Assembly: GCA_017475765.1 (NCBI GenBank)
Contig: JAFVEY010000027.1
Coordinates: 9,911-73,910 of the forward strand
From: Clostridia bacterium
Lineage (GTDB): Bacteria; Bacillota; Clostridia; Oscillospirales; Acutalibacteraceae
Length of the DNA stretch: 64,000 bases
Direction: 5' to 3'
Shown: positions 1-64,000 of the stretch, piece after piece
How the letters are laid out: the number at the start of each line of letters is the position of its first letter
How positions within the stretch are numbered: position 1 is the stretch's first letter
Made by a program: the position numbers and the translations under genes
Notes under the pieces: generated by a model
Told to the model about the DNA's origin: nothing
Seen by the model: the letters and a program-made list of their open reading frames with translations, nothing else
Databases searched by the model: none

Positions 1-277
1 CAAAAAATCGGAATTGTCCGACAATATAGACAGGAAAATATATGTATACGAACGGGCAAGTCAGTTTGATCTGCTTTCGGAAAATTACGAAACATTTATG
101 TGGGTATCTCCTTTGCCTGACAATATTCTGGAGAAGCATCGTCTTGTGCAGAGATCGTGTCCGGAAAACAGCAGGCAGTACAGAGATGTGCTGATCCATA
201 AAAAGGATTACAGCCTTTCGGAGCTTGATCAATACTTTATCACAGAAGTATGCGATTCAAAACGCAGGTATCTGTGA
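1..277 (+). CDS. 3' end of a gene entering from upstream of the window (hypothetical protein)
   Basis: Reading frame stays open back to position 1 with no stop. No recognisable motifs. Confidence 0.2.
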   Translation, partial: KKSELSDNIDRKIYVYERASQFDLLSENYETFMWVSPLPDNILEKHRLVQRSCPENSRQYRDVLIHKKDYSLSELDQYFITEVCDSKRRYL

Positions 278-324
278 AGAAAACACAGCAGAACATACAA
301 GTGATGTTTATTCTGAAATGAATA

Positions 325-353
325 TTGACTTTGATTTCTGCGTATGCTATAAT
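325..353 (+). promoter_or_regulatory. sigma-A type promoter (TTGACT-17-TATAAT)
   Basis: -35 TTGACT at 325-330, 17-nt spacer, -10 TATAAT at 348-353. No CDS with an RBS follows before the terminator. Confidence 0.4.
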
Positions 354-395
354 AGCCTCAGGCAAAAAGATGTGGTTGCTCCATTGCAACAAATC

Positions 396-439
396 GCCCC
401 CGTATATGTTCGCAGCATATACGGGGGCTTGTTCTTTTT
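396..439 (+). terminator. intrinsic terminator (13-bp perfect stem plus T-tract)
   Basis: gcccccgtatatg (396-408) pairs with catatacgggggc (416-428), followed by ttgttcttttt. Confidence 0.65.
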
Positions 440-948
440 GGTCGGAATTGCAATACATATACTTTTATTCAATCAAAGCGCTCATTCTTGACAGGAAAGA
501 ATTAATATGATAAGATATAGATGTAGTCATTGGGGACTAAGGAAGCCGCATATTTCTGTGGGCTTATCTGCCTTGATGACTTCATTTTATATGATCCCGT
601 CCAGGATATATGAGCACAGAGAACGAAAAAAAATATGGTCATTATTTTATCATATACTGACAAAAAATAAAAAATCTTCGGTTTCAGACATTTTATTAAA
701 AAAATATATGGATTTTTTTGAATAAATATGTTATTATTTATGATGGTTATTCCGGTTTGCGGTATGGATAAAGCATATCCGGAATAAGATGTGTTATTGT
801 ATGATCATTGGTATATTCTGCGGCATGACCGGGAAGCCGCATAAAATGCACAGCGGATTTGCAGCTGTCAGTACGGCAGCAAGTACCGTCCGCCTGCGCT
901 GATGTCCCGGTGCGGATACGCATCATTTTCATAAGGGAGTTTTAAATA

Positions 949-1539
949 ATGAATGAAAAAAGACTGATTTTTGTAACATCACCGCCTGCCTGCGGCAAAA
1001 CCAAACTTTCAAAGAAACTTGCCACCGAGATAAAACATATCGTTTATCTCGATAAGGACACGCTGATTCCGCTTTCAAAGCAGATATTCGCCGTTGCGGG
1101 GCAGCCGTATAACAGAAGCTCGGATTTCTTTGAAAAGGAGATCCGTGACTATGAATATGAGGTCATTATGGATCTTGCTTTTGAGGCTATCAAATATGAA
1201 GATCTCGTTATGGTGAATGCTCCGTTTACACAGGAAATACGTGACGATGAATATATCGCTTCTCTCAGAGCAAAGCTGAAGGAATATGACGCAAAGCTTT
1301 CAGTTGTATGGATCGTGACAGACCCGGAGGTATGTCATCAGAGAATGATCGACAGAGGCAGCGACAGAGATACATGGAAGCTGGAGCACTGGGATGAATA
1401 TCTTGCTTCGGTTAATTTCGAGATTCCTGAAAATCTCCGTGATCCAGACGATGAATACAGTCTGCTGCTCTATCATAATTCAACAGATGAAATGGCTGCT
1501 GAGTCCTTTGAAAAGCTGATGAAGGTGTTTGAGGAATAA
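949..1539 (+). CDS. P-loop NTPase / putative kinase (AAA_33 / zeta-toxin-like fold)
   Basis: Walker A motif PACGKTK near the N-terminus, about 196 aa, and an RBS GGGAG upstream. Confidence 0.5.
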   Translation: MNEKRLIFVTSPPACGKTKLSKKLATEIKHIVYLDKDTLIPLSKQIFAVAGQPYNRSSDFFEKEIRDYEYEVIMDLAFEAIKYEDLVMVNAPFTQEIRDDEYIASLRAKLKEYDAKLSVVWIVTDPEVCHQRMIDRGSDRDTWKLEHWDEYLASVNFEIPENLRDPDDEYSLLLYHNSTDEMAAESFEKLMKVFEE

Positions 1540-1618
1540 TTCGGAAATTGCGGCTTTGGTGATGTATGTACAGGCTGAAGCCGCATTATTTATCATTTGA
1601 ATGAAAGGAAAAAATATC

Positions 1619-3367
1619 ATGCTCAGAGAAAATGTTTACCGCACTAAATATTGCGGAGAGCTCAGAGAGTCCGACATAGGAACGGATGTCAGAGTGGCAG
1701 GATGGGTAGAAAATATCCGTGACCACGGCGGCGTTATGTTCCTTGATATCCGTGATCACTACGGCGTTGTTCAGGTGGTGGTTCATAATGAGGAGCTTCT
1801 CGCCAATATCAATAAGGAATGTACCGTTACCGTAAGCGGAAAGGTGACAAAGCGTGATGAGGATACCATCAACCCGAAGATCGCAACAGGTACGGTGGAG
1901 ATACACTCAGAAAATATAACAGTTCTCGGTAAGGCTCCGTCTGCTCTTCCGTTTGAGATACAGACCTCGACAGAGGTCAAGGAGGATGTGCGTCTGAAAT
2001 ACCGCTTCCTCGATCTCAGAAACAAAAGAGTGCATAACAATATCGTGATGAGAGCCGAGCTGATCTCTTTCCTCAGAAATAAAATGACGGAGCTGGGCTT
2101 CCTCGAAATTCAGACGCCGATCCTTTCATGCTCTTCTCCCGAAGGCGCAAGAGATTACCTCATTCCCAGCAGAAAGCATAAGGGAATGTTCTATGCGCTT
2201 CCGCAGGCTCCGCAGATTTTCAAGCAGCTTCTGATGGTTTCGGGATTTGATAAGTATTTTCAGATCGCTCCTTGCTTCCGTGACGAGGACGCAAGGGCAG
2301 ATCGTTCGCCGGGTGAATTCTATCAGCTTGACTTTGAAATGGCTTTTGCAGAGCAGGATGATGTTTTTGCCGTTGCCGAAGAGGTTCTTTATGCGGCATT
2401 CACAAAGTTCTCCGAAAAAGAGGTTTCAAAGCCGCCTTTCAGAAGGATTCCCTTCGCTGAGGCAATGCTGACTTACGGTTCGGATAAACCCGACCTGAGA
2501 AATCCGCTTCTTATCAAGGATATCAGCCCGATGTTCGAGGAAACGGACTTTGCTCCGTTCAGAAAGAAAACGGTGCGCAGCATCAATGTTCCGGGTGCAT
2601 CGGCTCAGTCGAAGAAGTGGTTTAAGAATATGGAAGAGTTTGCGCTTTCCATCGGAATGAAGGGTCTGGGATATGTCAAGGTTCGTGACGACCTGACGTT
2701 TGACGGTCCGATTGATAAGTTCCTCAAAGAGGGCGACAGGGAAAAGCTGATTGAGATCAACGGTTCCAGGGCAGGAGATGTGATCTACTTTATCGCAGAC
2801 AGCGCTGACGCTGCTCCGAAGCTTGCAGGACAGATCCGCACAGAGGTGGCAAAGCGCCTGAGCCTGATTGATGAAAGCCGCTTTGAGCTTTGCTTCATCA
2901 CAGACTTCCCGATGTATGAGCGTGACGAGGCAACAGGAGAGATCATCTTCACCCACAACCCGTTCTCCATGCCGCAGGGCGGTATGCAGGCACTTCTTGA
3001 AAAAGACCCGACAGAAATACTTGCCTACCAGTATGATATCGTGTGCAACGGAGTTGAATTAAGTTCCGGTGCAGTAAGAAACCACGATATTGATACGATG
3101 ATCAAGGCATTTGAAATTGCAGGCTATGACGAGGAAACGCTGAAGACAAAATTCAAGTCGCTCTATAATGCTTTCCAATACGGTGCTCCGCCTCATGCAG
3201 GAATGGCACCCGGACTGGACAGAATGCTCATGCTTCTTGCCGAAGAAGAAAATATCAGAGAAGTCATTGCTTTCCCGATGAACAGCAATGCACAGGATCT
3301 GCTTCTGGGTTCTCCGACAGAGGTAACAGAGCAGCAGCTTCGTGAAGTACACATCAAGATCAGATGA
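1619..3367 (+). CDS. aspS: aspartate--tRNA ligase
   Basis: N-terminal anticodon-binding OB fold (YCGELR, FLDIRD..GVVQVV), class II motifs (FYALPQSPQ-like, QLDFEMAF, GLDRMLML). Start taken at ATG 1619 with RBS aaagga; the ATG at 1601 is also possible. Confidence 0.9.
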   Translation: MLRENVYRTKYCGELRESDIGTDVRVAGWVENIRDHGGVMFLDIRDHYGVVQVVVHNEELLANINKECTVTVSGKVTKRDEDTINPKIATGTVEIHSENITVLGKAPSALPFEIQTSTEVKEDVRLKYRFLDLRNKRVHNNIVMRAELISFLRNKMTELGFLEIQTPILSCSSPEGARDYLIPSRKHKGMFYALPQAPQIFKQLLMVSGFDKYFQIAPCFRDEDARADRSPGEFYQLDFEMAFAEQDDVFAVAEEVLYAAFTKFSEKEVSKPPFRRIPFAEAMLTYGSDKPDLRNPLLIKDISPMFEETDFAPFRKKTVRSINVPGASAQSKKWFKNMEEFALSIGMKGLGYVKVRDDLTFDGPIDKFLKEGDREKLIEINGSRAGDVIYFIADSADAAPKLAGQIRTEVAKRLSLIDESRFELCFITDFPMYERDEATGEIIFTHNPFSMPQGGMQALLEKDPTEILAYQYDIVCNGVELSSGAVRNHDIDTMIKAFEIAGYDEETLKTKFKSLYNAFQYGAPPHAGMAPGLDRMLMLLAEEENIREVIAFPMNSNAQDLLLGSPTEVTEQQLREVHIKIR

Positions 3368-3436
3368 TCGGAACTCAAGGGGACGGGATGTACTGCTTTA
3401 TGAAATCCTTGATACCTGACGGCGGAGGAATTCCCT

Positions 3437-4306
3437 ATGCACTATAAAGAAGTGAAAGGAATTCTTTCCGCTGATGGTGGGATGAATCTTTATAGAGGAT
3501 GTACACACGGATGTATATACTGCGATGCTCGCAGCAAATGCTACCGGATGGAGCATGACTTTGAGGATATTGAAGTCAAATCCAATGCTGTTGTGCTGCT
3601 GGAAAGAGCGCTGCGGGGAAAACGCAGAAAATGTATGATAGGAACGGGCGCTATGAGTGACCCGTATATACACCTTGAAGAAAAGCTGCAAAATACAAGA
3701 AAATGTCTTGAAATCATCAACAGATACGGCTTCGGACTTTCGATACAGACGAAATCAACAAGGATTCTCCGTGACCTTGATTTGCTGAAAAGTATCAATG
3801 AAAAGTCCAAATGCGTTGTCCAGATGACAATGACAACCTATGATGAGGATTTATGCAGAGTGCTTGAACCGAATGTTTCATCCACGAAGGAACGGTTTGA
3901 AGCACTAAAAATATTTCGTGACAGCGGCATACCGACAATTGTATGGCTTAGTCCGATTCTTCCGTTCATCAATGATACGGAGGAAAATATCAAGGGAATA
4001 CTTTCATATTGTATTGAAGCAGAAGTCAGGGGAATTATGTGCTTCGGAATGGGTATGACGCTCAGAGAAGGAAACAGAGAATATTTTTATAAAAAGCTTG
4101 ATGAACACTTTCCCGGTATGAAATACAGGTATATAAGAAGATATGGAAATTCTTATGAATTAGCAAGTGATAATAATATTGAGCTTATGAGGCTTTTAGC
4201 TGACGAATGCAGAAAGCATAATATTATGTCCGGCAGAGACCGGATATTCAGATATCTGCATGAATTTCCCAAAGAGGAAGAGATGCAGATGTCATTTTTT
4301 GATTGA
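3437..4306 (+). CDS. radical SAM protein, COG1533 / spore-photoproduct-lyase-like family
   Basis: CTHGCIYC = CxxxCxxC cluster near the N-terminus, and family-typical size of 289 aa. Confidence 0.65.
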   Translation: MHYKEVKGILSADGGMNLYRGCTHGCIYCDARSKCYRMEHDFEDIEVKSNAVVLLERALRGKRRKCMIGTGAMSDPYIHLEEKLQNTRKCLEIINRYGFGLSIQTKSTRILRDLDLLKSINEKSKCVVQMTMTTYDEDLCRVLEPNVSSTKERFEALKIFRDSGIPTIVWLSPILPFINDTEENIKGILSYCIEAEVRGIMCFGMGMTLREGNREYFYKKLDEHFPGMKYRYIRRYGNSYELASDNNIELMRLLADECRKHNIMSGRDRIFRYLHEFPKEEEMQMSFFD

Positions 4307-4398
4307 TTTATTCAGAGAAGATATCTTTGTAGTGAAAAAGAACGGTGCAGTTTCGTGGATGATGTGCGAATTTCCTAAGGAAATTATTATAGGAGAGG

Positions 4399-6294
4399 AT
4401 GAAATTGAATTATACTGCAAAAAAATTATTATCGCTGCTTCTGGCGGTCATGATGCTTGTAGGCTTCTGTTTTTCTGTTAATGCGGAAGACGGCAGCGGA
4501 TATAATGAAGACGGTAAAATGAATCTGGATGTGATGTTTGTATTGGATGCCAGCGGCTCTATGCTGTATTCGGATCCTAACAGAATAGCGTTAGACGCAT
4601 TTAACCTGTATGTGGATCTGTGTGACGAATCATGCGGTGCAGGCTATGCTGTATATACCGAAAAGATCATTGCATCAAGTCCGGTCGTCAGCCTGAGCAA
4701 TAAAAAGAATCTGGAAAGCATGAAGCAAAAGATATCGGACATTAATTATGATCCGAACGGCGATACGGATATTGCGCTCGGTCTGACAAAGGCAATGAAC
4801 CTTTTTGCAGAGCAGAAATCATCCGACGCCAACAGAAAAAAAGCTATCATCCTGTTAAGTGACGGTAATACGCATCTTCTCAATGGACCGAGAACGGTGG
4901 CAGATTCACAGAAGGAAATGGAATCCACGCTGAAATCCCTGAACGAGAAAAATATTCCTGTCTATTCTATCGGTCTGAACTATGACGGCACTCTCGATAA
5001 AAAGGAAATCGAGAAAATTTCCAAACAGACCAACGGCAAATCCTATGAAACCAACACATCCGACAGACTGACATCCATTATATCGGATATCTTCAGCGAT
5101 ATCTATAAAATTGATGGTACAGAGCTGGATATCATCAAAGGCAATGTTGATATCAAAATAAAGGATAACAGCGTTTTTTATGTAAATATTATCATCAAAA
5201 GTAATTTCACCACGGCAGAGCTGAATCCGGTGCTTACCTCCCCGAAAAGGGAAGAGGTGTCGCTGACAGACAATGACAATGTCAAAGTGACATCAACGGC
5301 AAGCTATACGCTGATCAAGCTGATATATCCCGAAAGCGGAAAATGGAGACTGCACCTTGACAATGCGACAAGCGATAACTGTCAGATAACACAGCTCGAT
5401 TTTTATTCAGTTTATATCAAGCAGACAGTTGACAAAAGCTCCTCTGTCGGTAAAATGGTGACGATAGAGGCATCACTCAATGACAGTAACGGCATTGTCA
5501 GAGACGAGGATCTGCTGAAAACGATCACTATGACCTCGACCGTCAGCGGTAAAAACGGCGATAAGGAAGTCGTTCTTACAAGAGAACCGGACGGCAGATT
5601 TACCGGAAAATTCACGGTGGATGAAGAGGGAGATTATACCGTCAAAACAATCGCAAGCTCCGAGAAGTTTGAAAAAGAAAGTGAAGTCGCAAAGATAAAG
5701 ATCAGTCCCCTGACAGATGAAGAAAGTATCACAGAGCAGTCGGAGCTGGAACCGTCTGAGGATGATAGCGCATACTTTTTCAAAACATTGGCAACCATCC
5801 TGATCATTGCGCTTATTGCGGTTATGGCGATTGTTGTTGTGGTTGTCGTGATTTTGGTGATACGTGCAAAGCTCAAGGACAAAGTGCAGGTCAATGTCAG
5901 GGCTTCTGCACCGCCGCCTCCTCCGCCTCCGAAACCGGAGCCGCCGAGACCGAGACCGCAGCCGATGCCGCAGCCGCCTGTAAAACCGCAGCCGCCTGCA
6001 AAGCCGCCGGAGTATGTGGATATTCCGCTTGTGGAGCACGGAGATCTTGAATCTCTGATCAAAAAGGGTTCGGATGACGCATTCGATGCAAAACCGGAAG
6101 ACTATGAGGCAGACGCTTCATTGGAAGCGATTATCAAGAAAGGCTCGGAGGATCCGTTCCATGCCGATGCCGACAGCTATGAGGTGGATCCGGCGCTTGC
6201 TGCCCTTATCAAGACAGGCGGCGAGAATCTGGGAGATAAAATCCAGCCCGAAAAAAAGGAACCGTCCACAGATGAGGATGACGGTGAAGAATGA
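4399..6294 (+). CDS. von Willebrand factor A (VWA) domain membrane protein with proline-rich and acidic-repeat cytoplasmic tail
   Basis: Signal peptide, MIDAS motif DVMFVLDASGSM, a beta-rich middle region, one TM helix (ILIIALIAVMAIVVVVVVILVI), then PPPPPPPKPEPPRPRPQP... and three acidic repeats. The start could be TTG 4405, which has better SD spacing. Confidence 0.7.
   Translation: MKLNYTAKKLLSLLLAVMMLVGFCFSVNAEDGSGYNEDGKMNLDVMFVLDASGSMLYSDPNRIALDAFNLYVDLCDESCGAGYAVYTEKIIASSPVVSLSNKKNLESMKQKISDINYDPNGDTDIALGLTKAMNLFAEQKSSDANRKKAIILLSDGNTHLLNGPRTVADSQKEMESTLKSLNEKNIPVYSIGLNYDGTLDKKEIEKISKQTNGKSYETNTSDRLTSIISDIFSDIYKIDGTELDIIKGNVDIKIKDNSVFYVNIIIKSNFTTAELNPVLTSPKREEVSLTDNDNVKVTSTASYTLIKLIYPESGKWRLHLDNATSDNCQITQLDFYSVYIKQTVDKSSSVGKMVTIEASLNDSNGIVRDEDLLKTITMTSTVSGKNGDKEVVLTREPDGRFTGKFTVDEEGDYTVKTIASSEKFEKESEVAKIKISPLTDEESITEQSELEPSEDDSAYFFKTLATILIIALIAVMAIVVVVVVILVIRAKLKDKVQVNVRASAPPPPPPPKPEPPRPRPQPMPQPPVKPQPPAKPPEYVDIPLVEHGDLESLIKKGSDDAFDAKPEDYEADASLEAIIKKGSEDPFHADADSYEVDPALAALIKTGGENLGDKIQPEKKEPSTDEDDGEE
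6050..6240 (+). repeat. three imperfect tandem ~63-bp coding repeats (LIKKGSxDxFxAxxxxYExD) inside the VWA gene
   Basis: Repeats read directly from the translation ESLIKKGSDDAFDAKPEDYEAD / AIIKKGSEDPFHADADSYEVD / ALIKTGGENLGD. Confidence 0.5.
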
Positions 6295-6344
6295 CAGGAA
6301 ATGGTTATACAGTCAGATTATGATGATCATAAGGGGGAAACAGT

Positions 6345-6626
6345 ATGGTAACAAAAGAAGAAGTCATGAAAATAGCAATTCTTTCCAAGCTGTTTGTGGC
6401 AGAGGATGAAATTGATAAGCTGACAAAGGATATGGGCGAGATCATATCCTTTGCCGACACCATTAACAATGCAGCTGACGAGGGCAGCAAATTTGATAAT
6501 ATCAACAATCTTTCCAATGTTCTTCGTGAGGATGAAGTGGTGCCTTCTCTTGACAGGGAAAAAATCCTTCAGAACGCAAAGGACAGCGACGACGGCTGTT
6601 TCATGGTCAAGAATATAATGAAATGA
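6345..6626 (+). CDS. gatC: Asp-tRNA(Asn)/Glu-tRNA(Gln) amidotransferase subunit C
   Basis: 93 aa, a GatC-like sequence, and position immediately 5' of gatA and gatB. Confidence 0.85.
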   Translation: MVTKEEVMKIAILSKLFVAEDEIDKLTKDMGEIISFADTINNAADEGSKFDNINNLSNVLREDEVVPSLDREKILQNAKDSDDGCFMVKNIMK

Positions 6627-6630
6627 CAGG

Positions 6631-8100
6631 GTGAATAGAATGAGTGAAAGCAAAATCGTACAGCTGCATGAAAGCCTTGTGAAAAAGGAAATATCATGCA
6701 GAGAGCTGACAGAAAAGTATATCGGAGCCATCGAAAAAGATAATGCCGAGCTGAATGCTTATGTTACCGTGACGGCAGACGAGGCGCTGAAAACGGCTGA
6801 AGCAGTGGATAAGAAAATTGCGTCAGGGGAGGAAATCGCTCTTCTGGAAGGTATTCCGATGACACTAAAGGATAATATTTCAACGGACGGAATCCGCACC
6901 ACCTGCTGCTCGAAAATTCTGGAGGATTATGTTCCGATCTATGATGCGACTGTCTGGGACATACTCAAAAAGCAGAATGCCGTGCTTCTCGGCAAAACCA
7001 ATATGGATGAATTTGCAATGGGTTCTTCCTGCGAAACCTCGTATTTCGGCGGAGCAAAAAATCCGCACAATACAGGCCATGTTGCCGGAGGAAGTTCGGG
7101 AGGCGTTGCTTCGGCTGTCGGCGGAAATATCGCTGTCTACGGTCTTGGCTCGGATACGGGAGGATCTATCCGTCAGCCTGCCAGCTTCTGCGGTATTGTC
7201 GGTCTGAAGCCGACCTACGGTGCAGTTTCAAGATTCGGTCTGATCGCCTATGCTTCAAGTTTGGATCAGATCGGTCCGATAACGACCAATGTGGAAGATG
7301 CGGCGATCGTTTTTGATGCGATTGCTCAGTATGATAAAATGGATTCGACTTCAAGGGGCAGACAGGGATCGCCTGTATATGACAGCCTTAAAAATGATAT
7401 TAAGGGCATGAAAATAGGCATTGCAAAGGAATATCTTGAGGGAATCAGAGATGATGTCAGACAGGCAGTGGAGGATGCAGCGAAGGTTTATCAGTCTTTG
7501 GGTGCGGAAATTGTGTATTTTGATCTGCCCTCTCTGAAATATGCCCTTCCTGTGTACTATATCATTGCTTGTGCGGAGGCTTCCTCCAATCTCGGAAGAT
7601 ATGACGGCATACGCTACGGCTATAAAGCCGAAAATTATAAAGACCTGAATGATATGGTCAAGAAAACAAGAAGCACAGGCTTCGGTGAAGAGGTGAAGAG
7701 GAGAATTCTTCTCGGTACTTATGTGCTGAGTTCGGGTTATTATGACGCTTACTACAAAAAGGCTCAGAATCTCAGAGGAACGATCGTAAAGGCATTCAAG
7801 GACGCTTTTGAAAGCTGTGATGTGATCCTCGCTCCGACTGTGCCGATGACAGCTTTCGAGAACGGTCATGCCGTCAGCGACCCCGTTGAAACCTACCTGA
7901 CGGATATATGCACAGTACCGGTCAATATCTGCGGACTGCCGGGCGTTTCTGTTCCCTGCGGCTTTAATGCAAAGGGAATGCCGATAGGTATGCAGCTGAT
8001 CGGAAACACCTTCGGTGAAGCAAAGATCCTGAATGCGGCATGGCAATATGAAAATGCCGCCAATCAGTTCAGAGCCGCCGGGTTCGGCGTAAAACTTTGA
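6631..8100 (+). CDS. gatA: Asp-tRNA(Asn)/Glu-tRNA(Gln) amidotransferase subunit A
   Basis: Amidase signature GGSSGGVASAVGG...GSDTGGSIRQPA, 489 aa. Confidence 0.9.
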   Translation: MNRMSESKIVQLHESLVKKEISCRELTEKYIGAIEKDNAELNAYVTVTADEALKTAEAVDKKIASGEEIALLEGIPMTLKDNISTDGIRTTCCSKILEDYVPIYDATVWDILKKQNAVLLGKTNMDEFAMGSSCETSYFGGAKNPHNTGHVAGGSSGGVASAVGGNIAVYGLGSDTGGSIRQPASFCGIVGLKPTYGAVSRFGLIAYASSLDQIGPITTNVEDAAIVFDAIAQYDKMDSTSRGRQGSPVYDSLKNDIKGMKIGIAKEYLEGIRDDVRQAVEDAAKVYQSLGAEIVYFDLPSLKYALPVYYIIACAEASSNLGRYDGIRYGYKAENYKDLNDMVKKTRSTGFGEEVKRRILLGTYVLSSGYYDAYYKKAQNLRGTIVKAFKDAFESCDVILAPTVPMTAFENGHAVSDPVETYLTDICTVPVNICGLPGVSVPCGFNAKGMPIGMQLIGNTFGEAKILNAAWQYENAANQFRAAGFGVKL

Positions 8101-8119
8101 AACAGGGGAGGAAATAACA

Positions 8120-9535
8120 ATGAAATATGAATTGGTTGCAGGCTTTGAAACTCATGTGGAGCTTGCTACAAATACAAAGATTTTCTGCTCCTGTACGACA
8201 GCGTTCGGCGGAGAGCCTAACACACATTGCTGCCCGATCTGTATCGGTCTGCCCGGAACTCTTCCGAAGCTGAACAAAAGGGTAGTGGAATATGCCATCC
8301 GTGCCGGTCTTGCTACCAACTGCGAGATTGCAGAAATATCGAAGATGGACAGAAAAAATTACTGCTATCCCGACCTCCCAAAGGCATATCAGATCTCCCA
8401 GTATGACAAGCCACTTTGTGAGCATGGCTATATTCAGCTTTCTAACGGCAGAAAAATACGTATCCTCAGAATTCATATCGAAGAGGATGCAGGAAAGCTC
8501 GTTCACCGCAGAGGAGATACGCTGGTGGATTATAACAGGGGCGGCGTTCCGTTGATTGAGATCGTAACGGAGCCTGATTTCAGAAGCGTTGATGAAGCAA
8601 AGGAATATGTCGAAAAATTGCAGACGATCATGAGATATATCGGCGTTTCCGACTGTAAAATGCAGGAAGGCTCCATGCGCTGCGATGTCAATATTTCCGT
8701 TCGTCCCGAAGGCAGCGAAAAGCTCGGAACAAGAACCGAGATAAAGAATATGAACTCGATCACCTTTATCGCAAAAGCAATGGAATATGAGTTTGCAAGA
8801 CAAGTAGATCTGATCGAAAGCGGCGAAAAGGTGATTCAGGAAACGCTGCGCTATGACGATGTTACCAATACAACGTCAAGTATGAGAGGAAAAGAGGACG
8901 CTAACGATTACCGCTATTTCCGTGACCCCGACCTTGTCACCATTCATGTTCCGGGAGAGCTTGTCGAAAAGGTCAGGGAAGAGCTTCCCGAACTGCCCGA
9001 AGCAAAGAAGGAACGCTATATCAGCGAGCTGGGACTGCCTGAATCGGACGCATTGCTTCTGACGAAGTACAGAAAAATTGCCGAATATTTTGAAAAAGCG
9101 ATTGAAGGTACAAAGACTCCGAAAACGGCTGCCAACTTTATTATCGGTCAGATTTTCCGTTCGGTGGAGACAGAATCTGAAAAGGAAGAGTTTGATGTTA
9201 GTGTTTCTGCCGAAAACCTGAACGAGTTGATAAAGCTGCTGGACAGCGGCAAGATCAGGATGAATCTTGCCAAATCAACGCTTGACAAAATGCTTGAAAC
9301 AGGCAAAAAGGCAACAGAGCTGATCAGCGAAAGCGATATGGGCGGACTGGATGAAAACGCTCTTAACGATCTGTGCAGACAGGCGGTGGAAGCTAATCCG
9401 AAGGCTGTCAGCGACTATCTTGCCGGCAAAGAAAAAGCTGTCAAGGCAATGGTTGGCTTTGTGATGAAAAACAGCAGAGGAAAGGCTGATGCTGCCCTTG
9501 CCGAGCAGAAAATTATTGAGCTGATCAAAAAGTAA
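8120..9535 (+). CDS. gatB: Asp-tRNA(Asn)/Glu-tRNA(Gln) amidotransferase subunit B
   Basis: GatB N-terminus (GFETHVELATNTKIFCSC) and a C-terminal GatB/YqeY domain. Confidence 0.9.
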   Translation: MKYELVAGFETHVELATNTKIFCSCTTAFGGEPNTHCCPICIGLPGTLPKLNKRVVEYAIRAGLATNCEIAEISKMDRKNYCYPDLPKAYQISQYDKPLCEHGYIQLSNGRKIRILRIHIEEDAGKLVHRRGDTLVDYNRGGVPLIEIVTEPDFRSVDEAKEYVEKLQTIMRYIGVSDCKMQEGSMRCDVNISVRPEGSEKLGTRTEIKNMNSITFIAKAMEYEFARQVDLIESGEKVIQETLRYDDVTNTTSSMRGKEDANDYRYFRDPDLVTIHVPGELVEKVREELPELPEAKKERYISELGLPESDALLLTKYRKIAEYFEKAIEGTKTPKTAANFIIGQIFRSVETESEKEEFDVSVSAENLNELIKLLDSGKIRMNLAKSTLDKMLETGKKATELISESDMGGLDENALNDLCRQAVEANPKAVSDYLAGKEKAVKAMVGFVMKNSRGKADAALAEQKIIELIKK

Positions 9536-9540
9536 GAAAA

Positions 9541-9590
9541 TGTTCCCGGAAGCCGGATCTTTGGTCGGACTTTCGGGAAATGTTTTTTTG
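9541..9590 (+). terminator. putative intrinsic terminator after gatB
   Basis: Imperfect hairpin ttcccgga...ttcgggaa followed by T7 at 9583-9589. Confidence 0.4.
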
Positions 9591-9647
9591 TTGTATTTGT
9601 GTGTATAAATTTTATGGTTATATTATTGTGAGAGTAAAAAATAATGC

Positions 9648-9677
9648 TTGACAACGGCGGATTGGCTATGTTATAAT
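9648..9677 (+). promoter_or_regulatory. str operon promoter (TTGACA-18-TATAAT)
   Basis: -35 TTGACA at 9648-9653 and -10 TATAAT at 9672-9677, with a ~180-nt leader before rpsL. Confidence 0.6.
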
Positions 9678-9857
9678 ACGAAATTGTAGGCAAGAAGCCT
9701 GAATAAAACCGGTTTACCGTCAAAAAGTACAAAATTCCTGTGATAATGGGAATAACTACGGTGGACTTGTATAATGTGCTGTTTATCGGGCATATTCCAT
9801 ATAGCCCGCTGAACATAAATTTTTAATTTTTATTCATCATGTAAGGAGGTGCGAAGA

Positions 9858-10280
9858 TTGCCAACGTTTAACCAGTTAGTTCGTAAGGGCAGAGAGGTTT
9901 CCGAAAAGAAGGCTAAGGCTCCCGCACTGCTCAAGGGCTGGAACTCTAAAAAGAGAAGAGCTATTGATCAGAACTCTCCGCAGAAGAGAGGCGTGTGCAC
10001 AGCTGTTAAGACCGCAACACCGAAAAAGCCTAACTCCGCTATCAGAAAGATCGCCAGAGTAAGACTTTCCAACGGAATCGAGGTAACGTCCTATATTCCT
10101 GGTATCGGTCATAACCTTCAGGAACACAGCGTTGTTCTCATCAGAGGCGGCCGTGTAAAGGATCTCCCTGGTGTGCGTTATCACATCATCAGAGGAACTC
10201 TCGATGCACAGGGTGTTGCAAAGCGTATGCAGGCAAGATCCAAATACGGTGCAAAGCGTCCTAAGGCAGGAAAGAAATAA
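9858..10280 (+). CDS. rpsL: 30S ribosomal protein S12
   Basis: [11 protein letters not shown]...[21 protein letters not shown] start at 9858, 9 nt after the RBS aaggagg. Confidence 0.9.
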
Positions 10281-10425
10281 TAGCCTGAAAAGTTCTTAAG
10301 GATTAAATTGTTTAAGCAATACAGAGATGTATTTTAATATATAATTATAGATACCTCTGGAGCTTACGAAAGAAATCCTTTCGAGTACCTATGAAATCAC
10401 CACTATTGTGAAGGAGGGAAGTAAA

Positions 10426-10896
10426 GTGCCAAGAAGAGGTAATGTTGCAAAACGTGACGTTTTGCCGGATCCGGTTTATAATTCAAAGCTCGTTACTCGT
10501 TTGATTAACAATATCATGTACGACGGTAAGAAGGGTGTCGCTCAGAAGATCGTTTACGGTGCATTCGATATTATTTCAGACAAGACAGGCAAAGAGCCGC
10601 TCGAAGTTTTCGAGGAGGCTATGGAAAAGGTAATGCCTACTCTTGAGGTAAAGGCTCGCCGTGTCGGCGGTGCTACCTACCAGGTTCCGATGGAGGTTCG
10701 CCCTGAGAGAAGACAGACTCTCGGACTCCGTTGGATCTCAAGATACTCCAGAGAGAGATCTGAGAAAACAATGAAAGAGAGACTTGCCGGTGAGATCCTT
10801 GATGCTGTCAACGGTATTGGCGGAGCAGCCAAGAAGTGCGAAGAAACACACAGAATGGCTGAGGCTAATAAGGCATTCGCTCATTACAGATGGTAA
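10426..10896 (+). CDS. rpsG: 30S ribosomal protein S7
   Basis: [16 protein letters not shown]... GTG start at 10426 after the RBS aaggaggg. Confidence 0.9.
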
Positions 10897-10968
10897 TATC
10901 ACGCTTTTGAAGGCGTGTTGACGGTAATTACGGCGAAAGCCGCCAGATAAATGAAGGAAGATACATAG

Positions 10969-13074
10969 ATGGGCAGAGAAGTCTCGCTTGAAAAAACAAG
11001 AAATATCGGCATTATGGCACACATCGACGCCGGTAAAACAACGACAACAGAGCGTATCCTTTTCTACACAGGTATCAACCATAAAATAGGCGAAACACAT
11101 GACGGTGCGGCGACCATGGACTGGATGGTACAGGAGCAGGAAAGAGGTATTACAATCACATCTGCTGCTACAACTTGTTACTGGGAAGGTACCAAGCATG
11201 ATAAGGGCAGACACAGAATCAATATCATCGACACCCCCGGTCACGTTGACTTTACCGTTGAGGTTGAGCGTTCGCTCCGTGTACTTGACGGATCTGTAAC
11301 AGTCCTCTGTGCAAAGGGCGGTGTTGAGCCTCAGTCTGAAACAGTATGGCGTCAGGCAGACAAATATAAGGTTCCTCGTATGGCTTATGTCAATAAGATG
11401 GACATTATGGGTGCCGACTTCTACCGTGTTGTCAAGATGATGAAGGACAGACTGAAATGTAACGCTGTTCCGATCCAGCTTCCGATCGGTTCAGAAGATA
11501 CATTCAAGGGTATCGTTGACCTCATTGAAATGAATGCGGACATCTATTACGATGATCTCGGCAAGGATATGAGAGTTGAAGAGATCCCTGAAGATATGAA
11601 GGAGCTTGCAGAGCAGTATCACTCAGAGCTGATCGAGCACGTTGTTGAGCAGGACGAGGAACTTATGATGGCTTATCTTGAGGACGGCACAGAGCCTTCC
11701 GTTGAGGACATCAGAAGAGTTATCCGTAAGTCAACTATCGACAACACAATGGTTCCTGTTACCTGCGGTACATCCTACCGCAACAAGGGCGTACAGAAGC
11801 TCCTCGATGCTATCGTTGACTATATGCCGGCTCCGACCGATGTTCCGGCTATCAAGGGCATCAACCCCGATACAGAGGAAGAGATTGAGATCGAATCAAG
11901 CGATGAGCTTCCTTTCGCTGCACTCGCATTCAAGATCGCAACTGACCCGTTCGTTGGTAAGCTGTGCTTCTTCCGTGTGTATGCAGGCGTTCTCAATGCC
12001 GGCTCTTCTGTATATAACTCAACCAAGGACAACACAGAGCGTATCGGACGTATACTCCAGATGCACTCCAACCACAGAAAGGATATCGAAACTGTTTATG
12101 CAGGTGATATCGCTGCTGCGGTAGGTCTTAAGAATACAACCACAGGTGATACCCTCTGCGATGAGAGCCACCCCGTTATTCTTGAGTCGATGGAGTTCCC
12201 GGATCCGGTTATCCGTGTTGCTATCGAGCCGAAAACAAAGGCAGGTCAGGAAAAGATGGGCATTGCTCTTGCAAAGCTCGCAGAAGAAGACCCGACCTTC
12301 AAGGCTTATACAGACGAAGAAACAGGTCAGACGATCATCGCAGGTATGGGTGAACTTCACCTTGAGATCATCGTTGACAGACTTCTCCGTGAATTCAAAG
12401 TAGAGGCTAACATTGGTAAGCCTCAGGTTGCCTATAAAGAAACAATCCGCAAGGGTTCCGATGTTGACGAGAAATATGCCCGTCAGTCAGGCGGTAAGGG
12501 TCAGTACGGTCATGTTAAGATCAAGCTGGAGCCGAACCCCGGAAAGGGCTATGAGTTTGTTAACGCTGTTGTCGGCGGTGCAATTCCGAAGGAATATATC
12601 CCGGCAGTTGATGCAGGTATCCAGGGCGCAATGCTCAGCGGTGTTCTCGCTAACTACAACGTAGTTGACGTTAAGGTAACACTTTACGATGGTTCTTACC
12701 ATGAAGTCGATTCTTCTGAAATGGCATTCAAGATCGCTGCTTCCATGGCGTTCAAGAGCGGTATGAGAAAGGCTGATCCGGTTATCCTTGAGCCTATCAT
12801 GAAGGTAACAGTAACTGTTCCTGAGGAGTACATGGGCGATGTTATCGGCGACCTTAACTCAAGACGTGGTATGATTCAGGGTATGGAGGCTATCGCAGGC
12901 GCTCAGAGAATCGTTGCCATGGTTCCGCTTTCGGAAATGTTCGGTTATGCAACCGATATGCGTTCCAAGACACAGGGAAGAGGTCAGTATGTCATGGAGC
13001 CTAATAACTATGCAGAGGTTCCGAAGAATATTGCTGACGGTATTATCACAGCACGTTCCAAGAAGGACGACTGA
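10969..13074 (+). CDS. fusA: elongation factor G
   Basis: GTPase motifs AHIDAGKTT and DTPGHVDF, 701 aa. Confidence 0.95.
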
Positions 13075-13104
13075 TCGTTTTTACAAATAATTTCATAAAA
13101 ACGC

Positions 13105-13133
13105 TTGCAATTTGGTCTTATTACTGGTAAAAT
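13105..13133 (+). promoter_or_regulatory. putative internal promoter for tuf (TTGCAA-17-TAAAAT) overlapped by a 9-bp inverted repeat
   Basis: -35 at 13105-13110 and -10 at 13128-13133. Inverted repeat ggtcttatt (13114-13122) / aataagacc (13131-13139). Confidence 0.4.
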
Positions 13134-13184
13134 AAGACCAAAGAGCAATGCTTTTCAAATATTTTATTTAGGAGGAAAATTCCA

Positions 13185-14387
13185 ATGGCTAAGGAAAAAT
13201 TTAACAGAAGTAAGCCGCACGTTAACATTGGTACAATCGGCCACGTTGACCACGGTAAAACGACTCTTACAGCTGCTATCACAAAGGTTCTCAACCTTGA
13301 CGGTGATGCAGAGTTCGTTGATTACGCTAATATTGATAAGGCTCCCGAAGAGAGAGAGCGTGGTATTACAATCAACACAGCTCACGTTGAGTATGAGACA
13401 GACAAGCGTCACTATGCTCACGTTGACTGCCCCGGTCACGCAGACTATGTAAAGAACATGATCACAGGTGCTGCTCAGATGGACGGCGCTATCCTCGTTG
13501 TTTCTGCTGCTGACGGTCCTATGCCCCAGACAAGAGAGCACATCCTTCTTTCCCGTCAGGTTGGCGTTCCTTACATCGTTGTATTCATGAACAAGACTGA
13601 CCAGGTTGACGATGAAGAGCTTCTCGACCTCGTTGAGATGGAGATCCGTGACCTCCTCAGCGAGTATGACTTCCCGGGCGACGATATTCCGATCGTTCGT
13701 GGTTCAGCTTACCAGGCTCTTTCTTCAGACAGCAAGGATACAAACGCTCCTGAGTATGCAGCTATTCACGAGCTTATGAACGCTGTTGACGAGTATATCC
13801 CGACTCCTGAAAGAACAACAGACCTTCCTTTCCTTATGCCTGTTGAGGATGTATTCACCATCTCAGGCCGTGGTACAGTTGCTACCGGTAGAGTTGAGAG
13901 AGGTCAGATCAAGGTTTCTGAGGAAATCGAGATCGTTGGTCTTGTAGAAGAGAAGAAGAAGTCCGTTGTTACAGGTCTTGAAATGTTCAGAAAGACTCTT
14001 GACTTCGCTGAAGCAGGCGACAACATCGGCGTACTGCTCCGTGGCGTTCAGAAGAACGAGATTGAGCGTGGACAGGTTATCGCTAAGCCGGGTTCTGTAC
14101 ATCCTCACACAAAGTTCCAGGGTCACGTTTACGTTCTTACAAAGGACGAGGGCGGCCGTACAACTCCGTTCTTCAGCAACTATCGTCCGCAGTTCTATTT
14201 CAGAACAACTGACGTTACAGGCGTTATCAACCTTCCGGAAGGCACAGACATGTGTATGCCCGGCGATAACGTAGATATGGACGTTGAGCTTATTAAGCCA
14301 ATCGCTATGGAAGAGGGTCTCCGTTTCGCTATCCGTGAGGGCGGCCACACAGTAGGTTCAGGCGTTGTTTCCAAGATCTATGAATAA
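13185..14387 (+). CDS. tuf: elongation factor Tu
   Basis: [27 protein letters not shown]; 400 aa. RBS aggagga. Confidence 0.95.
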
Positions 14388-14424
14388 TTTCCGTTTTACA
14401 CGGCTTATATTCTGATATAAAATT

Positions 14425-14459
14425 GCTCCGCACAGGTTACGGCTTGTGCGGAGCTTTTT
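14425..14459 (+). terminator. intrinsic terminator after tuf
   Basis: gctccgcaca (14425-14434) pairs with tgtgcggagc (14445-14454), followed by ttttt. A second hairpin (cccctgac/gtcagggg, 14489-14519) may terminate the convergent minus-strand gene. Confidence 0.75.
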
Positions 14460-14523
14460 ATTGCAGTTTATATTTTATGCAAAAGCCCCTGACGAATGAA
14501 GCCATCTGTCAGGGGTTTAATTA

Positions 14524-15660
14524 TTAAGTATACAGCTTTACATCGGTGGGTTTGAAGAAAACAGCGATCACCGTATCGCCCTTTTTGACTCCGGAGCGCC
14601 TATGACCTTCAAGAACCGCTTGGTTTCCGGCTTTATCCGCACAGGTGTAGTAATAATAGGTTTTGCTTTTTCTGCCGGCATGATATGCTGCGGTATTGAT
14701 ATCCTTCAACAGGTATCTCTGACAATGCAGATTTGGATTTTTCAGCTCGGAAAGTGTTTTCATAATGTCTACAAAAAATCCCAAAGAAATGATGAAGCAA
14801 AGTATACTTATCAGTACAAAGACAACGAACAGTTTATCTGCCATCATTGAACTGACGCTGTCAATATTGCTGTGCTGCGGTTCCAATAGGATGATCCCGT
14901 GAGATACACAGTACAGAAATACACAAAACAGCACCAGTATCGGGAATGGGAGTATTGTCGGAATAAGATGTTTTCTTTCTTTTGCTGTCAGATAAGCCCG
15001 CTCATTATCGGTCATGATATGTGAGCTTTGAGGAATGGAGGGCGTTTTTATATCTGCCGGAAAAAGCACTTCTCCGCTGATTCTGTTTCCTGTATGCTCA
15101 TAAATATCATCAACGATCTCGCCGAACTGTTCTCTTGTATATCCCGGCTCCGGCGCCTCAACGGTTTTCACCGCAATGCAGGTGCGCCTGTTGGCAGCTT
15201 CTTCGCCGAGAAGATCAACAAGATATACTTTGTCTCCCGGCTGACATTCCGTAAATACCTCTATGGTGCATTTGACCTTGATATCCTTTCTGCCGACAGA
15301 TACAATGATGTCAAACAGGTCGTCACCGTTATGTGAGGGACGGCTGCTCAGATCGCCTGACTTTTTTGCAATGACAGCGTCCGTATAATGGGCATGATTG
15401 CTTTCAAGACAGGATTTGATCTCCTTTTCCTTTTTGGAACAGATCACCGTCAGGATGACAAGCACAGCGGTAATGGTGATAAAAACCAGCAAAAAACCGA
15501 CTGCCAATCCATCCATTTCCCTATACTGGAGTAATTTGAGCATTAACAACAAGCCGGTCAGCGCAAACCAAAAGGCATAAGCACCAACCATCGGTACAAA
15601 ACCTGAATTCATTTTTCTTTTCAGACTGTAATACAGTTCGTTGTCTATTCTTTTCCACAT
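14524..15660 (-). CDS. hypothetical membrane protein (two TM-pair + soluble-domain modules)
   Basis: 378-aa ORF with four hydrophobic helices and no recognisable catalytic motif. Confidence 0.5.
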   Translation of the reverse strand: MWKRIDNELYYSLKRKMNSGFVPMVGAYAFWFALTGLLLMLKLLQYREMDGLAVGFLLVFITITAVLVILTVICSKKEKEIKSCLESNHAHYTDAVIAKKSGDLSSRPSHNGDDLFDIIVSVGRKDIKVKCTIEVFTECQPGDKVYLVDLLGEEAANRRTCIAVKTVEAPEPGYTREQFGEIVDDIYEHTGNRISGEVLFPADIKTPSIPQSSHIMTDNERAYLTAKERKHLIPTILPFPILVLFCVFLYCVSHGIILLEPQHSNIDSVSSMMADKLFVVFVLISILCFIISLGFFVDIMKTLSELKNPNLHCQRYLLKDINTAAYHAGRKSKTYYYYTCADKAGNQAVLEGHRRSGVKKGDTVIAVFFKPTDVKLYT

Positions 15661-15700
15661 AATAACACCTCATTGTCTGATATATCATTTTGTTTCGCCG

Positions 15701-16456
15701 TTATTTTCCGTATCTTCTGAAATCCTCTTCCGAGCCGCAGAATACGTTCAGGTCAATAAAGTGCTCATCGCCGCTGTAACCTTCAAGCTGACCCTTTTCG
15801 CTGTACTGCCAGAATGTCCACTTCCTTCCGTCAGGAAGTGACGGCTCACGGAAAATATCACGAATCCATATATCATAATCCATATATCCGCCGGAAAGAT
15901 ATATTTGATATGCTGCACCGGTGGAGTAAATGACGGGTTTTGTGCCGTAATGCTTTTCCAGCTGGCTGATAAGTATGTCGAGCTGAGCATTTACGTCCTC
16001 ACGGTTCGGCGGATGATTCTGTTTGTCCGCATAAAATTCGATATCTATAACAGGCGGGAGCATATCAGGGACAGCTTCAACGGTTGAGATGAAATTCTCA
16101 GCCTGTGTTTTGCCGCTGCTGTCAAAGCTAAAAAAATGGTAAGCACCTGTTCGTATACCAGTTTTCTGTGCCTGCTGCCAGTTATATTCAAACCTGCTGT
16201 CGAAGGAGCTGCTGCCCTCGGTTGCTTTGATGTAGGCAAAATCAATATCTTTGGAAAGCACCTGCCAGTCGATATCACCCTGATAGGACGAAACATCAAC
16301 ACCTTTGACCGGATATTTTTTCTCCGGGTGATTCAGCGTAATCAATCCGTTTATGTATAATAAAATTACGGTACCGATCATAACTGCCAGAGCGGCTGAA
16401 ATGCCAACTGTAATTTTAACTGCAAAAGTGATTCTTTGCCTGACTGTTTTCTTCAT
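15701..16456 (-). CDS. glycoside hydrolase family 25 lysozyme (N-terminal membrane anchor)
   Basis: GVDVSSYQGDIDW...FAYIKATEG...GAYHF, typical of GH25 muramidases. Confidence 0.75.
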   Translation of the reverse strand: MKKTVRQRITFAVKITVGISAALAVMIGTVILLYINGLITLNHPEKKYPVKGVDVSSYQGDIDWQVLSKDIDFAYIKATEGSSSFDSRFEYNWQQAQKTGIRTGAYHFFSFDSSGKTQAENFISTVEAVPDMLPPVIDIEFYADKQNHPPNREDVNAQLDILISQLEKHYGTKPVIYSTGAAYQIYLSGGYMDYDIWIRDIFREPSLPDGRKWTFWQYSEKGQLEGYSGDEHFIDLNVFCGSEEDFRRYGK

Positions 16457-16580
16457 GCTATCACCTCGCAGAATATTCTATCATGAAATTATGAATAGAT
16501 TTTTACTTAATCGTAAATTCGTATCCGGTTATAAAAGTATATAGGATGGTGTATTCTCATTGGGAGGCAGCTTTTTCTTC

Positions 16581-16609
16581 TTGTAAATTTTCCAAATTGA
16601 TTGTATAAT
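16581..16609 (+). promoter_or_regulatory. promoter for tmk (TTGTAA-17-TATAAT)
   Basis: -35 at 16581-16586 and -10 at 16604-16609. Confidence 0.45.
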
Positions 16610-16641
16610 GGATTTATTCTATACGAAAGAAAAGAGATCAG

Positions 16642-17283
16642 ATGATGCAAAAAGGTAAATTTATTGTTTTCGAGGGACTTGACGGTTCCGGCAAGGGTAC
16701 ACAGATACAGCTTCTTACAGAGGAAATGAGAAAGCGTGGAAGAATTGTTTATCAGACGGCTGAACCGACCTCGTCCTCTACGGGCGGTATGATCAGAGAC
16801 GCTCTCGGAGGTTTTGTCAGTCGTGACGCTTATGAGCTTTCGGCGCTTTTTCTGACAGACAGAATATTTCACAATGTCAATCTGAAAAACGGCATTGCAC
16901 AGTTTCTTGAAAAGGGAATTGATGTTGTCTGCGACAGATACTATTATTCGTCCTTTGCCTATCAGGGAACGGATGCCGACCTTGACTGGGTGATGGAGAT
17001 GAACCTCGGCTGCCGGGAAATACGCCGTCCCGATCTGTGTATTTTTCTTGATGTGGATATTGATTCCTGCGATGAGCGGATAGAGAAAAACCGCCTTGAA
17101 AGAGAAATATATGAAAACAAGGAAGCACAAACCAGAATCCGCAGGCGGTTTTATGAGGTTTTTGAAAAACTCAAGGACAGCGAAAATATCAGAATCGTTG
17201 ATGCCGCAAGAAGCATTGCCGAAGTGTCGGCAGACATCCTTAAAATATATGACAGCATAAATGATATTGAAACGCAAATATGA
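16642..17283 (+). CDS. tmk: thymidylate (dTMP) kinase
   Basis: FIVFEGLDGSGKGTQ P-loop and a DRYYYSSFAYQG lid region. Confidence 0.8.
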   Translation: MMQKGKFIVFEGLDGSGKGTQIQLLTEEMRKRGRIVYQTAEPTSSSTGGMIRDALGGFVSRDAYELSALFLTDRIFHNVNLKNGIAQFLEKGIDVVCDRYYYSSFAYQGTDADLDWVMEMNLGCREIRRPDLCIFLDVDIDSCDERIEKNRLEREIYENKEAQTRIRRRFYEVFEKLKDSENIRIVDAARSIAEVSADILKIYDSINDIETQI

Positions 17284-17325
17284 TATCGGGACGAAATTAT
17301 TCCGCTAAGATATGGCAAAGCCGCC

Positions 17326-17358
17326 TCTTCAGATTCGGAAGGCGGCTTTAGCTGTATT
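17326..17358 (+). terminator. putative terminator hairpin between tmk and the convergent TspO gene
   Basis: aaagccgcc pairs with ggcggcttt across a 15-nt loop; the following T-tract is weak. Confidence 0.35.
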
Positions 17359-17381
17359 TTCTCTGCAAATGACGAAGTTTT

Positions 17382-17846
17382 TTATTTGTTTAACAAATAT
17401 ATTCCCAGGTTCAGATAGGCTGCAAATGTCAGCCAGAGCAAATAGGGGATCTGTATCAGTGCGGAGAGTTTGTCGATTTTATAAAAGGCGATGATCATGG
17501 CAAGTACCAATATCCAGAGAATCACCAGCCATATAAATGCTGTCAGATATGCGTCGAAGCCGAAAAAAATTACGCTCCACCAGAAATTAAAGAATAGCTG
17601 TACAACATAAAGCAGAAGTGCACCGGAAAGCTGTGAACCGCTTTTGATATATATTCTTGCCGCTCCGAATGCCATAAGAGAATAAAGTATCGTCCATACG
17701 ATGGGAAAAAGAAAGGACGGCGGAGCAAGCGGCGGCTGAACTACTTTCTCAAAACTGTCCATTCCCAGATAAGTGACGATACCACCCAGTAAGGCAGTAG
17801 CAAAAGTTATTGCAAAAGAAATAATATAAGGCTTGTATTTTGACAT
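17382..17846 (-). CDS. TspO/MBR family tryptophan-rich sensory protein
   Basis: 154 aa with five TM helices and the typical Trp-rich motifs (PSFLFPIVWTILY, WSVIFFG). Confidence 0.8.
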   Translation of the reverse strand: MSKYKPYIISFAITFATALLGGIVTYLGMDSFEKVVQPPLAPPSFLFPIVWTILYSLMAFGAARIYIKSGSQLSGALLLYVVQLFFNFWWSVIFFGFDAYLTAFIWLVILWILVLAMIIAFYKIDKLSALIQIPYLLWLTFAAYLNLGIYLLNK

Positions 17847-17941
17847 TGGTTACCCCCCGAATCAAATAATATTATATTTTTATCTATATGTATTTTCTGA
17901 CATTTTATACTTCATAATAATGTTATGATAAAATAAAACTC

Positions 17942-17970
17942 TTGACAAATTATATTTTATAAAATATAAT
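17942..17970 (+). promoter_or_regulatory. consensus sigma-A promoter (TTGACA-17-TATAAT) for gpx-ohrR
   Basis: -35 at 17942-17947 and -10 at 17965-17970. Confidence 0.6.
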
Positions 17971-17971
17971 T
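17948..17971. other. perfect 24-bp AT-rich palindrome overlapping the promoter spacer and -10; candidate OhrR operator
   Basis: aattatatttta|taaaatataatt is its own reverse complement. Confidence 0.5.
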
Positions 17972-18005
17972 GAATAAAATAAATCTGATAACGGAGGTAA
18001 CACAA

Positions 18006-18548
18006 ATGAGTATTTATGATTATTCGGTAACAAAACCAAACGGCGAAGAGATTTCTTTGAAGGAATATGAGGGTAAGGTTCTTATTATTGTCAATACGGC
18101 AACAGGATGCGGCTTCACTCCACATTATAAGGATCTTGAGGCTATGTATGAGGAATTTCATGATAAGGGATTTGATATTATTGATATTCCATGCAACCAG
18201 TTTGCAGGGCAGACACCGGGTACGGATGAGGAAATACATCAGTTCTGTACACTCAAATATAACACACAATTTCCTCAGATGAAAAAGTCCGATGTTAATG
18301 GAGAAAAGGAACTGCCGCTTTTCGGGTATCTCAAATCTCAGCAGGGCTTCAAAGGGTTCGGAATGAGTCCGAAGGGGATCGCTTTATCAGCAATGCTGAA
18401 AGGAATTGATAAAAATTATAAGAGCAGCCCTGATATCAAATGGAACTTTACAAAATTTATCGTTGACCGCAGCGGTAATGTTGTTGCACGCTTTGAGCCG
18501 AGCGCTCCCATGAAGGATGTCAGAGCCTTTGTGGAAAAACTGCTCTGA
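18006..18548 (+). CDS. glutathione peroxidase
   Basis: Catalytic-Cys motif NTATGCGFTP and the WNFTKF motif. RBS ggaggt 6 nt upstream of ATG 18006. Confidence 0.85.
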   Translation: MSIYDYSVTKPNGEEISLKEYEGKVLIIVNTATGCGFTPHYKDLEAMYEEFHDKGFDIIDIPCNQFAGQTPGTDEEIHQFCTLKYNTQFPQMKKSDVNGEKELPLFGYLKSQQGFKGFGMSPKGIALSAMLKGIDKNYKSSPDIKWNFTKFIVDRSGNVVARFEPSAPMKDVRAFVEKLL

Positions 18549-18582
18549 TGAGGGCAGCGCAAATGGATTGAGGTTGAAGAGC

Positions 18583-19029
18583 ATGGAAGAAAATGTACAG
18601 GAAAGCGGATATGACGCATTAAAACTTGATAATCAGCTTTGCTTTCCGCTTTATGCGGCTGCCAGAAAGGTTGTTTCTTTGTATACTCCCCATTTCAAGG
18701 AGATCGGAATCACCTATACACAGTATATCGTTTTTTTGGTGCTTTGGGAGCATGAGAGTGTTACCGTGGGGGAACTGTGCCAAAAGCTGTATCTTGACAG
18801 CGGCACAGTTACGCCAATGCTTAAAAAACTGGAAACCGAGGGTTATATTACAAGAGAAAGAAGCATAGATGATGAAAGAGTGGTTTTTGTAAGCCTTACA
18901 GAAAAGGGCGCCAGACTGAAAGAAAAGGCAAAAAATATTCCGGCGGCGGTCGGCGCCTGTGTTCCGCTTACTCCTGACGAAGCCGCTGCTATGTACGGTC
19001 TGCTTTACAAGCTGCTGGGAAAAATATGA
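18583..19029 (+). CDS. ohrR: MarR-family organic-hydroperoxide sensor/repressor OhrR
   Basis: N-terminal LDNQLCFPLYAAAR (the sensing Cys), a winged-helix region and near-colinear similarity to B. subtilis OhrR. Confidence 0.75.
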   Translation: MEENVQESGYDALKLDNQLCFPLYAAARKVVSLYTPHFKEIGITYTQYIVFLVLWEHESVTVGELCQKLYLDSGTVTPMLKKLETEGYITRERSIDDERVVFVSLTEKGARLKEKAKNIPAAVGACVPLTPDEAAAMYGLLYKLLGKI

Positions 19030-19048
19030 AATCGGGGAGCGTTTTTTT

Positions 19049-20173
19049 ATGAATGGTGCAGACATAAAATATCGTGAAAAAGTTATAGTGCGTACAAGTA
19101 TGATCGGGATCGCCGCCAATATCGTTCTTGTTCTGTTCAAGGCGGCTGTCGGCTTTGTGACAAATTCAATAGCCGTCATGCTGGATGCGGTCAATAATCT
19201 CAGCGATGCACTTTCAAGCATTATCACGATAGCCGGCACAAAGCTGGCTAACAAAGAACCGGACAAAAAACATCCTTACGGACACGGCAGGATTGAATAT
19301 CTCAGTCAGCTTGTTGTTGCCGCCATCGTGCTTTATGCCGGAATCACCGCAGCAGTTGAATCTGTAAAGAAAATTATCTTCCCGGAAGCGGCAGATTACA
19401 GTATTGCTTCGCTCATTATCATAGGGGCAGCGGTGGCGGTTAAAATCGTACTCGGAATTTATGTCGGAAAAAAGGGCAGAGAGGTAAAATCGGGCTCTTT
19501 GGAGGCTTCCGGCTCGGACGCATTTTTTGATGCGGTTCTTTCCGCTTCCGTACTCTTTTCGGCGGTGATCTATCTCCTGACAGGAGTGAGCCTTGAAGCG
19601 TGGGTGGGCGCAGTTATCGCTGTGTTTATCATCAAATCGGGATTTGAAATGATCAGGGACGCTGTCGATGAAATGCTTGGTGTCAGAGTCAGCGGAGAGC
19701 TTGCATCGGAGATAAAACACACCATAACGGAGGAACCGGAGGTTCAGGGTGTGTATGATCTTATCATGCACAATTACGGTCCCGACAGATTTCTCGGCTC
19801 TGCCCATATCGAGGTGTCTGACACTTTGACGGCATCTGAAATCGACACCCTGACCCGCAGAATACAGGATAATGTTTATAAAAATCATGCGGTTATTATG
19901 ACGGCAGTCGGCATTTATTCCGTCAATACAAGCGATGATGAAGCCGAAGCAATCCGCACAAGGGTTCGTGAAACAGTAATGAGCCGGAACGGTGTTATTC
20001 AGTTTCACGGATTTTATATCGACATAAAGAGCCGGCAGATGAGCTTTGATGTCATCATTGATTTTGACTGTGACAGAAAAAGAATTTACGAGGAGATCAC
20101 CGAAGAGATCAAAAAAGCATATCCCGATTATCATATCCGTATCACGCTTGACAGCGATATGAGCGATTCGTGA
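19049..20173 (+). CDS. cation diffusion facilitator (CDF) family transporter
   Basis: Six TM helices, HPYGHGRIE motif and a C-terminal cytoplasmic domain. Confidence 0.8.
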   Translation: MNGADIKYREKVIVRTSMIGIAANIVLVLFKAAVGFVTNSIAVMLDAVNNLSDALSSIITIAGTKLANKEPDKKHPYGHGRIEYLSQLVVAAIVLYAGITAAVESVKKIIFPEAADYSIASLIIIGAAVAVKIVLGIYVGKKGREVKSGSLEASGSDAFFDAVLSASVLFSAVIYLLTGVSLEAWVGAVIAVFIIKSGFEMIRDAVDEMLGVRVSGELASEIKHTITEEPEVQGVYDLIMHNYGPDRFLGSAHIEVSDTLTASEIDTLTRRIQDNVYKNHAVIMTAVGIYSVNTSDDEAEAIRTRVRETVMSRNGVIQFHGFYIDIKSRQMSFDVIIDFDCDRKRIYEEITEEIKKAYPDYHIRITLDSDMSDS

Positions 20174-20187
20174 AATCAGATATATCA

Positions 20188-20227
20188 ATTTGCTGCTGTG
20201 CCGAAAGGTATGGCAGCAAATTTTTTC
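20188..20227 (+). terminator. intrinsic terminator after the CDF gene
   Basis: atttgctgc pairs with gcagcaaat, followed by T6. Confidence 0.7.
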
Positions 20228-20300
20228 GCCCTTGTTGACTGAAATAAATGAAATATAGTATAATAATATCAATATATGAAAGATACAGGGGGATTTGCCG

Positions 20301-22778
20301 ATGAAAACAGTTTTTGTATCAAGCACATTCAAGGATATGCAGTATGAACGTGATGCCATAAAGCGTATTACCGCACCAATTCTGAATGAAGAAGCACGAA
20401 AGCATAATGACGAGTTTGATTTCTGTGACCTTCGGTGGGGTATCAATACAAGTGACCTCGACACAGAAGAGGGCTCAAAGAAGGTACTTGATGTTTGTCT
20501 TGACGAAATAGACCGCTGCAAACCGCCAATGGTGGTGCTTCTCGGCTATCGCTACGGCTGGATTCCGGATGGGGATCTGATTAAGACAGCAGCCGAAAGG
20601 AAGAAAATGCAGCTGGAAGATCTGGAGCGAAGCGTGACAGCGCTTGAGATCGAATATGGTGCGCTGAGAGATGAGGAACACTTTGCCAATACACTTTTCT
20701 ATTTCAGAGAGATAGAGGGAGAGGTTCCGTCCGACTATCAGTCCGAGGATGACGAACACGCCCGAAAAATCAAGGCACTCAAAGAAAGAATCCTGTCAAA
20801 AACGGGCGGCAGGATCAAAACCTACACCCTCCGCCGGAATGAAAGCGGTTTTGACGGAATTGAAGATTTTGCCGCATTGCTTGCCGAGGATATAAAGGAG
20901 AAGCTGCTGCCGGAGTGGGAAAAAACCGATAAGCTGACACCGTTTGAAAGAGAGCGCAGAACACACGATACCTATATCCGTGAAAAGAACGAGATGTTCT
21001 GTGCAAGAAAGGCAGAAGCCGAAAAGCTGAAAGCCGATATTCTTGCCAATCCGGTGACGATCATCAAAGGCGAAGTCGGCAGCGGAAAGAGTACAATTTT
21101 CAGCCGCCTTGTCACAGAACTTGAAAAGACAGACTGGACGGTTCTGCCGTTTGTATCGGGACTGACCGTGAGCAGCAATGATGCAGGTGATATTATTGAG
21201 AATACGGTTTATTTTATTGAAAATGAACTGAAAACAGAGAAGCATTATATTGACGAAACCGATCCGCAGACGGGTGAAAAATTAAGACACACACCTGACG
21301 AATGGAGAGAAAAGCTCGCAGAGATGTGTTCATTATATACCCGTGACGGCGGAAAAAAACTGCTCATCATGCTTGATGCAGCCGATCAGCTTGCGCAGAG
21401 TGAGCAGAGGGACAATCTGCATTTTATTCCCTTGTCCGTTTCCGGGAATATACACTTTGTCATGACAAGCACCCTTGATTTCAAAACGGGCAGCAGAGAA
21501 TTTTATACCCTTCAGCCGATAGACGAGGCAGGCAAAAGAGAGGTGATCGAAGGAATTTTAAGGCGCAGCGGACGAGAGCTTTCAAAGCCTGTGATCAATC
21601 AGATGATCAGCCTGAGATCATCGGACAATCCGCTGTATCTGTCGCTTTTGGTTCAGCGGCTGGTGATGATGAACTATGACGATTTCGCAGCAATCAGAAG
21701 CATGGGCGACGGCATGACGGCGATAGAGCAGCACCAGATGAAACTCATCCATTCCTGCCCCGATGATCTTGACGAGATGAGTGCGGCTCTTCTGAATGAA
21801 GCAGGCAGAAGGATCAATCACGTTCTTGTGTCAAAAGCGGCGCAGTACCTCGCTGTGTCAAGATACGGACTCAGAAAATCCGACCTTTCTGCCCTGCTGG
21901 GGGAAAACTGGACAGATGTTGACTTTTCCCATTTTCTGAGTTATATGAACGACTGTTTCATGCTCAGGGATGACGGCCGTTTTGATTTTACCCACAAAAG
22001 CATAAGGGCAGGATTTTTAAAACAATGTGCAGACATCCATCAGGCCAACAAAGAAATTCAGGAACATCTGAAAGCGCTGGAAGAAAACGACCCTGTCAGG
22101 ATCGGTGAACTGATATATCATACGATCAGGGCAGATGATAAAGCATATTTTGTATATCATATAAAAAAGTATGAATACTTTGACAATACGAAATATATCC
22201 ATCAGGCTGCATTGGATGTCTATGAAAAATGTATGTCTGACGGTGGAAAATGGATCGTTGATCTGCTTGAAGAGACAGAAAAGGATGAATTGAATTCTGA
22301 ATACAGATATATTTCTTCTTTTATTAATTTTGATTTAAAAAAGATATTTACCGGTTCTCAGAAGGAATTGGAGATACAGCTTTATATACAACAACAGAAT
22401 CTGAGGTTTGCAGAAATATTGAATGAAACTGTTGGTGACAATGACACGCAAAGAAGTCTGTCTGTTACGCTCAATATAACAGGTTATGTATACCAATCAT
22501 CGGGCGGCAGAGAAAATCTTGAAAAGGCGTTGGAACTGTATCAAAAATGTCTTGAACTTTTCGAGCAGTTGAAAACCATTAATGCTTATGATGATCTGGC
22601 AGTAAGTCTGTATAAGATTGCGGCAAACGAACTGACACCAAAGGAGGAGAAGAAAAAGCTGATTGAAAGAGCGCTTGAAATTGCCGATATGCTGTATCGG
22701 GAAACCAAAATGGACAGATATCAGATGTTCATTAAAGTATTTACCGATTTGCAGATTCAATCGACCTCCGATTCATAA
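20301..22778 (+). CDS. STAND-type P-loop NTPase with N-terminal DUF4062 (TIR/Rossmann-like) domain and C-terminal TPR-like repeats
   Basis: N-terminus VFVSSTFKDMQYERDA...VVLLGYRYGWIP...LEIEYG matches the DUF4062 pattern. Walker A GEVGSGKST, Walker B LLIMLDAAD, and a helical repeat C-terminus. Confidence 0.65.
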   Translation: MKTVFVSSTFKDMQYERDAIKRITAPILNEEARKHNDEFDFCDLRWGINTSDLDTEEGSKKVLDVCLDEIDRCKPPMVVLLGYRYGWIPDGDLIKTAAERKKMQLEDLERSVTALEIEYGALRDEEHFANTLFYFREIEGEVPSDYQSEDDEHARKIKALKERILSKTGGRIKTYTLRRNESGFDGIEDFAALLAEDIKEKLLPEWEKTDKLTPFERERRTHDTYIREKNEMFCARKAEAEKLKADILANPVTIIKGEVGSGKSTIFSRLVTELEKTDWTVLPFVSGLTVSSNDAGDIIENTVYFIENELKTEKHYIDETDPQTGEKLRHTPDEWREKLAEMCSLYTRDGGKKLLIMLDAADQLAQSEQRDNLHFIPLSVSGNIHFVMTSTLDFKTGSREFYTLQPIDEAGKREVIEGILRRSGRELSKPVINQMISLRSSDNPLYLSLLVQRLVMMNYDDFAAIRSMGDGMTAIEQHQMKLIHSCPDDLDEMSAALLNEAGRRINHVLVSKAAQYLAVSRYGLRKSDLSALLGENWTDVDFSHFLSYMNDCFMLRDDGRFDFTHKSIRAGFLKQCADIHQANKEIQEHLKALEENDPVRIGELIYHTIRADDKAYFVYHIKKYEYFDNTKYIHQAALDVYEKCMSDGGKWIVDLLEETEKDELNSEYRYISSFINFDLKKIFTGSQKELEIQLYIQQQNLRFAEILNETVGDNDTQRSLSVTLNITGYVYQSSGGRENLEKALELYQKCLELFEQLKTINAYDDLAVSLYKIAANELTPKEEKKKLIERALEIADMLYRETKMDRYQMFIKVFTDLQIQSTSDS

Positions 22779-22794
22779 ATTATTTGTCCGTCTT

Positions 22795-22837
22795 AGCCAT
22801 GCTGCGAAAATCCTGCCGCAGCATGGCTGTTTGTATT
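22795..22837 (+). terminator. intrinsic terminator
   Basis: agccatgctgcg pairs with cgcagcatggct (12 bp), followed by gtttgtatt. Confidence 0.6.
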
Positions 22838-22864
22838 GAAAAGCAGGAAAAATTCGTGTATAAT
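22836..22864 (+). promoter_or_regulatory. promoter for rsmA (TTGAAA-17-TATAAT)
   Basis: -35 at 22836-22841 and -10 at 22859-22864. Confidence 0.45.
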
Positions 22865-22910
22865 AAAGCAGGCAGCAGGTAATGAAATCAAAAGAAATTG
22901 AGGGAAATAT

Positions 22911-23783
22911 ATGAGCAGGCTGACAGAGATATCCTATATCAGAAATGTACTCGGAAAACACGGCTTTACTTTTTCAAAGGCGCTGGGACAGAATTTTCTT
23001 GTCAATCCCAATGTCTGCCCGAAAATGGCAGAGCTTTGCGGCGCTTCCGAAACGGTCGGAGCAATTGAGATTGGACCGGGCGCCGGAGTGCTGACAAACG
23101 AACTTGCACAGGTCGCACATAAGGTTGTCGCCATAGAACTGGACAAAAGACTTCTTCCCGTGCTGGAAGAAACTCTTGCCGGGCATGATAATGTAAAAAT
23201 CATTAACGGCGATGTCATGAAGCTGGATCTCAGACAGCTGATAGCAGAGGAATTCGGCGGCGGCAATGCCGTTATCTGCGCCAACCTGCCGTATTATATC
23301 ACTTCGCCCGTCATCATGCGGATTTTAGAGGAAAAGCTGCCGGTCGATTCGCTCACCGTTATGGTGCAGAAGGAGGCAGCCGACAGAATATGCGCAAAAC
23401 CCGGAACAAGAGAGTCGGGTGCGATCAGCGCAGCAGTACATTATTACAGCGAACCCGAAATGCTTTTCAAGGTGTCAAGGGGCAGCTTTATGCCTGCACC
23501 GAATGTGGATTCTGCTGTCATCAAGCTGAATATATTACAGCAGCCGCCTGTTGCGGTATCGGACGAAAAAGCGTTTTTCAGGGTGGTCAGAGCGTCATTT
23601 TTGCAAAGAAGAAAAACCCTTTCCAATTCACTCAGCTCAGGGCTTTCCATGCCGAAAGCAGCAATCGCCGGAATCCTTTCCGCAGCCGGAATCAAGCCCA
23701 ATGCAAGAGCCGAAGAAATGACGATGGAGCAGTTTGCCGCCATAACAGAGGAATATGTCGGAAAGCTAAGCTCCGGACTTTGA
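22911..23783 (+). CDS. rsmA: 16S rRNA (adenine1518/1519-N6)-dimethyltransferase
   Basis: ALGQNFL, IEIGPGAGVLT and a C-terminal KsgA domain. Confidence 0.85.
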   Translation: MSRLTEISYIRNVLGKHGFTFSKALGQNFLVNPNVCPKMAELCGASETVGAIEIGPGAGVLTNELAQVAHKVVAIELDKRLLPVLEETLAGHDNVKIINGDVMKLDLRQLIAEEFGGGNAVICANLPYYITSPVIMRILEEKLPVDSLTVMVQKEAADRICAKPGTRESGAISAAVHYYSEPEMLFKVSRGSFMPAPNVDSAVIKLNILQQPPVAVSDEKAFFRVVRASFLQRRKTLSNSLSSGLSMPKAAIAGILSAAGIKPNARAEEMTMEQFAAITEEYVGKLSSGL

Positions 23784-23876
23784 GATATGTCCGATTTATT
23801 TGGATTCTTATTGAATTTATCTTTCGATTGGAATATAATTATATAAGAAATATATTACTGAGAGAGGAAATCTGTG

Positions 23877-25271
23877 ATGGATAACAAAACCGAGAAATTT
23901 TTTGATTTTATCAACGGCAAGACAATTGCGCTCTGCGGTATCGGAGGAAGTAATCTGCCGCTGATAAGACTTTTTAAGAAATACGGGGCAAATGTTCTTG
24001 CCTGTGATAAGAGAGAGCGTGAGGCGCTCGGAGAAAATGCCGAAAAAGCCGAACAGTCGGGGGCGCAGCTCAGACTTGGTGAGAATTATCTTACCGACCT
24101 CGGAGCGGATATCATTTTCCGTACCCCCGGAATGAAATATTATATGCCCGAACTGACACAGGCAAGAGAAAACGGCACAGCCGTGACAAGCGAAATGGAG
24201 GTCTTTTTTGACCTTTGTCCGTGTAAGATCATTGCAGTAACGGGCAGCGACGGCAAAACGACAACAACAACAATCATATCTGAGATACTTAAGGCGCAGG
24301 GATATCATGTCCACCTCGGCGGCAATATCTGCAGACCGCTTCTCCCTGATATCGAAAGCATCAAGCCGGATGATATCGCCGTTGTGGAGCTTTCGAGTTT
24401 CCAACTGATTTCTATGAGAAAAAGCCCCGATATCGCAGTCGTCACTAACCTTGCACCGAACCATCTGGACATACACAAGGATATGCAGGAATATATTGAT
24501 TCAAAGAAAAATATTGTGCTTCATCAGAACGCTTTCGGCAAGGCAGTCCTGAATCTTGATAACGATATCTCCTATTCCTTCAGGGACGATGTGAGAGGAA
24601 GCACCTATTTGTTTTCACGCAGAAGTCCGGTCGGAAATGGCGCTTATATGGACGAAAACGGAAAAATCATCATGAGCGAATACGGAAAAGAAACCGAAAT
24701 TATGAATGCGTCCGATATCAAAATACCCGGTCTGCATAATATCGAAAACTATCTTGCTGCTATATCCGCCGTGTGGGGATTGGTTTCCGCAGAAACAATC
24801 AGAACGGTTGCCCGGAACTTCGGCGGAGTGGAGCATCGTGCCGAGCTTGTCCGTGAGCTTGACGGAGTGAAGTATTATAATGACGCTATCGGCACAAGTC
24901 CGACAAGAACGGTAAGGGGTACGCTTTCACTCTATGACAAAAAGATCATACTGATATCGGGCGGCTATGACAAAAAGATTCCTTATGATGAAATGGGAGC
25001 AGTCGTACCCGATAAGGTGAAGGTGCTGATCCTTTTCGGTGCAACAGCGGATAAAATTGAAGCGGCAACAAAGGCTTCGCCGCATTATGCCGAAAATAAT
25101 CCGGTGATTATCAGAGTTGCCGATATGGAGGAAGCGGTCAGGGCGGCAAGAGAAAATGCCGTCAGCGGAGATATCGTTTCCATGTCGCCGGCAAGCGCCA
25201 GCTTTGATATGTATAAAAACTTTGCGGAAAAGGGTCTGCATTTCAAGAGAATTGTCAATGAGATGAAGTGA
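23877..25271 (+). CDS. murD: UDP-N-acetylmuramoylalanine--D-glutamate ligase (Mur ligase family)
   Basis: N-terminal Rossmann motif ALCGIGGSN, Mur ligase P-loop VTGSDGKTTTTT, and a length of 465 aa. Confidence 0.7.
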   Translation: MDNKTEKFFDFINGKTIALCGIGGSNLPLIRLFKKYGANVLACDKREREALGENAEKAEQSGAQLRLGENYLTDLGADIIFRTPGMKYYMPELTQARENGTAVTSEMEVFFDLCPCKIIAVTGSDGKTTTTTIISEILKAQGYHVHLGGNICRPLLPDIESIKPDDIAVVELSSFQLISMRKSPDIAVVTNLAPNHLDIHKDMQEYIDSKKNIVLHQNAFGKAVLNLDNDISYSFRDDVRGSTYLFSRRSPVGNGAYMDENGKIIMSEYGKETEIMNASDIKIPGLHNIENYLAAISAVWGLVSAETIRTVARNFGGVEHRAELVRELDGVKYYNDAIGTSPTRTVRGTLSLYDKKIILISGGYDKKIPYDEMGAVVPDKVKVLILFGATADKIEAATKASPHYAENNPVIIRVADMEEAVRAARENAVSGDIVSMSPASASFDMYKNFAEKGLHFKRIVNEMK

Positions 25272-25401
25272 TGGCTGTTGATGACAGTATATATTATCAG
25301 AGTTATGCGTTTGTATGCAAAAATTCCTATTAAAACATTCGGCTGCCGTGGTCTGTATCAGGTACCGGCAGCTTTTTTTATAAAGTGAAGGAGGAAAAAA
25401 T

Positions 25402-26415
25402 TTGAAAACCATAGATATTTTAAAGGCTCTTTGCATTGAGCACGGTATATCGGGCAGAGAAAGCGGACTGTTTTCCACCGTACAATCACTTCTCGAAGAG
25501 ATTGCCCAAGTCAGACAGATGGAAAACGGCAATATCATCGCTGAAATAGGAAACTGTGAGTCCGATTATCATATCATGCTTGACGCTCATATTGACAGAA
25601 TCGGTCTGGTTGTTACTTATATTGACGATAACGGCTTTATCAAAGCGGAGCCTGTCGGCGGAATTGATCTGCGCACGCTTCCGAGCAGTACGGTCGTTGT
25701 CAATGATGATCTGCTCGGCATTGTATGCACTATGCCGCCGCATATAGATAAGGGTGACGGCGAACTCAGCCGTGATGCTATATGGGTTGATACAGGACTG
25801 CCGGCAGACAGGGTGAAGCAGCTGGTAAGACTCGGCGACAGTATCATCGTAAAAAGTAAATTTGCAGAGCTGCTGAATAATAGGGTGACGGTTTCTGCAC
25901 TGGATAACAGGGCTGGCTGTGCGGCGCTGATAAAATGCGCATATCTGCTGAAGGACAGGGAACTGCCGTGCAAAGTATCGCTGGTATTTTCGGTTCAGGA
26001 GGAAACGAACGAAAGCGGAGCAAAAACAGCGGCTTTCGAGCTTGCGCCCGATGAAGCGGTAATTGTTGATGTCGGATTTGCAAAGCAGGACGGTGTACCG
26101 AACGAAAAAAGCGGAGCGGTCGGCTGCGGCGCTGTCATAAGCATTGCGCCTGTGCTTTCAGGAAAGGTTACAGAAAGACTGATCCGTATTTCGGAAGAAC
26201 TGGGAATGGAATGTGACTATGAAGTGGACGGCGGAGGAACGGGTACGAATGCGGACGGGATCGCTGTGTCAAGGGGCGGCGTTCCGTGCGGAGTGCTTTC
26301 TGTTCCCGAAAAGAATATGCACACACAGACAGAAACCGTTTGCATTGATGATATTGAAGCGGTGGCAAACATTCTTTCTGTCTATGTTGCAGGGGAGGGT
26401 ATAAAAAATGCTTGA
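25402..26415 (+). CDS. M42 family metallopeptidase (glutamyl aminopeptidase/CelM-like)
   Basis: Family-typical N-terminus LKALCIEHGISGRE; TTG start after a ggagg RBS. Confidence 0.7.
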   Translation: MKTIDILKALCIEHGISGRESGLFSTVQSLLEEIAQVRQMENGNIIAEIGNCESDYHIMLDAHIDRIGLVVTYIDDNGFIKAEPVGGIDLRTLPSSTVVVNDDLLGIVCTMPPHIDKGDGELSRDAIWVDTGLPADRVKQLVRLGDSIIVKSKFAELLNNRVTVSALDNRAGCAALIKCAYLLKDRELPCKVSLVFSVQEETNESGAKTAAFELAPDEAVIVDVGFAKQDGVPNEKSGAVGCGAVISIAPVLSGKVTERLIRISEELGMECDYEVDGGGTGTNADGIAVSRGGVPCGVLSVPEKNMHTQTETVCIDDIEAVANILSVYVAGEGIKNA

Positions 26416-27436
26416 TGATAAACTTCTGGAAAGGCTCTGTACAGCCTGCGGCATATCGGGAGATGAAGGAGAGGTAAGGGAGATCATTCTGCAAGAGATA
26501 AAGCCCTTTGCCGATGATATCAAAGTGGACGCTCTCGGAAATGTTATCGTATTCAGAAAGGGCAGAGAAAGAGCCAAAAGAAAGCTGATGATCTCTGCTC
26601 ATATGGACGAGGTGGGATTTATCGTTACGGATATCACTTCGGAGGGATTGCTGAAATTCACTTCTGTCGGAGGAATCAACAACAGCGCCGCATTTGCAAA
26701 GCAGGTTCTGATTGGCAAAAATAAAATACATGGCGTTGTTTGTTCCAAGCCTGTTCATCTTCTGAGTGCCGATGAAAAAAAGAAATGCCCGAAGATAGAA
26801 AGTCTTTCGATTGATATTGGTGCCAAAAGTAAGGAAGAAGCAAAGCAATATGTACGTCTCGGCGACAGTATCATGTTTGATTCCTTTTATGAAAACAAGG
26901 ACGGCAGGATTATTGCCAAAGCGCTGGATGACCGCTTCGGCTGTCTGGTGCTGATTACGATGATAAAATCAGAGCTGCCGTATGATATGTATTTTACCTT
27001 CTGTGTTCAGGAGGAGGTAGGACTGAGGGGTTCAACAGCAGCAGCATTTACCGTCGCACCCGACAGCGCCATTGTGATTGAAGCAACCACAGCGGCGGAT
27101 GTGCCGTTTGCGGAAAACGAAAAAAGAGTTTGTCTTGTCGGCGGAGGAGCGGTTGTTTCGTTCATGGACAGAGCTTCCATATATGATAAAGGCTATTATG
27201 ACCTTGCCATGGAGATCGCAGAGAAAAACGGCATTGCGGCACAAACCAAAACGATGGTTGCCGGCGGAAATGATGCCGGAGCAATACACCGTTCAAGGGG
27301 CGGAGTACGCACAGCGGCGGTTTCTGTTCCGTGCAGATATCTTCATTCTTCAAGCAGCCTGATCAGCGTTTCCGATGCGCAGGCAGTATATTCGCTTGTC
27401 AGCGAGCTTGCAAAGAGGATCGCCGGAGATGATTAA
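26408..27436 (+). CDS. M42 family metallopeptidase (paralog)
   Basis: LERLCTACGISGDEGEVRE; overlaps the upstream paralog by 8 nt. Confidence 0.7.
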   Translation: MLDDKLLERLCTACGISGDEGEVREIILQEIKPFADDIKVDALGNVIVFRKGRERAKRKLMISAHMDEVGFIVTDITSEGLLKFTSVGGINNSAAFAKQVLIGKNKIHGVVCSKPVHLLSADEKKKCPKIESLSIDIGAKSKEEAKQYVRLGDSIMFDSFYENKDGRIIAKALDDRFGCLVLITMIKSELPYDMYFTFCVQEEVGLRGSTAAAFTVAPDSAIVIEATTAADVPFAENEKRVCLVGGGAVVSFMDRASIYDKGYYDLAMEIAEKNGIAAQTKTMVAGGNDAGAIHRSRGGVRTAAVSVPCRYLHSSSSLISVSDAQAVYSLVSELAKRIAGDD

Positions 27437-28181
27437 ATTCGTATCCGGAGAGTATATTGATGATCTGAAAGAGATATGCCGACACGCAAGTGTCTGTGCC
27501 TGTCGGATAATGTGTCTTTATGACAGCTGGTTTTCCTGTCCGGATATGGTGATGTTCTGGGTACAGTATACGGATGGCGGTATGCCTGCTGCCGCCATTT
27601 CAAAATACGGCGCCGATGTTAATGTATATATGACAGAAACATCGGACAAAGAGGAATTGATCGCCTTTCTGAATATGTTGGGTGCAGCTTCTGTAACAAG
27701 CAATGAAAGGCTTTTGGATAATTCGGAAAGAGGTGCTGTAATGGCATATCAAGGCAGCACAAACAGTTTTGGAGCAGAAAACGAAAGGGAAGAGAATATC
27801 CCTTTTTTGCAGATATATTCACTATTGAAAAAATGCGAAGCCGAGGATTTTGCGGTTCCGTCCTATGAAGATTTTATTCTGGATATGTCTCACCGCTTAA
27901 GACATCGGACGGCTCTTTGCAGTATTCTTATGGACGGGGATAGGGTGGCTGCCTGTTCCATGACAGCGGCTATGAGTGAAAATACGGCGGTGATCGGAGC
28001 AGTATGCACCGACCCGGAATACAGACGTATGGGACTTGGCACAAAATGCGTTCAGTCGCTTTTGGCAAAGCTCGGCAGCAGAAATATTTTTATTATGAGA
28101 GCCGAACATAAAAACGAAGTATTTTATCAAGAACTCGGCTTTGAAAATACCGGATTTTTTTACAGGTATCTTTCCGGCTAA
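27429..28181 (+). CDS. GNAT family N-acetyltransferase
   Basis: C-terminal acetyl-CoA-binding motif RRMGLGTKCV and the family fold. ATG 27429 overlaps the upstream stop (ATGATTAA). Confidence 0.55.
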   Translation: MIKFVSGEYIDDLKEICRHASVCACRIMCLYDSWFSCPDMVMFWVQYTDGGMPAAAISKYGADVNVYMTETSDKEELIAFLNMLGAASVTSNERLLDNSERGAVMAYQGSTNSFGAENEREENIPFLQIYSLLKKCEAEDFAVPSYEDFILDMSHRLRHRTALCSILMDGDRVAACSMTAAMSENTAVIGAVCTDPEYRRMGLGTKCVQSLLAKLGSRNIFIMRAEHKNEVFYQELGFENTGFFYRYLSG

Positions 28182-28195
28182 AGGAGTAAGAAAAA

Positions 28196-29452
28196 ATGGA
28201 CAACAGTTTTTTTGAAATATCGCCTGAAATACTTGCTTTGGGTGAAAAGGCGATGGAAATGGTAAAGCCTTATTTTAAGGAAATAGATGAAATTACAGAG
28301 TATAATCAGCTGAAAATGCTGAAGGCTTTTCAGAATGCAAAGGTCAGCGAAAGCTGCTTCACCGCTTCGACAGGCTATGGCTACGGCGACAGGGGAAGAG
28401 AGGTGCTTGACCGTATATTTGCCGAAGTCCTCGATACGGAGGATGCACTTGTGCGCCATCATTTTGCAAGCGGAACACATACCCTGACGGTGGCACTTTT
28501 CGGAGTGCTTCGTCCGGGAGATACGATGGTTTCTGTGACGGGTCTTCCTTATGATACGCTTCAGGGCGTGATCGGAATCGGCGGAGAAAGCTCAGGGTCG
28601 CTTAAAGAATTCGGGATAAACTATGAACAGCTGGATCTTCTTGAGGACGGCAGGGTTGATTTTGAGGGCATGAAGCGTGTGATAAAGCCTGATACGAAAA
28701 TGGTGTATATACAGCGTTCAAGGGGTTATTCTCTCAGACCGACTCTCACGGCAAAGGAAATCGGGGCAATATCGGAGCTGGCTCATCGGCTGGCACCGGA
28801 TTGTATTGTTATGCTCGATAATTGCTACGGTGAATTTGTGGAAAAAACCGCTCCGGGCGGGTTGGTTGATCTGATGGCAGGTTCGCTTATCAAGAATCCG
28901 GGCGGCGGCATTGCTCCGACAGGCGGATATATCGCTGGAAAGAAAGAGCTTGTCGAGGCTTGCTCTTACAGGCTCACCACACCGGGAACTGGCAAGGAGA
29001 TCGGCTGTACCCTCGGACAGAACAGAGAGCTTTTTATGGGCGCATTCAATGCTCCTCATGTGACAGGCGAAGCGGTTAAAACGGCAGTTTTTGCGTCTGC
29101 CCTTTTTGAGCTGATGGGCTATGAGGTGACACCACGTTATTATGAAACAAGGGGTGATATCATCCAGGCGATACTTCTCGGCAATGAAGAAAAGCTGATT
29201 GCTTTCTGTCGGGGCATACAGGCGGCTTCTCCTGTGGATTCCTTTGTCACTCCCGAACCGTGGGATATGCCCGGCTATGACAGCAAGGTTATTATGGCGG
29301 CAGGAGCGTTCACACTCGGAGCGTCGATAGAGCTTTCGGCAGATGCCCCTCTTCGGGAGCCTTATGCCGTATGGATGCAGGGAGGACTCAATTTCCATAC
29401 GGGAAAAACAGCCGTTCTGCTTGCGGCAGGCGGAGTGCCTCCGCTGTCATAA
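28196..29452 (+). CDS. PLP-dependent Cys/Met-metabolism family enzyme (YnbB / methionine gamma-lyase-like)
   Basis: Colinear with YnbB-family proteins (N-terminus and GTHTLTVALFGVLRPGD). Confidence 0.6.
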   Translation: MDNSFFEISPEILALGEKAMEMVKPYFKEIDEITEYNQLKMLKAFQNAKVSESCFTASTGYGYGDRGREVLDRIFAEVLDTEDALVRHHFASGTHTLTVALFGVLRPGDTMVSVTGLPYDTLQGVIGIGGESSGSLKEFGINYEQLDLLEDGRVDFEGMKRVIKPDTKMVYIQRSRGYSLRPTLTAKEIGAISELAHRLAPDCIVMLDNCYGEFVEKTAPGGLVDLMAGSLIKNPGGGIAPTGGYIAGKKELVEACSYRLTTPGTGKEIGCTLGQNRELFMGAFNAPHVTGEAVKTAVFASALFELMGYEVTPRYYETRGDIIQAILLGNEEKLIAFCRGIQAASPVDSFVTPEPWDMPGYDSKVIMAAGAFTLGASIELSADAPLREPYAVWMQGGLNFHTGKTAVLLAAGGVPPLS

Positions 29453-29472
29453 GGCTGCAGGGGTGCTGAATT

Positions 29473-30396
29473 ATGAGCAAAGAGGATCAGAGAGCCGAGT
29501 TGTATGATCGTATGAAGATGAAAAAGGCGGTCAATATTGCCGCACTTGCGGGAATATTTGCCATTATCGTCAGATTGGCGGCAGGACTGGCGGTCAACAG
29601 ATTTTTTCCCGGTTTATCGGGCAGTACAGCATTTCTTTTTTCTGTCACTTGCTGTACCATGCTGCCGCCGGTTGTCGTATACAGACTTGAATTCGGAAAA
29701 ATAAAAACACTTGCCGTTTCCGGAAAGAAAAAAAGAAAAGGACTCGGAGCTTCATGTCTGTCTGTGCTGACAGGTTTCGGATTTTGCAGCGCATGGAATT
29801 TTCTGATCAGTATGGCTTATCGGTTGGCAGGGGATTCGGACAGCGGCACTTCTGCCAATATGCTGTTTACGAATGTTAATGAATTGCTCTTTGCGGTTTT
29901 CGCCGTTGTGATTGCACCGGCAGTATGTGAGGAGATTCTTTTCAGAGGATGTGTTTCAGGCTCTTTGCAGCCTTATGGAAACGGTATTGCTGTGTTGATA
30001 TCGGCATTGATATTCGGAATGCTTCATTCGGGGATCAGGGGTGCGGTCTTTGCCTTTGTGTCGGGAATTGTGCTGGGGCTGGTAAGAGTATATACAGGAC
30101 GGCTTTCGGCAGCGGTGGGTGTTCATTTGCTCAATAATCTTCTTGCGATTCTGACCTCGGCAGCAGGAGTGTTCATATCGGCAAAGGCTCAGAGTCTTGT
30201 GTTTTACCTTTCGGGCGGTGCGGCTTGTGTATTGTCGGCGGTAGGGATGACATTGATCAAAGCAAAGAAAATTTCTGCTAAGTCAGAATCTTTGCTTTCC
30301 GGTATGTCTTTTTCCGGCAAGCTGAAGTTAATTGCAGGGGAATGTCCCATGCTTTGGATATATTTAGTGCTGGCGGCTGCCTTGATGTTTTTTTAA
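29473..30396 (+). CDS. CPBP family intramembrane glutamic endopeptidase (CAAX protease / Abi)
   Basis: Multi-TM protein with EEILFRG and the HxxxN motif region. Confidence 0.65.
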   Translation: MSKEDQRAELYDRMKMKKAVNIAALAGIFAIIVRLAAGLAVNRFFPGLSGSTAFLFSVTCCTMLPPVVVYRLEFGKIKTLAVSGKKKRKGLGASCLSVLTGFGFCSAWNFLISMAYRLAGDSDSGTSANMLFTNVNELLFAVFAVVIAPAVCEEILFRGCVSGSLQPYGNGIAVLISALIFGMLHSGIRGAVFAFVSGIVLGLVRVYTGRLSAAVGVHLLNNLLAILTSAAGVFISAKAQSLVFYLSGGAACVLSAVGMTLIKAKKISAKSESLLSGMSFSGKLKLIAGECPMLWIYLVLAAALMFF

Positions 30397-30411
30397 TGGA
30401 GTGGGGATGTT

Positions 30412-30876
30412 ATGACGGATGATGAAATGCTGATGCAGCTTGCGATTGAGCAGGCAAAAAAGGCATACAGACTGAATGAGGTTCCGATCGGTGCGGTTGT
30501 CGTAAAGGACGGCGAGGTTGTCGGGACCGGTTATAACAGAAGAGAAACGGGGAAGAATGCGCTTTATCATGCGGAGCTGGAAGCTATTGATGCTGCCTGT
30601 AAAAAGCTGGGCGGCTGGCGGCTGTGGCAATGTGAGATCTATGTCACGCTTGAGCCTTGTCCGATGTGCGCCGGAGCAATCATCAATTCCAGACTGAAAA
30701 GGGTGGTTTACGGATGTGAGGACTATAAAGCCGGCTCGGTGAAATCTGTGATCAACCTGTTTGAGCTTCCCTATAATCACAAGCCGGAATATATCGGCGG
30801 CGTGCTTCGGCAAGAGTGTTCTTCGCTTTTAACCGACTTTTTCAGGGAACTCAGAGAGAAAAAGAAATCATATTAA
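30412..30876 (+). CDS. tadA: tRNA adenosine(34) deaminase
   Basis: HAELEAI...LEPCPMCAGAI zinc-binding CDA motifs. Confidence 0.85.
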   Translation: MTDDEMLMQLAIEQAKKAYRLNEVPIGAVVVKDGEVVGTGYNRRETGKNALYHAELEAIDAACKKLGGWRLWQCEIYVTLEPCPMCAGAIINSRLKRVVYGCEDYKAGSVKSVINLFELPYNHKPEYIGGVLRQECSSLLTDFFRELREKKKSY

Positions 30877-30984
30877 AACGATCAATGATACCTACACAAA
30901 ACGAAATTTGTCGGGAACAGCTCATTTTTTGTATGCTATAATTGCCTTAGGCAAATGATAGGAATTGTCCATGAAGACAAAAAT

Positions 30985-31027
30985 GCCAACACACTAACTG
31001 GCACCTAGTGTGTTGGCTATACTTTTT
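30985..31027 (+). terminator. hairpin (12-bp perfect stem) with downstream T-tract
   Basis: gccaacacacta pairs with tagtgtgttggc; ttttt lies 5 nt downstream. Confidence 0.4.
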
Positions 31028-31117
31028 GTACGAGACGGTAACAAGAATATTATATCACATCTTGTCGAAAATTCAATACAGAACATTTTATCTTCGGAAT
31101 TGACGGATTTAAAATAA

Positions 31118-31171
31118 GGCTCCCACACGGGTGTGAGAGGTTGCACTCACATTGCCGTGTGGGAGCCTTTT
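31118..31171. terminator. bidirectional intrinsic terminator between tadA (+) and the flotillin gene (-)
   Basis: ggctcccacacgg pairs with ccgtgtgggagcc (13 bp), flanked by A4 upstream and T4 downstream. Confidence 0.7.
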
Positions 31172-31190
31172 GGCTAATGTATCTGTATTT

Positions 31191-32813
31191 TTATGATTCG
31201 GGTTTGGGTGTTGTATCGGACGGAAGTTCGCCGTTTGTATCGGCGCTTCCTTCGGCGGCAGAGCCGTTATTTTCTCCGATATCCGACGGAGGAGAAGTTG
31301 AAATAATGCCCTTAAGCGGTTCCGCTAAGCTGGCAATCAGCTGCTGAAGCTCATCGTTGATGGGTTTTCCGTTAAGTGCCTGATTTTCCGCATTCAGCGT
31401 TTTCATAAGGGCAGGAATGTTCATAAGCGTATCAATAAGCACATTTCCTGTTCCTGATGCACCCGGACCGGCAGCGGTGCCGCCGATATTGACAAATTCG
31501 GCATTCTTTCCGAGATCCGCCATGATGGTTGCTGTCTTTGTCGCAATCTCTATTCTTGCGTTGGCTTCAATTCTGAGCTTTTCGATCTCAAAGTTTACCT
31601 TTTCGTTGGAAGCTCGTGCGTCGGCGAGAGCCTTTTCACCTTCTGCCTGCGCCATGAGTCTTGCCTTTTCTGCTTCTGCTTCTGCAAGACCCTTCTGACG
31701 TGTTATCTCGGCTTCGGCAAAACCCTTCTGCTTTTCAACATCGGCAACTGCCGTACCTTCCTTGCGTATCTTTTCGGCTTCGGCATCTGCTGCTATTTTG
31801 GTGGCGCTTGCCGCTCTTTCGGCAACAAGAACATCGGCTTCTGCGCTGATTTTTCTGACGCTGGCATCGGCTTCGGCGGCAATCTGTGCCTTTTGCTTTT
31901 CAGCCTCGGCACGGGTGGCGATTACTTCCTTCTCCTTCTGTGCGGCAAGGTTGGCCTGTTCCTGACGGACAACCTCGACACGACCCTGCTGGGTGGCAAC
32001 CTCCTGCTGTCTGATCGTTGTCTGAAGCTCTCCGGCTACTGCTGCATCTGCATTCGCCTTGTCTGTTTCGGATTTGAACTGGGCAAATTTGATCTGATTG
32101 TCACGCTGCTTTTCGGCAACTGCCAGCTGAGATTCCAGCTCATTCTGAGCAGCGACCTTTTCGGATTCTGCTTTCTGTGAGCGGACAGCCTGATCGACAA
32201 CCGCCTTTTTATTTTCAGCCGCCTGACGTTTTTCCTCCATGTCAAGTGCGGCGATATTGTCATAGTAACCGTTATTATCGGAAATATCCTGAATGTTGAG
32301 TGACACAAGCTCCATGCCCATGCTCTGCATTTCATCTTCAACGATTTCTTTTACTTTGTTGGTGAAGGTCACCTTATCTCTGAGAACCTCTTCCGGTGAC
32401 ATCGAAGCAACGATATCACGAACCGCACCTGTGAGCGTCAGGCGGACATCATTGATAATACCGTCCTGTCCTCTTTCCTTAAAGGACATGATCGCCTTTT
32501 TGAGCTTTTCCATATCGTTCGTATCCGGACGGATCTGAGCCGTCCAGTCGATGACGATCGGAACGGATGTTCTTGTTTTTACCTCGTCCTTGTCAGCCTT
32601 TACTGTCAACATACAAAGATCGAAATACTGTGCCTTGCGGAAAATCGGAATGACGAACGAGCCGCCCGAAACCTTTATTTTCGGTTCTTTTCCGCCGGTA
32701 ATGATAAGTGCTTTGTCGATATCCGCAACACGGTATATCATACAAAGAAACACGATTATTACAATCAGTACTGCTGCTGCTATTAAAACAGGAATAAAAA
32801 AGTCTTCCATCAT
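31191..32813 (-). CDS. SPFH/band-7 (flotillin-like) membrane protein with long coiled-coil
   Basis: N-terminal TM helix, an SPFH domain and Ala/Glu/Lys-rich repeats. Confidence 0.8.
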   Translation of the reverse strand: MMEDFFIPVLIAAAVLIVIIVFLCMIYRVADIDKALIITGGKEPKIKVSGGSFVIPIFRKAQYFDLCMLTVKADKDEVKTRTSVPIVIDWTAQIRPDTNDMEKLKKAIMSFKERGQDGIINDVRLTLTGAVRDIVASMSPEEVLRDKVTFTNKVKEIVEDEMQSMGMELVSLNIQDISDNNGYYDNIAALDMEEKRQAAENKKAVVDQAVRSQKAESEKVAAQNELESQLAVAEKQRDNQIKFAQFKSETDKANADAAVAGELQTTIRQQEVATQQGRVEVVRQEQANLAAQKEKEVIATRAEAEKQKAQIAAEADASVRKISAEADVLVAERAASATKIAADAEAEKIRKEGTAVADVEKQKGFAEAEITRQKGLAEAEAEKARLMAQAEGEKALADARASNEKVNFEIEKLRIEANARIEIATKTATIMADLGKNAEFVNIGGTAAGPGASGTGNVLIDTLMNIPALMKTLNAENQALNGKPINDELQQLIASLAEPLKGIISTSPPSDIGENNGSAAEGSADTNGELPSDTTPKPES

Positions 32814-33077
32814 TTTTCTCCTTTGCTTTTCACGATATGATGATTTTATGTGTGATCATATCAATAATACATTGGCTTCACCCCTTTTGGCATTACCTGA
32901 AATGATAGCATATTTTGATTAACGGATTATGTACTAAAATTAAATAATCATGTCCGGATAATGTCTAAAAAATGAACGAAGCTGTCATATTGCTCCCACG
33001 ATAAGGTTATAAATTTTATATATGAAATTTAATTAATTGATTTTATATAATGTATAACGGATTTGTTTTTAAACCTA

Positions 33078-33106
33078 TTGACAAAAAGAAAAAAAAGTGC
33101 TAATAT
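33078..33106 (+). promoter_or_regulatory. putative promoter for cysK (TTGACA-17-TAATAT)
   Basis: -35 at 33078-33083 and -10 at 33101-33106. Confidence 0.4.
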
Positions 33107-33197
33107 AAAACCTAGGAAACAGATAGGTTTAAAGGATAAAGAAACCGCTGGTGTCAGCCGAACCGTCATCTTCATAATATGAAAGGGAATGGTGAGT

Positions 33198-34127
33198 ATG
33201 AATACATTCGATACAGTTACAGATCTTATCGGAAAAACACCTCTTCTGAAGCTGGGCAATTTTGTAAGACAAAAGGAGCTTCATGCGTCTGTGTATGGAA
33301 AATTGGAGTATTATAATCCCGCAGGAAGCGTCAAGGACAGAGTCGCAAAAGCAATGATCGAGGATGCCGAGGATAAGGGAATTATTAATTCCGATACGGT
33401 GCTGATCGAGCCTACCAGCGGAAATACAGGAATAGGTCTTGCCGCCGTTGCTGCTTCAAAGGGTTACAGAATCATTCTTGCAATGCCTGAAACTATGAGC
33501 ATCGAAAGAAGAAATCTGCTCAAGGCTTACGGTGCGGAGCTTGTTCTGACAGAGGGTTCAAAGGGAATGAAGGGCGCTATCGCTAAGGCACAGGAGCTGG
33601 CGGCGGAAATACCCAACAGTTTTATTCCCGGTCAGTTTACTAATCCTGCCAATCCGCTGATTCACCTCAACACAACGGGTCCCGAAATCTGGGAGGATAC
33701 CGATGGAAAGGTTGATATCTTTGTGGCAGGTGTCGGAACAGGCGGAACGATCACCGGAACAGGTCAGTATCTGAAAAGCAAAAATCCGGAGATTAAAATT
33801 GTTGCAGTTGAACCAGCAGGCTCGCCTGTTCTGTCAGAGGGCAAGGCAGGACCGCATAAGATACAGGGTATCGGAGCCGGATTTGTTCCGGATATACTTG
33901 ATACCGAGGTTTTTGACGAAATTATTACCGTTGAAAACGAGGACGCTTTTGAGACTGGAAAAACGCTTGCAAGAAAGGAAGGACTTCTTGTCGGCATATC
34001 TTCGGGTGCAGCCGTCTGGGCTGCAGCAGAGCTTGCAAAGCGTCCCGAAAATAAGGGCAAACTGATTGTGGCACTTCTCCCCGATACGGGAGAACGCTAT
34101 CTTTCGACTCCGATGTTCTCGGAATAA
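33198..34127 (+). CDS. cysK: cysteine synthase A (O-acetylserine sulfhydrylase)
   Basis: LIGKTPL, the PLP-lysine motif SVKDR, and the TSGNTG and GAGTGGT motifs. Confidence 0.85.
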
Positions 34128-34161
34128 TACATCTTGATTTGAGGAAAGCGAGGAAAATATC

Positions 34162-34317
34162 ATGAAAGCACAGATAATGAAAAATATCAATGCTGTAAGA
34201 AATATGATCGAAGTCAACACAGTCCGCTTCAACACGCTCGCTAAGTCCGGAATTTCACGCTGTTTGTGTTGCTGTTGCTGCAGTTATACAGGCGGCGGTC
34301 TTTGCCTGCGCTTTTAA
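34162..34317 (+). CDS. unannotated 51-codon poly-cysteine leader ORF (MKAQIMKNINAVRNMIEVNTVRFNTLAKSGISRCLCCCCCSYTGGGLCLRF)
   Basis: ATG 34162 with RBS aggaa 6 nt upstream. Six Cys in seven codons at 34261-34281. A terminator follows directly. Too short to appear in the supplied ORF track. Confidence 0.45.
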   Translation: MKAQIMKNINAVRNMIEVNTVRFNTLAKSGISRCLCCCCCSYTGGGLCLRF

Positions 34318-34350
34318 TCAAGCAGGGGGTATAAGATAGAATTGAAACAA

Positions 34351-34423
34351 GGACTCCGCCTGTTTATTTCTCCTGAACGATATTTTCGGGAGTTTGGGCG
34401 GAGTCTTTTTGTGTTTTGTTTTT
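34351..34423 (+). terminator. intrinsic terminator / attenuator between the leader ORF and the methyltransferase-metK operon
   Basis: ggactccgcc (34351-34360) pairs with ggcggagtc (34397-34405). There is an inner hairpin in the loop and a U-rich run at 34406-34423. Confidence 0.6.
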
Positions 34424-34450
34424 GGATCCATAAAATTGAGGTGACTGACA

Positions 34451-35356
34451 ATGATAGATACATTGGAGAGCGTGACGGCAAAGCTTTGCTCCTTTGCCAG
34501 AGCGTATCATTCAAATTACGGCAGGCAGAAGATTTTTGACGATTATCTTGCTTTTGATATTATGGGCAAGCAGCAGTATGATGAGATCGGGCAGCTGATA
34601 CAAAAGGGCTTTGAGCTTTCGGGACTTGATCTCAACAGCGGTTTCAGCGGACAGAAGGTTTATCCTGAGCTGAACAGGTATATCGCTCCGATTCCTCTTT
34701 CGAGAATTGCTTTTGCGGAACGGGAACTGACAAAATTTGCAGAGGAAAAAGGCAGATGTCAGTATGTGATATGCGGCGCAGGAATGGACACCTTTGCTTT
34801 CCGCAATGAAAATCCTGATATAGAGGTTTTTGAGCTTGACCACCCTGATACAAGCCGCTATAAGCTGAACAGGATCAGGGAGCTTGAATGGAATATTCCT
34901 GAAAATGTAAGCTACGTTCCGATTGATTTCTCAAAGGATGATATGACAGAGGTGCTGAAAAATGCAGGCTTTGATTCTGAGCTTCCGACATTTTATGCTA
35001 TACTGGGAGTAACTTATTATCTGACGCTTCCTGTTTTTGAGCAGACAATTGAAAAAATTAACCGCTTGTCTGCCGGCGGCGGCAAACTGGTTTTCGATTT
35101 TCCTGATGAAACAACACTCAGCAAAAAAGCAGCGGACAGAGTGAAACGACTTACAGAGATCACCGCAAAGCTGGGGGAGCCGATGCAGCATGGTTTTTCC
35201 GTCAGCGAAATAAAAAACGCACTTGAAAGACATCATTTTACAATAGAGGTTCATAAAACACCCGAAAAAATACAAAATCAGTTTTTTGATAAAAGAACGG
35301 ACGGGCAGACCGCTTTTGAAAATATACATTTTATACTTGCAAAAAAGGAGAAGTGA
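34451..35356 (+). CDS. class I SAM-dependent methyltransferase (LCM/TcmP-like; YrrT-type position in the operon)
   Basis: GAGMDT SAM-binding motif I; first gene of the metK-luxS-transsulfuration operon. Confidence 0.65.
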
Positions 35357-35358
35357 TT

Positions 35359-36546
35359 ATGAGTACATTTATTTTTACATCCGAATCGGTGACAAAAGGA
35401 CATCCGGATAAAGTAAGTGATATCATTTCGGATTCAGTACTGGACGCCTATATTGAAAAGGATCCCAGAGCCCGTGTGGCTGTGGAAACGGTTGTCAAGA
35501 ATAATACGATCATTCTTGTCGGAGAGATTTCTTCGGCGGCAGAAATAGATATTGATTCTGTTGTCAGGGACGCCGTCAGGAATATCGGCTATAACCGCAG
35601 CGAACTCGGCTTTGATGCTGACGGCGCAGAGATCATTGTGCGGCTTGAAAGACAGTCGCCCGATATTGCAGGAGGCGTTGACAAGGCGCTTGAAATAAGG
35701 GATGGAGATGCCGGAAAGGAGGAAGAGATCGGTGCAGGAGATCAGGGAATGATGTTCGGCTTCGCAACAGACGAAACGCCCGAATATATGCCCGTTGCCA
35801 TTACCTATGCACACCGTCTTGCCAAAAGACTGACAGACGTCAGGGAAAAAGGGATTCTTCCGTATCTCCGTCCGGACGGAAAGACACAGGTTTCGGCTGT
35901 ATATACAGACGGCGAGTTTACAGGCATTGATACCGTTGTCGTTTCAACACAGCATGACCCTGATGTGACGCAGGAGCAGCTCAGGGAGGATATTATCAAA
36001 GAGGTGATCAAGCCTGTTCTTACTGACAAGCTGAACGATTCCGTCAAGATACTCGTCAACCCCACAGGCAGATTTGTCATCGGCGGTCCTGTCGGCGACA
36101 GCGGTCTGACAGGCAGAAAGATCATTGTTGATACCTACGGCGGTTCGGCACGTCACGGCGGCGGAGCATTTTCGGGAAAGGATCCGACAAAGGTTGACCG
36201 CAGCGCTGCTTATGCTGCGAGGTATGCAGCCAAAAACATCGTTGCTGCAGGACTTGCGAAAAAAGTAGAAATACAGCTTGCCTATGCCATCGGTGTCGCT
36301 TCCCCTGTTTCAATCAATGTGAATACCTTCGGAACAGGAACAGTTCCGGATGATATTATAAGGGAGGCTATTGAAAATGTATTGGATCTCAGACCGAAGG
36401 GAATCATCAATTCTCTCGGACTGCGCAGACCGATATATGCTCAGACGGCGGCTTACGGTCACTTCGGCAGAAACGATCTTGATCTGCCATGGGAAAAACT
36501 CGATATAACCGATCAGCTCAGAAATTATACGGAGGGAAGAAAATGA
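35359..36546 (+). CDS. metK: S-adenosylmethionine synthetase
   Basis: [19 protein letters not shown], and [16 protein letters not shown] motifs. Confidence 0.9.
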
Positions 36547-37004
36547 AAACAATTGCCAGCTTCACAGTCAACCATGATAAGCTCGACAGAGGAATGTATA
36601 CCTCAAGAATAGACGGAGACGCTGTTACTTATGATATAAGAATGAAGAAGCCGAATAACGGAGATTATCTTGAAAACGGCGCACTCCATACGATTGAACA
36701 TCTTTTTGCCACTTATGTGCGCAACGGCAGCCTGTCGGATAATATCATATATGTCGGTCCTATGGGCTGTCGGACAGGCTTTTATCTGATTGTCCGTGAC
36801 AGCATCCGCCCGGCGGATGCCATCAGGCTTGTTCAGCAGACATTTGAATTCATTGCCGGTTTTGAAGGGGAGATTCCGGGCAATCAAAGACAGGAATGCG
36901 GCAATTATCTGGAGCATGATCTGGACGGTGCCAAAAAGGAAGCAGCTTTGATGATCGATGTCCTGAAGGATTGGACAGAAGATCAACTGAAATATAAAAA
37001 CTGA
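36543..37004 (+). CDS. luxS: S-ribosylhomocysteine lyase
   Basis: HTIEHL metal-binding motif, about 153 aa, and an ATGA start/stop overlap with metK. Confidence 0.85.
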
Positions 37005-37022
37005 TATCAGGAGGAAATTGTT

Positions 37023-38180
37023 ATGTCAGAATATAAATTTATTGAATCGGCGCTGATTCACGGAGGAATTTACGGAGATAAGACCACAGGAGCAGTTAAT
37101 GTTCCTATTTATCAGACCTCGACCTATGAACAGAAGGCTCTTGGCGAAAATACGGGATGGGAATATTCAAGAACGGGTAACCCGACAAGAGCTGCGCTGG
37201 AAGCGCTGATCGCAGAGTTGGAAAAGGGCAGCGCAGGTTTTGCTTTTGCTTCGGGAATGGCAGCGATCACAGCTGTTCTGAGTCTTTTCAAATCCGGAGA
37301 TAAGGTGCTGATATCCAGCAATGTGTATGGAGGTACTTTCAGAGTTCTTGATAAGGTATTCAACAATTTCAATATCGGATATTCGATAGAGGATACCACC
37401 AATCTGAAAGCGCTGGAGGAAAAGATTACTCCCGATGTAAAGGCAATCCTGGTTGAAAGTCCTGCCAATCCGCTGCTGACGGTAACGGATCTGGGTGCTG
37501 TTGCGGCACTTGCCAAAAAGCACGGAATCCTTTCCATTGTTGACAATACGTTTATGACACCTTATCTTCAGCGTCCGATCGAGCTTGGAGTGGATATTGT
37601 TATCCACAGCGCAACAAAATATCTTGGCGGACACAGCGATGTAGTGGCAGGTCTTGTCGTTGTTAATGATGATACCCTTGCCGAAAGACTTGCCTTTATA
37701 CAGAATTCCACAGGCGGCGTTCTTGGCCCGTTTGATTCCTTCCTTCTCATCAGAGGTATCAAGACGCTGGGTGTACGTCTTGACCGTCATGTGGAAAATG
37801 CAGAGAAGGCAGCAGCATTCCTTAAGGCTCACAAGGGAGTCAGGAATGTTTACTACCCCGGACTTCCCGAAGCGCAGGGCTATGAGATCAACAAAAAACA
37901 GGCGAAAAACGGCGGTGTTATGATCTCCTTTGAGCTGGACGAAAAATATGACATCAAGAAGTTTTTCTCATCGCTAAAGCTGATCGCCCTTGCCGAAAGT
38001 CTCGGAGGAGTGGAAAGCCTTGTTTGCCATCCAGCAAGCATGACACACGCTTCTATTCCCTATGAAATCAGACAAAAGGTCGGAATTACAGACGGACTGA
38101 TCCGTCTTTCTATCGGAATTGAAAATATTGAGGATATACTGGCTGATCTTGAAAATGCAATTGCAGAAAGCGAGAGATAA
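37023..38180 (+). CDS. trans-sulfuration PLP enzyme (cystathionine gamma-lyase / homocysteine gamma-lyase, MccB-like)
   Basis: Cys/Met-metabolism PLP fold with the PLP-lysine in the SATKYLGGHSDV region. Confidence 0.75.
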   Translation: MSEYKFIESALIHGGIYGDKTTGAVNVPIYQTSTYEQKALGENTGWEYSRTGNPTRAALEALIAELEKGSAGFAFASGMAAITAVLSLFKSGDKVLISSNVYGGTFRVLDKVFNNFNIGYSIEDTTNLKALEEKITPDVKAILVESPANPLLTVTDLGAVAALAKKHGILSIVDNTFMTPYLQRPIELGVDIVIHSATKYLGGHSDVVAGLVVVNDDTLAERLAFIQNSTGGVLGPFDSFLLIRGIKTLGVRLDRHVENAEKAAAFLKAHKGVRNVYYPGLPEAQGYEINKKQAKNGGVMISFELDEKYDIKKFFSSLKLIALAESLGGVESLVCHPASMTHASIPYEIRQKVGITDGLIRLSIGIENIEDILADLENAIAESER

Positions 38181-38182
38181 TT

Positions 38183-39094
38183 ATGGGCTATTTTGATTCA
38201 ATGCAGGAGCTTATCGGCAACACACCGCTTGTACGTCTCAGACATATTGATCTTCCTGAAGGTGCAGTTATTTTTGCAAAGCTGGAGTATTATAATCCTT
38301 CCGGAAGTGTTAAGGACAGGATCGGAAAATTCATGCTTGAGGACTTTGAAAAAAGAGGAGTGCTCAAAAAAGGCGGAACCATCGTTGATGCAACGGCAGG
38401 AAATACAGGTCTTGGAATTGCATTTGCGGCGCTTAACAAGGGTTACAGAGTGATATTTACCGTTCCAACAAAATTTTCGGAGGAGAAGCAGACCCTTCTC
38501 CGTGCGCTGGGTGCAGAAATCATCAATACACCCCGTGAGGAGGGTATGCTCGGAGCAGCAAGAAAAGCGGAAGAGCTCAGACAGTCCATTGAAGGCGCAG
38601 TATCGCTTGAACAGTTCAGAAATCAGGCAAATCCGCAGACGCATTACGAATCCACGGGACCAGAACTTTACCGTGATCTTGACGGCAGGATAGACTATCT
38701 TGTGGCAGGAGCAGGAAGCGGCGGAACTTACAGCGGAACGGTTCGCTATCTGAAGGAGCAGAATCCGGCAGTCAAGGGTGTTCTTGCTGATCCGGTTGGC
38801 TCTACGATCGGCGGCGGCGAGCATGGGGATTATGATATCGAGGGAATAGGAAATGATTTTATTCCTGAAACTATGGACACCTCTCTTGTCGATACAGTTG
38901 TCAAGATAACCGATACAGACGCTTACGAAGGTGCAAGAGAGCTTGCAGCAAAAGAAGGAATTTTTGCCGGCTCTTCATCGGGTGCAGCACTGGCGGCAGC
39001 AAAAAAACTGATCGAAAGCGGTGCAAGAGGCAATGTAGTTATTATTCTTCCCGACAGAGGAGACCGCTATTTTAGCAAAAATCTTTATGAGTGA
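38183..39094 (+). CDS. cysteine synthase family protein (MccA / cystathionine beta-synthase-like)
   Basis: LIGNTPL, SVKDR, TAGNTG, GAGSGGT; paralog of cysK, placed directly after the gamma-lyase. Confidence 0.75.
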   Translation: MGYFDSMQELIGNTPLVRLRHIDLPEGAVIFAKLEYYNPSGSVKDRIGKFMLEDFEKRGVLKKGGTIVDATAGNTGLGIAFAALNKGYRVIFTVPTKFSEEKQTLLRALGAEIINTPREEGMLGAARKAEELRQSIEGAVSLEQFRNQANPQTHYESTGPELYRDLDGRIDYLVAGAGSGGTYSGTVRYLKEQNPAVKGVLADPVGSTIGGGEHGDYDIEGIGNDFIPETMDTSLVDTVVKITDTDAYEGARELAAKEGIFAGSSSGAALAAAKKLIESGARGNVVIILPDRGDRYFSKNLYE

Positions 39095-39114
39095 TAATAT
39101 ACAGGGTGAAAAAT

Positions 39115-40038
39115 ATGACACTGCAGCAGCTACATTATGTTATTACCATTTCTGAAATGGGATCCTTCAACAAGGCTTCAGAAATACTGTACATAGCTCA
39201 GCCCTCCCTGACAAGTGCGGTCAAGGAGCTTGAAAAGGAGCTTGGTATCGTTATTTTTAACCGAAGCGGCAGAGGAGTGACCTTGACAAATGACGGAGTT
39301 GAATTTATTGCATATTCAAGGCAGCTATATAATCAATATGAATCACTTCTTGACCGCTACGGCAAAAACGGCACCTACAAAAAGAAATTCGGCATCTCAA
39401 CACAGCATTATTCATTTGCAGTAAAGAGCTTTGTGGAAATGGTAAAGCGCTTTAATACGGCGGAATATGAATTTGCCATTCGTGAGACCAAAACAAGAGA
39501 GGTTATTGACGATGTGGCAGGTTCCAAAAGTGAGGTAGGAATTCTGTATCTGAACGATTTTAACCGCAAGATCATCACTAAACTGCTTCGTTCCAATGGA
39601 CTTGACTTTCACAGACTTATCGACTGTGACGCTTTTGTTTATCTTTGGAGAGGGCATCCTCTGGCGGATAAAAGCTCCCTGACACTTGAAGATCTGGAAG
39701 ATTATCCGTGTCTTTCTTTTGAGCAGGGTGATAACAGCTCGTTCTACTTTGCCGAGGAGATATTGAGCATGAATGAGTATCAGCGAACGATCAAGGCAAA
39801 CGACAGAGCGACAATGCTCAATCTGATGATAGGTCTCAATGGCTATACGCTCTGTTCGGGAATTATCTGTGAGGAGCTTAACGGAACCGATTATATCGCT
39901 GTTCCGTTTGACAGCGGAGAAATCCGGACGGACAAAATGGAAATCGGCTATATTACCAAAAAGGACGCTATGCTCAGCAAGATGGGCGAGCTTTATATCA
40001 GGGAGATCAAGGAATATTTGTCGAAAACCGTCAAATAA
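39115..40038 (+). CDS. LysR family transcriptional regulator
   Basis: N-terminal helix-turn-helix LQQLHYVITISEMGSFNKASEILYIAQPSLTSAVKELE; overlaps the end of the cysteine synthase gene. Confidence 0.8.
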   Translation: MTLQQLHYVITISEMGSFNKASEILYIAQPSLTSAVKELEKELGIVIFNRSGRGVTLTNDGVEFIAYSRQLYNQYESLLDRYGKNGTYKKKFGISTQHYSFAVKSFVEMVKRFNTAEYEFAIRETKTREVIDDVAGSKSEVGILYLNDFNRKIITKLLRSNGLDFHRLIDCDAFVYLWRGHPLADKSSLTLEDLEDYPCLSFEQGDNSSFYFAEEILSMNEYQRTIKANDRATMLNLMIGLNGYTLCSGIICEELNGTDYIAVPFDSGEIRTDKMEIGYITKKDAMLSKMGELYIREIKEYLSKTVK

Positions 40039-40310
40039 TCATTTTGTCCGGTAAAATACAGATTTGGCGGTAATACATGATAATTGATTTTTGCCCCGGA
40101 GGGGAGTCAGGTCAGCAGCATCGACTGTTTTTCCTGCTTCTCCTGCGGGGCAAATATTATGCGGATTTTTTTGAACCTTTTTTGATTTCCCATATTATAG
40201 TGATAAAAATGTCGAAAAATGCTCGGATTTTGATAGATAATTTATAGAATACCTATAAATACTATATTCACATATAGATTTGGATTATCACCTATTATAC
40301 CTATATGATA

Positions 40311-40340
40311 TTGGACAATGTCGGGATTTGGCGTTATAAT
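40311..40340 (+). promoter_or_regulatory. putative promoter (TTGGAC-18-TATAAT) giving a ~265-nt leader for the ABC transporter operon
   Basis: -35 at 40311-40316 and -10 at 40335-40340. Confidence 0.4.
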
Positions 40341-40368
40341 ATTCCCATACCAACAATAAGGGGGCTAA

Positions 40369-40458
40369 ATGATGACGGCAGGAATTAATCCGGACAATCA
40401 GATGTGTATTGACACAGCAAAATGCAGCTTTGAGCGATGTTGCGGTTTACGAATGTGA
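40369..40458 (+). CDS. possible 29-codon leader sORF (MMTAGINPDNQMCIDTAKCSFERCCGLRM) rich in Met/Cys
   Basis: RBS aaggggg 3-6 nt upstream of a tandem ATGATG. It lies in the 5' leader of a sulfur-compound ABC transporter, and no clear terminator follows. Confidence 0.2.
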   Translation: MMTAGINPDNQMCIDTAKCSFERCCGLRM

Positions 40459-40605
40459 CTTTGTCAGCAGAGATTCTGCTTATCGTGAAAAGGGCAGCTT
40501 GCGGAGGTCAGAAGGTCTCCTGTTTTATGCCTGTTTATGAATGAAATGAAGAAACAATTATAACAAACAGAAAGGGATATGTTTATAACATATATGGTGA
40601 TAATT

Positions 40606-41766
40606 ATGAGAAAGAGAAGATTTTTTGCCGGTGCTCTTGCTCTGACATTGGCTTTATCATTTGCAGCATGTAATAATGACAGCGGTTCGGGCAATTCAAC
40701 AAGCTCGACAGCTTCAACAGCATCAACCGATGCAAGCGGTTCAGCCGATCAGTCACAGGCTTCGGGCGGCGAAGCAAGCAAGGCACAGCTTGAAAAAACA
40801 GATTTCAATCTGGGATATCTTAATTCAACTGCTCATCTTCTTGGTTTTGTTGCAAAGGAAGAGGGATATTTTGAAGAGGAAGGTCTGAATGTCACATTGA
40901 CTCAATTCTCAAGTGCAGCAGAGCTTTCATCAGGTCTTGAGTCAGGCAAGCTGGACGTTGCTTTCATCGGTTCTGTTCCGATTCTTACCTTCCAGAGCCA
41001 GGGACATGATCTTACGATCTTCGGCGGTGCCATGACAAACGGTCACGGCTATGTCATCAAGTCACAGTATACAGAGGGTCTGAGCGATTGGGATGTTTCC
41101 ATCCTTAAGGGAAGAAATGTGGCTTCCGTTAAGAACAGCGTTCAGGATGCGGAGCTTCAGATACTTCTTAAGAATGCCAATATCGAAATTGGTGAAAACG
41201 ATCCCGAAAAGGTAAACATCGTTTATTTTGACAGCCAAAAGGATGCTTATGCAGCTCTTCAGAATGATTCCATTGACGCTGCTTCCGTATATTCTCCTTA
41301 TGCTTCTCTTGCAAAGGGTCAGGGCTATGAGATCGTTTACCGCTGCTCGGAAGAAGAAGCTCTCAAGAACCAGCCCTGCTGCCGTCAGGTTGCTGCAACA
41401 AGCGCACTCCAGGCTAATCCGAATTCGTATAACGCATTTGAAAGAGCGCTCATAAAGGCGTACAAGTTCTCACAGGAAAATCAGGAGGGTACGATCAAGG
41501 ATATCAAGAAGTACATCGACATTGACGAGGACTATATCAAGACAGAGGTTTACGGCGGCTATGGCACATCCGTTCCGGATCCGGATAAGAAGGGTACAGT
41601 AGATCTGAAGGACAAGATCGTGGAACTCGGTTATACAGAGGATTATGATATCGAAAAGGTTTACAATACAGAAGTCTACAAAAACGCTCTTGACAGTCTG
41701 ATTGCTGAAAATGCTGATGATGCTGTTTATAAGACACTTAAGGAGCATTTCGACCAGTACGAATAA
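40606..41766 (+). CDS. ABC transporter substrate-binding lipoprotein, NMT1/SsuA/TauA family
   Basis: Lipobox LALSFAAC after a signal peptide, a Ser-rich linker, and an SsuA-like fold. Confidence 0.7.
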   Translation: MRKRRFFAGALALTLALSFAACNNDSGSGNSTSSTASTASTDASGSADQSQASGGEASKAQLEKTDFNLGYLNSTAHLLGFVAKEEGYFEEEGLNVTLTQFSSAAELSSGLESGKLDVAFIGSVPILTFQSQGHDLTIFGGAMTNGHGYVIKSQYTEGLSDWDVSILKGRNVASVKNSVQDAELQILLKNANIEIGENDPEKVNIVYFDSQKDAYAALQNDSIDAASVYSPYASLAKGQGYEIVYRCSEEEALKNQPCCRQVAATSALQANPNSYNAFERALIKAYKFSQENQEGTIKDIKKYIDIDEDYIKTEVYGGYGTSVPDPDKKGTVDLKDKIVELGYTEDYDIEKVYNTEVYKNALDSLIAENADDAVYKTLKEHFDQYE

Positions 41767-41851
41767 TAATTTTATAATATCATTTGAGGCATTTTCCGCA
41801 GAAAGGACCTTTCTGCGGAAAATATGCTGTTAATAGAGGAGAGGTGAGTCT

Positions 41852-42665
41852 GTTGAGCAAAATTGAGATACAGAATTTAACAGTTGATTATGTTGAAAGA
41901 AATAAAAGCTTTACCGCACTCAAGGATGTTTCCTTTTCCGTGGAGGCAGGTGAGTTTGTGAGCGTCATAGGCTCCAGCGGCTGCGGTAAGAGTACGCTGC
42001 TGAGTATACTGGAGGGCATTAACTTCCCGACAGGCGGTCAGATACTGATCGACGGCGAGCCGATAAAGGGAACAGGTTCGGACAGGGGAGTTGTTTTTCA
42101 GCATTATTCACTCTTCCCCTGGATGACGGCAAGAAAAAATGTAGCCTTTGGAATTAAACAGGTGAAAAAGAAAATTTCAAAGGAAGAAAGATTTCGTATC
42201 GCCGATCAATTTCTTGACAAGGTCGGTCTGGAGGATTTCAAAAACAAATATCCGTCACAGCTTTCCGGCGGAATGCAGCAGAGAGTGGCAATCGCAAGAG
42301 CGCTTGCCATGGATACAGATATACTGCTGATGGACGAGCCGTTCGGTGCTATTGATGCCAAAAACCGCACGATACTGCAGGAGCTTCTTCTGAAGCTTTG
42401 GGAAGGCGACGGCAAACAGGAAAAGAAAACCGTTGTGTTTGTAACGCACGACATTGATGAAGCGATCCTCCTTTCGGACAAGATCGTGATGATGGCTACG
42501 AATCCGGGAAGAGTATCAAAGGAGATAGAGGTTCCGTTTAAAAGACCAAGGGTCAGGGCGGAGCTTGTGCAGACAAAAGAATATGGTGTATTCAGAAATG
42601 AGCTTTTGTCGCTTTTTTACAGCGATATTGCAAGTAAAATCGGCGGAGATGAGGTGGTGCTGTAA
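41852..42665 (+). CDS. ABC transporter ATP-binding protein (NitT/TauT family)
   Basis: Walker A GSSGCGKST, signature LSGGMQQRV, Walker B ILLMDEP. Start at TTG 41852 or GTG 41844 after the RBS ggagagg. Confidence 0.8.
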
Positions 42666-43585
42666 TGACATTCAAAAAAAGATATCTGAGAGTGACAAAT
42701 CTTTTGTTTGTCATTTTGCTTTTGGTACAGCTTTTGCCGAATCAGGCATCCAAAGATCCAATAACTGCCTATACAGTATGGTTTGCTGTCGGGGTTGAGG
42801 TGATCGTTCTTGCGGCGTCCTCGTTTGTAAAAAAGATCGAAGGACTGAATCTGTTTCTTGATATTATCGGATTTCTGTACGGACTTCTGATCGTCTGGAC
42901 ATTGGCAACGGCAAAATTCAATTTGTTGAATCCGGCACTTTTTCCGGCACCGGGACAGGTGTTTCTTCAGTTTGTCGAGGATATCGACAAGATACTGATC
43001 AATATAAAAAGCTCGGTAGGAATTATTCTGGAGGGTTATCTTCTGGCATCTGCCATTGCAATTCCTTTGGGTCTGTTTCTTGGATGGGGAGCAAGACTGG
43101 GAAATGCAGCTACATATATTTCAAAGTTTTTAGGCTCCATTCCGCCTATTGTCTATATTCCCTACGGAATCGCTCTTTTGCCGACCTTCCGTTCAGTATC
43201 GGTCTTTGTTATATTCCTTGCTACCTTTTGGCCGGTGCTTGCAGGCACGATGAGCGGTGTGCTTAATGTAGAAAAAAGGCTGATAGATTCGGCAAAGGTT
43301 CTGAATGTCAATAAATTTACGATGCTTTTTTCAGTCATACTTCCGGCAGCGCTGCCGCAGATTTTTATCGGCTGTAATCAGGGTCTGACGGTTTCGTTCG
43401 TTCTGCTCACATCCGCAGAAATGATCGGCGCACGTGACGGTCTCGGATACTATGTGAAGCAGTATTCGGATTTCGGCGACTATACAAGAACAATTGTCGG
43501 ACTTCTTGTGATCGGTATCGTTGTCATTATCATATCCTTCCTGTTCAATAAACTGCAGAGATTTCTGCTGAGATGGAAGAGATAA
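42665..43585 (+). CDS. ABC transporter permease (BPD-type)
   Basis: Six TM helices and an EAA-like loop; the start overlaps the ATPase stop. Confidence 0.8.
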   Translation: MTFKKRYLRVTNLLFVILLLVQLLPNQASKDPITAYTVWFAVGVEVIVLAASSFVKKIEGLNLFLDIIGFLYGLLIVWTLATAKFNLLNPALFPAPGQVFLQFVEDIDKILINIKSSVGIILEGYLLASAIAIPLGLFLGWGARLGNAATYISKFLGSIPPIVYIPYGIALLPTFRSVSVFVIFLATFWPVLAGTMSGVLNVEKRLIDSAKVLNVNKFTMLFSVILPAALPQIFIGCNQGLTVSFVLLTSAEMIGARDGLGYYVKQYSDFGDYTRTIVGLLVIGIVVIIISFLFNKLQRFLLRWKR

Positions 43586-43603
43586 AGCCAAGGAGGAAAA
43601 AAT

Positions 43604-44773
43604 ATGCCTGCATTATCCGAAAGAACAAAGGATTTTACAGATTCGGTCATCAGAAGAATGACACGAGTTTCTCTGCAATATAATGCGGTCAATCTTTCGC
43701 AGGGATTCCCTGATTTTGACCCGCCGAAGGAAATACTTGACCGTCTTGCACAGGTTGCAGGAGAAGATTTTCATCAGTATTCCATTACATGGGGTGCTCA
43801 GAATTTCAGAGAAGCGCTTGCAGAAAAACAGTCCCGTCTGATGGGAAGAAAAATTGACCCTAACGGAGAAATTGTCGTTACCTGCGGAAGCACAGAGGCA
43901 ATGATGGCTGCTGTTATGACGGTGACGAATCCGGGAGATAAGGTTGTCGTATTTTCTCCATTTTATGAAAATTACGGTGCCGATACGGTTCTTTCCGGTT
44001 CGCAACCAATCTATGTACCGCTTTATCCACCCGAATTCAATTTTAATCCCGATGAGCTGGAAGCAGCATTCCGGCAGAAACCGAAGGCGCTGATCCTTTG
44101 CAATCCCTCCAATCCGAGCGGTAAGGTATTTACGCTTGAAGAACTTAAGATCATTGCGGAGCTTGCGGAAAAATACGATACCTTTGTCATAACTGATGAG
44201 GTTTACGAGCATATTGTTTATGAGCCGAATAAGCATATTTATTTCAGCTCTCTGCCCGGAATGTGGGAAAGAACGATATCCTGTTCATCGCTTTCAAAAA
44301 CCTATTCGATAACCGGATGGCGGCTGGGATATATTATTGCACCGTCCTATATTATTGATACAGCAAAAAAGGTGCATGATTTTCTGACTGTCGGAGCGGC
44401 TGCACCATTGCAGGAAGCGGCGGTAACAGGTCTTAAATTCGGTGATGACTATTACAGACAGCTTCGGGATACCTATACCGGAAAGCGTGATCTTTTCCTC
44501 AAAGGGCTGGATGATCTGAAAATTCCTCATACCATACCCCAGGGAGCTTATTATATACTTCTTGATATATCGGAATTCGGTTATGAAAGTGATCTTGAAT
44601 TCTGTGAGGTGCTGGCAAGGGATGTGGGAGTTGGAGCTGTTCCCGGTTCGAGCTTTTTCAGGGAAAATGTCAATCATCTTATCCGTCTGCACTTTGCAAA
44701 GAAGGATGAAATACTGAATGAAGCACTTAACCGATTGGAAGGCTTCAGGACAAAAATTGCTTACAGAAAATAA
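43604..44773 (+). CDS. class I/II PLP-dependent aminotransferase (MalY/YbdL-like)
   Basis: SLSKTYSITGWRLGY PLP-lysine region; 389 aa. Confidence 0.75.
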   Translation: MPALSERTKDFTDSVIRRMTRVSLQYNAVNLSQGFPDFDPPKEILDRLAQVAGEDFHQYSITWGAQNFREALAEKQSRLMGRKIDPNGEIVVTCGSTEAMMAAVMTVTNPGDKVVVFSPFYENYGADTVLSGSQPIYVPLYPPEFNFNPDELEAAFRQKPKALILCNPSNPSGKVFTLEELKIIAELAEKYDTFVITDEVYEHIVYEPNKHIYFSSLPGMWERTISCSSLSKTYSITGWRLGYIIAPSYIIDTAKKVHDFLTVGAAAPLQEAAVTGLKFGDDYYRQLRDTYTGKRDLFLKGLDDLKIPHTIPQGAYYILLDISEFGYESDLEFCEVLARDVGVGAVPGSSFFRENVNHLIRLHFAKKDEILNEALNRLEGFRTKIAYRK

Positions 44774-44788
44774 CAGGTCTTTTCTATA

Positions 44789-44833
44789 ACACACGTCTGC
44801 GCATTAATGAAACGATGCAGACGTGTGTTTTTC
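44789..44833 (+). terminator. intrinsic terminator (12-bp perfect stem + T5)
   Basis: acacacgtctgc pairs with gcagacgtgtgt, followed by ttttt. Confidence 0.8.
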
Positions 44834-44989
44834 AGAAAAAATTCGCCCCCAATTAATAAATGCTTGAGAGGATATGGTATTATCCTTACAGTACAGTATT
44901 TCATGTCTGTCAACAGCTTATCGTAACAGTCTGCCGAAAGCCGAGGTGATTTTTAATATTTTTTGATTATGAAATGAATCAGATAATTG

Positions 44990-45018
44990 TTGACAATCTG
45001 TATGAAATATGGTATCAT
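44990..45018 (+). promoter_or_regulatory. promoter with extended -10 (TTGACA-17-TGgTATCAT)
   Basis: -35 at 44990-44995 and -10 at 45013-45018 with TG at 45010-45011. Confidence 0.55.
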
Positions 45019-45083
45019 TTAACTATGTTGTTGTTATGAACAATAATGTCGAGAAATAATAATAAAAACTGGAGGTATTTACA

Positions 45084-45566
45084 ATGGCTGACGAATTACT
45101 TGCGAGAAGAGTTTATGATAGAATGGTTGAACTTCTTCCTGATTCGGGAATCAAAAATTTCACTAAGAACGAGGAAAAGCTGAATGTCAGATTTACAGTC
45201 AACGGCGACGACATCCCCATGGATTTTATCATGAGAGTAATACCTAATTCACAGCTCATATCACTTCTTTCATTCATGCCGTTCGATTTCAAGAGCGACA
45301 GGATGATGGAGGGTGCAATTGCGGTTACTGCTATCAATGATAACATACTTAACGGCAGCTTCTGCCTTGATATGTCTGACGGTACGACCTACTTTAATGT
45401 ATACAACAGCTATATCGGAACGGAATTATCAGTAGAACTCCTCAGATATCTGATAGGCATTTCAGTAAATACCGTTGATGATTATAACGACAGACTCCTT
45501 GCTTTGAACAAGAGCATCATTTCTATCGAGGACTTCCTCAAATGGATCAATGAAAATAATGAGTAA
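45084..45566 (+). CDS. hypothetical protein, YbjN-like (putative sensory-transduction regulator fold)
   Basis: 160-aa acidic protein, with similarity to YbjN-family proteins judged by eye only. Confidence 0.35.
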   Translation: MADELLARRVYDRMVELLPDSGIKNFTKNEEKLNVRFTVNGDDIPMDFIMRVIPNSQLISLLSFMPFDFKSDRMMEGAIAVTAINDNILNGSFCLDMSDGTTYFNVYNSYIGTELSVELLRYLIGISVNTVDDYNDRLLALNKSIISIEDFLKWINENNE

Positions 45567-45593
45567 TAGCTGATATTGCTCCTGTACTTTCAG

Positions 45594-45634
45594 GCTCCGC
45601 TGCACGACTTTGCTTAGTGCGGCGGAGCTTTTCT
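45594..45634 (+). terminator. intrinsic terminator
   Basis: gctccgctgcac pairs with gtgcggcggagc (one G-U pair), followed by ttttc. Confidence 0.75.
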
Positions 45635-45947
45635 GTATGTCTTTAATCCGCAGAAATAATTTCCCCCCCCTGTTATCAAAAGATGGAAAAGGCTGTTATA
45701 ATATGTATATCGACAGGATAATCTGTCGGAACTTTGAAAAAACAAGCTGCAGCTTTTAGCCGTCTGCTGTTGGAAGAATTCGGATTAATGAAGAATGGAT
45801 TTCGATGACCTTCATTCTGAGATACCCCCTTGAGCCGATAAAGGTACACAATGCTGCTTTATCTGACGGCAGACGACTAAAAATTACAACAGAAAAGGAG
45901 GTAATTTTCTATATAAAAAATCAGACTTTGACGGATTCTGCGGTATC

Positions 45948-45976
45948 TTGACAAAGTGAAAATAAACAAGTATAAT
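45948..45976 (+). promoter_or_regulatory. consensus promoter (TTGACA-17-TATAAT) for the AAA+ protease operon
   Basis: -35 at 45948-45953 and -10 at 45971-45976. Confidence 0.6.
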
Positions 45977-46017
45977 TAAAAATATTATATATTTTTGTAA
46001 AAAAGGCGGTAATTTGT

Positions 46018-49000
46018 ATGGCGACTATTGAGAACAGTAAATTTCTTGAATCCATTATTGAAAAAGCAAAAACGTATACCGAAGAGGGCAATGTAACGAT
46101 TGATACGATTTTTCTTGCAATGATGGAATTTGTTGAAAATGTATCAGGACCGGAACTGACATCTGAGCAGATAGAGCTGAAAAGGCTTATTTCCGAAAAT
46201 GTCGATCTTTCAAGCGCCGCAAAGCTCCTGCATGAAGAAATAAAGAAAAAGAAAATTTCTTTTATTGATAATATCAATTATCAGAAACTGATCAAGGAAG
46301 CATCGGAACAGTCGGAAAAAAGCAGCCTGACAGAGCTGAGAGCAGATATTCTTGCTCAGTGTATCGTAAGATCTCCTTCCAACTCCATTAAAACAATTCT
46401 GAACCGTAAATCCGATAAACCGGCATTGGATGTGCCGCTGCAGAAAGCCGCTGATATATCCGAAACTCACGATAAGACAACCGCTGATGAAAAAACAGAG
46501 GCTCCCGAACCGGAAAAAGAAGAATCTGCAGACCCGCTTGATAAGCTCCGTCAGGTCGAGGCACTTGTAAAGAAAACAAAGCAGATAAGCGATATTCTGT
46601 CGAAAAAGCTGTATGGTCAGAATAATGCGATCGCCACCTTTGTTTCGGGCTATTTCCAGTCACTTATGCTGAAACTGACAGGAGAAACAAGAAATGCTCC
46701 CGGAGCATCATTTCTTTTTGCAGGCCCTCCCGGTGTCGGCAAGACCTTCCTTGCGGAATCGGTTGCGGAAGTTCTGGAGCTTCCGTATAAGCGCTTCGAT
46801 ATGAGCGAATACTCCGATCATGAGGCTAATATGATGTTCTGCGGCTATGATAACGTCTATAAAAATGCCGCTCCCGGTCATGTAACATCGTTTGTGGAAG
46901 AAAATCCGAAATGTATCCTTCTTTTTGATGAAATCGAAAAATGTCATCTCAATGTCATACACCTTTTCCTTCAGCTTCTGGATGCAGGCAGACTTAAGGA
47001 TAACTATACAAGAAAAGAAGTATCGTTCAAGGATGCGATCATTATTCTGACGACAAATGCAGGAAGAGAAATCTATGAAAATTCCGATTCCGGAGATTTC
47101 TCCGATATTCCGAGAAAGGTGATACTCAAGACGCTTCAGAGCGACATCAACCCCGTGACGGGAGCACCGTTCTTTCCGGGAGCAATATGCTCACGCTTTG
47201 CAACAGGCAATGTTGTCATGTTCAATCGTATGGATGTTACGGGACTCAGCTCGATCGTGAAAAAGGAAATGTCCAGAAATGCGGATAATATTGCAAAGAG
47301 CCTTGATGTCAAACTGGAAATTGACGAAAATATCTATACGGCTGTTTTGTTTGCCGAGGGCGGCGGAGTTGATGCAAGAACCGCAAGGAGCAGAGCGCAG
47401 ACCTTTATAGATAAGGAATTGTTTGAGCTTTTCAGACTGATGACATCGGAAGCATCTGTCAGCAAGATTGAGGATGTCAAGAAAATATCATTCTCGATGG
47501 AGCTGCCGAAGGAAAACAAGGTGATCTACGAAACCTTTAATATGTGTGAAAAGCCGGAAGCGCTTGTATTTGCTTCGTCAGATGTGGAGAGTAAATTTGA
47601 AAAAAGCAAGGGGTTCTTTGATCCTGTATTCGTTGATAATATTGAAAAAGCAAAGGAGCTTCTGACAAAGCGTGATATTAAATTCGTACTGATTGATTTC
47701 AGCTTCGGTGGAAACAACAATATTTATAATTATCTGAATATTGAGGATGTTTACTCTGCCGGAAGAGATTTTTTGCGTGAGATCAGAGAAAACTATAAAT
47801 CAGTTCCTGCCTATATTATCCAGACCGAAACCTATGAGTTCAGCCCAGAGGAAAGAGTTTCGCTCCTGCACCAAGGCGCAAGAGATATCATTGAGCTTGA
47901 ACCGAATGATACCATGACCGAACAGCTTGCCGAAATATGCAGAGCTTTGCATCGCCAGCAGAGTATGTATGAAATGACCAGCAGGGGAAAGGTGCTTACC
48001 TTTGAAACCGCTCAGACTGTTTCAAAAACAGATGAGGGACTGGAAGCCGAAATAAAACTGTTCGATTTCAGAACGGTAACTGCGGTTGATGCAGAGGATA
48101 ATGGACAGATCGTCAACAACCTTTCAAGACCCAATACGAAATTTGATGATGTGATCGGTGCGGATGATGTCAAGGAGGAACTCAGATATTTTGCGGAGTA
48201 TATGAAAAATCCGAGAAAATATGCCGGCACCGGACTCAGAGCGCCGAGAGGTATCCTTCTTTACGGTCCTCCCGGAACAGGTAAAACGCTTATGGCAAAG
48301 GCGCTGGCAGGGGAATCGGATACGACATTTATCAGCGCAGAAGGAAATCAGTTCCTTAAAAAATATGTGGGAGAGGGTCCTGAAGCGGTACACAGACTTT
48401 TCAGAACCGCAAGAAAATATGCGCCGTCCATTCTTTTTATTGATGAAATTGATGCTATCGGCAAATCAAGAGAGGGAGAGGGAGGACATATCAACGGCGA
48501 TATTCTTACTGCCTTTCTTGCAGAGATGGATGGTTTCAGCTCCGACCCGTCCAAGCCTGTGTTTGTGCTTGCCGCTACCAATTATGATGTTGACCCGGAA
48601 AGTCCGAGGTGCATAGACCCTGCACTTCTCAGACGCTTTGACAGAAAAATGTATGTCGATCTTCCGAAAAAGGAGGAAAGAAAGAAATATCTTGATATGA
48701 AACTGGCGGCAAATAAGGCGTTCAGTGTTAGTGATGCTGCTGCCGGCAGTCTTGCCAACCGTTCAATCGGAATGAGCCTTGCAGAGCTGGAATCGGTTCT
48801 GGAGCTTGCTCTTCGCAGCGCTGTCCGTACAGGCAGTATGTCTGTCACCGATAAGATCCTTGACGATGCTTTTGAAACCTTCAACAGCGGAGAAAGGAAG
48901 GAATGGAGCGAGGAGATCATGCTGCGTACGGCAAGGCATGAATCAGGTCATACGCTTATGTGCCGTCTTACGGGTGAAAAGCCGTCTTATGTGACCATCG

Positions 49001-49464
49001 TTTCCAGAGGAAACTTCGGCGGCTATATGCAGCATGCCGACAATGAAGAAAAGAGCGGCTATACAAAGAAGGATATGTTCGGCAAGATACGCACAGCCCT
49101 CGGAGGACGTGCAGCTGAAATCGTTTATTACGGAAATGAGGACGGCATCTCGACAGGCGCATCATCCGATCTTTCTTCCGCAACAAGAATGGCAACAAGT
49201 ATGCTTTGCCGGTTCGGTATGATAGAAGAATTCGGAATGGGTGTGCTTTCGGATCAGGAGCTTTTATATTCTCCTGCTGCCTCTGAGGTGAGAAGTGCCG
49301 TCAATAAGATACTGAATGAGCAGCTTGAAATGGCAGTCATGCTGATCTCCGCACACAGAGACTGCATTGACGCTCTTTCCTCACAGCTGCTTGCGAATAA
49401 TCATCTGAATACCGAGGAGATAGATGAAATTATAGGAAGATTTATTGATCTGAGCAAGATTTAA
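46018..49464 (+). CDS. chimeric soluble AAA+ metalloprotease: Clp-N-like + ClpA/B-D2-type AAA + receiver-like + FtsH-type AAA + M41 peptidase
   Basis: LYGQNNAIA..GPPGVGKTFLAESVAEVL..LLFDEIEKCH..LLDAGRL..TTNAG (ClpAB D2). A CheY-like alternating pattern follows. Then ILLYGPPGTGKTLMAKALA..ILFIDEIDA..ATNYDVDP..ALLRRFD (FtsH AAA) and HESGH with conserved downstream acidic residues (M41). No TM helices. Confidence 0.7.
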   Translation: MATIENSKFLESIIEKAKTYTEEGNVTIDTIFLAMMEFVENVSGPELTSEQIELKRLISENVDLSSAAKLLHEEIKKKKISFIDNINYQKLIKEASEQSEKSSLTELRADILAQCIVRSPSNSIKTILNRKSDKPALDVPLQKAADISETHDKTTADEKTEAPEPEKEESADPLDKLRQVEALVKKTKQISDILSKKLYGQNNAIATFVSGYFQSLMLKLTGETRNAPGASFLFAGPPGVGKTFLAESVAEVLELPYKRFDMSEYSDHEANMMFCGYDNVYKNAAPGHVTSFVEENPKCILLFDEIEKCHLNVIHLFLQLLDAGRLKDNYTRKEVSFKDAIIILTTNAGREIYENSDSGDFSDIPRKVILKTLQSDINPVTGAPFFPGAICSRFATGNVVMFNRMDVTGLSSIVKKEMSRNADNIAKSLDVKLEIDENIYTAVLFAEGGGVDARTARSRAQTFIDKELFELFRLMTSEASVSKIEDVKKISFSMELPKENKVIYETFNMCEKPEALVFASSDVESKFEKSKGFFDPVFVDNIEKAKELLTKRDIKFVLIDFSFGGNNNIYNYLNIEDVYSAGRDFLREIRENYKSVPAYIIQTETYEFSPEERVSLLHQGARDIIELEPNDTMTEQLAEICRALHRQQSMYEMTSRGKVLTFETAQTVSKTDEGLEAEIKLFDFRTVTAVDAEDNGQIVNNLSRPNTKFDDVIGADDVKEELRYFAEYMKNPRKYAGTGLRAPRGILLYGPPGTGKTLMAKALAGESDTTFISAEGNQFLKKYVGEGPEAVHRLFRTARKYAPSILFIDEIDAIGKSREGEGGHINGDILTAFLAEMDGFSSDPSKPVFVLAATNYDVDPESPRCIDPALLRRFDRKMYVDLPKKEERKKYLDMKLAANKAFSVSDAAAGSLANRSIGMSLAELESVLELALRSAVRTGSMSVTDKILDDAFETFNSGERKEWSEEIMLRTARHESGHTLMCRLTGEKPSYVTIVSRGNFGGYMQHADNEEKSGYTKKDMFGKIRTALGGRAAEIVYYGNEDGISTGASSDLSSATRMATSMLCRFGMIEEFGMGVLSDQELLYSPAASEVRSAVNKILNEQLEMAVMLISAHRDCIDALSSQLLANNHLNTEEIDEIIGRFIDLSKI

Positions 49465-49480
49465 AGGAAGGGATTTTTTT

Positions 49481-51763
49481 ATGACACAGCTTATGATACT
49501 ATTCTGCCTTTCTCCGATATGTCTGTTGATCGGTGTAGCTTGGCTTGTAAAGCTGAAAATCAGTAAGAAATACAGCTCTACAAGCCGTAAGCTGTGTATA
49601 TTCTCTCTGTCGCTGGTTCTGACCATTTTTATCATGCACCTGCTGGTTTCCGTATATCAGGTTCATTTTGTGCTGGGGGCTGACGGTGAACAAAACGGAA
49701 TGGAGCTGATATCGGCAAGTATCATCCACACGCTGCAAAGCTTCAGTATGGATGCTTCCTATGGAGATTATATTGCTGATGCCAAATCAATGCTTGCCGC
49801 TTATTTCGGCAGCGGTTCACCTTGGGTGACGGCTTATACGGTTTTCATAGCTTTGACCAATGTGGCGGCACCTGTGTCCGGAGGAGCAATTTTGTTTGAT
49901 ATCCTGACGACATTTATACCGGAGCTGAGGCTTTTTGTCGTGCTGCCGTTCAGAAAAAAATATTATTTTTCAGAACTGAATGAGCGTTCGCTTGCACTTG
50001 CGGAAAGTATCTATTCCCGCAGCAGAAAAAGTTTTCTGAAGCCTGTACTGATTTTTACGGACGCTTATGTTGACGAAGACGATGAATTAAAATCAGAGCT
50101 GCTGATTGCGGCAAAGGCGATCGGAGCAATATGTGTAAAATCAGATCTCAGGTACACGCTGAAACAGGAAAAGAATACTTATGTTTTTCTGATTGACGAA
50201 AATGAAACAGATAATCTGAAAACTCTTATCACACTTACAGAAAAAAAACATTATCAGACGCTCAAAAATGCCTTTATTTATATTTTTTGCGAAAAGGGAT
50301 ATACAAGCAGCGTTGAAAGAGAAGTACACAGCAAGCTCGAAAGGTTTTTCTCTTCAAAGTGGAAAAATTGTGAAAAGAATATGCCTATCATCATTTCCGT
50401 CAAAAGCTATCAGAATATGATCTGTAATTTGTTTAATGATGTGCCGCTGTTTGAACCGTTTCTGACGAAGAATGCGATACCCTATCATCAGGAAAAAAAG
50501 CTGGTGCTTACGATCATCGGAAGCGGAAAGATTGGAACAGAGGCATTTCTGACGGCAACATGGTGTGCGCAGATGCTCGACACAGAGCTTGTCATCAATG
50601 TTATCTCCAAAGAAACCGAGGAGGAATTCTGCAGTAGGGTAGACTTTGTCAATCCGGATATTCTTGAAAGTACCAAAGAACGATCCGAACTTTTAAGAAT
50701 TTACAAGCACAGGGAGGATGAGCAGGCTTTTGCTGCTCCTTATTTCAGATTCCAGTATTTTCGGTCGGATCTTGTTTCCAAAAATACAGATGAGCTTCTT
50801 GATGAAAAGCTGAAGGTGGGCGGCACTTTATTTGATACGGACTATTTTATTGTGACACTAGGTGCAGATGATATCAATATTTCCTTTGCAGACAAGCTGA
50901 GAACGGCAATTGAAAGGAAAGCTCTGGGACACCTGACAGATAGTGAGAGTACATATAAAAAGAAGATCATCGCCTATGCCGTTTATGACAAGGAAATATC
51001 TGATTCGCTGAATCATGCGGATTCACTCAGAAGCAGCTCCGCCGGCGGCAATGTGCTTGAACGCTGCAAGCCTTGTATGTATGCCTTTGGCAATATCAAG
51101 GAGCTGTACGGGGCAGAAAATGTATTTATGAGTATCTTCGAGGATATGTCCGAGCAACTGGCAGCAGCCTATCAGGAAAGAAAGGAAGCTCTGGTTGATA
51201 CCGACAAGGAAAAATTCAGAGAGAAAACGGATAAAAGGTACAATGACGAATACAATTACAGTTCCAATAATGCAAGAGCGGTTCATCAGCCGTATAAGAT
51301 GTATTCGGCAGGTATTCTGAAGGAATCTGTTTTTGACGATCATTGCTGTTTCAGGCATAAATCGGATTATGAAGCATTGATTTACCGTTTTTATCAGTTC
51401 CTTACAGACAAAGAGGAGTTTTCTCAGGAGAAAAAGGATATCATTAGAAGGCTGACATGGCTCGAACACAGAAGATGGAATGCGTTCATCAGGGTGCAGG
51501 GACTCAGGCACGCAACCGATGATGAGCATGAGACATTCTTTAAGCTCACAGGAAAGCATAAAGACCTGTCTGCAAAACTGCATAACTGTCTTGTTGAAAG
51601 CAGCGATAAGGAATTTGAAGATGTCACCACTCTTTATCATGATGAATCGGAGCTTGACGAAAACAAGCATGATCTTCTCGACTATGAATCATTCAAGGCT
51701 CACAGTTATTACAAATCTTATGATATGCCTGTTGCCGAGATAAAAATTACTATGAAAAAATGA
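49481..51763 (+). CDS. membrane protein with N-terminal TM helices, RCK/TrkA-N-like Rossmann motif and C-terminal RyR-like domain
   Basis: TM helices in the first ~70 aa. IIGSGKIGTEAF is a GxGxxG motif. LTWLEHRRWNAFIRVQG...KLHNCLV resembles the RyR domain pattern LAExHExW...GW...KLHPxLV. It starts 17 nt after the protease gene, so the two are probably co-transcribed. Confidence 0.45.
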   Translation: MTQLMILFCLSPICLLIGVAWLVKLKISKKYSSTSRKLCIFSLSLVLTIFIMHLLVSVYQVHFVLGADGEQNGMELISASIIHTLQSFSMDASYGDYIADAKSMLAAYFGSGSPWVTAYTVFIALTNVAAPVSGGAILFDILTTFIPELRLFVVLPFRKKYYFSELNERSLALAESIYSRSRKSFLKPVLIFTDAYVDEDDELKSELLIAAKAIGAICVKSDLRYTLKQEKNTYVFLIDENETDNLKTLITLTEKKHYQTLKNAFIYIFCEKGYTSSVEREVHSKLERFFSSKWKNCEKNMPIIISVKSYQNMICNLFNDVPLFEPFLTKNAIPYHQEKKLVLTIIGSGKIGTEAFLTATWCAQMLDTELVINVISKETEEEFCSRVDFVNPDILESTKERSELLRIYKHREDEQAFAAPYFRFQYFRSDLVSKNTDELLDEKLKVGGTLFDTDYFIVTLGADDINISFADKLRTAIERKALGHLTDSESTYKKKIIAYAVYDKEISDSLNHADSLRSSSAGGNVLERCKPCMYAFGNIKELYGAENVFMSIFEDMSEQLAAAYQERKEALVDTDKEKFREKTDKRYNDEYNYSSNNARAVHQPYKMYSAGILKESVFDDHCCFRHKSDYEALIYRFYQFLTDKEEFSQEKKDIIRRLTWLEHRRWNAFIRVQGLRHATDDEHETFFKLTGKHKDLSAKLHNCLVESSDKEFEDVTTLYHDESELDENKHDLLDYESFKAHSYYKSYDMPVAEIKITMKK

Positions 51764-51902
51764 TTCGTTTGATATCGGACTGTCAGACAGTAAAATATCT
51801 CAGCTAAGACTTTTGTATGTTTTTAACTCACCCCCCACCTTTTGTGCAATGAAATTTACCAAAACATACTGAAAAATATAGTAAGTGAAAGTAGGTGATA
51901 AT

Positions 51903-53789
51903 ATGTCATTATTTTTTGATCGCAAAATTGGTAAATCTAATCAACCAAAACAGTCAAAATGCTTTATCAGTCATTGTAGTGATGATAATATAATTATGAA
52001 CAGTCTGTCAGAATTTATTGATGTTACATTTGGCTACAATATAACAAGAGTCAATAACAGATTTTTCTGTACATATCATAATAGTGTGGCAGCAGGCATT
52101 GCATTAAATAAGAAGCTTAACCAAGAGCTTAATGAATGTGATTATATGATTGCTGTTATTACTGATAGTTATGTAAGAAGTACTGTATCAATTTATGAAC
52201 TTTGCTCATTTTACTTTGCTGGGAAGCCCGTGATACCGATTATTTATAATGGAGTTGTGGGAGAAAAATTTATAAGGGATATTTTTAATGAAAATATTGT
52301 TTATATTAAAGCTGATAAAAGTACTTCATTATCAGAACTTTCGTTACAATTTTTGAAATCTCTGAGCGAACAGGGATTAAGACCGAATGTATTAGAATCA
52401 CAGGCTGTCGAATATGCAGAAAGATTTTTTGAGGTGTCTGCGCAAAAAAAGCCAAGCAGATCTTTTATAGGTTGCGATGAAGAAAAATATGATAAACTTA
52501 TAAGAAAATGTGCAGAAATGGGTATTTGTGAATTCAGATCTGACAATAATGGAAATATTGAGCAACTTGCCGATAGCAAAGAGCTTTTCATACTTTCTAC
52601 TACCGGTGATTCACTGATAAAAAAACTATCTGAGTTTGTTATTCCTAAAATTATCAGAAACGGCGGAACTGTTATTGTTCTTATACCTAATAAGGAATCA
52701 GCATTTTGCAGAGATATAGCTGAGATAGAAAATCCAGATGATTTTCAGTACAATCAAAAACGTCTTGATAATGAATTTGATAATGTTATCATTAACTTAA
52801 GAAGATGCGTAAAGAAGGCATCTGAAGAGATTTCTGATCAGAAATTGGGAAAGATATATATAGGCTGTGCATTTAATCTTTTAAGACAGACTATTACACT
52901 TGGAATAACTGAGGAATATTTTTTGGGGTGGATGTCTGTTACAATTCCCCCTAAGCGTACTGTAACTGGAACACCTACAATTGATTTTAAGAGTGAAATA
53001 AACTGTGAATCTGGTCTTGGTTATATGCTGTATCATCATATAAATGCAGTATGCTCTATGGCAAAGACGAGAAATTGTTTTTTTGAAATAACATATGAAA
53101 GAAATTTTGACAGAGGATTTTATCTTGAACCTTCGACGGCAAAGGACTACTGGCAGGAAAAATCAGATTTGGCTGTTCAATTTATGAGGGAAGCTAAAAT
53201 TTATGACGATATTCTGATTGAAGTTGCGGCGCAGCATCCTCTGCATAATGGTAACAAACCGGGACCGGAATTTGCTGCACGGCTAGATTTTGCTTTTGAT
53301 TTATATAAAAAGTATAAGCAAATCGGAAAAAATGTAAAAATGTATGTTCCTGGAAGTATTCATAAGTATAAAGGCAAAACGGATAATATATCGCTAAGTA
53401 AATCAGGATGTGATTATCTTTTATCTAAAGGAGCAGAACCGGACGATCTTTATGGTGAAGAAATGAATAATAAATATAAAGGAGAAAGCGGAGTATACAA
53501 TTCTGCAGATGAGTGTTTTGTTGCAAAAAGTATTTTTTTTGATGGAGAGTTCAATTCACTTTTTTGCGTTTGCTCACCTAATCAGATGATGCGTAAAAAG
53601 TTGTTTTATTTAGAAATGGGAATTCTTCCGAAGTTTTATACTGTTCCGTGTGATATAATGTTTCATTCGGATATTTACGAAATATTTGAAGCTTTGCCAA
53701 ATGTTATATATCAAGATCATTCTCAGCAGGAAGAAGGTTCTGAAGAAGCAGTTCGTACAAGAAAAGAAAGAAAACCAGGATATATTTGA
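51903..53789 (+). CDS. TIR-like domain protein with long C-terminal extension (possible DUF218/YdcF-like region); very AT-rich gene
   Basis: N-terminus KCFISHCSDDN...ECDYMIAVITDSYVRSTVSIYELCSF follows the TIR pattern (FISY..D...L...G...ivlS..y..S.WC..EL). GC is about 30% against about 45-50% in the flanks. Confidence 0.5.
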   Translation: MSLFFDRKIGKSNQPKQSKCFISHCSDDNIIMNSLSEFIDVTFGYNITRVNNRFFCTYHNSVAAGIALNKKLNQELNECDYMIAVITDSYVRSTVSIYELCSFYFAGKPVIPIIYNGVVGEKFIRDIFNENIVYIKADKSTSLSELSLQFLKSLSEQGLRPNVLESQAVEYAERFFEVSAQKKPSRSFIGCDEEKYDKLIRKCAEMGICEFRSDNNGNIEQLADSKELFILSTTGDSLIKKLSEFVIPKIIRNGGTVIVLIPNKESAFCRDIAEIENPDDFQYNQKRLDNEFDNVIINLRRCVKKASEEISDQKLGKIYIGCAFNLLRQTITLGITEEYFLGWMSVTIPPKRTVTGTPTIDFKSEINCESGLGYMLYHHINAVCSMAKTRNCFFEITYERNFDRGFYLEPSTAKDYWQEKSDLAVQFMREAKIYDDILIEVAAQHPLHNGNKPGPEFAARLDFAFDLYKKYKQIGKNVKMYVPGSIHKYKGKTDNISLSKSGCDYLLSKGAEPDDLYGEEMNNKYKGESGVYNSADECFVAKSIFFDGEFNSLFCVCSPNQMMRKKLFYLEMGILPKFYTVPCDIMFHSDIYEIFEALPNVIYQDHSQQEEGSEEAVRTRKERKPGYI

Positions 53790-53935
53790 AGAAATCAGAA
53801 TGTGCTGTAATAATATTTTACTTGAATGTAAAGTATTTTGTTACAGCGCATTTTTAGTTAGTGAAATTATTGCTAATATTTTCATCTATTTTTTTGCAGG
53901 CATTGTTATAATTCCGAAAATATTGGTAATTGATT

Positions 53936-53964
53936 GACAAAGCGTAGGGAAAAAATTATAATAT
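53936..53964 (+). promoter_or_regulatory. consensus promoter (TTGACA-17-TATAAT) for the glycopolymer locus
   Basis: -35 at 53936-53941 and -10 at 53959-53964. Confidence 0.5.
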
Positions 53965-53996
53965 AACAGAATTATTATGTATAGGACTGCTTGCTT

Positions 53997-55106
53997 ATGA
54001 CGGTTTCTTTGTGTATCATTGCTTTTAATGAGGAAGAGGTTGTCGGAGGTCTGTTAAGTGAGGTTCTGGCTCAGAGCTATCCCAAAGCGAAAACGGAAAT
54101 AGTTCTTGTGAACAGCGCTTCAACTGACGGCACCCGTAAAATATTTTGTGAATTTGCAAAAAAGAATATTAAGGATTATTGGAATATAGCTGTGCTTGAT
54201 AACCCGAAACGCTTACAGGCTGCCGGCTGGAATACGGCAATCAGCGCAGCAGCAGGAGATATCATTATCCGTGTTGACGCCCATGCTTCAATTCCGCCTG
54301 AGTTTGTGGAGAAAAATGCGGCGCTTGCGGAAAGCGGCGAATATGTGTGCGGAGGGGCAAGACCCAATACGATTGACTCTCCGACTCCATACAAGGAAAT
54401 GCTGCTGCTGGCGGAAAGCTCTATGTTCGGCAGCTCCTTTGCATCATACAGGCGCAGGAGCAGCGGCAAAAAATATGTTGATTCGCTGTTCCATGCGGCA
54501 TACAGAAGAGAGGTTTTTGAAAAGGTCGGAGGTTTTAATGAGTCTCTCGGCAGGACAGAGGATAACGAGCTGCATTACAGAATCAGACAGAACGGTTTTA
54601 AAATATGCCAGAGTGAAGAGATCATTTCGTATCAGCAGATAAGACCTACTCTTTCTGAAATGGCAGCGCAGAAATACGGAAATGGAAAATGGATAGGTCT
54701 GACGTTGGGGGTCTGTCCCGGATGCCTTTCCGTTTTCCATTTTGCTCCGTTTTGCTTGGTACTGGCTTTTATGGCAGGAATCATTCTTGCAGCTGTGGGA
54801 GCTGTGAGCGGAAATATGGTTCTGATGCTGCCGCTTGCAGCACTTGCTGCCCTTTATGTTGTGGGAGATATCGTGATCACTCTTGCGGCGGTGATGACGG
54901 CTGAAAGAAAAAGCGGATGGCTGTATCTGCTGCCGTTGGTGTTTCCGGCGCTGCATTTTTCCTATGGTGCAGGTACACTAACAGGTATCTTTGAACTGCC
55001 GTTCTGGAAGCGCAGGCTTGACGGTTCAGCAGAAAAGGAAATTGAAAAAGTGAAAAACTGTGTGATAAACAATACGAAACGGAGGGGATCTGATGTCAGC
55101 GTATGA
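53997..55106 (+). CDS. family 2 glycosyltransferase with C-terminal TM region
   Basis: SLCIIAFNEE...LVNSASTDGT, a DxD region and four C-terminal TM helices. An alternative TTG start lies at 53991. Confidence 0.75.
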   Translation: MTVSLCIIAFNEEEVVGGLLSEVLAQSYPKAKTEIVLVNSASTDGTRKIFCEFAKKNIKDYWNIAVLDNPKRLQAAGWNTAISAAAGDIIIRVDAHASIPPEFVEKNAALAESGEYVCGGARPNTIDSPTPYKEMLLLAESSMFGSSFASYRRRSSGKKYVDSLFHAAYRREVFEKVGGFNESLGRTEDNELHYRIRQNGFKICQSEEIISYQQIRPTLSEMAAQKYGNGKWIGLTLGVCPGCLSVFHFAPFCLVLAFMAGIILAAVGAVSGNMVLMLPLAALAALYVVGDIVITLAAVMTAERKSGWLYLLPLVFPALHFSYGAGTLTGIFELPFWKRRLDGSAEKEIEKVKNCVINNTKRRGSDVSV

Positions 55107-55980
55107 AGCAAAAAAACAGAGTAAGGCTGCTCGTATTTTCAAAAACATCGGTGAGGGTATAATCAGAATACCGAAAGAGCATATCGGCTTCCGAAAACAG
55201 ATATTCATGCTTGCCAAGCAGGATTTGATCAAAACCTATAAGGGAGCGGTCATAGGACCCTTTTGGGCGCTTATGAAGCCGCTGTTTCAGCTTTTTGTAT
55301 ATTGGTTTGCGTTTACGATCGGCATGAACGGCAACTCTAACAGAGTGGCAACGGAGCTGAAAATACCATTTTTTGTGTTTATCATGGTAGGCTTTTTGCC
55401 GTGGTGCTTTATGAGTGACTGCGTTTCAAGAGGTTCAAAGTGCCTCAGAGACAACAGACAGTTTGTCAATAAAATTTCATTCCCTGTATCAGCTATCATG
55501 ACCTATACAACAATATCCAAATTTTATATACATTTGATGCTGTTCTCTTTTGCTTATGCCTATCTTGTGATAGCAGGCTTTATGCCAAGTATCTATAATT
55601 TTCAGATATTCGGCTATGCGGCTCTGATGTTTATCTTCTATCTTGCGCTGACATGGTCGCTGGCTCCGATGAGCGCCTTCAGCAAGGACTTCGAGAGCTT
55701 TATTGCAACCATTATGTCGGGACTTTTCTGGCTTTCCGGCGTATGCTTCGATTCCTACACCATTAAAAATGATTTTATTAAAAAACTCCTTCTTTTCAAT
55801 CCGATGACCTTTTTCATCAACGGCTACCGCAAGGCGCTGATTTATGATCAGTGGTTCTATGAGGGCTTCTATCATGCAGATTATGAAAATCTGATATTCC
55901 TGTGTGAATTTATATTTGTCCTTGTTTTGGGTATATTTAATTATAACCGTCTGAGAAAGGATTTGCCCGATGTTCTCTGA
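55093..55980 (+). CDS. ABC-2 type polysaccharide/teichoic-acid export permease (TagG/Wzm-like)
   Basis: LAKQDLIKTYKGAVIGPFWALMKPL signature N-terminus and six TM helices. Confidence 0.75.
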   Translation: MSAYEAKKQSKAARIFKNIGEGIIRIPKEHIGFRKQIFMLAKQDLIKTYKGAVIGPFWALMKPLFQLFVYWFAFTIGMNGNSNRVATELKIPFFVFIMVGFLPWCFMSDCVSRGSKCLRDNRQFVNKISFPVSAIMTYTTISKFYIHLMLFSFAYAYLVIAGFMPSIYNFQIFGYAALMFIFYLALTWSLAPMSAFSKDFESFIATIMSGLFWLSGVCFDSYTIKNDFIKKLLLFNPMTFFINGYRKALIYDQWFYEGFYHADYENLIFLCEFIFVLVLGIFNYNRLRKDLPDVL

Positions 55981-55999
55981 TAAAGAGTGGTGAAAATTT

Positions 56000-57202
56000 A
56001 TGGAGGAAACCTTCCTGCAAAAGCTGCAGCGTGTGAAAATAAAGGATGTCGGTCATATATTTCTTTTTCTTGCCGCTCTGCCCATTTCGCTTATATACAG
56101 GCTGTTCAGAAAGGATCTGTGGCTGATATGCGATAACGAAAATGAAGCAAGGGACAACGGATATTGGCTGTTCAGATACATCTGTGAAAATCATCCCGAT
56201 CAGGATGCTGTTTATGCCATCAACAGACATTCTCCCGACTATCATAAGGTAAAGGAACTTGGCAAAACCGTCCATTACGGCAGTCTCAGGCATTGGGTGC
56301 TGTATCTGACGGCAAAAAAGAATATAAGCTCGCAAAAGGGCGGAAAGCCGAATGCGGCTGTATGCTATGTGCTTGAAGTAAAGGGAATACTGAAAAATAC
56401 AAGAATATTTCTTCAGCATGGAATTATCAAGGACGATATGCCGTGGCTGCACTATGAAAATACCAAAATGAAAATGTTTGTTACCTCGACAGCAGGGGAA
56501 CAGAAATTTATTTCCGAAACCTACGGTTATCCGGAGGGCTGTGTCAGGCAGCTCGGACTCTGCCGCTTTGACAGACTGCATGACTTTGAGGTCAGACCGA
56601 AGCAGATTCTTCTTATGCCGACATGGAGAAGCTGGATTGCAGCTCCGACTTCGGCTTCCTTTGCTATCGAGGATGTGCGGAATTTTACGGATACAACCTA
56701 TTTCAGGGCATGGAGCGAATTTTTGCATAGCGAAAGACTGCATCATATATTGAGGGATAACGGTCTTAAGATGGTTTTCTATCCGCACAGGGATATGCAG
56801 TCGTTTTTGCCGTATTTTAAAACGGATGATGAAACGATCATAACGGCAAAATGGCCGGAATATGACGTTCAGGAGCTTTTGAAGGAATCGGCGTATCTGA
56901 TAACGGACTTTTCCAGTATTGCAATGGATTTTGCCTATATGGGGAAAAGACTTTCCTATTATCAGTTTGATTATGATGATTTCAGAAAGGGTCAATATCC
57001 TGAAGGCTATTTCAGCTATGAAAATGATGGCTTCGGACGGGTCTGCTACCGGCTTTCAGATATATTAGACGAGCTGGAAGCGGCTATTTCGGACGATTTT
57101 GAAAATCCCTTGCAATATAAAAAACGGCATGACGATTTCTTTGATCTTTTTGACAGTCATAACTGTGAAAGAAATTATTCGGCAATCAAGGAGCTGAAAT
57201 GA
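56000..57202 (+). CDS. CDP-glycerol glycerophosphotransferase family protein (TagB/TagF-like)
   Basis: Family-typical N-terminal and C-terminal motifs (WLICDNENEARDNGYWLF; ITDFSSIAMDFAYM). Confidence 0.75.
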   Translation: MEETFLQKLQRVKIKDVGHIFLFLAALPISLIYRLFRKDLWLICDNENEARDNGYWLFRYICENHPDQDAVYAINRHSPDYHKVKELGKTVHYGSLRHWVLYLTAKKNISSQKGGKPNAAVCYVLEVKGILKNTRIFLQHGIIKDDMPWLHYENTKMKMFVTSTAGEQKFISETYGYPEGCVRQLGLCRFDRLHDFEVRPKQILLMPTWRSWIAAPTSASFAIEDVRNFTDTTYFRAWSEFLHSERLHHILRDNGLKMVFYPHRDMQSFLPYFKTDDETIITAKWPEYDVQELLKESAYLITDFSSIAMDFAYMGKRLSYYQFDYDDFRKGQYPEGYFSYENDGFGRVCYRLSDILDELEAAISDDFENPLQYKKRHDDFFDLFDSHNCERNYSAIKELK

Positions 57203-58224
57203 TGAGGAAAAGTAAGGATAATCCAACGGCTGAAATAGATTTTGTGATTCCGTGGGTTGACGGAAGTGATAAAGAATGGCTTGTCGAAAAAGCAAAATAT
57301 GATCCCTCAGCAATGCTCAACAGCGACAGTCCTGTTCGTTACCGTGACTGGGATAATCTGCATTATTGGTTCAGAGCCGTCGAGAGGTTTGCACCGTGGG
57401 TCAATAAAGTGCATTTTATCACCTGGGGACACCTTCCGCCATGGCTCAATACAGAAAATCCGAAGCTCCATATCGTCAACCACAGAGATTATATTCCGGA
57501 AAAATATCTTCCGACCTTCAGTTCCCATACCATTGAGCTGAATATGCACAGGATCGAGGGACTTTCCGAGCAGTTTGTGTATTTTAATGATGATATGTTT
57601 ATTACCGCACCGACAGTTCCCGAAGATTTTTTCAAAGGCGGTCTGCCGTGTGATTGTTTCGGTCTGAACTGCATTTATTTCGGACACGACAGCGCAGGCC
57701 ATTTTAACGGCTCCAATATGGAGGTCATCAATACCGAATTCAAGGAAAAAAGAGCGATTATGAAGCGTGATTTCCGAAAATGGTTCAGTCCGAAAAACGG
57801 TTTGAGAAAAAATATCAAAACACTCATGCTTCTTGGCTGGGAATGGTTTCCGGGATTTAATTATAATCATCTTCCGACAAGTTTTCTTAAATCCACATTT
57901 GAAGAAGTATGGGGAAAATATCATGATGTGCTTGACAAGACTTGTTTGGATAAATTCCGGACAGAATCAAACGTCAATCAATGGCTGATGAAATACTGGC
58001 AGCTCTGTAAGGGCAGCTATGCCGTACGTTCCGATTCGATCGGAGAATGCTTTCATATTGAGGAAAAAAACTTCGGAGAGCTTATAAAGGCTCTTTCAGT
58101 TCAGCAATACAAAATGGTATGTATTAACGATACGCCGAGAACGATTCATTTTGAAGAGAAAAAACAAAAGGTGAAGGATTGCTTTGAAGTGATGCTTCCC
58201 GAAAAATCCTCGTTTGAAATATAA
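57199..58224 (+). CDS. Stealth-family hexose-1-phosphoryl transferase (capsule/teichoic phosphotransferase)
   Basis: CR1 IDFVIPWVDGSD; CR2 RYRDWDNLHYWFRAVERFAPWVNKVHFIT. Confidence 0.75.
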   Translation: MMRKSKDNPTAEIDFVIPWVDGSDKEWLVEKAKYDPSAMLNSDSPVRYRDWDNLHYWFRAVERFAPWVNKVHFITWGHLPPWLNTENPKLHIVNHRDYIPEKYLPTFSSHTIELNMHRIEGLSEQFVYFNDDMFITAPTVPEDFFKGGLPCDCFGLNCIYFGHDSAGHFNGSNMEVINTEFKEKRAIMKRDFRKWFSPKNGLRKNIKTLMLLGWEWFPGFNYNHLPTSFLKSTFEEVWGKYHDVLDKTCLDKFRTESNVNQWLMKYWQLCKGSYAVRSDSIGECFHIEEKNFGELIKALSVQQYKMVCINDTPRTIHFEEKKQKVKDCFEVMLPEKSSFEI

Positions 58225-58248
58225 GCAGCAAAAAAGGAGAGTATATTT

Positions 58249-60513
58249 ATGGGCAGGTATATTTGGTTAATTGGCGAAAATTTAGGTCAGACGGCAAATA
58301 ATAATTCCTATTATTTCTGGAGAAATTCGGTTGAGCATGAGGATGATATCGACAAGTATCTGATACTCGAAAAGAACAAGAAGAATCAGGAGGTTTATCG
58401 GAGTCTTCCCGAAAGCTGCAAAAAATTTATTGTATGGAGAGATACCGTAAAGCATCTGAAACTGTTTGTGAAGGCTGATATGTTTTTTGTTACACTCAGC
58501 TACCGTGATATAATACCTGAAAAGGTGATGGGAAAAAAACTTGACCTTTCCATTGAAAAGCCGGTCATTTATCTGCAGCACGGAACCCTCGCCATGAAAG
58601 TCCTTGGCTATAACGGACGTTCCTATAACAATAACTTTTTCAGATTTGTCTATTATAATAAGCTGGTGGCACCTATATTTCAGGAGATCAACGACTTTAA
58701 GCCGTATCAGATGTATTATGGTGAATATCATCCGAGATATATTGAGCTGGTTAAGAGATTCAAAGAATACAAACCACAAAACAAAAGAATATTATGGTTT
58801 CTTACATGGAGAGAATATCTGGGAGATAACCTGCCTACAAAAATCCTGCTGAAAAAAATTAAGAATGTAATTACAGATCCCGACTTGATTGATTATCTTG
58901 ACAAAACCTCAACCGACCTTGTTCTGTGTGTTCATAAATTCTTTGATGAGGAAAAAATAAAGGAGCTTCGAGGAGAGAGTGTTTCAGAGCATATTATTTT
59001 TGAACACGCTGCCGATGTTGATGTTATGGACGAGCTTGTGAAATGCAGTATGCTGATTACAGATTATTCATCAGTCGGCTTTGATGTCACACTACTGAAT
59101 AAGCCTGTGATACTCTTCCAGCCAGATATCGAGAATTATCTTAAAAAAAGGCAGCTTTACTGTCAGCTTGAGGAACTTGGCGAATATAATATTACAAAAA
59201 CCCGCAGGCTTGTCGAGGCGATCGTAAATGAAGATTACGGAGTCAATCCGTTTTTCCGTTCAAGAATGCCTGAAAATATAGATTATGATTATATTCTCAA
59301 TGGCAAACATATTGAACGTATGTATCAGGACTTTGCTAAGATACAGAGACACAAGATTACATTTATAGGTTATAATTTTTATGGTATAGGCGGCACCGTG
59401 TTTGCAACAAGATCATTGGCAGAAGCCCTTTTGGAAAAAGGATATCTTGTTCAGCTTCTTTCTCTGAAAAAAAATCAGAAGCCGAAGAATATGCCTTATG
59501 CACTAAATCTCTATCCGCTTTATGATGCCAACAGGAGAAGTCCGCTTAATTTGTTCAAAAGGCATTTTTACAGGCGGAAAAAGCTGTTTTCTTATCTTAA
59601 GTATGACAAGGATATTGTCAATCTGAAACCTTATGCCGGCTATAAGCTTACAAAATGGCTGGAAACCACCAACAGCGAAACTGTTATCTCGACAAGAGAG
59701 TCTTTGCATCTGTTCCTTAATGATGCACAATCCGATATGGTAAAAAATAAGATTTATTTCTTCCATTGTCCTGTCGAAATATTTGAGAGTGTATTTCCGA
59801 ACATTTTGGATGAGCTGAACAGATGCGATATTGGTAAGGCTGTTTTTGTAACGGAAACAAACAGACAGAAATATATCGAGGATTTTGGGTTCAAGAACTA
59901 TAATAAACATATTGTACTCGGTAACTGTCTTGAATCATCACGTTCCGTTTCAAGAGAAGAGATACTTCCGGTCGGAGAAAAGGAGAATAATGAGCCGTAC
60001 AGAGGAATATACCTTCTCAGAATAAGCTCGGACAGACAGACCGATATAGAAAATCTTGTGGGTTATGGGCGTTATCTGAGAGATAACGGGATCAGCAATA
60101 TCGTTATTGACGTTTACGGTACGGGCGATTATGTTGACGAATTTATTGATAAACTGATTGATGAGGATCTTACGGATTATATATGCTATCAGGGCAGTAC
60201 AGCAAACGGACCCAGAGAAATAAGAAATCATGATGCAGTAGTCGATTTTTCTCTTAACCATTCCTTCGGAATGCCGTATATTGAGGGTGTTATGAACGGA
60301 AAGATGGTATTCTGTGAGAAAAATCAAGGCTCCAAAGAGGTTATGGCAGGAATACCGGACGCATATATTCAGTCTTACGAGGATCTGACAAGAAAGATAC
60401 TCGGACTTCCGGAAATAACGGGAGAACAGCTTCAGGAAAATTACGACACCATTTCAAAAACCTATTCAAGAGAGGCTCTTGCCGATCATTTTCTGAAATT
60501 CCTTGATCAGTAA
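58249..60513 (+). CDS. bifunctional TagF-like glycerophosphotransferase / GT4 (group 1) glycosyltransferase
   Basis: N-terminal half resembles TagB/F (YIWLIGENLGQTANNNSYYFW); C-terminal half has GT4 features (KITFIGYNFYGIGGT...). Confidence 0.65.
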   Translation: MGRYIWLIGENLGQTANNNSYYFWRNSVEHEDDIDKYLILEKNKKNQEVYRSLPESCKKFIVWRDTVKHLKLFVKADMFFVTLSYRDIIPEKVMGKKLDLSIEKPVIYLQHGTLAMKVLGYNGRSYNNNFFRFVYYNKLVAPIFQEINDFKPYQMYYGEYHPRYIELVKRFKEYKPQNKRILWFLTWREYLGDNLPTKILLKKIKNVITDPDLIDYLDKTSTDLVLCVHKFFDEEKIKELRGESVSEHIIFEHAADVDVMDELVKCSMLITDYSSVGFDVTLLNKPVILFQPDIENYLKKRQLYCQLEELGEYNITKTRRLVEAIVNEDYGVNPFFRSRMPENIDYDYILNGKHIERMYQDFAKIQRHKITFIGYNFYGIGGTVFATRSLAEALLEKGYLVQLLSLKKNQKPKNMPYALNLYPLYDANRRSPLNLFKRHFYRRKKLFSYLKYDKDIVNLKPYAGYKLTKWLETTNSETVISTRESLHLFLNDAQSDMVKNKIYFFHCPVEIFESVFPNILDELNRCDIGKAVFVTETNRQKYIEDFGFKNYNKHIVLGNCLESSRSVSREEILPVGEKENNEPYRGIYLLRISSDRQTDIENLVGYGRYLRDNGISNIVIDVYGTGDYVDEFIDKLIDEDLTDYICYQGSTANGPREIRNHDAVVDFSLNHSFGMPYIEGVMNGKMVFCEKNQGSKEVMAGIPDAYIQSYEDLTRKILGLPEITGEQLQENYDTISKTYSREALADHFLKFLDQ

Positions 60514-60741
60514 AATACAGAATACAAAGGCTCCGTTCGGATTTTTATATATTTCGGGTCGGAGCCTATAATTTACAAGAAAAAACGGATAAAAGCTCAT
60601 AATTTGTTGAATTTACCGTTATTACAAAAATTTAACCGAATTGTAGTAAAATACGGCTTGATATTATCATAATGATGGAGTAAAATAATTTAGTGTAGAT
60701 AAGAAAAATGTAAAAAAAGCAAATTTTGTGGAGAGATAGTA

Positions 60742-62162
60742 ATGGTTTTTTCTTCTTTGTATTTTTTGTATATGTTCCTGCCGCTCGTTTTTGTGGCTTA
60801 TTTTGTATGCAGGAACAATAAGCAGAGGAATGCGGTTCTGATTGTATCCTCTCTTATTTTTTATGCCTGGGAGAACCCACATGGTTTCTGCTGCTGGTTT
60901 TCAGCGCTGCTATCAACTGGCTGTTTGCTTTGGGGATCGGTAAATTCAGGGGCAGCGGAGCTTCAGCTTTTTGTGCCGCAGCAGCAATAATCATTGATCT
61001 TGCATTGCTGATCGTGTTTAAATACAGCGGCTTTATTGTTGAGAATATTAATGCTGTAAGCGGACTCGGACTTCCTGTGCCACAGATACAGATGCCGATA
61101 GGCATCAGCTTCTTTACCTTCCAGGCAATCTCCTATATTATGGACTGCCTTTGGGAAACGGTTCCTCCGCAGAAAAGTTTCTGGAAATTTCTTCTCTATC
61201 TGTCGCTTTTCCCGCAGCTGGTGGCAGGACCAATCGTGCGTTACAGCGTTATCGAAGAGGAAATCACCAACAGGCGCTCAAGACCCTCCGATGTCAGCGA
61301 GGGTGCAATGAGGGCGATTATTGGACTTTCCAAAAAGGTTATCATCGCTAACAATCTCTATGCTGTTGTTGAACAGTTTTTCGGCGGAGATATATCCAAT
61401 ATGTCTTTCCTCGGTACATGGTATACGGTGATTCTTTATTCACTTTATGTCTATTTTGATTTCAGCGGTTATTCCGATATTGCGATCGGTCTGGGCAGAA
61501 TGTTCGGTTTCCACTTCAATGAAAATTTCAACTATCCTTTTATCTGTAAAAGCATCAGCGAATTTTGGCAGAGATGGCATATCTCTCTCAGCTCATTCTT
61601 CCGTGATTACCTGTTCTATGTTCCGATTTTTGGAAAGCAGAGAAAATATCTGAACCTGTTTCTGGTTTGGTTCTGTACGGGAATGTGGCACGGCGCTTCA
61701 TGGAATTTCATACTTTGGGGTCTTTATTTCGGAATATTTATATTTATTGAAACAAAGATCGGCAAAAAGCGCATGAAAAAATGGAACAAGGTGCTGACGC
61801 ATATATACAGCAAGCTGATTATCATCATCGGCTTCGGTATTTTCTATTTTACCGATCTTTCCAAGCTCGGTCAGTTCTTTTTGAATATTTCGGGAGCAAG
61901 TATGATTCTGAGCGGCAATTCCTTCAGCGATATCCTGACCCTCAATTCATTGCTGAATAATCTTTTCCTGATTATTTTTGCGATTATCGTTTCTATGCCT
62001 GTTCTGCCGAAAATCAAATACTTCTTCTTCACATGGGGCAATAATAAGGTTTATGCGTTCGGAAAAATAGCAGGAACCATTATCTGCTGCGGACTGCTTG
62101 TGCTTTCAAGCATACTGCTTGTCGATAATACCAACAACCCGTTCCTCTATTTCAGATTCTGA
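60742..62162 (+). pseudogene. MBOAT family O-acyltransferase (DltB/AlgI-like) interrupted by a -1 frameshift near 60880
   Basis: Frame 1 gives the MBOAT N-terminus ...LIVSSLIFYAWENP up to 60879. The rest (WFLLLVFSAAINWLFALGIGKFRG... onward) is in another frame from 60882. The downstream ORF has no ATG and starts with a track-assigned TTG. Confidence 0.5.
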
Positions 62163-62176
62163 AAGGAAATAAGCGG

Positions 62177-63643
62177 ATGGAAAATAAAGAAAAAAATCAG
62201 AAAAAGCCAACGAAAAAGGGCATTGAAGGAATTAAGCGCAGCGGAATCGTGAAGGGATTTTCTATTATATCGCTTTTCATTATGGTTCCCGTATTTTTCC
62301 TGACGGCATTATTTTTAGTGATCCTGCCCCGCTCAGAGGTGTCCAATATTGAAAAAAGAAATCTGGCGGAATTTCCGGAATTCAGCTTTGATGCACTTTT
62401 TTCGGGTCAGTATACGGAGGAACTCGGTAATTATTATGATGATACCGTTCCATACAGAGATGAACTGAAAACAGTCGGATATAACTTCAAATCGCTTTTC
62501 GGAATACATACCGATGATGAGATCAAGGTGGTAGGCAAGCCGATAGAGGTTGTCAATAAAGACGGAGAAAAGAAAAATCCGGACGAAGAGTCAAAGCCTT
62601 CCGATGAAACGTCAAAGCAAAGCTCAGAGGCTGATAGCAGTCAAAGCTCACAGCCCACGCAAACAGGTACGGACGAATCCTCCGTTCAGGAAAGCAGCGA
62701 GCAGGAGCCGGAGTATACTGTTGAAAACGGAATTATCGTTGTCAAGCAGAACGGACATTACCGTGCATTGGAGCTTTTCGGCGGCGGTACGGGAAATGCG
62801 TATGTCAAGGCGCTGAATAACTTCAATAAGGACTTCGGCGGTAAGGTGAAAATATACTCAATGATCGCTCCGCTGGCAAGCGAGTATTATACCCCGGCAG
62901 GTTACGAGGGATATACTGCAAGTCAGAAGGAATGTTTTGACAGCATAGCATCAAGGCTTGATGAAGGTATTGTTTCTGTTGATATTGATACCGTTCTAGG
63001 CGAGCATAAGGATGAGGATATCTATTTCAGAACAGACCATCATTGGTCGCCTCTCGGTGCTTATTATGCTGCTCAGACCTTTGCGAAGGCAGCAGGAGTT
63101 GATTTCAAGGATCTCAGCACCTACAAGAAAAATGATATCGAAGGATTTGTGGGAACAATGTACAGCTTCACACAGGATGCCAACATCAATAACGATCCCG
63201 AAACCTTCAGCTACTATACCCCCGACAATATTGATCATTGCACAGCCTATTATTACGATACATCATTTAATTATACAGGCTCCGGCAATTTCTTCAATAA
63301 AGTCGGAGATCCCACACATAACGCCTATCTGACGTTTATGGGCGGAGATGAACAGATCGTCAAGGTAAAAACCAATATCAAAAACGGCAAAAAGCTTCTG
63401 ATCGTAAAGGACAGCTACGGCAATGCCGTTCCCGGATATCTTTTCGGAGCGTATGAAGAGATTTATGTTGTCGATATGAGATATTTTGATCTGAATCTGG
63501 TCGATTTTGTCAATCAGAATAAAGTTACCGATATGCTCTTTGCAATGGTAACCTATTCGGCAGTCGGTGAAAATGCCGATAATCTTGAAATACTCCGCAC
63601 ACAGAACAAGGGTGCAAAAATTACGGACGGTGCGCCCGATTGA
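62177..63643 (+). CDS. DHHW family protein (AlgX/AlgJ/DltD-like SGNH partner of MBOAT)
   Basis: N-terminal TM anchor, a Ser/Glu-rich linker and the diagnostic RTDHHWSPLGAYYAAQ motif. Confidence 0.75.
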   Translation: MENKEKNQKKPTKKGIEGIKRSGIVKGFSIISLFIMVPVFFLTALFLVILPRSEVSNIEKRNLAEFPEFSFDALFSGQYTEELGNYYDDTVPYRDELKTVGYNFKSLFGIHTDDEIKVVGKPIEVVNKDGEKKNPDEESKPSDETSKQSSEADSSQSSQPTQTGTDESSVQESSEQEPEYTVENGIIVVKQNGHYRALELFGGGTGNAYVKALNNFNKDFGGKVKIYSMIAPLASEYYTPAGYEGYTASQKECFDSIASRLDEGIVSVDIDTVLGEHKDEDIYFRTDHHWSPLGAYYAAQTFAKAAGVDFKDLSTYKKNDIEGFVGTMYSFTQDANINNDPETFSYYTPDNIDHCTAYYYDTSFNYTGSGNFFNKVGDPTHNAYLTFMGGDEQIVKVKTNIKNGKKLLIVKDSYGNAVPGYLFGAYEEIYVVDMRYFDLNLVDFVNQNKVTDMLFAMVTYSAVGENADNLEILRTQNKGAKITDGAPD

Positions 63644-63665
63644 TGAAAATGACAGGGGGTAACTA

Positions 63666-64000
63666 TGAAGGAACTGGAATATCCGTTTGATACGGAATAT
63701 GTCATGAAAAAGAGAAAGTCGATCAGAAGAACGCTGCTTTCTGACGGCAGCACAAGGCTTAAGAAGAAAATAGCCGTTTTCGGCGGTTCAACAACCAATG
63801 ATATTGTCGTATATCTGGAGCTTTTCCTGCTGAATAACGGTATTGAGGCAGAATTCTATCAGTCCGAATATGCGCAGTACTGGCAGGACGCCATGTTTCC
63901 GAGTGAGGAGCTTTTGTCATTTTCTCCCGATATTGTGTTCATTCATACGACAAACAGGAATATCAACAGTTTTCCGACAACAGCCGATTCTGCTGATGAG
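63666..64000 (+). CDS. 5' part of a gene continuing beyond the window (hypothetical protein)
   Basis: ATG 63666 after the RBS acaggggg, with an open frame to the window end (MKELEYPFDTEYVMKKRKSIRR...). Confidence 0.35.

Follow-up and report, generated by a model that had tools for sequence, protein, structure and literature searches.

Introduction

TIR enzymes have a central role in the immunity of bacteria, plants, and animals, and the systems built on them differ in how the enzyme is switched on and in which proteins read its product. To our knowledge, there are few examples of triggering by a metabolite-type cue, such as those of Metis and Vesta. SpbK (PDB 9phb), encoded by ICEBs1 of Bacillus subtilis, is a TIR protein that acts in abortive infection as a single-gene system, and its NADase activity requires self-association (PMC12847820). 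Experiments have established DUF4062 as a TIR-like NADase effector, which is combined with C-terminal sensor regions in the systems Swarozyc, Evangelion, and Vulcan (2026 preprints: 10.64898/2026.05.01.722283, 10.64898/2026.06.25.731849, 10.64898/2026.09.04.749371). In Thoeris, types I–XI, the TIR protein ThsB generates a signal that activates a separate effector. Proteins with the RyR domain (PF02026) bind or hydrolyse 2'cADPR and 3'cADPR, and one of them, RyDEP, is a phage glycosidase and sponge for these molecules (PMC13232231).

The gene described here is located at positions 51903..53789 on the plus strand of the window, which is the whole 64-kb stretch of DNA that was analyzed. The open reading frame, an AF2 model, and comparison with homologues delimit a 628-aa protein composed of a TIR domain, a middle domain with a PLD-like fold, and a C-terminal domain with a YdcF-like fold. 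The gene is probably a variant of TIR-based anti-phage defense.

Gene, composition, and surroundings

The reading frame starts with an ATG at 51903 and ends with a stop codon at 53787-53789. A mechanically generated list of open reading frames placed the start at a GTG at 51885; however, the ATG is preferred because it is preceded by the Shine-Dalgarno sequence AGGTGA at 51893-51898. All the peptide strings cited in a preliminary description of the locus are present in the translation. The AF2 model of the protein has a pLDDT of 94.2 and a pTM of 0.87 and contains three confidently modeled domains. Neither a signal peptide nor membrane segments are predicted in the protein.

The GC content of the gene is 0.326, compared to 0.437 for the window, which places it close to the lowest 1887-bp stretch of the 64 kb (z = -3.35; 0.8% of windows are equal or lower). 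The difference is more pronounced in GC3, which is 0.226 in the gene and 0.446, 0.449, and 0.462 in three neighboring genes. Among the 42 plus-strand open reading frames of at least 150 aa in the window, the mean GC3 is 0.463 with a standard deviation of 0.053, and the second-lowest value is 0.395. The low GC3 is uniform along the gene, with values of 0.21–0.26 in each of its four parts. The gene is thus the strongest compositional outlier of the window. The preliminary description had reported a sharp drop to about 30% GC; the drop is real and limited to this gene, whereas the figure was slightly too low. The horizontal acquisition that it proposed is well supported by the composition.

A protein identical to the 628-aa protein is present on eight contigs, and every contig of related strains retains the gene arrangement, including an equally long gene in the place of the TIR gene. 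All the contigs with a 98%-identical copy of the upstream neighbor TM760 share the gene order without presence/absence polymorphism, and therefore provide no direct evidence of an insertion. No meaningful direct or inverted repeats that could be insertion scars are located beside the low-GC segment.

The 139-bp gap upstream of the gene contains promoter-like sequences at 51769-51796 and 51855-51882 in addition to the Shine-Dalgarno sequence (51769..51898, plus strand), all of them identified solely by their match to a consensus. Between TM760 and the TIR gene there is no predicted terminator, and therefore read-through from TM760 is possible. A terminator is also not predicted downstream of the TIR gene. 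A perfect sigma-70 consensus, TTGACA-17-TATAAT with 12/12 matches, is positioned at 53934..53962 on the plus strand, upstream of a GT2 gene (53991), indicating that the downstream cluster is a separate transcription unit. This cluster is of the glycosyltransferase or teichoic-acid type, and transporter and aminotransferase genes are located upstream. The window is therefore not a defense island, contrary to the defense or accessory island suggested previously.

TIR domain with an intact catalytic motif

The TIR domain is formed by residues ~18–140 (51954..52322, plus strand) and contains the motifs FISHCSDD and TDSYvRS..s..E. It has the flavodoxin-like, five-stranded alpha/beta fold of TIR domains and significant profile similarity to known TIRs. 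The score of the 628-aa protein against Pfam TIR_2 is 21.7 bits (E = 3e-4), which is below the curated score of 28 bits. For most homologues, a PF13676 assignment has been precomputed, indicating that the sub-threshold score is due to the divergence of the single window sequence. The predicted catalytic glutamate, Glu99, is encoded at 52197..52199 (plus strand), and its assignment is based on invariance and alignment. E99, together with R92 and S93, is invariant in 110 of 110 homologues and aligns with the glutamates of SpbK (CLNEM), Cat1 (CWDEL), BtTir (TEYEL), and AT1G72930 (CLDEL). The TIR pattern recognized previously in the N-terminus was thus borne out by profile, alignment, and structural comparison, and the proposed check of the catalytic glutamate had a positive outcome. 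Judged from its sequence, the N-terminal domain is a true TIR domain whose catalytic motif is intact, and it is predicted to have NADase activity.

The domain is nearest to the NAD-depleting effectors SpbK and Cat1, and not to ThsB. The match to the PADLOC spbK model (E = 1.6e-4) is confined to residues 11–100, and the weak matches in PADLOC and NCBIfam are in general restricted to the TIR region. A whole-chain Foldseek search against the PDB is dominated by TIR-APAZ (SPARTA) proteins, which match through the TIR domain, and is uninformative for the remainder of the protein. The TIR domain is followed by a linker of residues 141–190 (52323..52472, plus strand), which is helical according to the secondary structure of the model. 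The linker is the least conserved segment, with a mean pairwise identity of 22%.

Middle and C-terminal domains

In the preliminary description, the remaining ~500 residues were considered unassigned; however, residues ~191–410 (52473..53132, plus strand) have a PLD-like fold according to structural matching. The invariant polar residues of the middle domain are T233, E276, R328-Q329-T330, T347, and P350. The domain does not contain the conserved His-x-Lys of the HxK(x)4D motif, and the conserved strand motif is R328-Q329-T330 instead. Given the missing HKD motif, the domain is not a PLD enzyme but shares the PLD-like fold with non-catalytic representatives such as TrmB and FAM83. The closest fold is that of the TrmB sugar-binding domain (PDB 2f5t), a known ligand sensor. 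Based on the model, the middle domain is proposed to be a ligand-binding or sensor domain. The likeness to TrmB is in the fold: the middle domain has neither sequence similarity to TrmB nor a match to Pfam Regulator_TrmB, and, in the TIR family, it invariably occurs together with the YdcF-like domain.

The C-terminal domain, residues 411–628 (53133..53786, plus strand), has a very divergent YdcF/DUF218-like fold, as determined by fold matching. The fold is Rossmann-like and of the YdcF type, and the domain is the best conserved part of the protein, with a mean pairwise identity of 49%, compared to 35% for the TIR domain. Its motifs are LIEVAAQHPL, YVPGSxH, SLSxAG, GVYNSADEC, SPxQxxRK, FH..E, and RxRxP. 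The invariant residues E, H, R, S, H, D, N, DEC, SPQ, R, H, E, and R are retained in standalone forms of the domain, which, from its sequence, looks like an enzyme.

The resemblance to DUF218/YdcF noticed previously holds at the level of the fold, but weakly so at the level of sequence. The score against PF02698 is 13.8 bits (E = 0.055), below the curated 27.6 bits, and the threshold is passed by few homologues (L058 with 30.0 bits and P0220 with 32.5 bits). A profile of the C-terminal domain finds no YdcF among PDB sequences, and an exhaustive phmmer search from the domain does not reach canonical DUF218 proteins. The link to YdcF is therefore supported by the fold and weak Pfam matches alone, and it seems most appropriate to regard the domain as a distant branch of its own within DUF218/YdcF. 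We know of no biochemistry for the canonical DUF218 proteins, which form a large family, and the divergent branch would offer a first foothold on this fold. The literature that was searched contains nothing joining DUF218 with phage defense or YdcF with a TIR domain; apparent matches to TIR and DUF218 were caused by the name DUF2188, an artifact of prefix matching.

A rare family with exchangeable N-termini

The exhaustive phmmer search identified 267 representatives of the C-domain family among 1.84 billion proteins. The family is unannotated and missing from PADLOC. A search with the 628-aa protein found 190 homologues. In the family, the N-terminus is exchanged between TIR, DUF4062, and Trans_reg_C (wHTH) domains or is absent. 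TIR and DUF4062 are the two commonest N-terminal domains, and their catalytic residues are intact. The middle and C-terminal domains are one unit, since most members contain them as a fusion and others encode them in abutting separate genes (L064, L075, L076, and L080). In many genomes, the C-terminal domain occurs alone or with the middle domain only.

The distribution of the family is mobile and patchy. It includes Clostridia, Spirochaetaceae, Bacteroidales, Erysipelotrichaceae, Actinomycetota, Acidobacteriota, and Patescibacteria, and in 23 of 76 loci the GC content of the gene is more than 5 points below that of its flanks. No member was found in 50,697 phage records, and plasmid carriage is limited to one megaplasmid match. 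A variant consisting of the middle and C-terminal domains, WP_013483453.1, is encoded by plasmid pRUMAL01 of the cultured Ruminococcus albus 7. Four IMG/VR contigs encode the standalone C-terminal domain only, and on one viral contig it is located after thymidylate kinase.

Most family members stand alone, and the majority of their neighbors are housekeeping genes. Neither all-against-all clustering of neighbors nor a bulk Pfam scan identified a partner gene common to the family; in 74 loci, 122 neighbors belong to 220 Pfam families. The absence of a conserved partner indicates that the protein must usually be self-sufficient. One locus is rich in defense genes (type I RM, RT, TIR-STAND, and WYL), and a minority of other loci have defense matches nearby (Csn2, MzaA, HEC-06, mad2, and PDC).

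A channel-like neighbor

The gene upstream of the TIR gene encodes a 760-aa protein, referred to here as TM760 (49481..51763, plus strand), which prediction of membrane helices and fold matching identify as an RCK-channel-like membrane protein. Three to four membrane helices at the N-terminus of TM760 are accompanied by a tandem RCK/KTN gating-ring fold, and the motif WLEHRRWNAF...KLHNCLVE at its C-terminus is RyR-like. Membrane helices combined with an RCK gating-ring fold are typical of ligand-gated channels. The RyR-likeness of the tail is modest, with an hhalign E of 1.1e-4 and a probability of 56%, and a four-sequence RyR HMM does not match it. The preceding gene (46018..49464, plus strand), which ends 16 nt upstream of TM760, encodes a 1148-aa protein with ClpA/B-like AAA, FtsH-like AAA, and M41 peptidase domains assigned by Pfam and NCBIfam. 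The preliminary description had lumped these genes together as an AAA-protease/RyR operon; however, TM760 is a channel-like membrane protein with a RyR-like tail. The window does not contain a small separate RyR gene, whereas small RyR proteins are encoded in L001, L038, and L089. The AAA/M41 protein recurs beside members of the TM760 family (L089, L114, L127, L130, L136, and L149).

In addition to the window, an RCK-channel-like protein with a RyR or RyR-like tail, a small RyR gene, or both are located within 5 kb in five of 38 independent TIR-type loci, compared to none of 42 non-TIR variants (Fisher p = 0.02). The genes abut on the same strand in four of these six loci, which are the window, L001 (Spirochaetaceae), L037 (Lachnospiraceae), and L038, and the other two, L033 and L083, have them at a distance of up to 5 kb. 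In the remaining 33 of the 38 TIR-type loci, there is no TM760 or RyR gene nearby. TM760-type proteins adjoin TIR-type family members in other phyla, and the TM760 homologues of the window and L001 have a sequence identity of 24%, indicating that the adjacency was not inherited from one event. When genes within ±3 positions of 32 TM760-family loci were counted, TIR_2 was the commonest Pfam family (11/120), in the form of TIR-TPR and TIR-LRR proteins. In contrast, the TIR family described here was found in none of 70 independently fetched TM760 loci. In the window, the GC3 values of the TIR gene and TM760 (0.226 and 0.449) indicate that the two were not acquired together, whereas the values of the pairs in L001, L037, and L038 match. 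A 743-aa protein near the L007 homologue was rejected as a relative of TM760, to which it has no BLASTP similarity, and the borderline HMM match of the L007 open reading frame 63-2231 (4.8e-4) was disregarded.

It had been noted previously that no ThsA-like partner of the TIR protein is obvious. None of the known ThsA–K effector domains was indeed found, but TM760 is a possible functional partner, and the statement may therefore be wrong. The presence of the RyR/RCK module in the window and five other loci suggests that the TIR domain may be a signal generator and not only a terminal effector.

Proposed function and alternatives

The reading preferred here, to which a probability of about 0.5 is assigned, is that the product of the horizontally acquired gene is a cytoplasmic TIR protein of the defense type that combines effector and sensor in one chain. 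By analogy with SpbK, the TIR domain would be a catalytically competent NAD+-cleaving domain that is active only upon self-association. The unit formed by the middle and C-terminal domains would control the TIR domain, and it most likely recognizes or processes a small molecule that is conserved and altered during infection, for example a metabolite of the nucleotide or sugar-nucleotide type. Occupancy by the ligand would lead to assembly of the TIR domains and cleavage of NAD+ to ADPR, with or without cyclic ADPR, and the depletion of NAD+ would abort the infection. Signaling from the TIR protein to TM760 may be possible in addition. The PLD-like and YdcF-like module has no precedent as an immune sensor, and it is fused to TIR or DUF4062. 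A metabolite-type trigger, rather than recognition of a fast-evolving phage protein, is suggested by the exceptional conservation of the module, its enzyme-like invariant residues, and its existence without the TIR domain. The division of binding and catalysis between the two domains is putative; the conservation of the C-terminal domain and its standalone occurrence in bacteria and on viral contigs fit a metabolic enzyme without a sensing role equally well.

It is possible, but doubtful, that the TIR protein and TM760 form a Thoeris-like pair. The TIR protein would then be both the sensor and the generator of a signal made from NAD+, a cADPR isomer, which would be read by the RyR-like tail of TM760, its RCK ring, or both. 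TM760 would be the effector, for example through ion leak or membrane depolarization, and the AAA/M41 protein and, in other genomes, the small RyR proteins would be regulators or signal buffers. This reading gains from the enrichment of TM760/RyR genes next to TIR-type members, their adjacency at low sequence identity, the frequency of TIR_2 around TM760 loci, the channel-like architecture of TM760, and the binding of 2'cADPR and 3'cADPR by RyR domains, as well as from the formation of N1-cADPR besides ADPR by SpbK-type TIRs (PMC12847820). However, most TIR-type loci lack the neighbor, the RyR-likeness of the tail is modest, the two genes of the window differ in composition, and the TIR domain is nearer to SpbK and Cat1 than to ThsB. 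Furthermore, RyR or RCK effectors are not described in the accessible part of a systematic Thoeris survey. A new TIR axis, in which an ADPR-derived nucleotide from the TIR protein would gate the channel-like TM760 under regulation by the AAA/M41 protein and, in other genomes, small RyR proteins, is put forward as a tentative idea. If true, it would be the bacterial counterpart of the animal concept of cADPR acting on ryanodine-receptor channels, and proteins of the TM760 type would constitute a novel class of Thoeris-like effectors able to partner with TIR-TPR proteins, TIR-LRR proteins, and the present TIR family. The predominance of TIR genes around TM760, together with the ligands of RyR domains, makes TIR-signal-gated membrane channels in bacteria a testable proposal.

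A role outside immunity is unlikely. The PLD-like and YdcF-like module could be an enzyme of metabolism or regulation whose substrate is a nucleotide, a sugar-nucleotide, or a cell-envelope precursor; the TIR, DUF4062, and wHTH domains would then be regulatory add-ons providing, for example, NAD+-linked or transcriptional control. The enzyme-like, highly conserved C-terminal domain, its occurrence without immune domains in many genomes, and its position after thymidylate kinase on a viral contig are consistent with such a role, as are the housekeeping neighbors in most loci, the wall-polysaccharide cluster beside the window gene, and the resemblance of the wHTH fusions to TrmB-type ligand-responsive regulators. 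Furthermore, the canonical DUF218 proteins SanA and ElyC act in envelope biogenesis (10.1101/2025.06.10.658892). However, unlike SanA and ElyC, the 628-aa protein lacks both a signal peptide and membrane segments, and the tiny, patchy family has no conserved pathway neighbors and a foreign composition in the window and ~30% of loci. Its two commonest N-termini are, moreover, NAD+-destroying immune effectors with intact catalytic residues. It is very improbable that the gene is a decaying remnant, that is, an unexpressed foreign gene or one in which the TIR domain is a scaffold only. Expression could be limited by a GC3 far below that of the host, and no downstream terminator is predicted, but the 628-codon frame is intact and retains all family-invariant residues, a good Shine-Dalgarno sequence and promoter-like sites precede it, the protein and its gene arrangement are maintained across contigs and related strains, and the AF2 model is very confident.

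Comparison with known systems

The single-gene precedent of SpbK supports the preferred reading of the 628-aa protein as a TIR defense protein. However, SpbK has 266 residues with an N-terminal sensor and a TIR domain at the C-terminal end, whereas the order is reversed here, and the ~490 residues of the PLD-like and YdcF-like domains that follow the TIR domain have no similarity to SpbK. The PADLOC spbK model likewise matches the TIR region only, so that the likeness to the SpbK type does not extend beyond the TIR domain. SpbK senses the phage portal protein, whereas a small-molecule cue is suggested for the protein described here.

The canonical YdcF/DUF218 proteins (PF02698), such as E. coli YdcF (PDB 3ca8), SanA, and ElyC, share the fold of the C-terminal domain, but the family has its own motif set of QHP, PGSxH, ADEC, and SPxQ. 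SanA and ElyC are periplasmic envelope factors, whereas the 628-aa protein is predicted to be cytoplasmic, and its C-terminal domain is fused to immune domains.

The Thoeris likeness consists in a TIR gene beside a membrane protein with a candidate ADPR-nucleotide-binding RyR-like domain, and in the clustering of diverse TIR genes around the TM760 family of putative effectors. In contrast to Thoeris, the TIR protein is large and mostly alone, and the neighbors in the window contain none of the Thoeris effector domains (SIR2-SLOG, Macro-TM, caspase-like, etc.) and have no PADLOC Thoeris match. RyDEP resembles the small PF02026 proteins and the RyR or RyR-like tails that occur with the TM760 family and some members of the TIR family, with the core H..W...GW...PCLVPY. 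However, RyDEP is viral and anti-defense, whereas the genes described here are chromosomal, located beside TIR genes, and partly fused to a channel-like protein, and their ligand binding is putative.

Vesta, which combines NIR with an alkaline phosphatase, differs in architecture and was ruled out as the same system. The sensors of Swarozyc, Evangelion, and Vulcan are short unannotated regions, HEAT repeats, or STAND/repeat modules; a PLD-like or YdcF/DUF218-like module is not mentioned in the published descriptions of these systems, and the 628-aa protein has a canonical TIR domain and not DUF4062. Nevertheless, the DUF4062/NIR systems share a common logic with it, in which an N-terminal TIR-like NADase domain with a catalytic glutamate is followed by a C-terminal auxiliary sensor, and some members of the present family carry DUF4062 in place of the TIR domain on the same core of middle and C-terminal domains.

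Domain organization of the TIR protein

The gene at positions 51903–53789 of the forward strand encodes a 628-residue protein with an N-terminal TIR domain (residues ~18–140), a middle domain with a PLD-like fold (residues ~191–410), and a C-terminal domain with a YdcF/DUF218 fold (residues ~411–628). No membrane segments are predicted. The start codon ATG 51903 is preferred over GTG 51885 of the mechanical ORF list, because AGGTGA (51893–51898) precedes it and because P0001, a database protein of identical sequence (628 aa, 'MAG: hypothetical protein IJ861_03205 [Clostridia bacterium]'), starts there.

Searches with the single sequence gave sub-threshold matches to TIR_2 (E=3e-4) and DUF218 (E=0.055) in Pfam and to SpbK (E=1.6e-4) in PADLOC, and nothing useful in NCBIfam. 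The family profile matched the PDB sequences of SpbK (2e-13), Cat1 (1.2e-10), BtTir (1.3e-6), and AbTIR (1.6e-5). The preliminary description, from which all quoted peptide strings are found in the translation, had called the gene TIR-like and named absence of the catalytic glutamate as grounds for abandoning that call. The residue is present: E99 is invariant in 110/110 homologues, together with R92 and S93, and aligns with the catalytic glutamate of the PDB TIRs. Fold, profile, and catalytic glutamate thus place the protein in the TIR superfamily.

The middle domain has no conserved HxK...D motif in the family, and the equivalent strand carries the invariant residues R328-Q329-T330; T233, E276, and T347 are likewise polar and invariant. 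Because the HKD motif is absent, the fold is of the non-catalytic PLD-like kind, as is that of the TrmB ligand-binding domain, and identity with a PLD enzyme was rejected.

The DUF218/YdcF-like C-terminus proposed previously holds at the level of the fold, but the sequence relationship is very remote. A domain-only profile did not match YdcF in the PDB. When 1.84 billion representatives were searched exhaustively with phmmer, only 267 proteins reached E<=1e-3, none of them a canonical DUF218 protein; a few homologues pass the Pfam DUF218 cutoff. The C domain has the highest mean pairwise identity, 49%, compared to 37% for the middle domain and 35% for the TIR domain. Its invariant residues (E440, Q444-H445-P446, R460, P483-G484-S485, H487, D494, N522, Y532-N533, D536-E537-C538, S558-P559, Q561, R564, H588, E593, R620, and R623) look like those of an enzyme. 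All of them are kept in standalone versions of the domain, whereas C555 and C557 are not.

Modularity of the family

Genome loci and ORF mapping distinguish five architectures: TIR, middle, and C domains (~600–650 aa); DUF4062 with middle and C domains or with the C domain (~430–670 aa); Trans_reg_C, a winged helix, with middle and C domains (~560–575 aa); middle and C domains alone (415–485 aa); and the C domain alone (213–260 aa). At four loci from Acidobacteriota, Anaerolineales, Collinsella, and Ellagibacter MAGs, an apparent separate middle-domain gene abuts or overlaps a 'standalone' C gene on its upstream side (L064:1945-3790, middle-domain match 1.7e-35; L075:9839-11309, 7.7e-34; L076:9250-10636, 2e-12; L080:9617-10642, partial). 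The occurrence of the two domains as a fusion in some genomes and as adjacent genes in others argues that they are one functional unit; the split loci are apparent two-gene versions and may be frameshifts.

Three preprints from 2026 show DUF4062 acting in anti-phage systems as a TIR-like NADase effector, with the C-terminal regions as sensors (10.64898/2026.05.01.722283, 10.64898/2026.06.25.731849, 10.64898/2026.09.04.749371). The family N-terminus would therefore be either of two NAD+-destroying immune effectors or a DNA-binding output, a pattern to be expected of a single sensor whose outputs can be exchanged.

Base composition and transcription signals

The sharp drop in base composition noted previously was confirmed. 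The gene has a GC content of 0.326, compared to 0.437 for the window, with local values of 0.30–0.35 along the gene versus 0.40–0.49 on both flanks. Its z-score of −3.35 among all 1887-bp windows makes it essentially the GC minimum of the 64 kb. GC3 is 0.226, versus 0.446, 0.449, and 0.462 in the three neighbouring genes; 42 ORFs of the window have a mean of 0.463 (sd 0.053), and the second-lowest value is 0.395. Since GC3 is just as low in each of its four parts (0.21–0.26), the whole gene, and not one domain, is foreign by composition. A scan of the window sequence found no repeats flanking the low-GC segment. Contigs of closely related strains all keep the gene arrangement.

Promoter-like sites occur in the 139-bp gap upstream of the gene, and a perfect sigma-70 consensus (TTGACA, 17 nt, TATAAT; 12/12) lies at 53934–53962 on the forward strand, 29 nt before the glycosyltransferase gene at 53991. 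No terminator is predicted after the target gene. Given the promoter-like signals on either side, it looks like its own transcription unit, read-through from upstream being possible.

Distribution and gene neighbourhoods

The family is patchily distributed among rumen and gut Clostridia, Spirochaetaceae, Bacteroidales, Erysipelotrichaceae, Streptomyces/Kitasatospora, Acidobacteriota, and Patescibacteria, and in 23/76 loci the gene is more than 5 GC points under its flanks. None of 50,697 phage records contains it. The one plasmid case is a middle and C variant annotated as 'hypothetical' (WP_013483453.1, L169:6629-8326; 565 aa, matching residues 191–625 with 43% identity), encoded near the par and mob genes of pRUMAL01, a mobilizable 420-kb megaplasmid of Ruminococcus albus 7. 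No other member was found in a cultured organism with a complete genome sequence. Four large IMG/VR viral contigs (L165–L168, 88–295 kb) carry standalone C domains of 212–213 aa, 42–47% identical to that of the window; one (L168:7298-8618) directly follows a thymidylate kinase gene, near a HipA-like kinase. Copies carried by phages could point to a role that is nucleotide-related or directed against defence.

No conserved partner gene was found across 74 loci. The 122 genes within ±2 of TIR-type members represent 220 mostly housekeeping Pfam families, of which the most frequent, TIR_2, occurs only four times. Defence islands make up a minority of the loci, and Csn2, MzaA, HEC-06, or mad2 are neighbours at others. 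At L005:334-13011, a clear defence island, a member lies inside a type I restriction-modification operon in which a reverse-transcriptase gene separates hsdS from hsdR; a TIR-STAND (NPHP3_N) protein and then a WYL regulator come next. The defence island suggested for the window did not hold up: transporter and aminotransferase genes lie upstream, and glycosyltransferase, glycerophosphotransferase, and Stealth genes downstream. The gene at 53991 is the first of a teichoic-acid/capsule-type cluster (GT2, ABC-2-like, Glyphos_transf, Stealth).

The upstream neighbour TM760

TM760, a 760-aa protein encoded upstream (49481–51763, forward strand), has three to four N-terminal membrane helices, an RCK/KTN ring fold, and no Pfam match. 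Profile-profile comparison aligns the motif WLEHRRWNAF...KLHNCLVE at its C-terminus with small RyR proteins of PF02026 (E=1.1e-4, probability 56%). Its family has 85 homologues; among 70 examined loci, a small RyR gene is directly downstream of, or fused to, the TM760-family gene in ~30, an AAA/M41 protease is adjacent in at least six, and the target family is present in none. TIR_2 is the top Pfam family within ±3 genes (11/120), chiefly in TIR-TPR or TIR-LRR proteins. Nothing else near the target gene is as novel as this RCK/RyR-like channel family and its TIR-rich neighbourhoods. At L090:2583-10960 (Clostridia MAG GCA_947630175.1), a weaker TM760-like ORF, a TM760-family gene, and a TIR-LRR gene occur in succession, adjoining polymorphic-toxin genes (LHH, TNT, SUKH immunity) and Mu-like prophage genes (Mor, GemA). 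The unusually TIR-dense L116:337-15779 (metagenome contig Ga0099364_10003533) has two tandem TM760-family genes among five TIR-profile ORFs.

In the window and at three other loci, a TM760-like or RyR gene directly adjoins a TIR-type member and shares its strand: L001 (Spirochaetaceae; RyR, TM721, and TIR, with TM721 24% identical to TM760, E=3e-29), L037 (Lachnospiraceae MAG; a TM-RCK protein whose RyR tail is canonical), and L038 (a small RyR gene). At L033 and L083 such genes lie within 5 kb. The association occurs at 5/38 independent TIR-type loci versus 0/42 non-TIR variants (Fisher p=0.02). The clearest case of the window's arrangement is L037:50-5221, where three abutting same-strand genes encode a 405-aa TIR-like/other protein truncated by the contig start, a 626-aa TM-RCK-RyR protein, and a 675-aa TIR-PLD-like-YdcF-like protein. 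GC3 values of the adjoining genes match in L001, L037, and L038 and differ only in the window (0.226 versus 0.449), indicating that the target gene arrived, or was replaced, later than TM760.

Proposed function

The protein is read, with a probability of about 0.5, as a self-contained TIR defence-type protein whose middle and C-terminal unit controls the TIR domain. Judging from its intact motif and closest similarity to SpbK and Cat1, which are NAD+-depleting filament formers (SpbK: PMC12847820), the TIR domain would cleave NAD+. The PLD-like and YdcF-like unit controlling it would recognise or process a conserved small molecule, not a phage protein, because this unit is the most conserved, looks enzyme-like, and is present without TIR.

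The main rival reading, held tentatively, is that the protein of the window acts as a Thoeris-like signal generator for TM760. According to a May 2026 preprint (PMC13232231), RyR-domain proteins of PF02026 bind or hydrolyse 2'cADPR and 3'cADPR, which are TIR products; this offers a biochemical rationale for the adjacency of RyR and TIR genes. The self-contained and signalling readings do not conflict, since SpbK-type TIRs produce ADPR as well as cyclic ADPR (PMC12847820). In most genomes the protein could work alone, and where the channel-like protein is present the two could be coupled. A metabolic or regulatory role of the middle and C-terminal module with no link to immunity is improbable. 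A silent remnant is very improbable.

Comparison with known systems

The protein is related to SpbK in the TIR domain only, with the domain order reversed, and identity with SpbK was rejected. It matches no recognised Thoeris type and is absent from PADLOC v2. Its C domain belongs to DUF218/YdcF at fold level only. Since a literature search found no description of a PLD-like/YdcF-like module joined to TIR or DUF4062, the control module is rated as new, and the family as a putative TIR-based, NAD+-directed defence. The proposed small-molecule control would be comparable in logic to Metis and Vesta, where nucleotides set free by infection are sensed by an NADase effector and the ligand present at basal level is cleared by an accessory enzyme.
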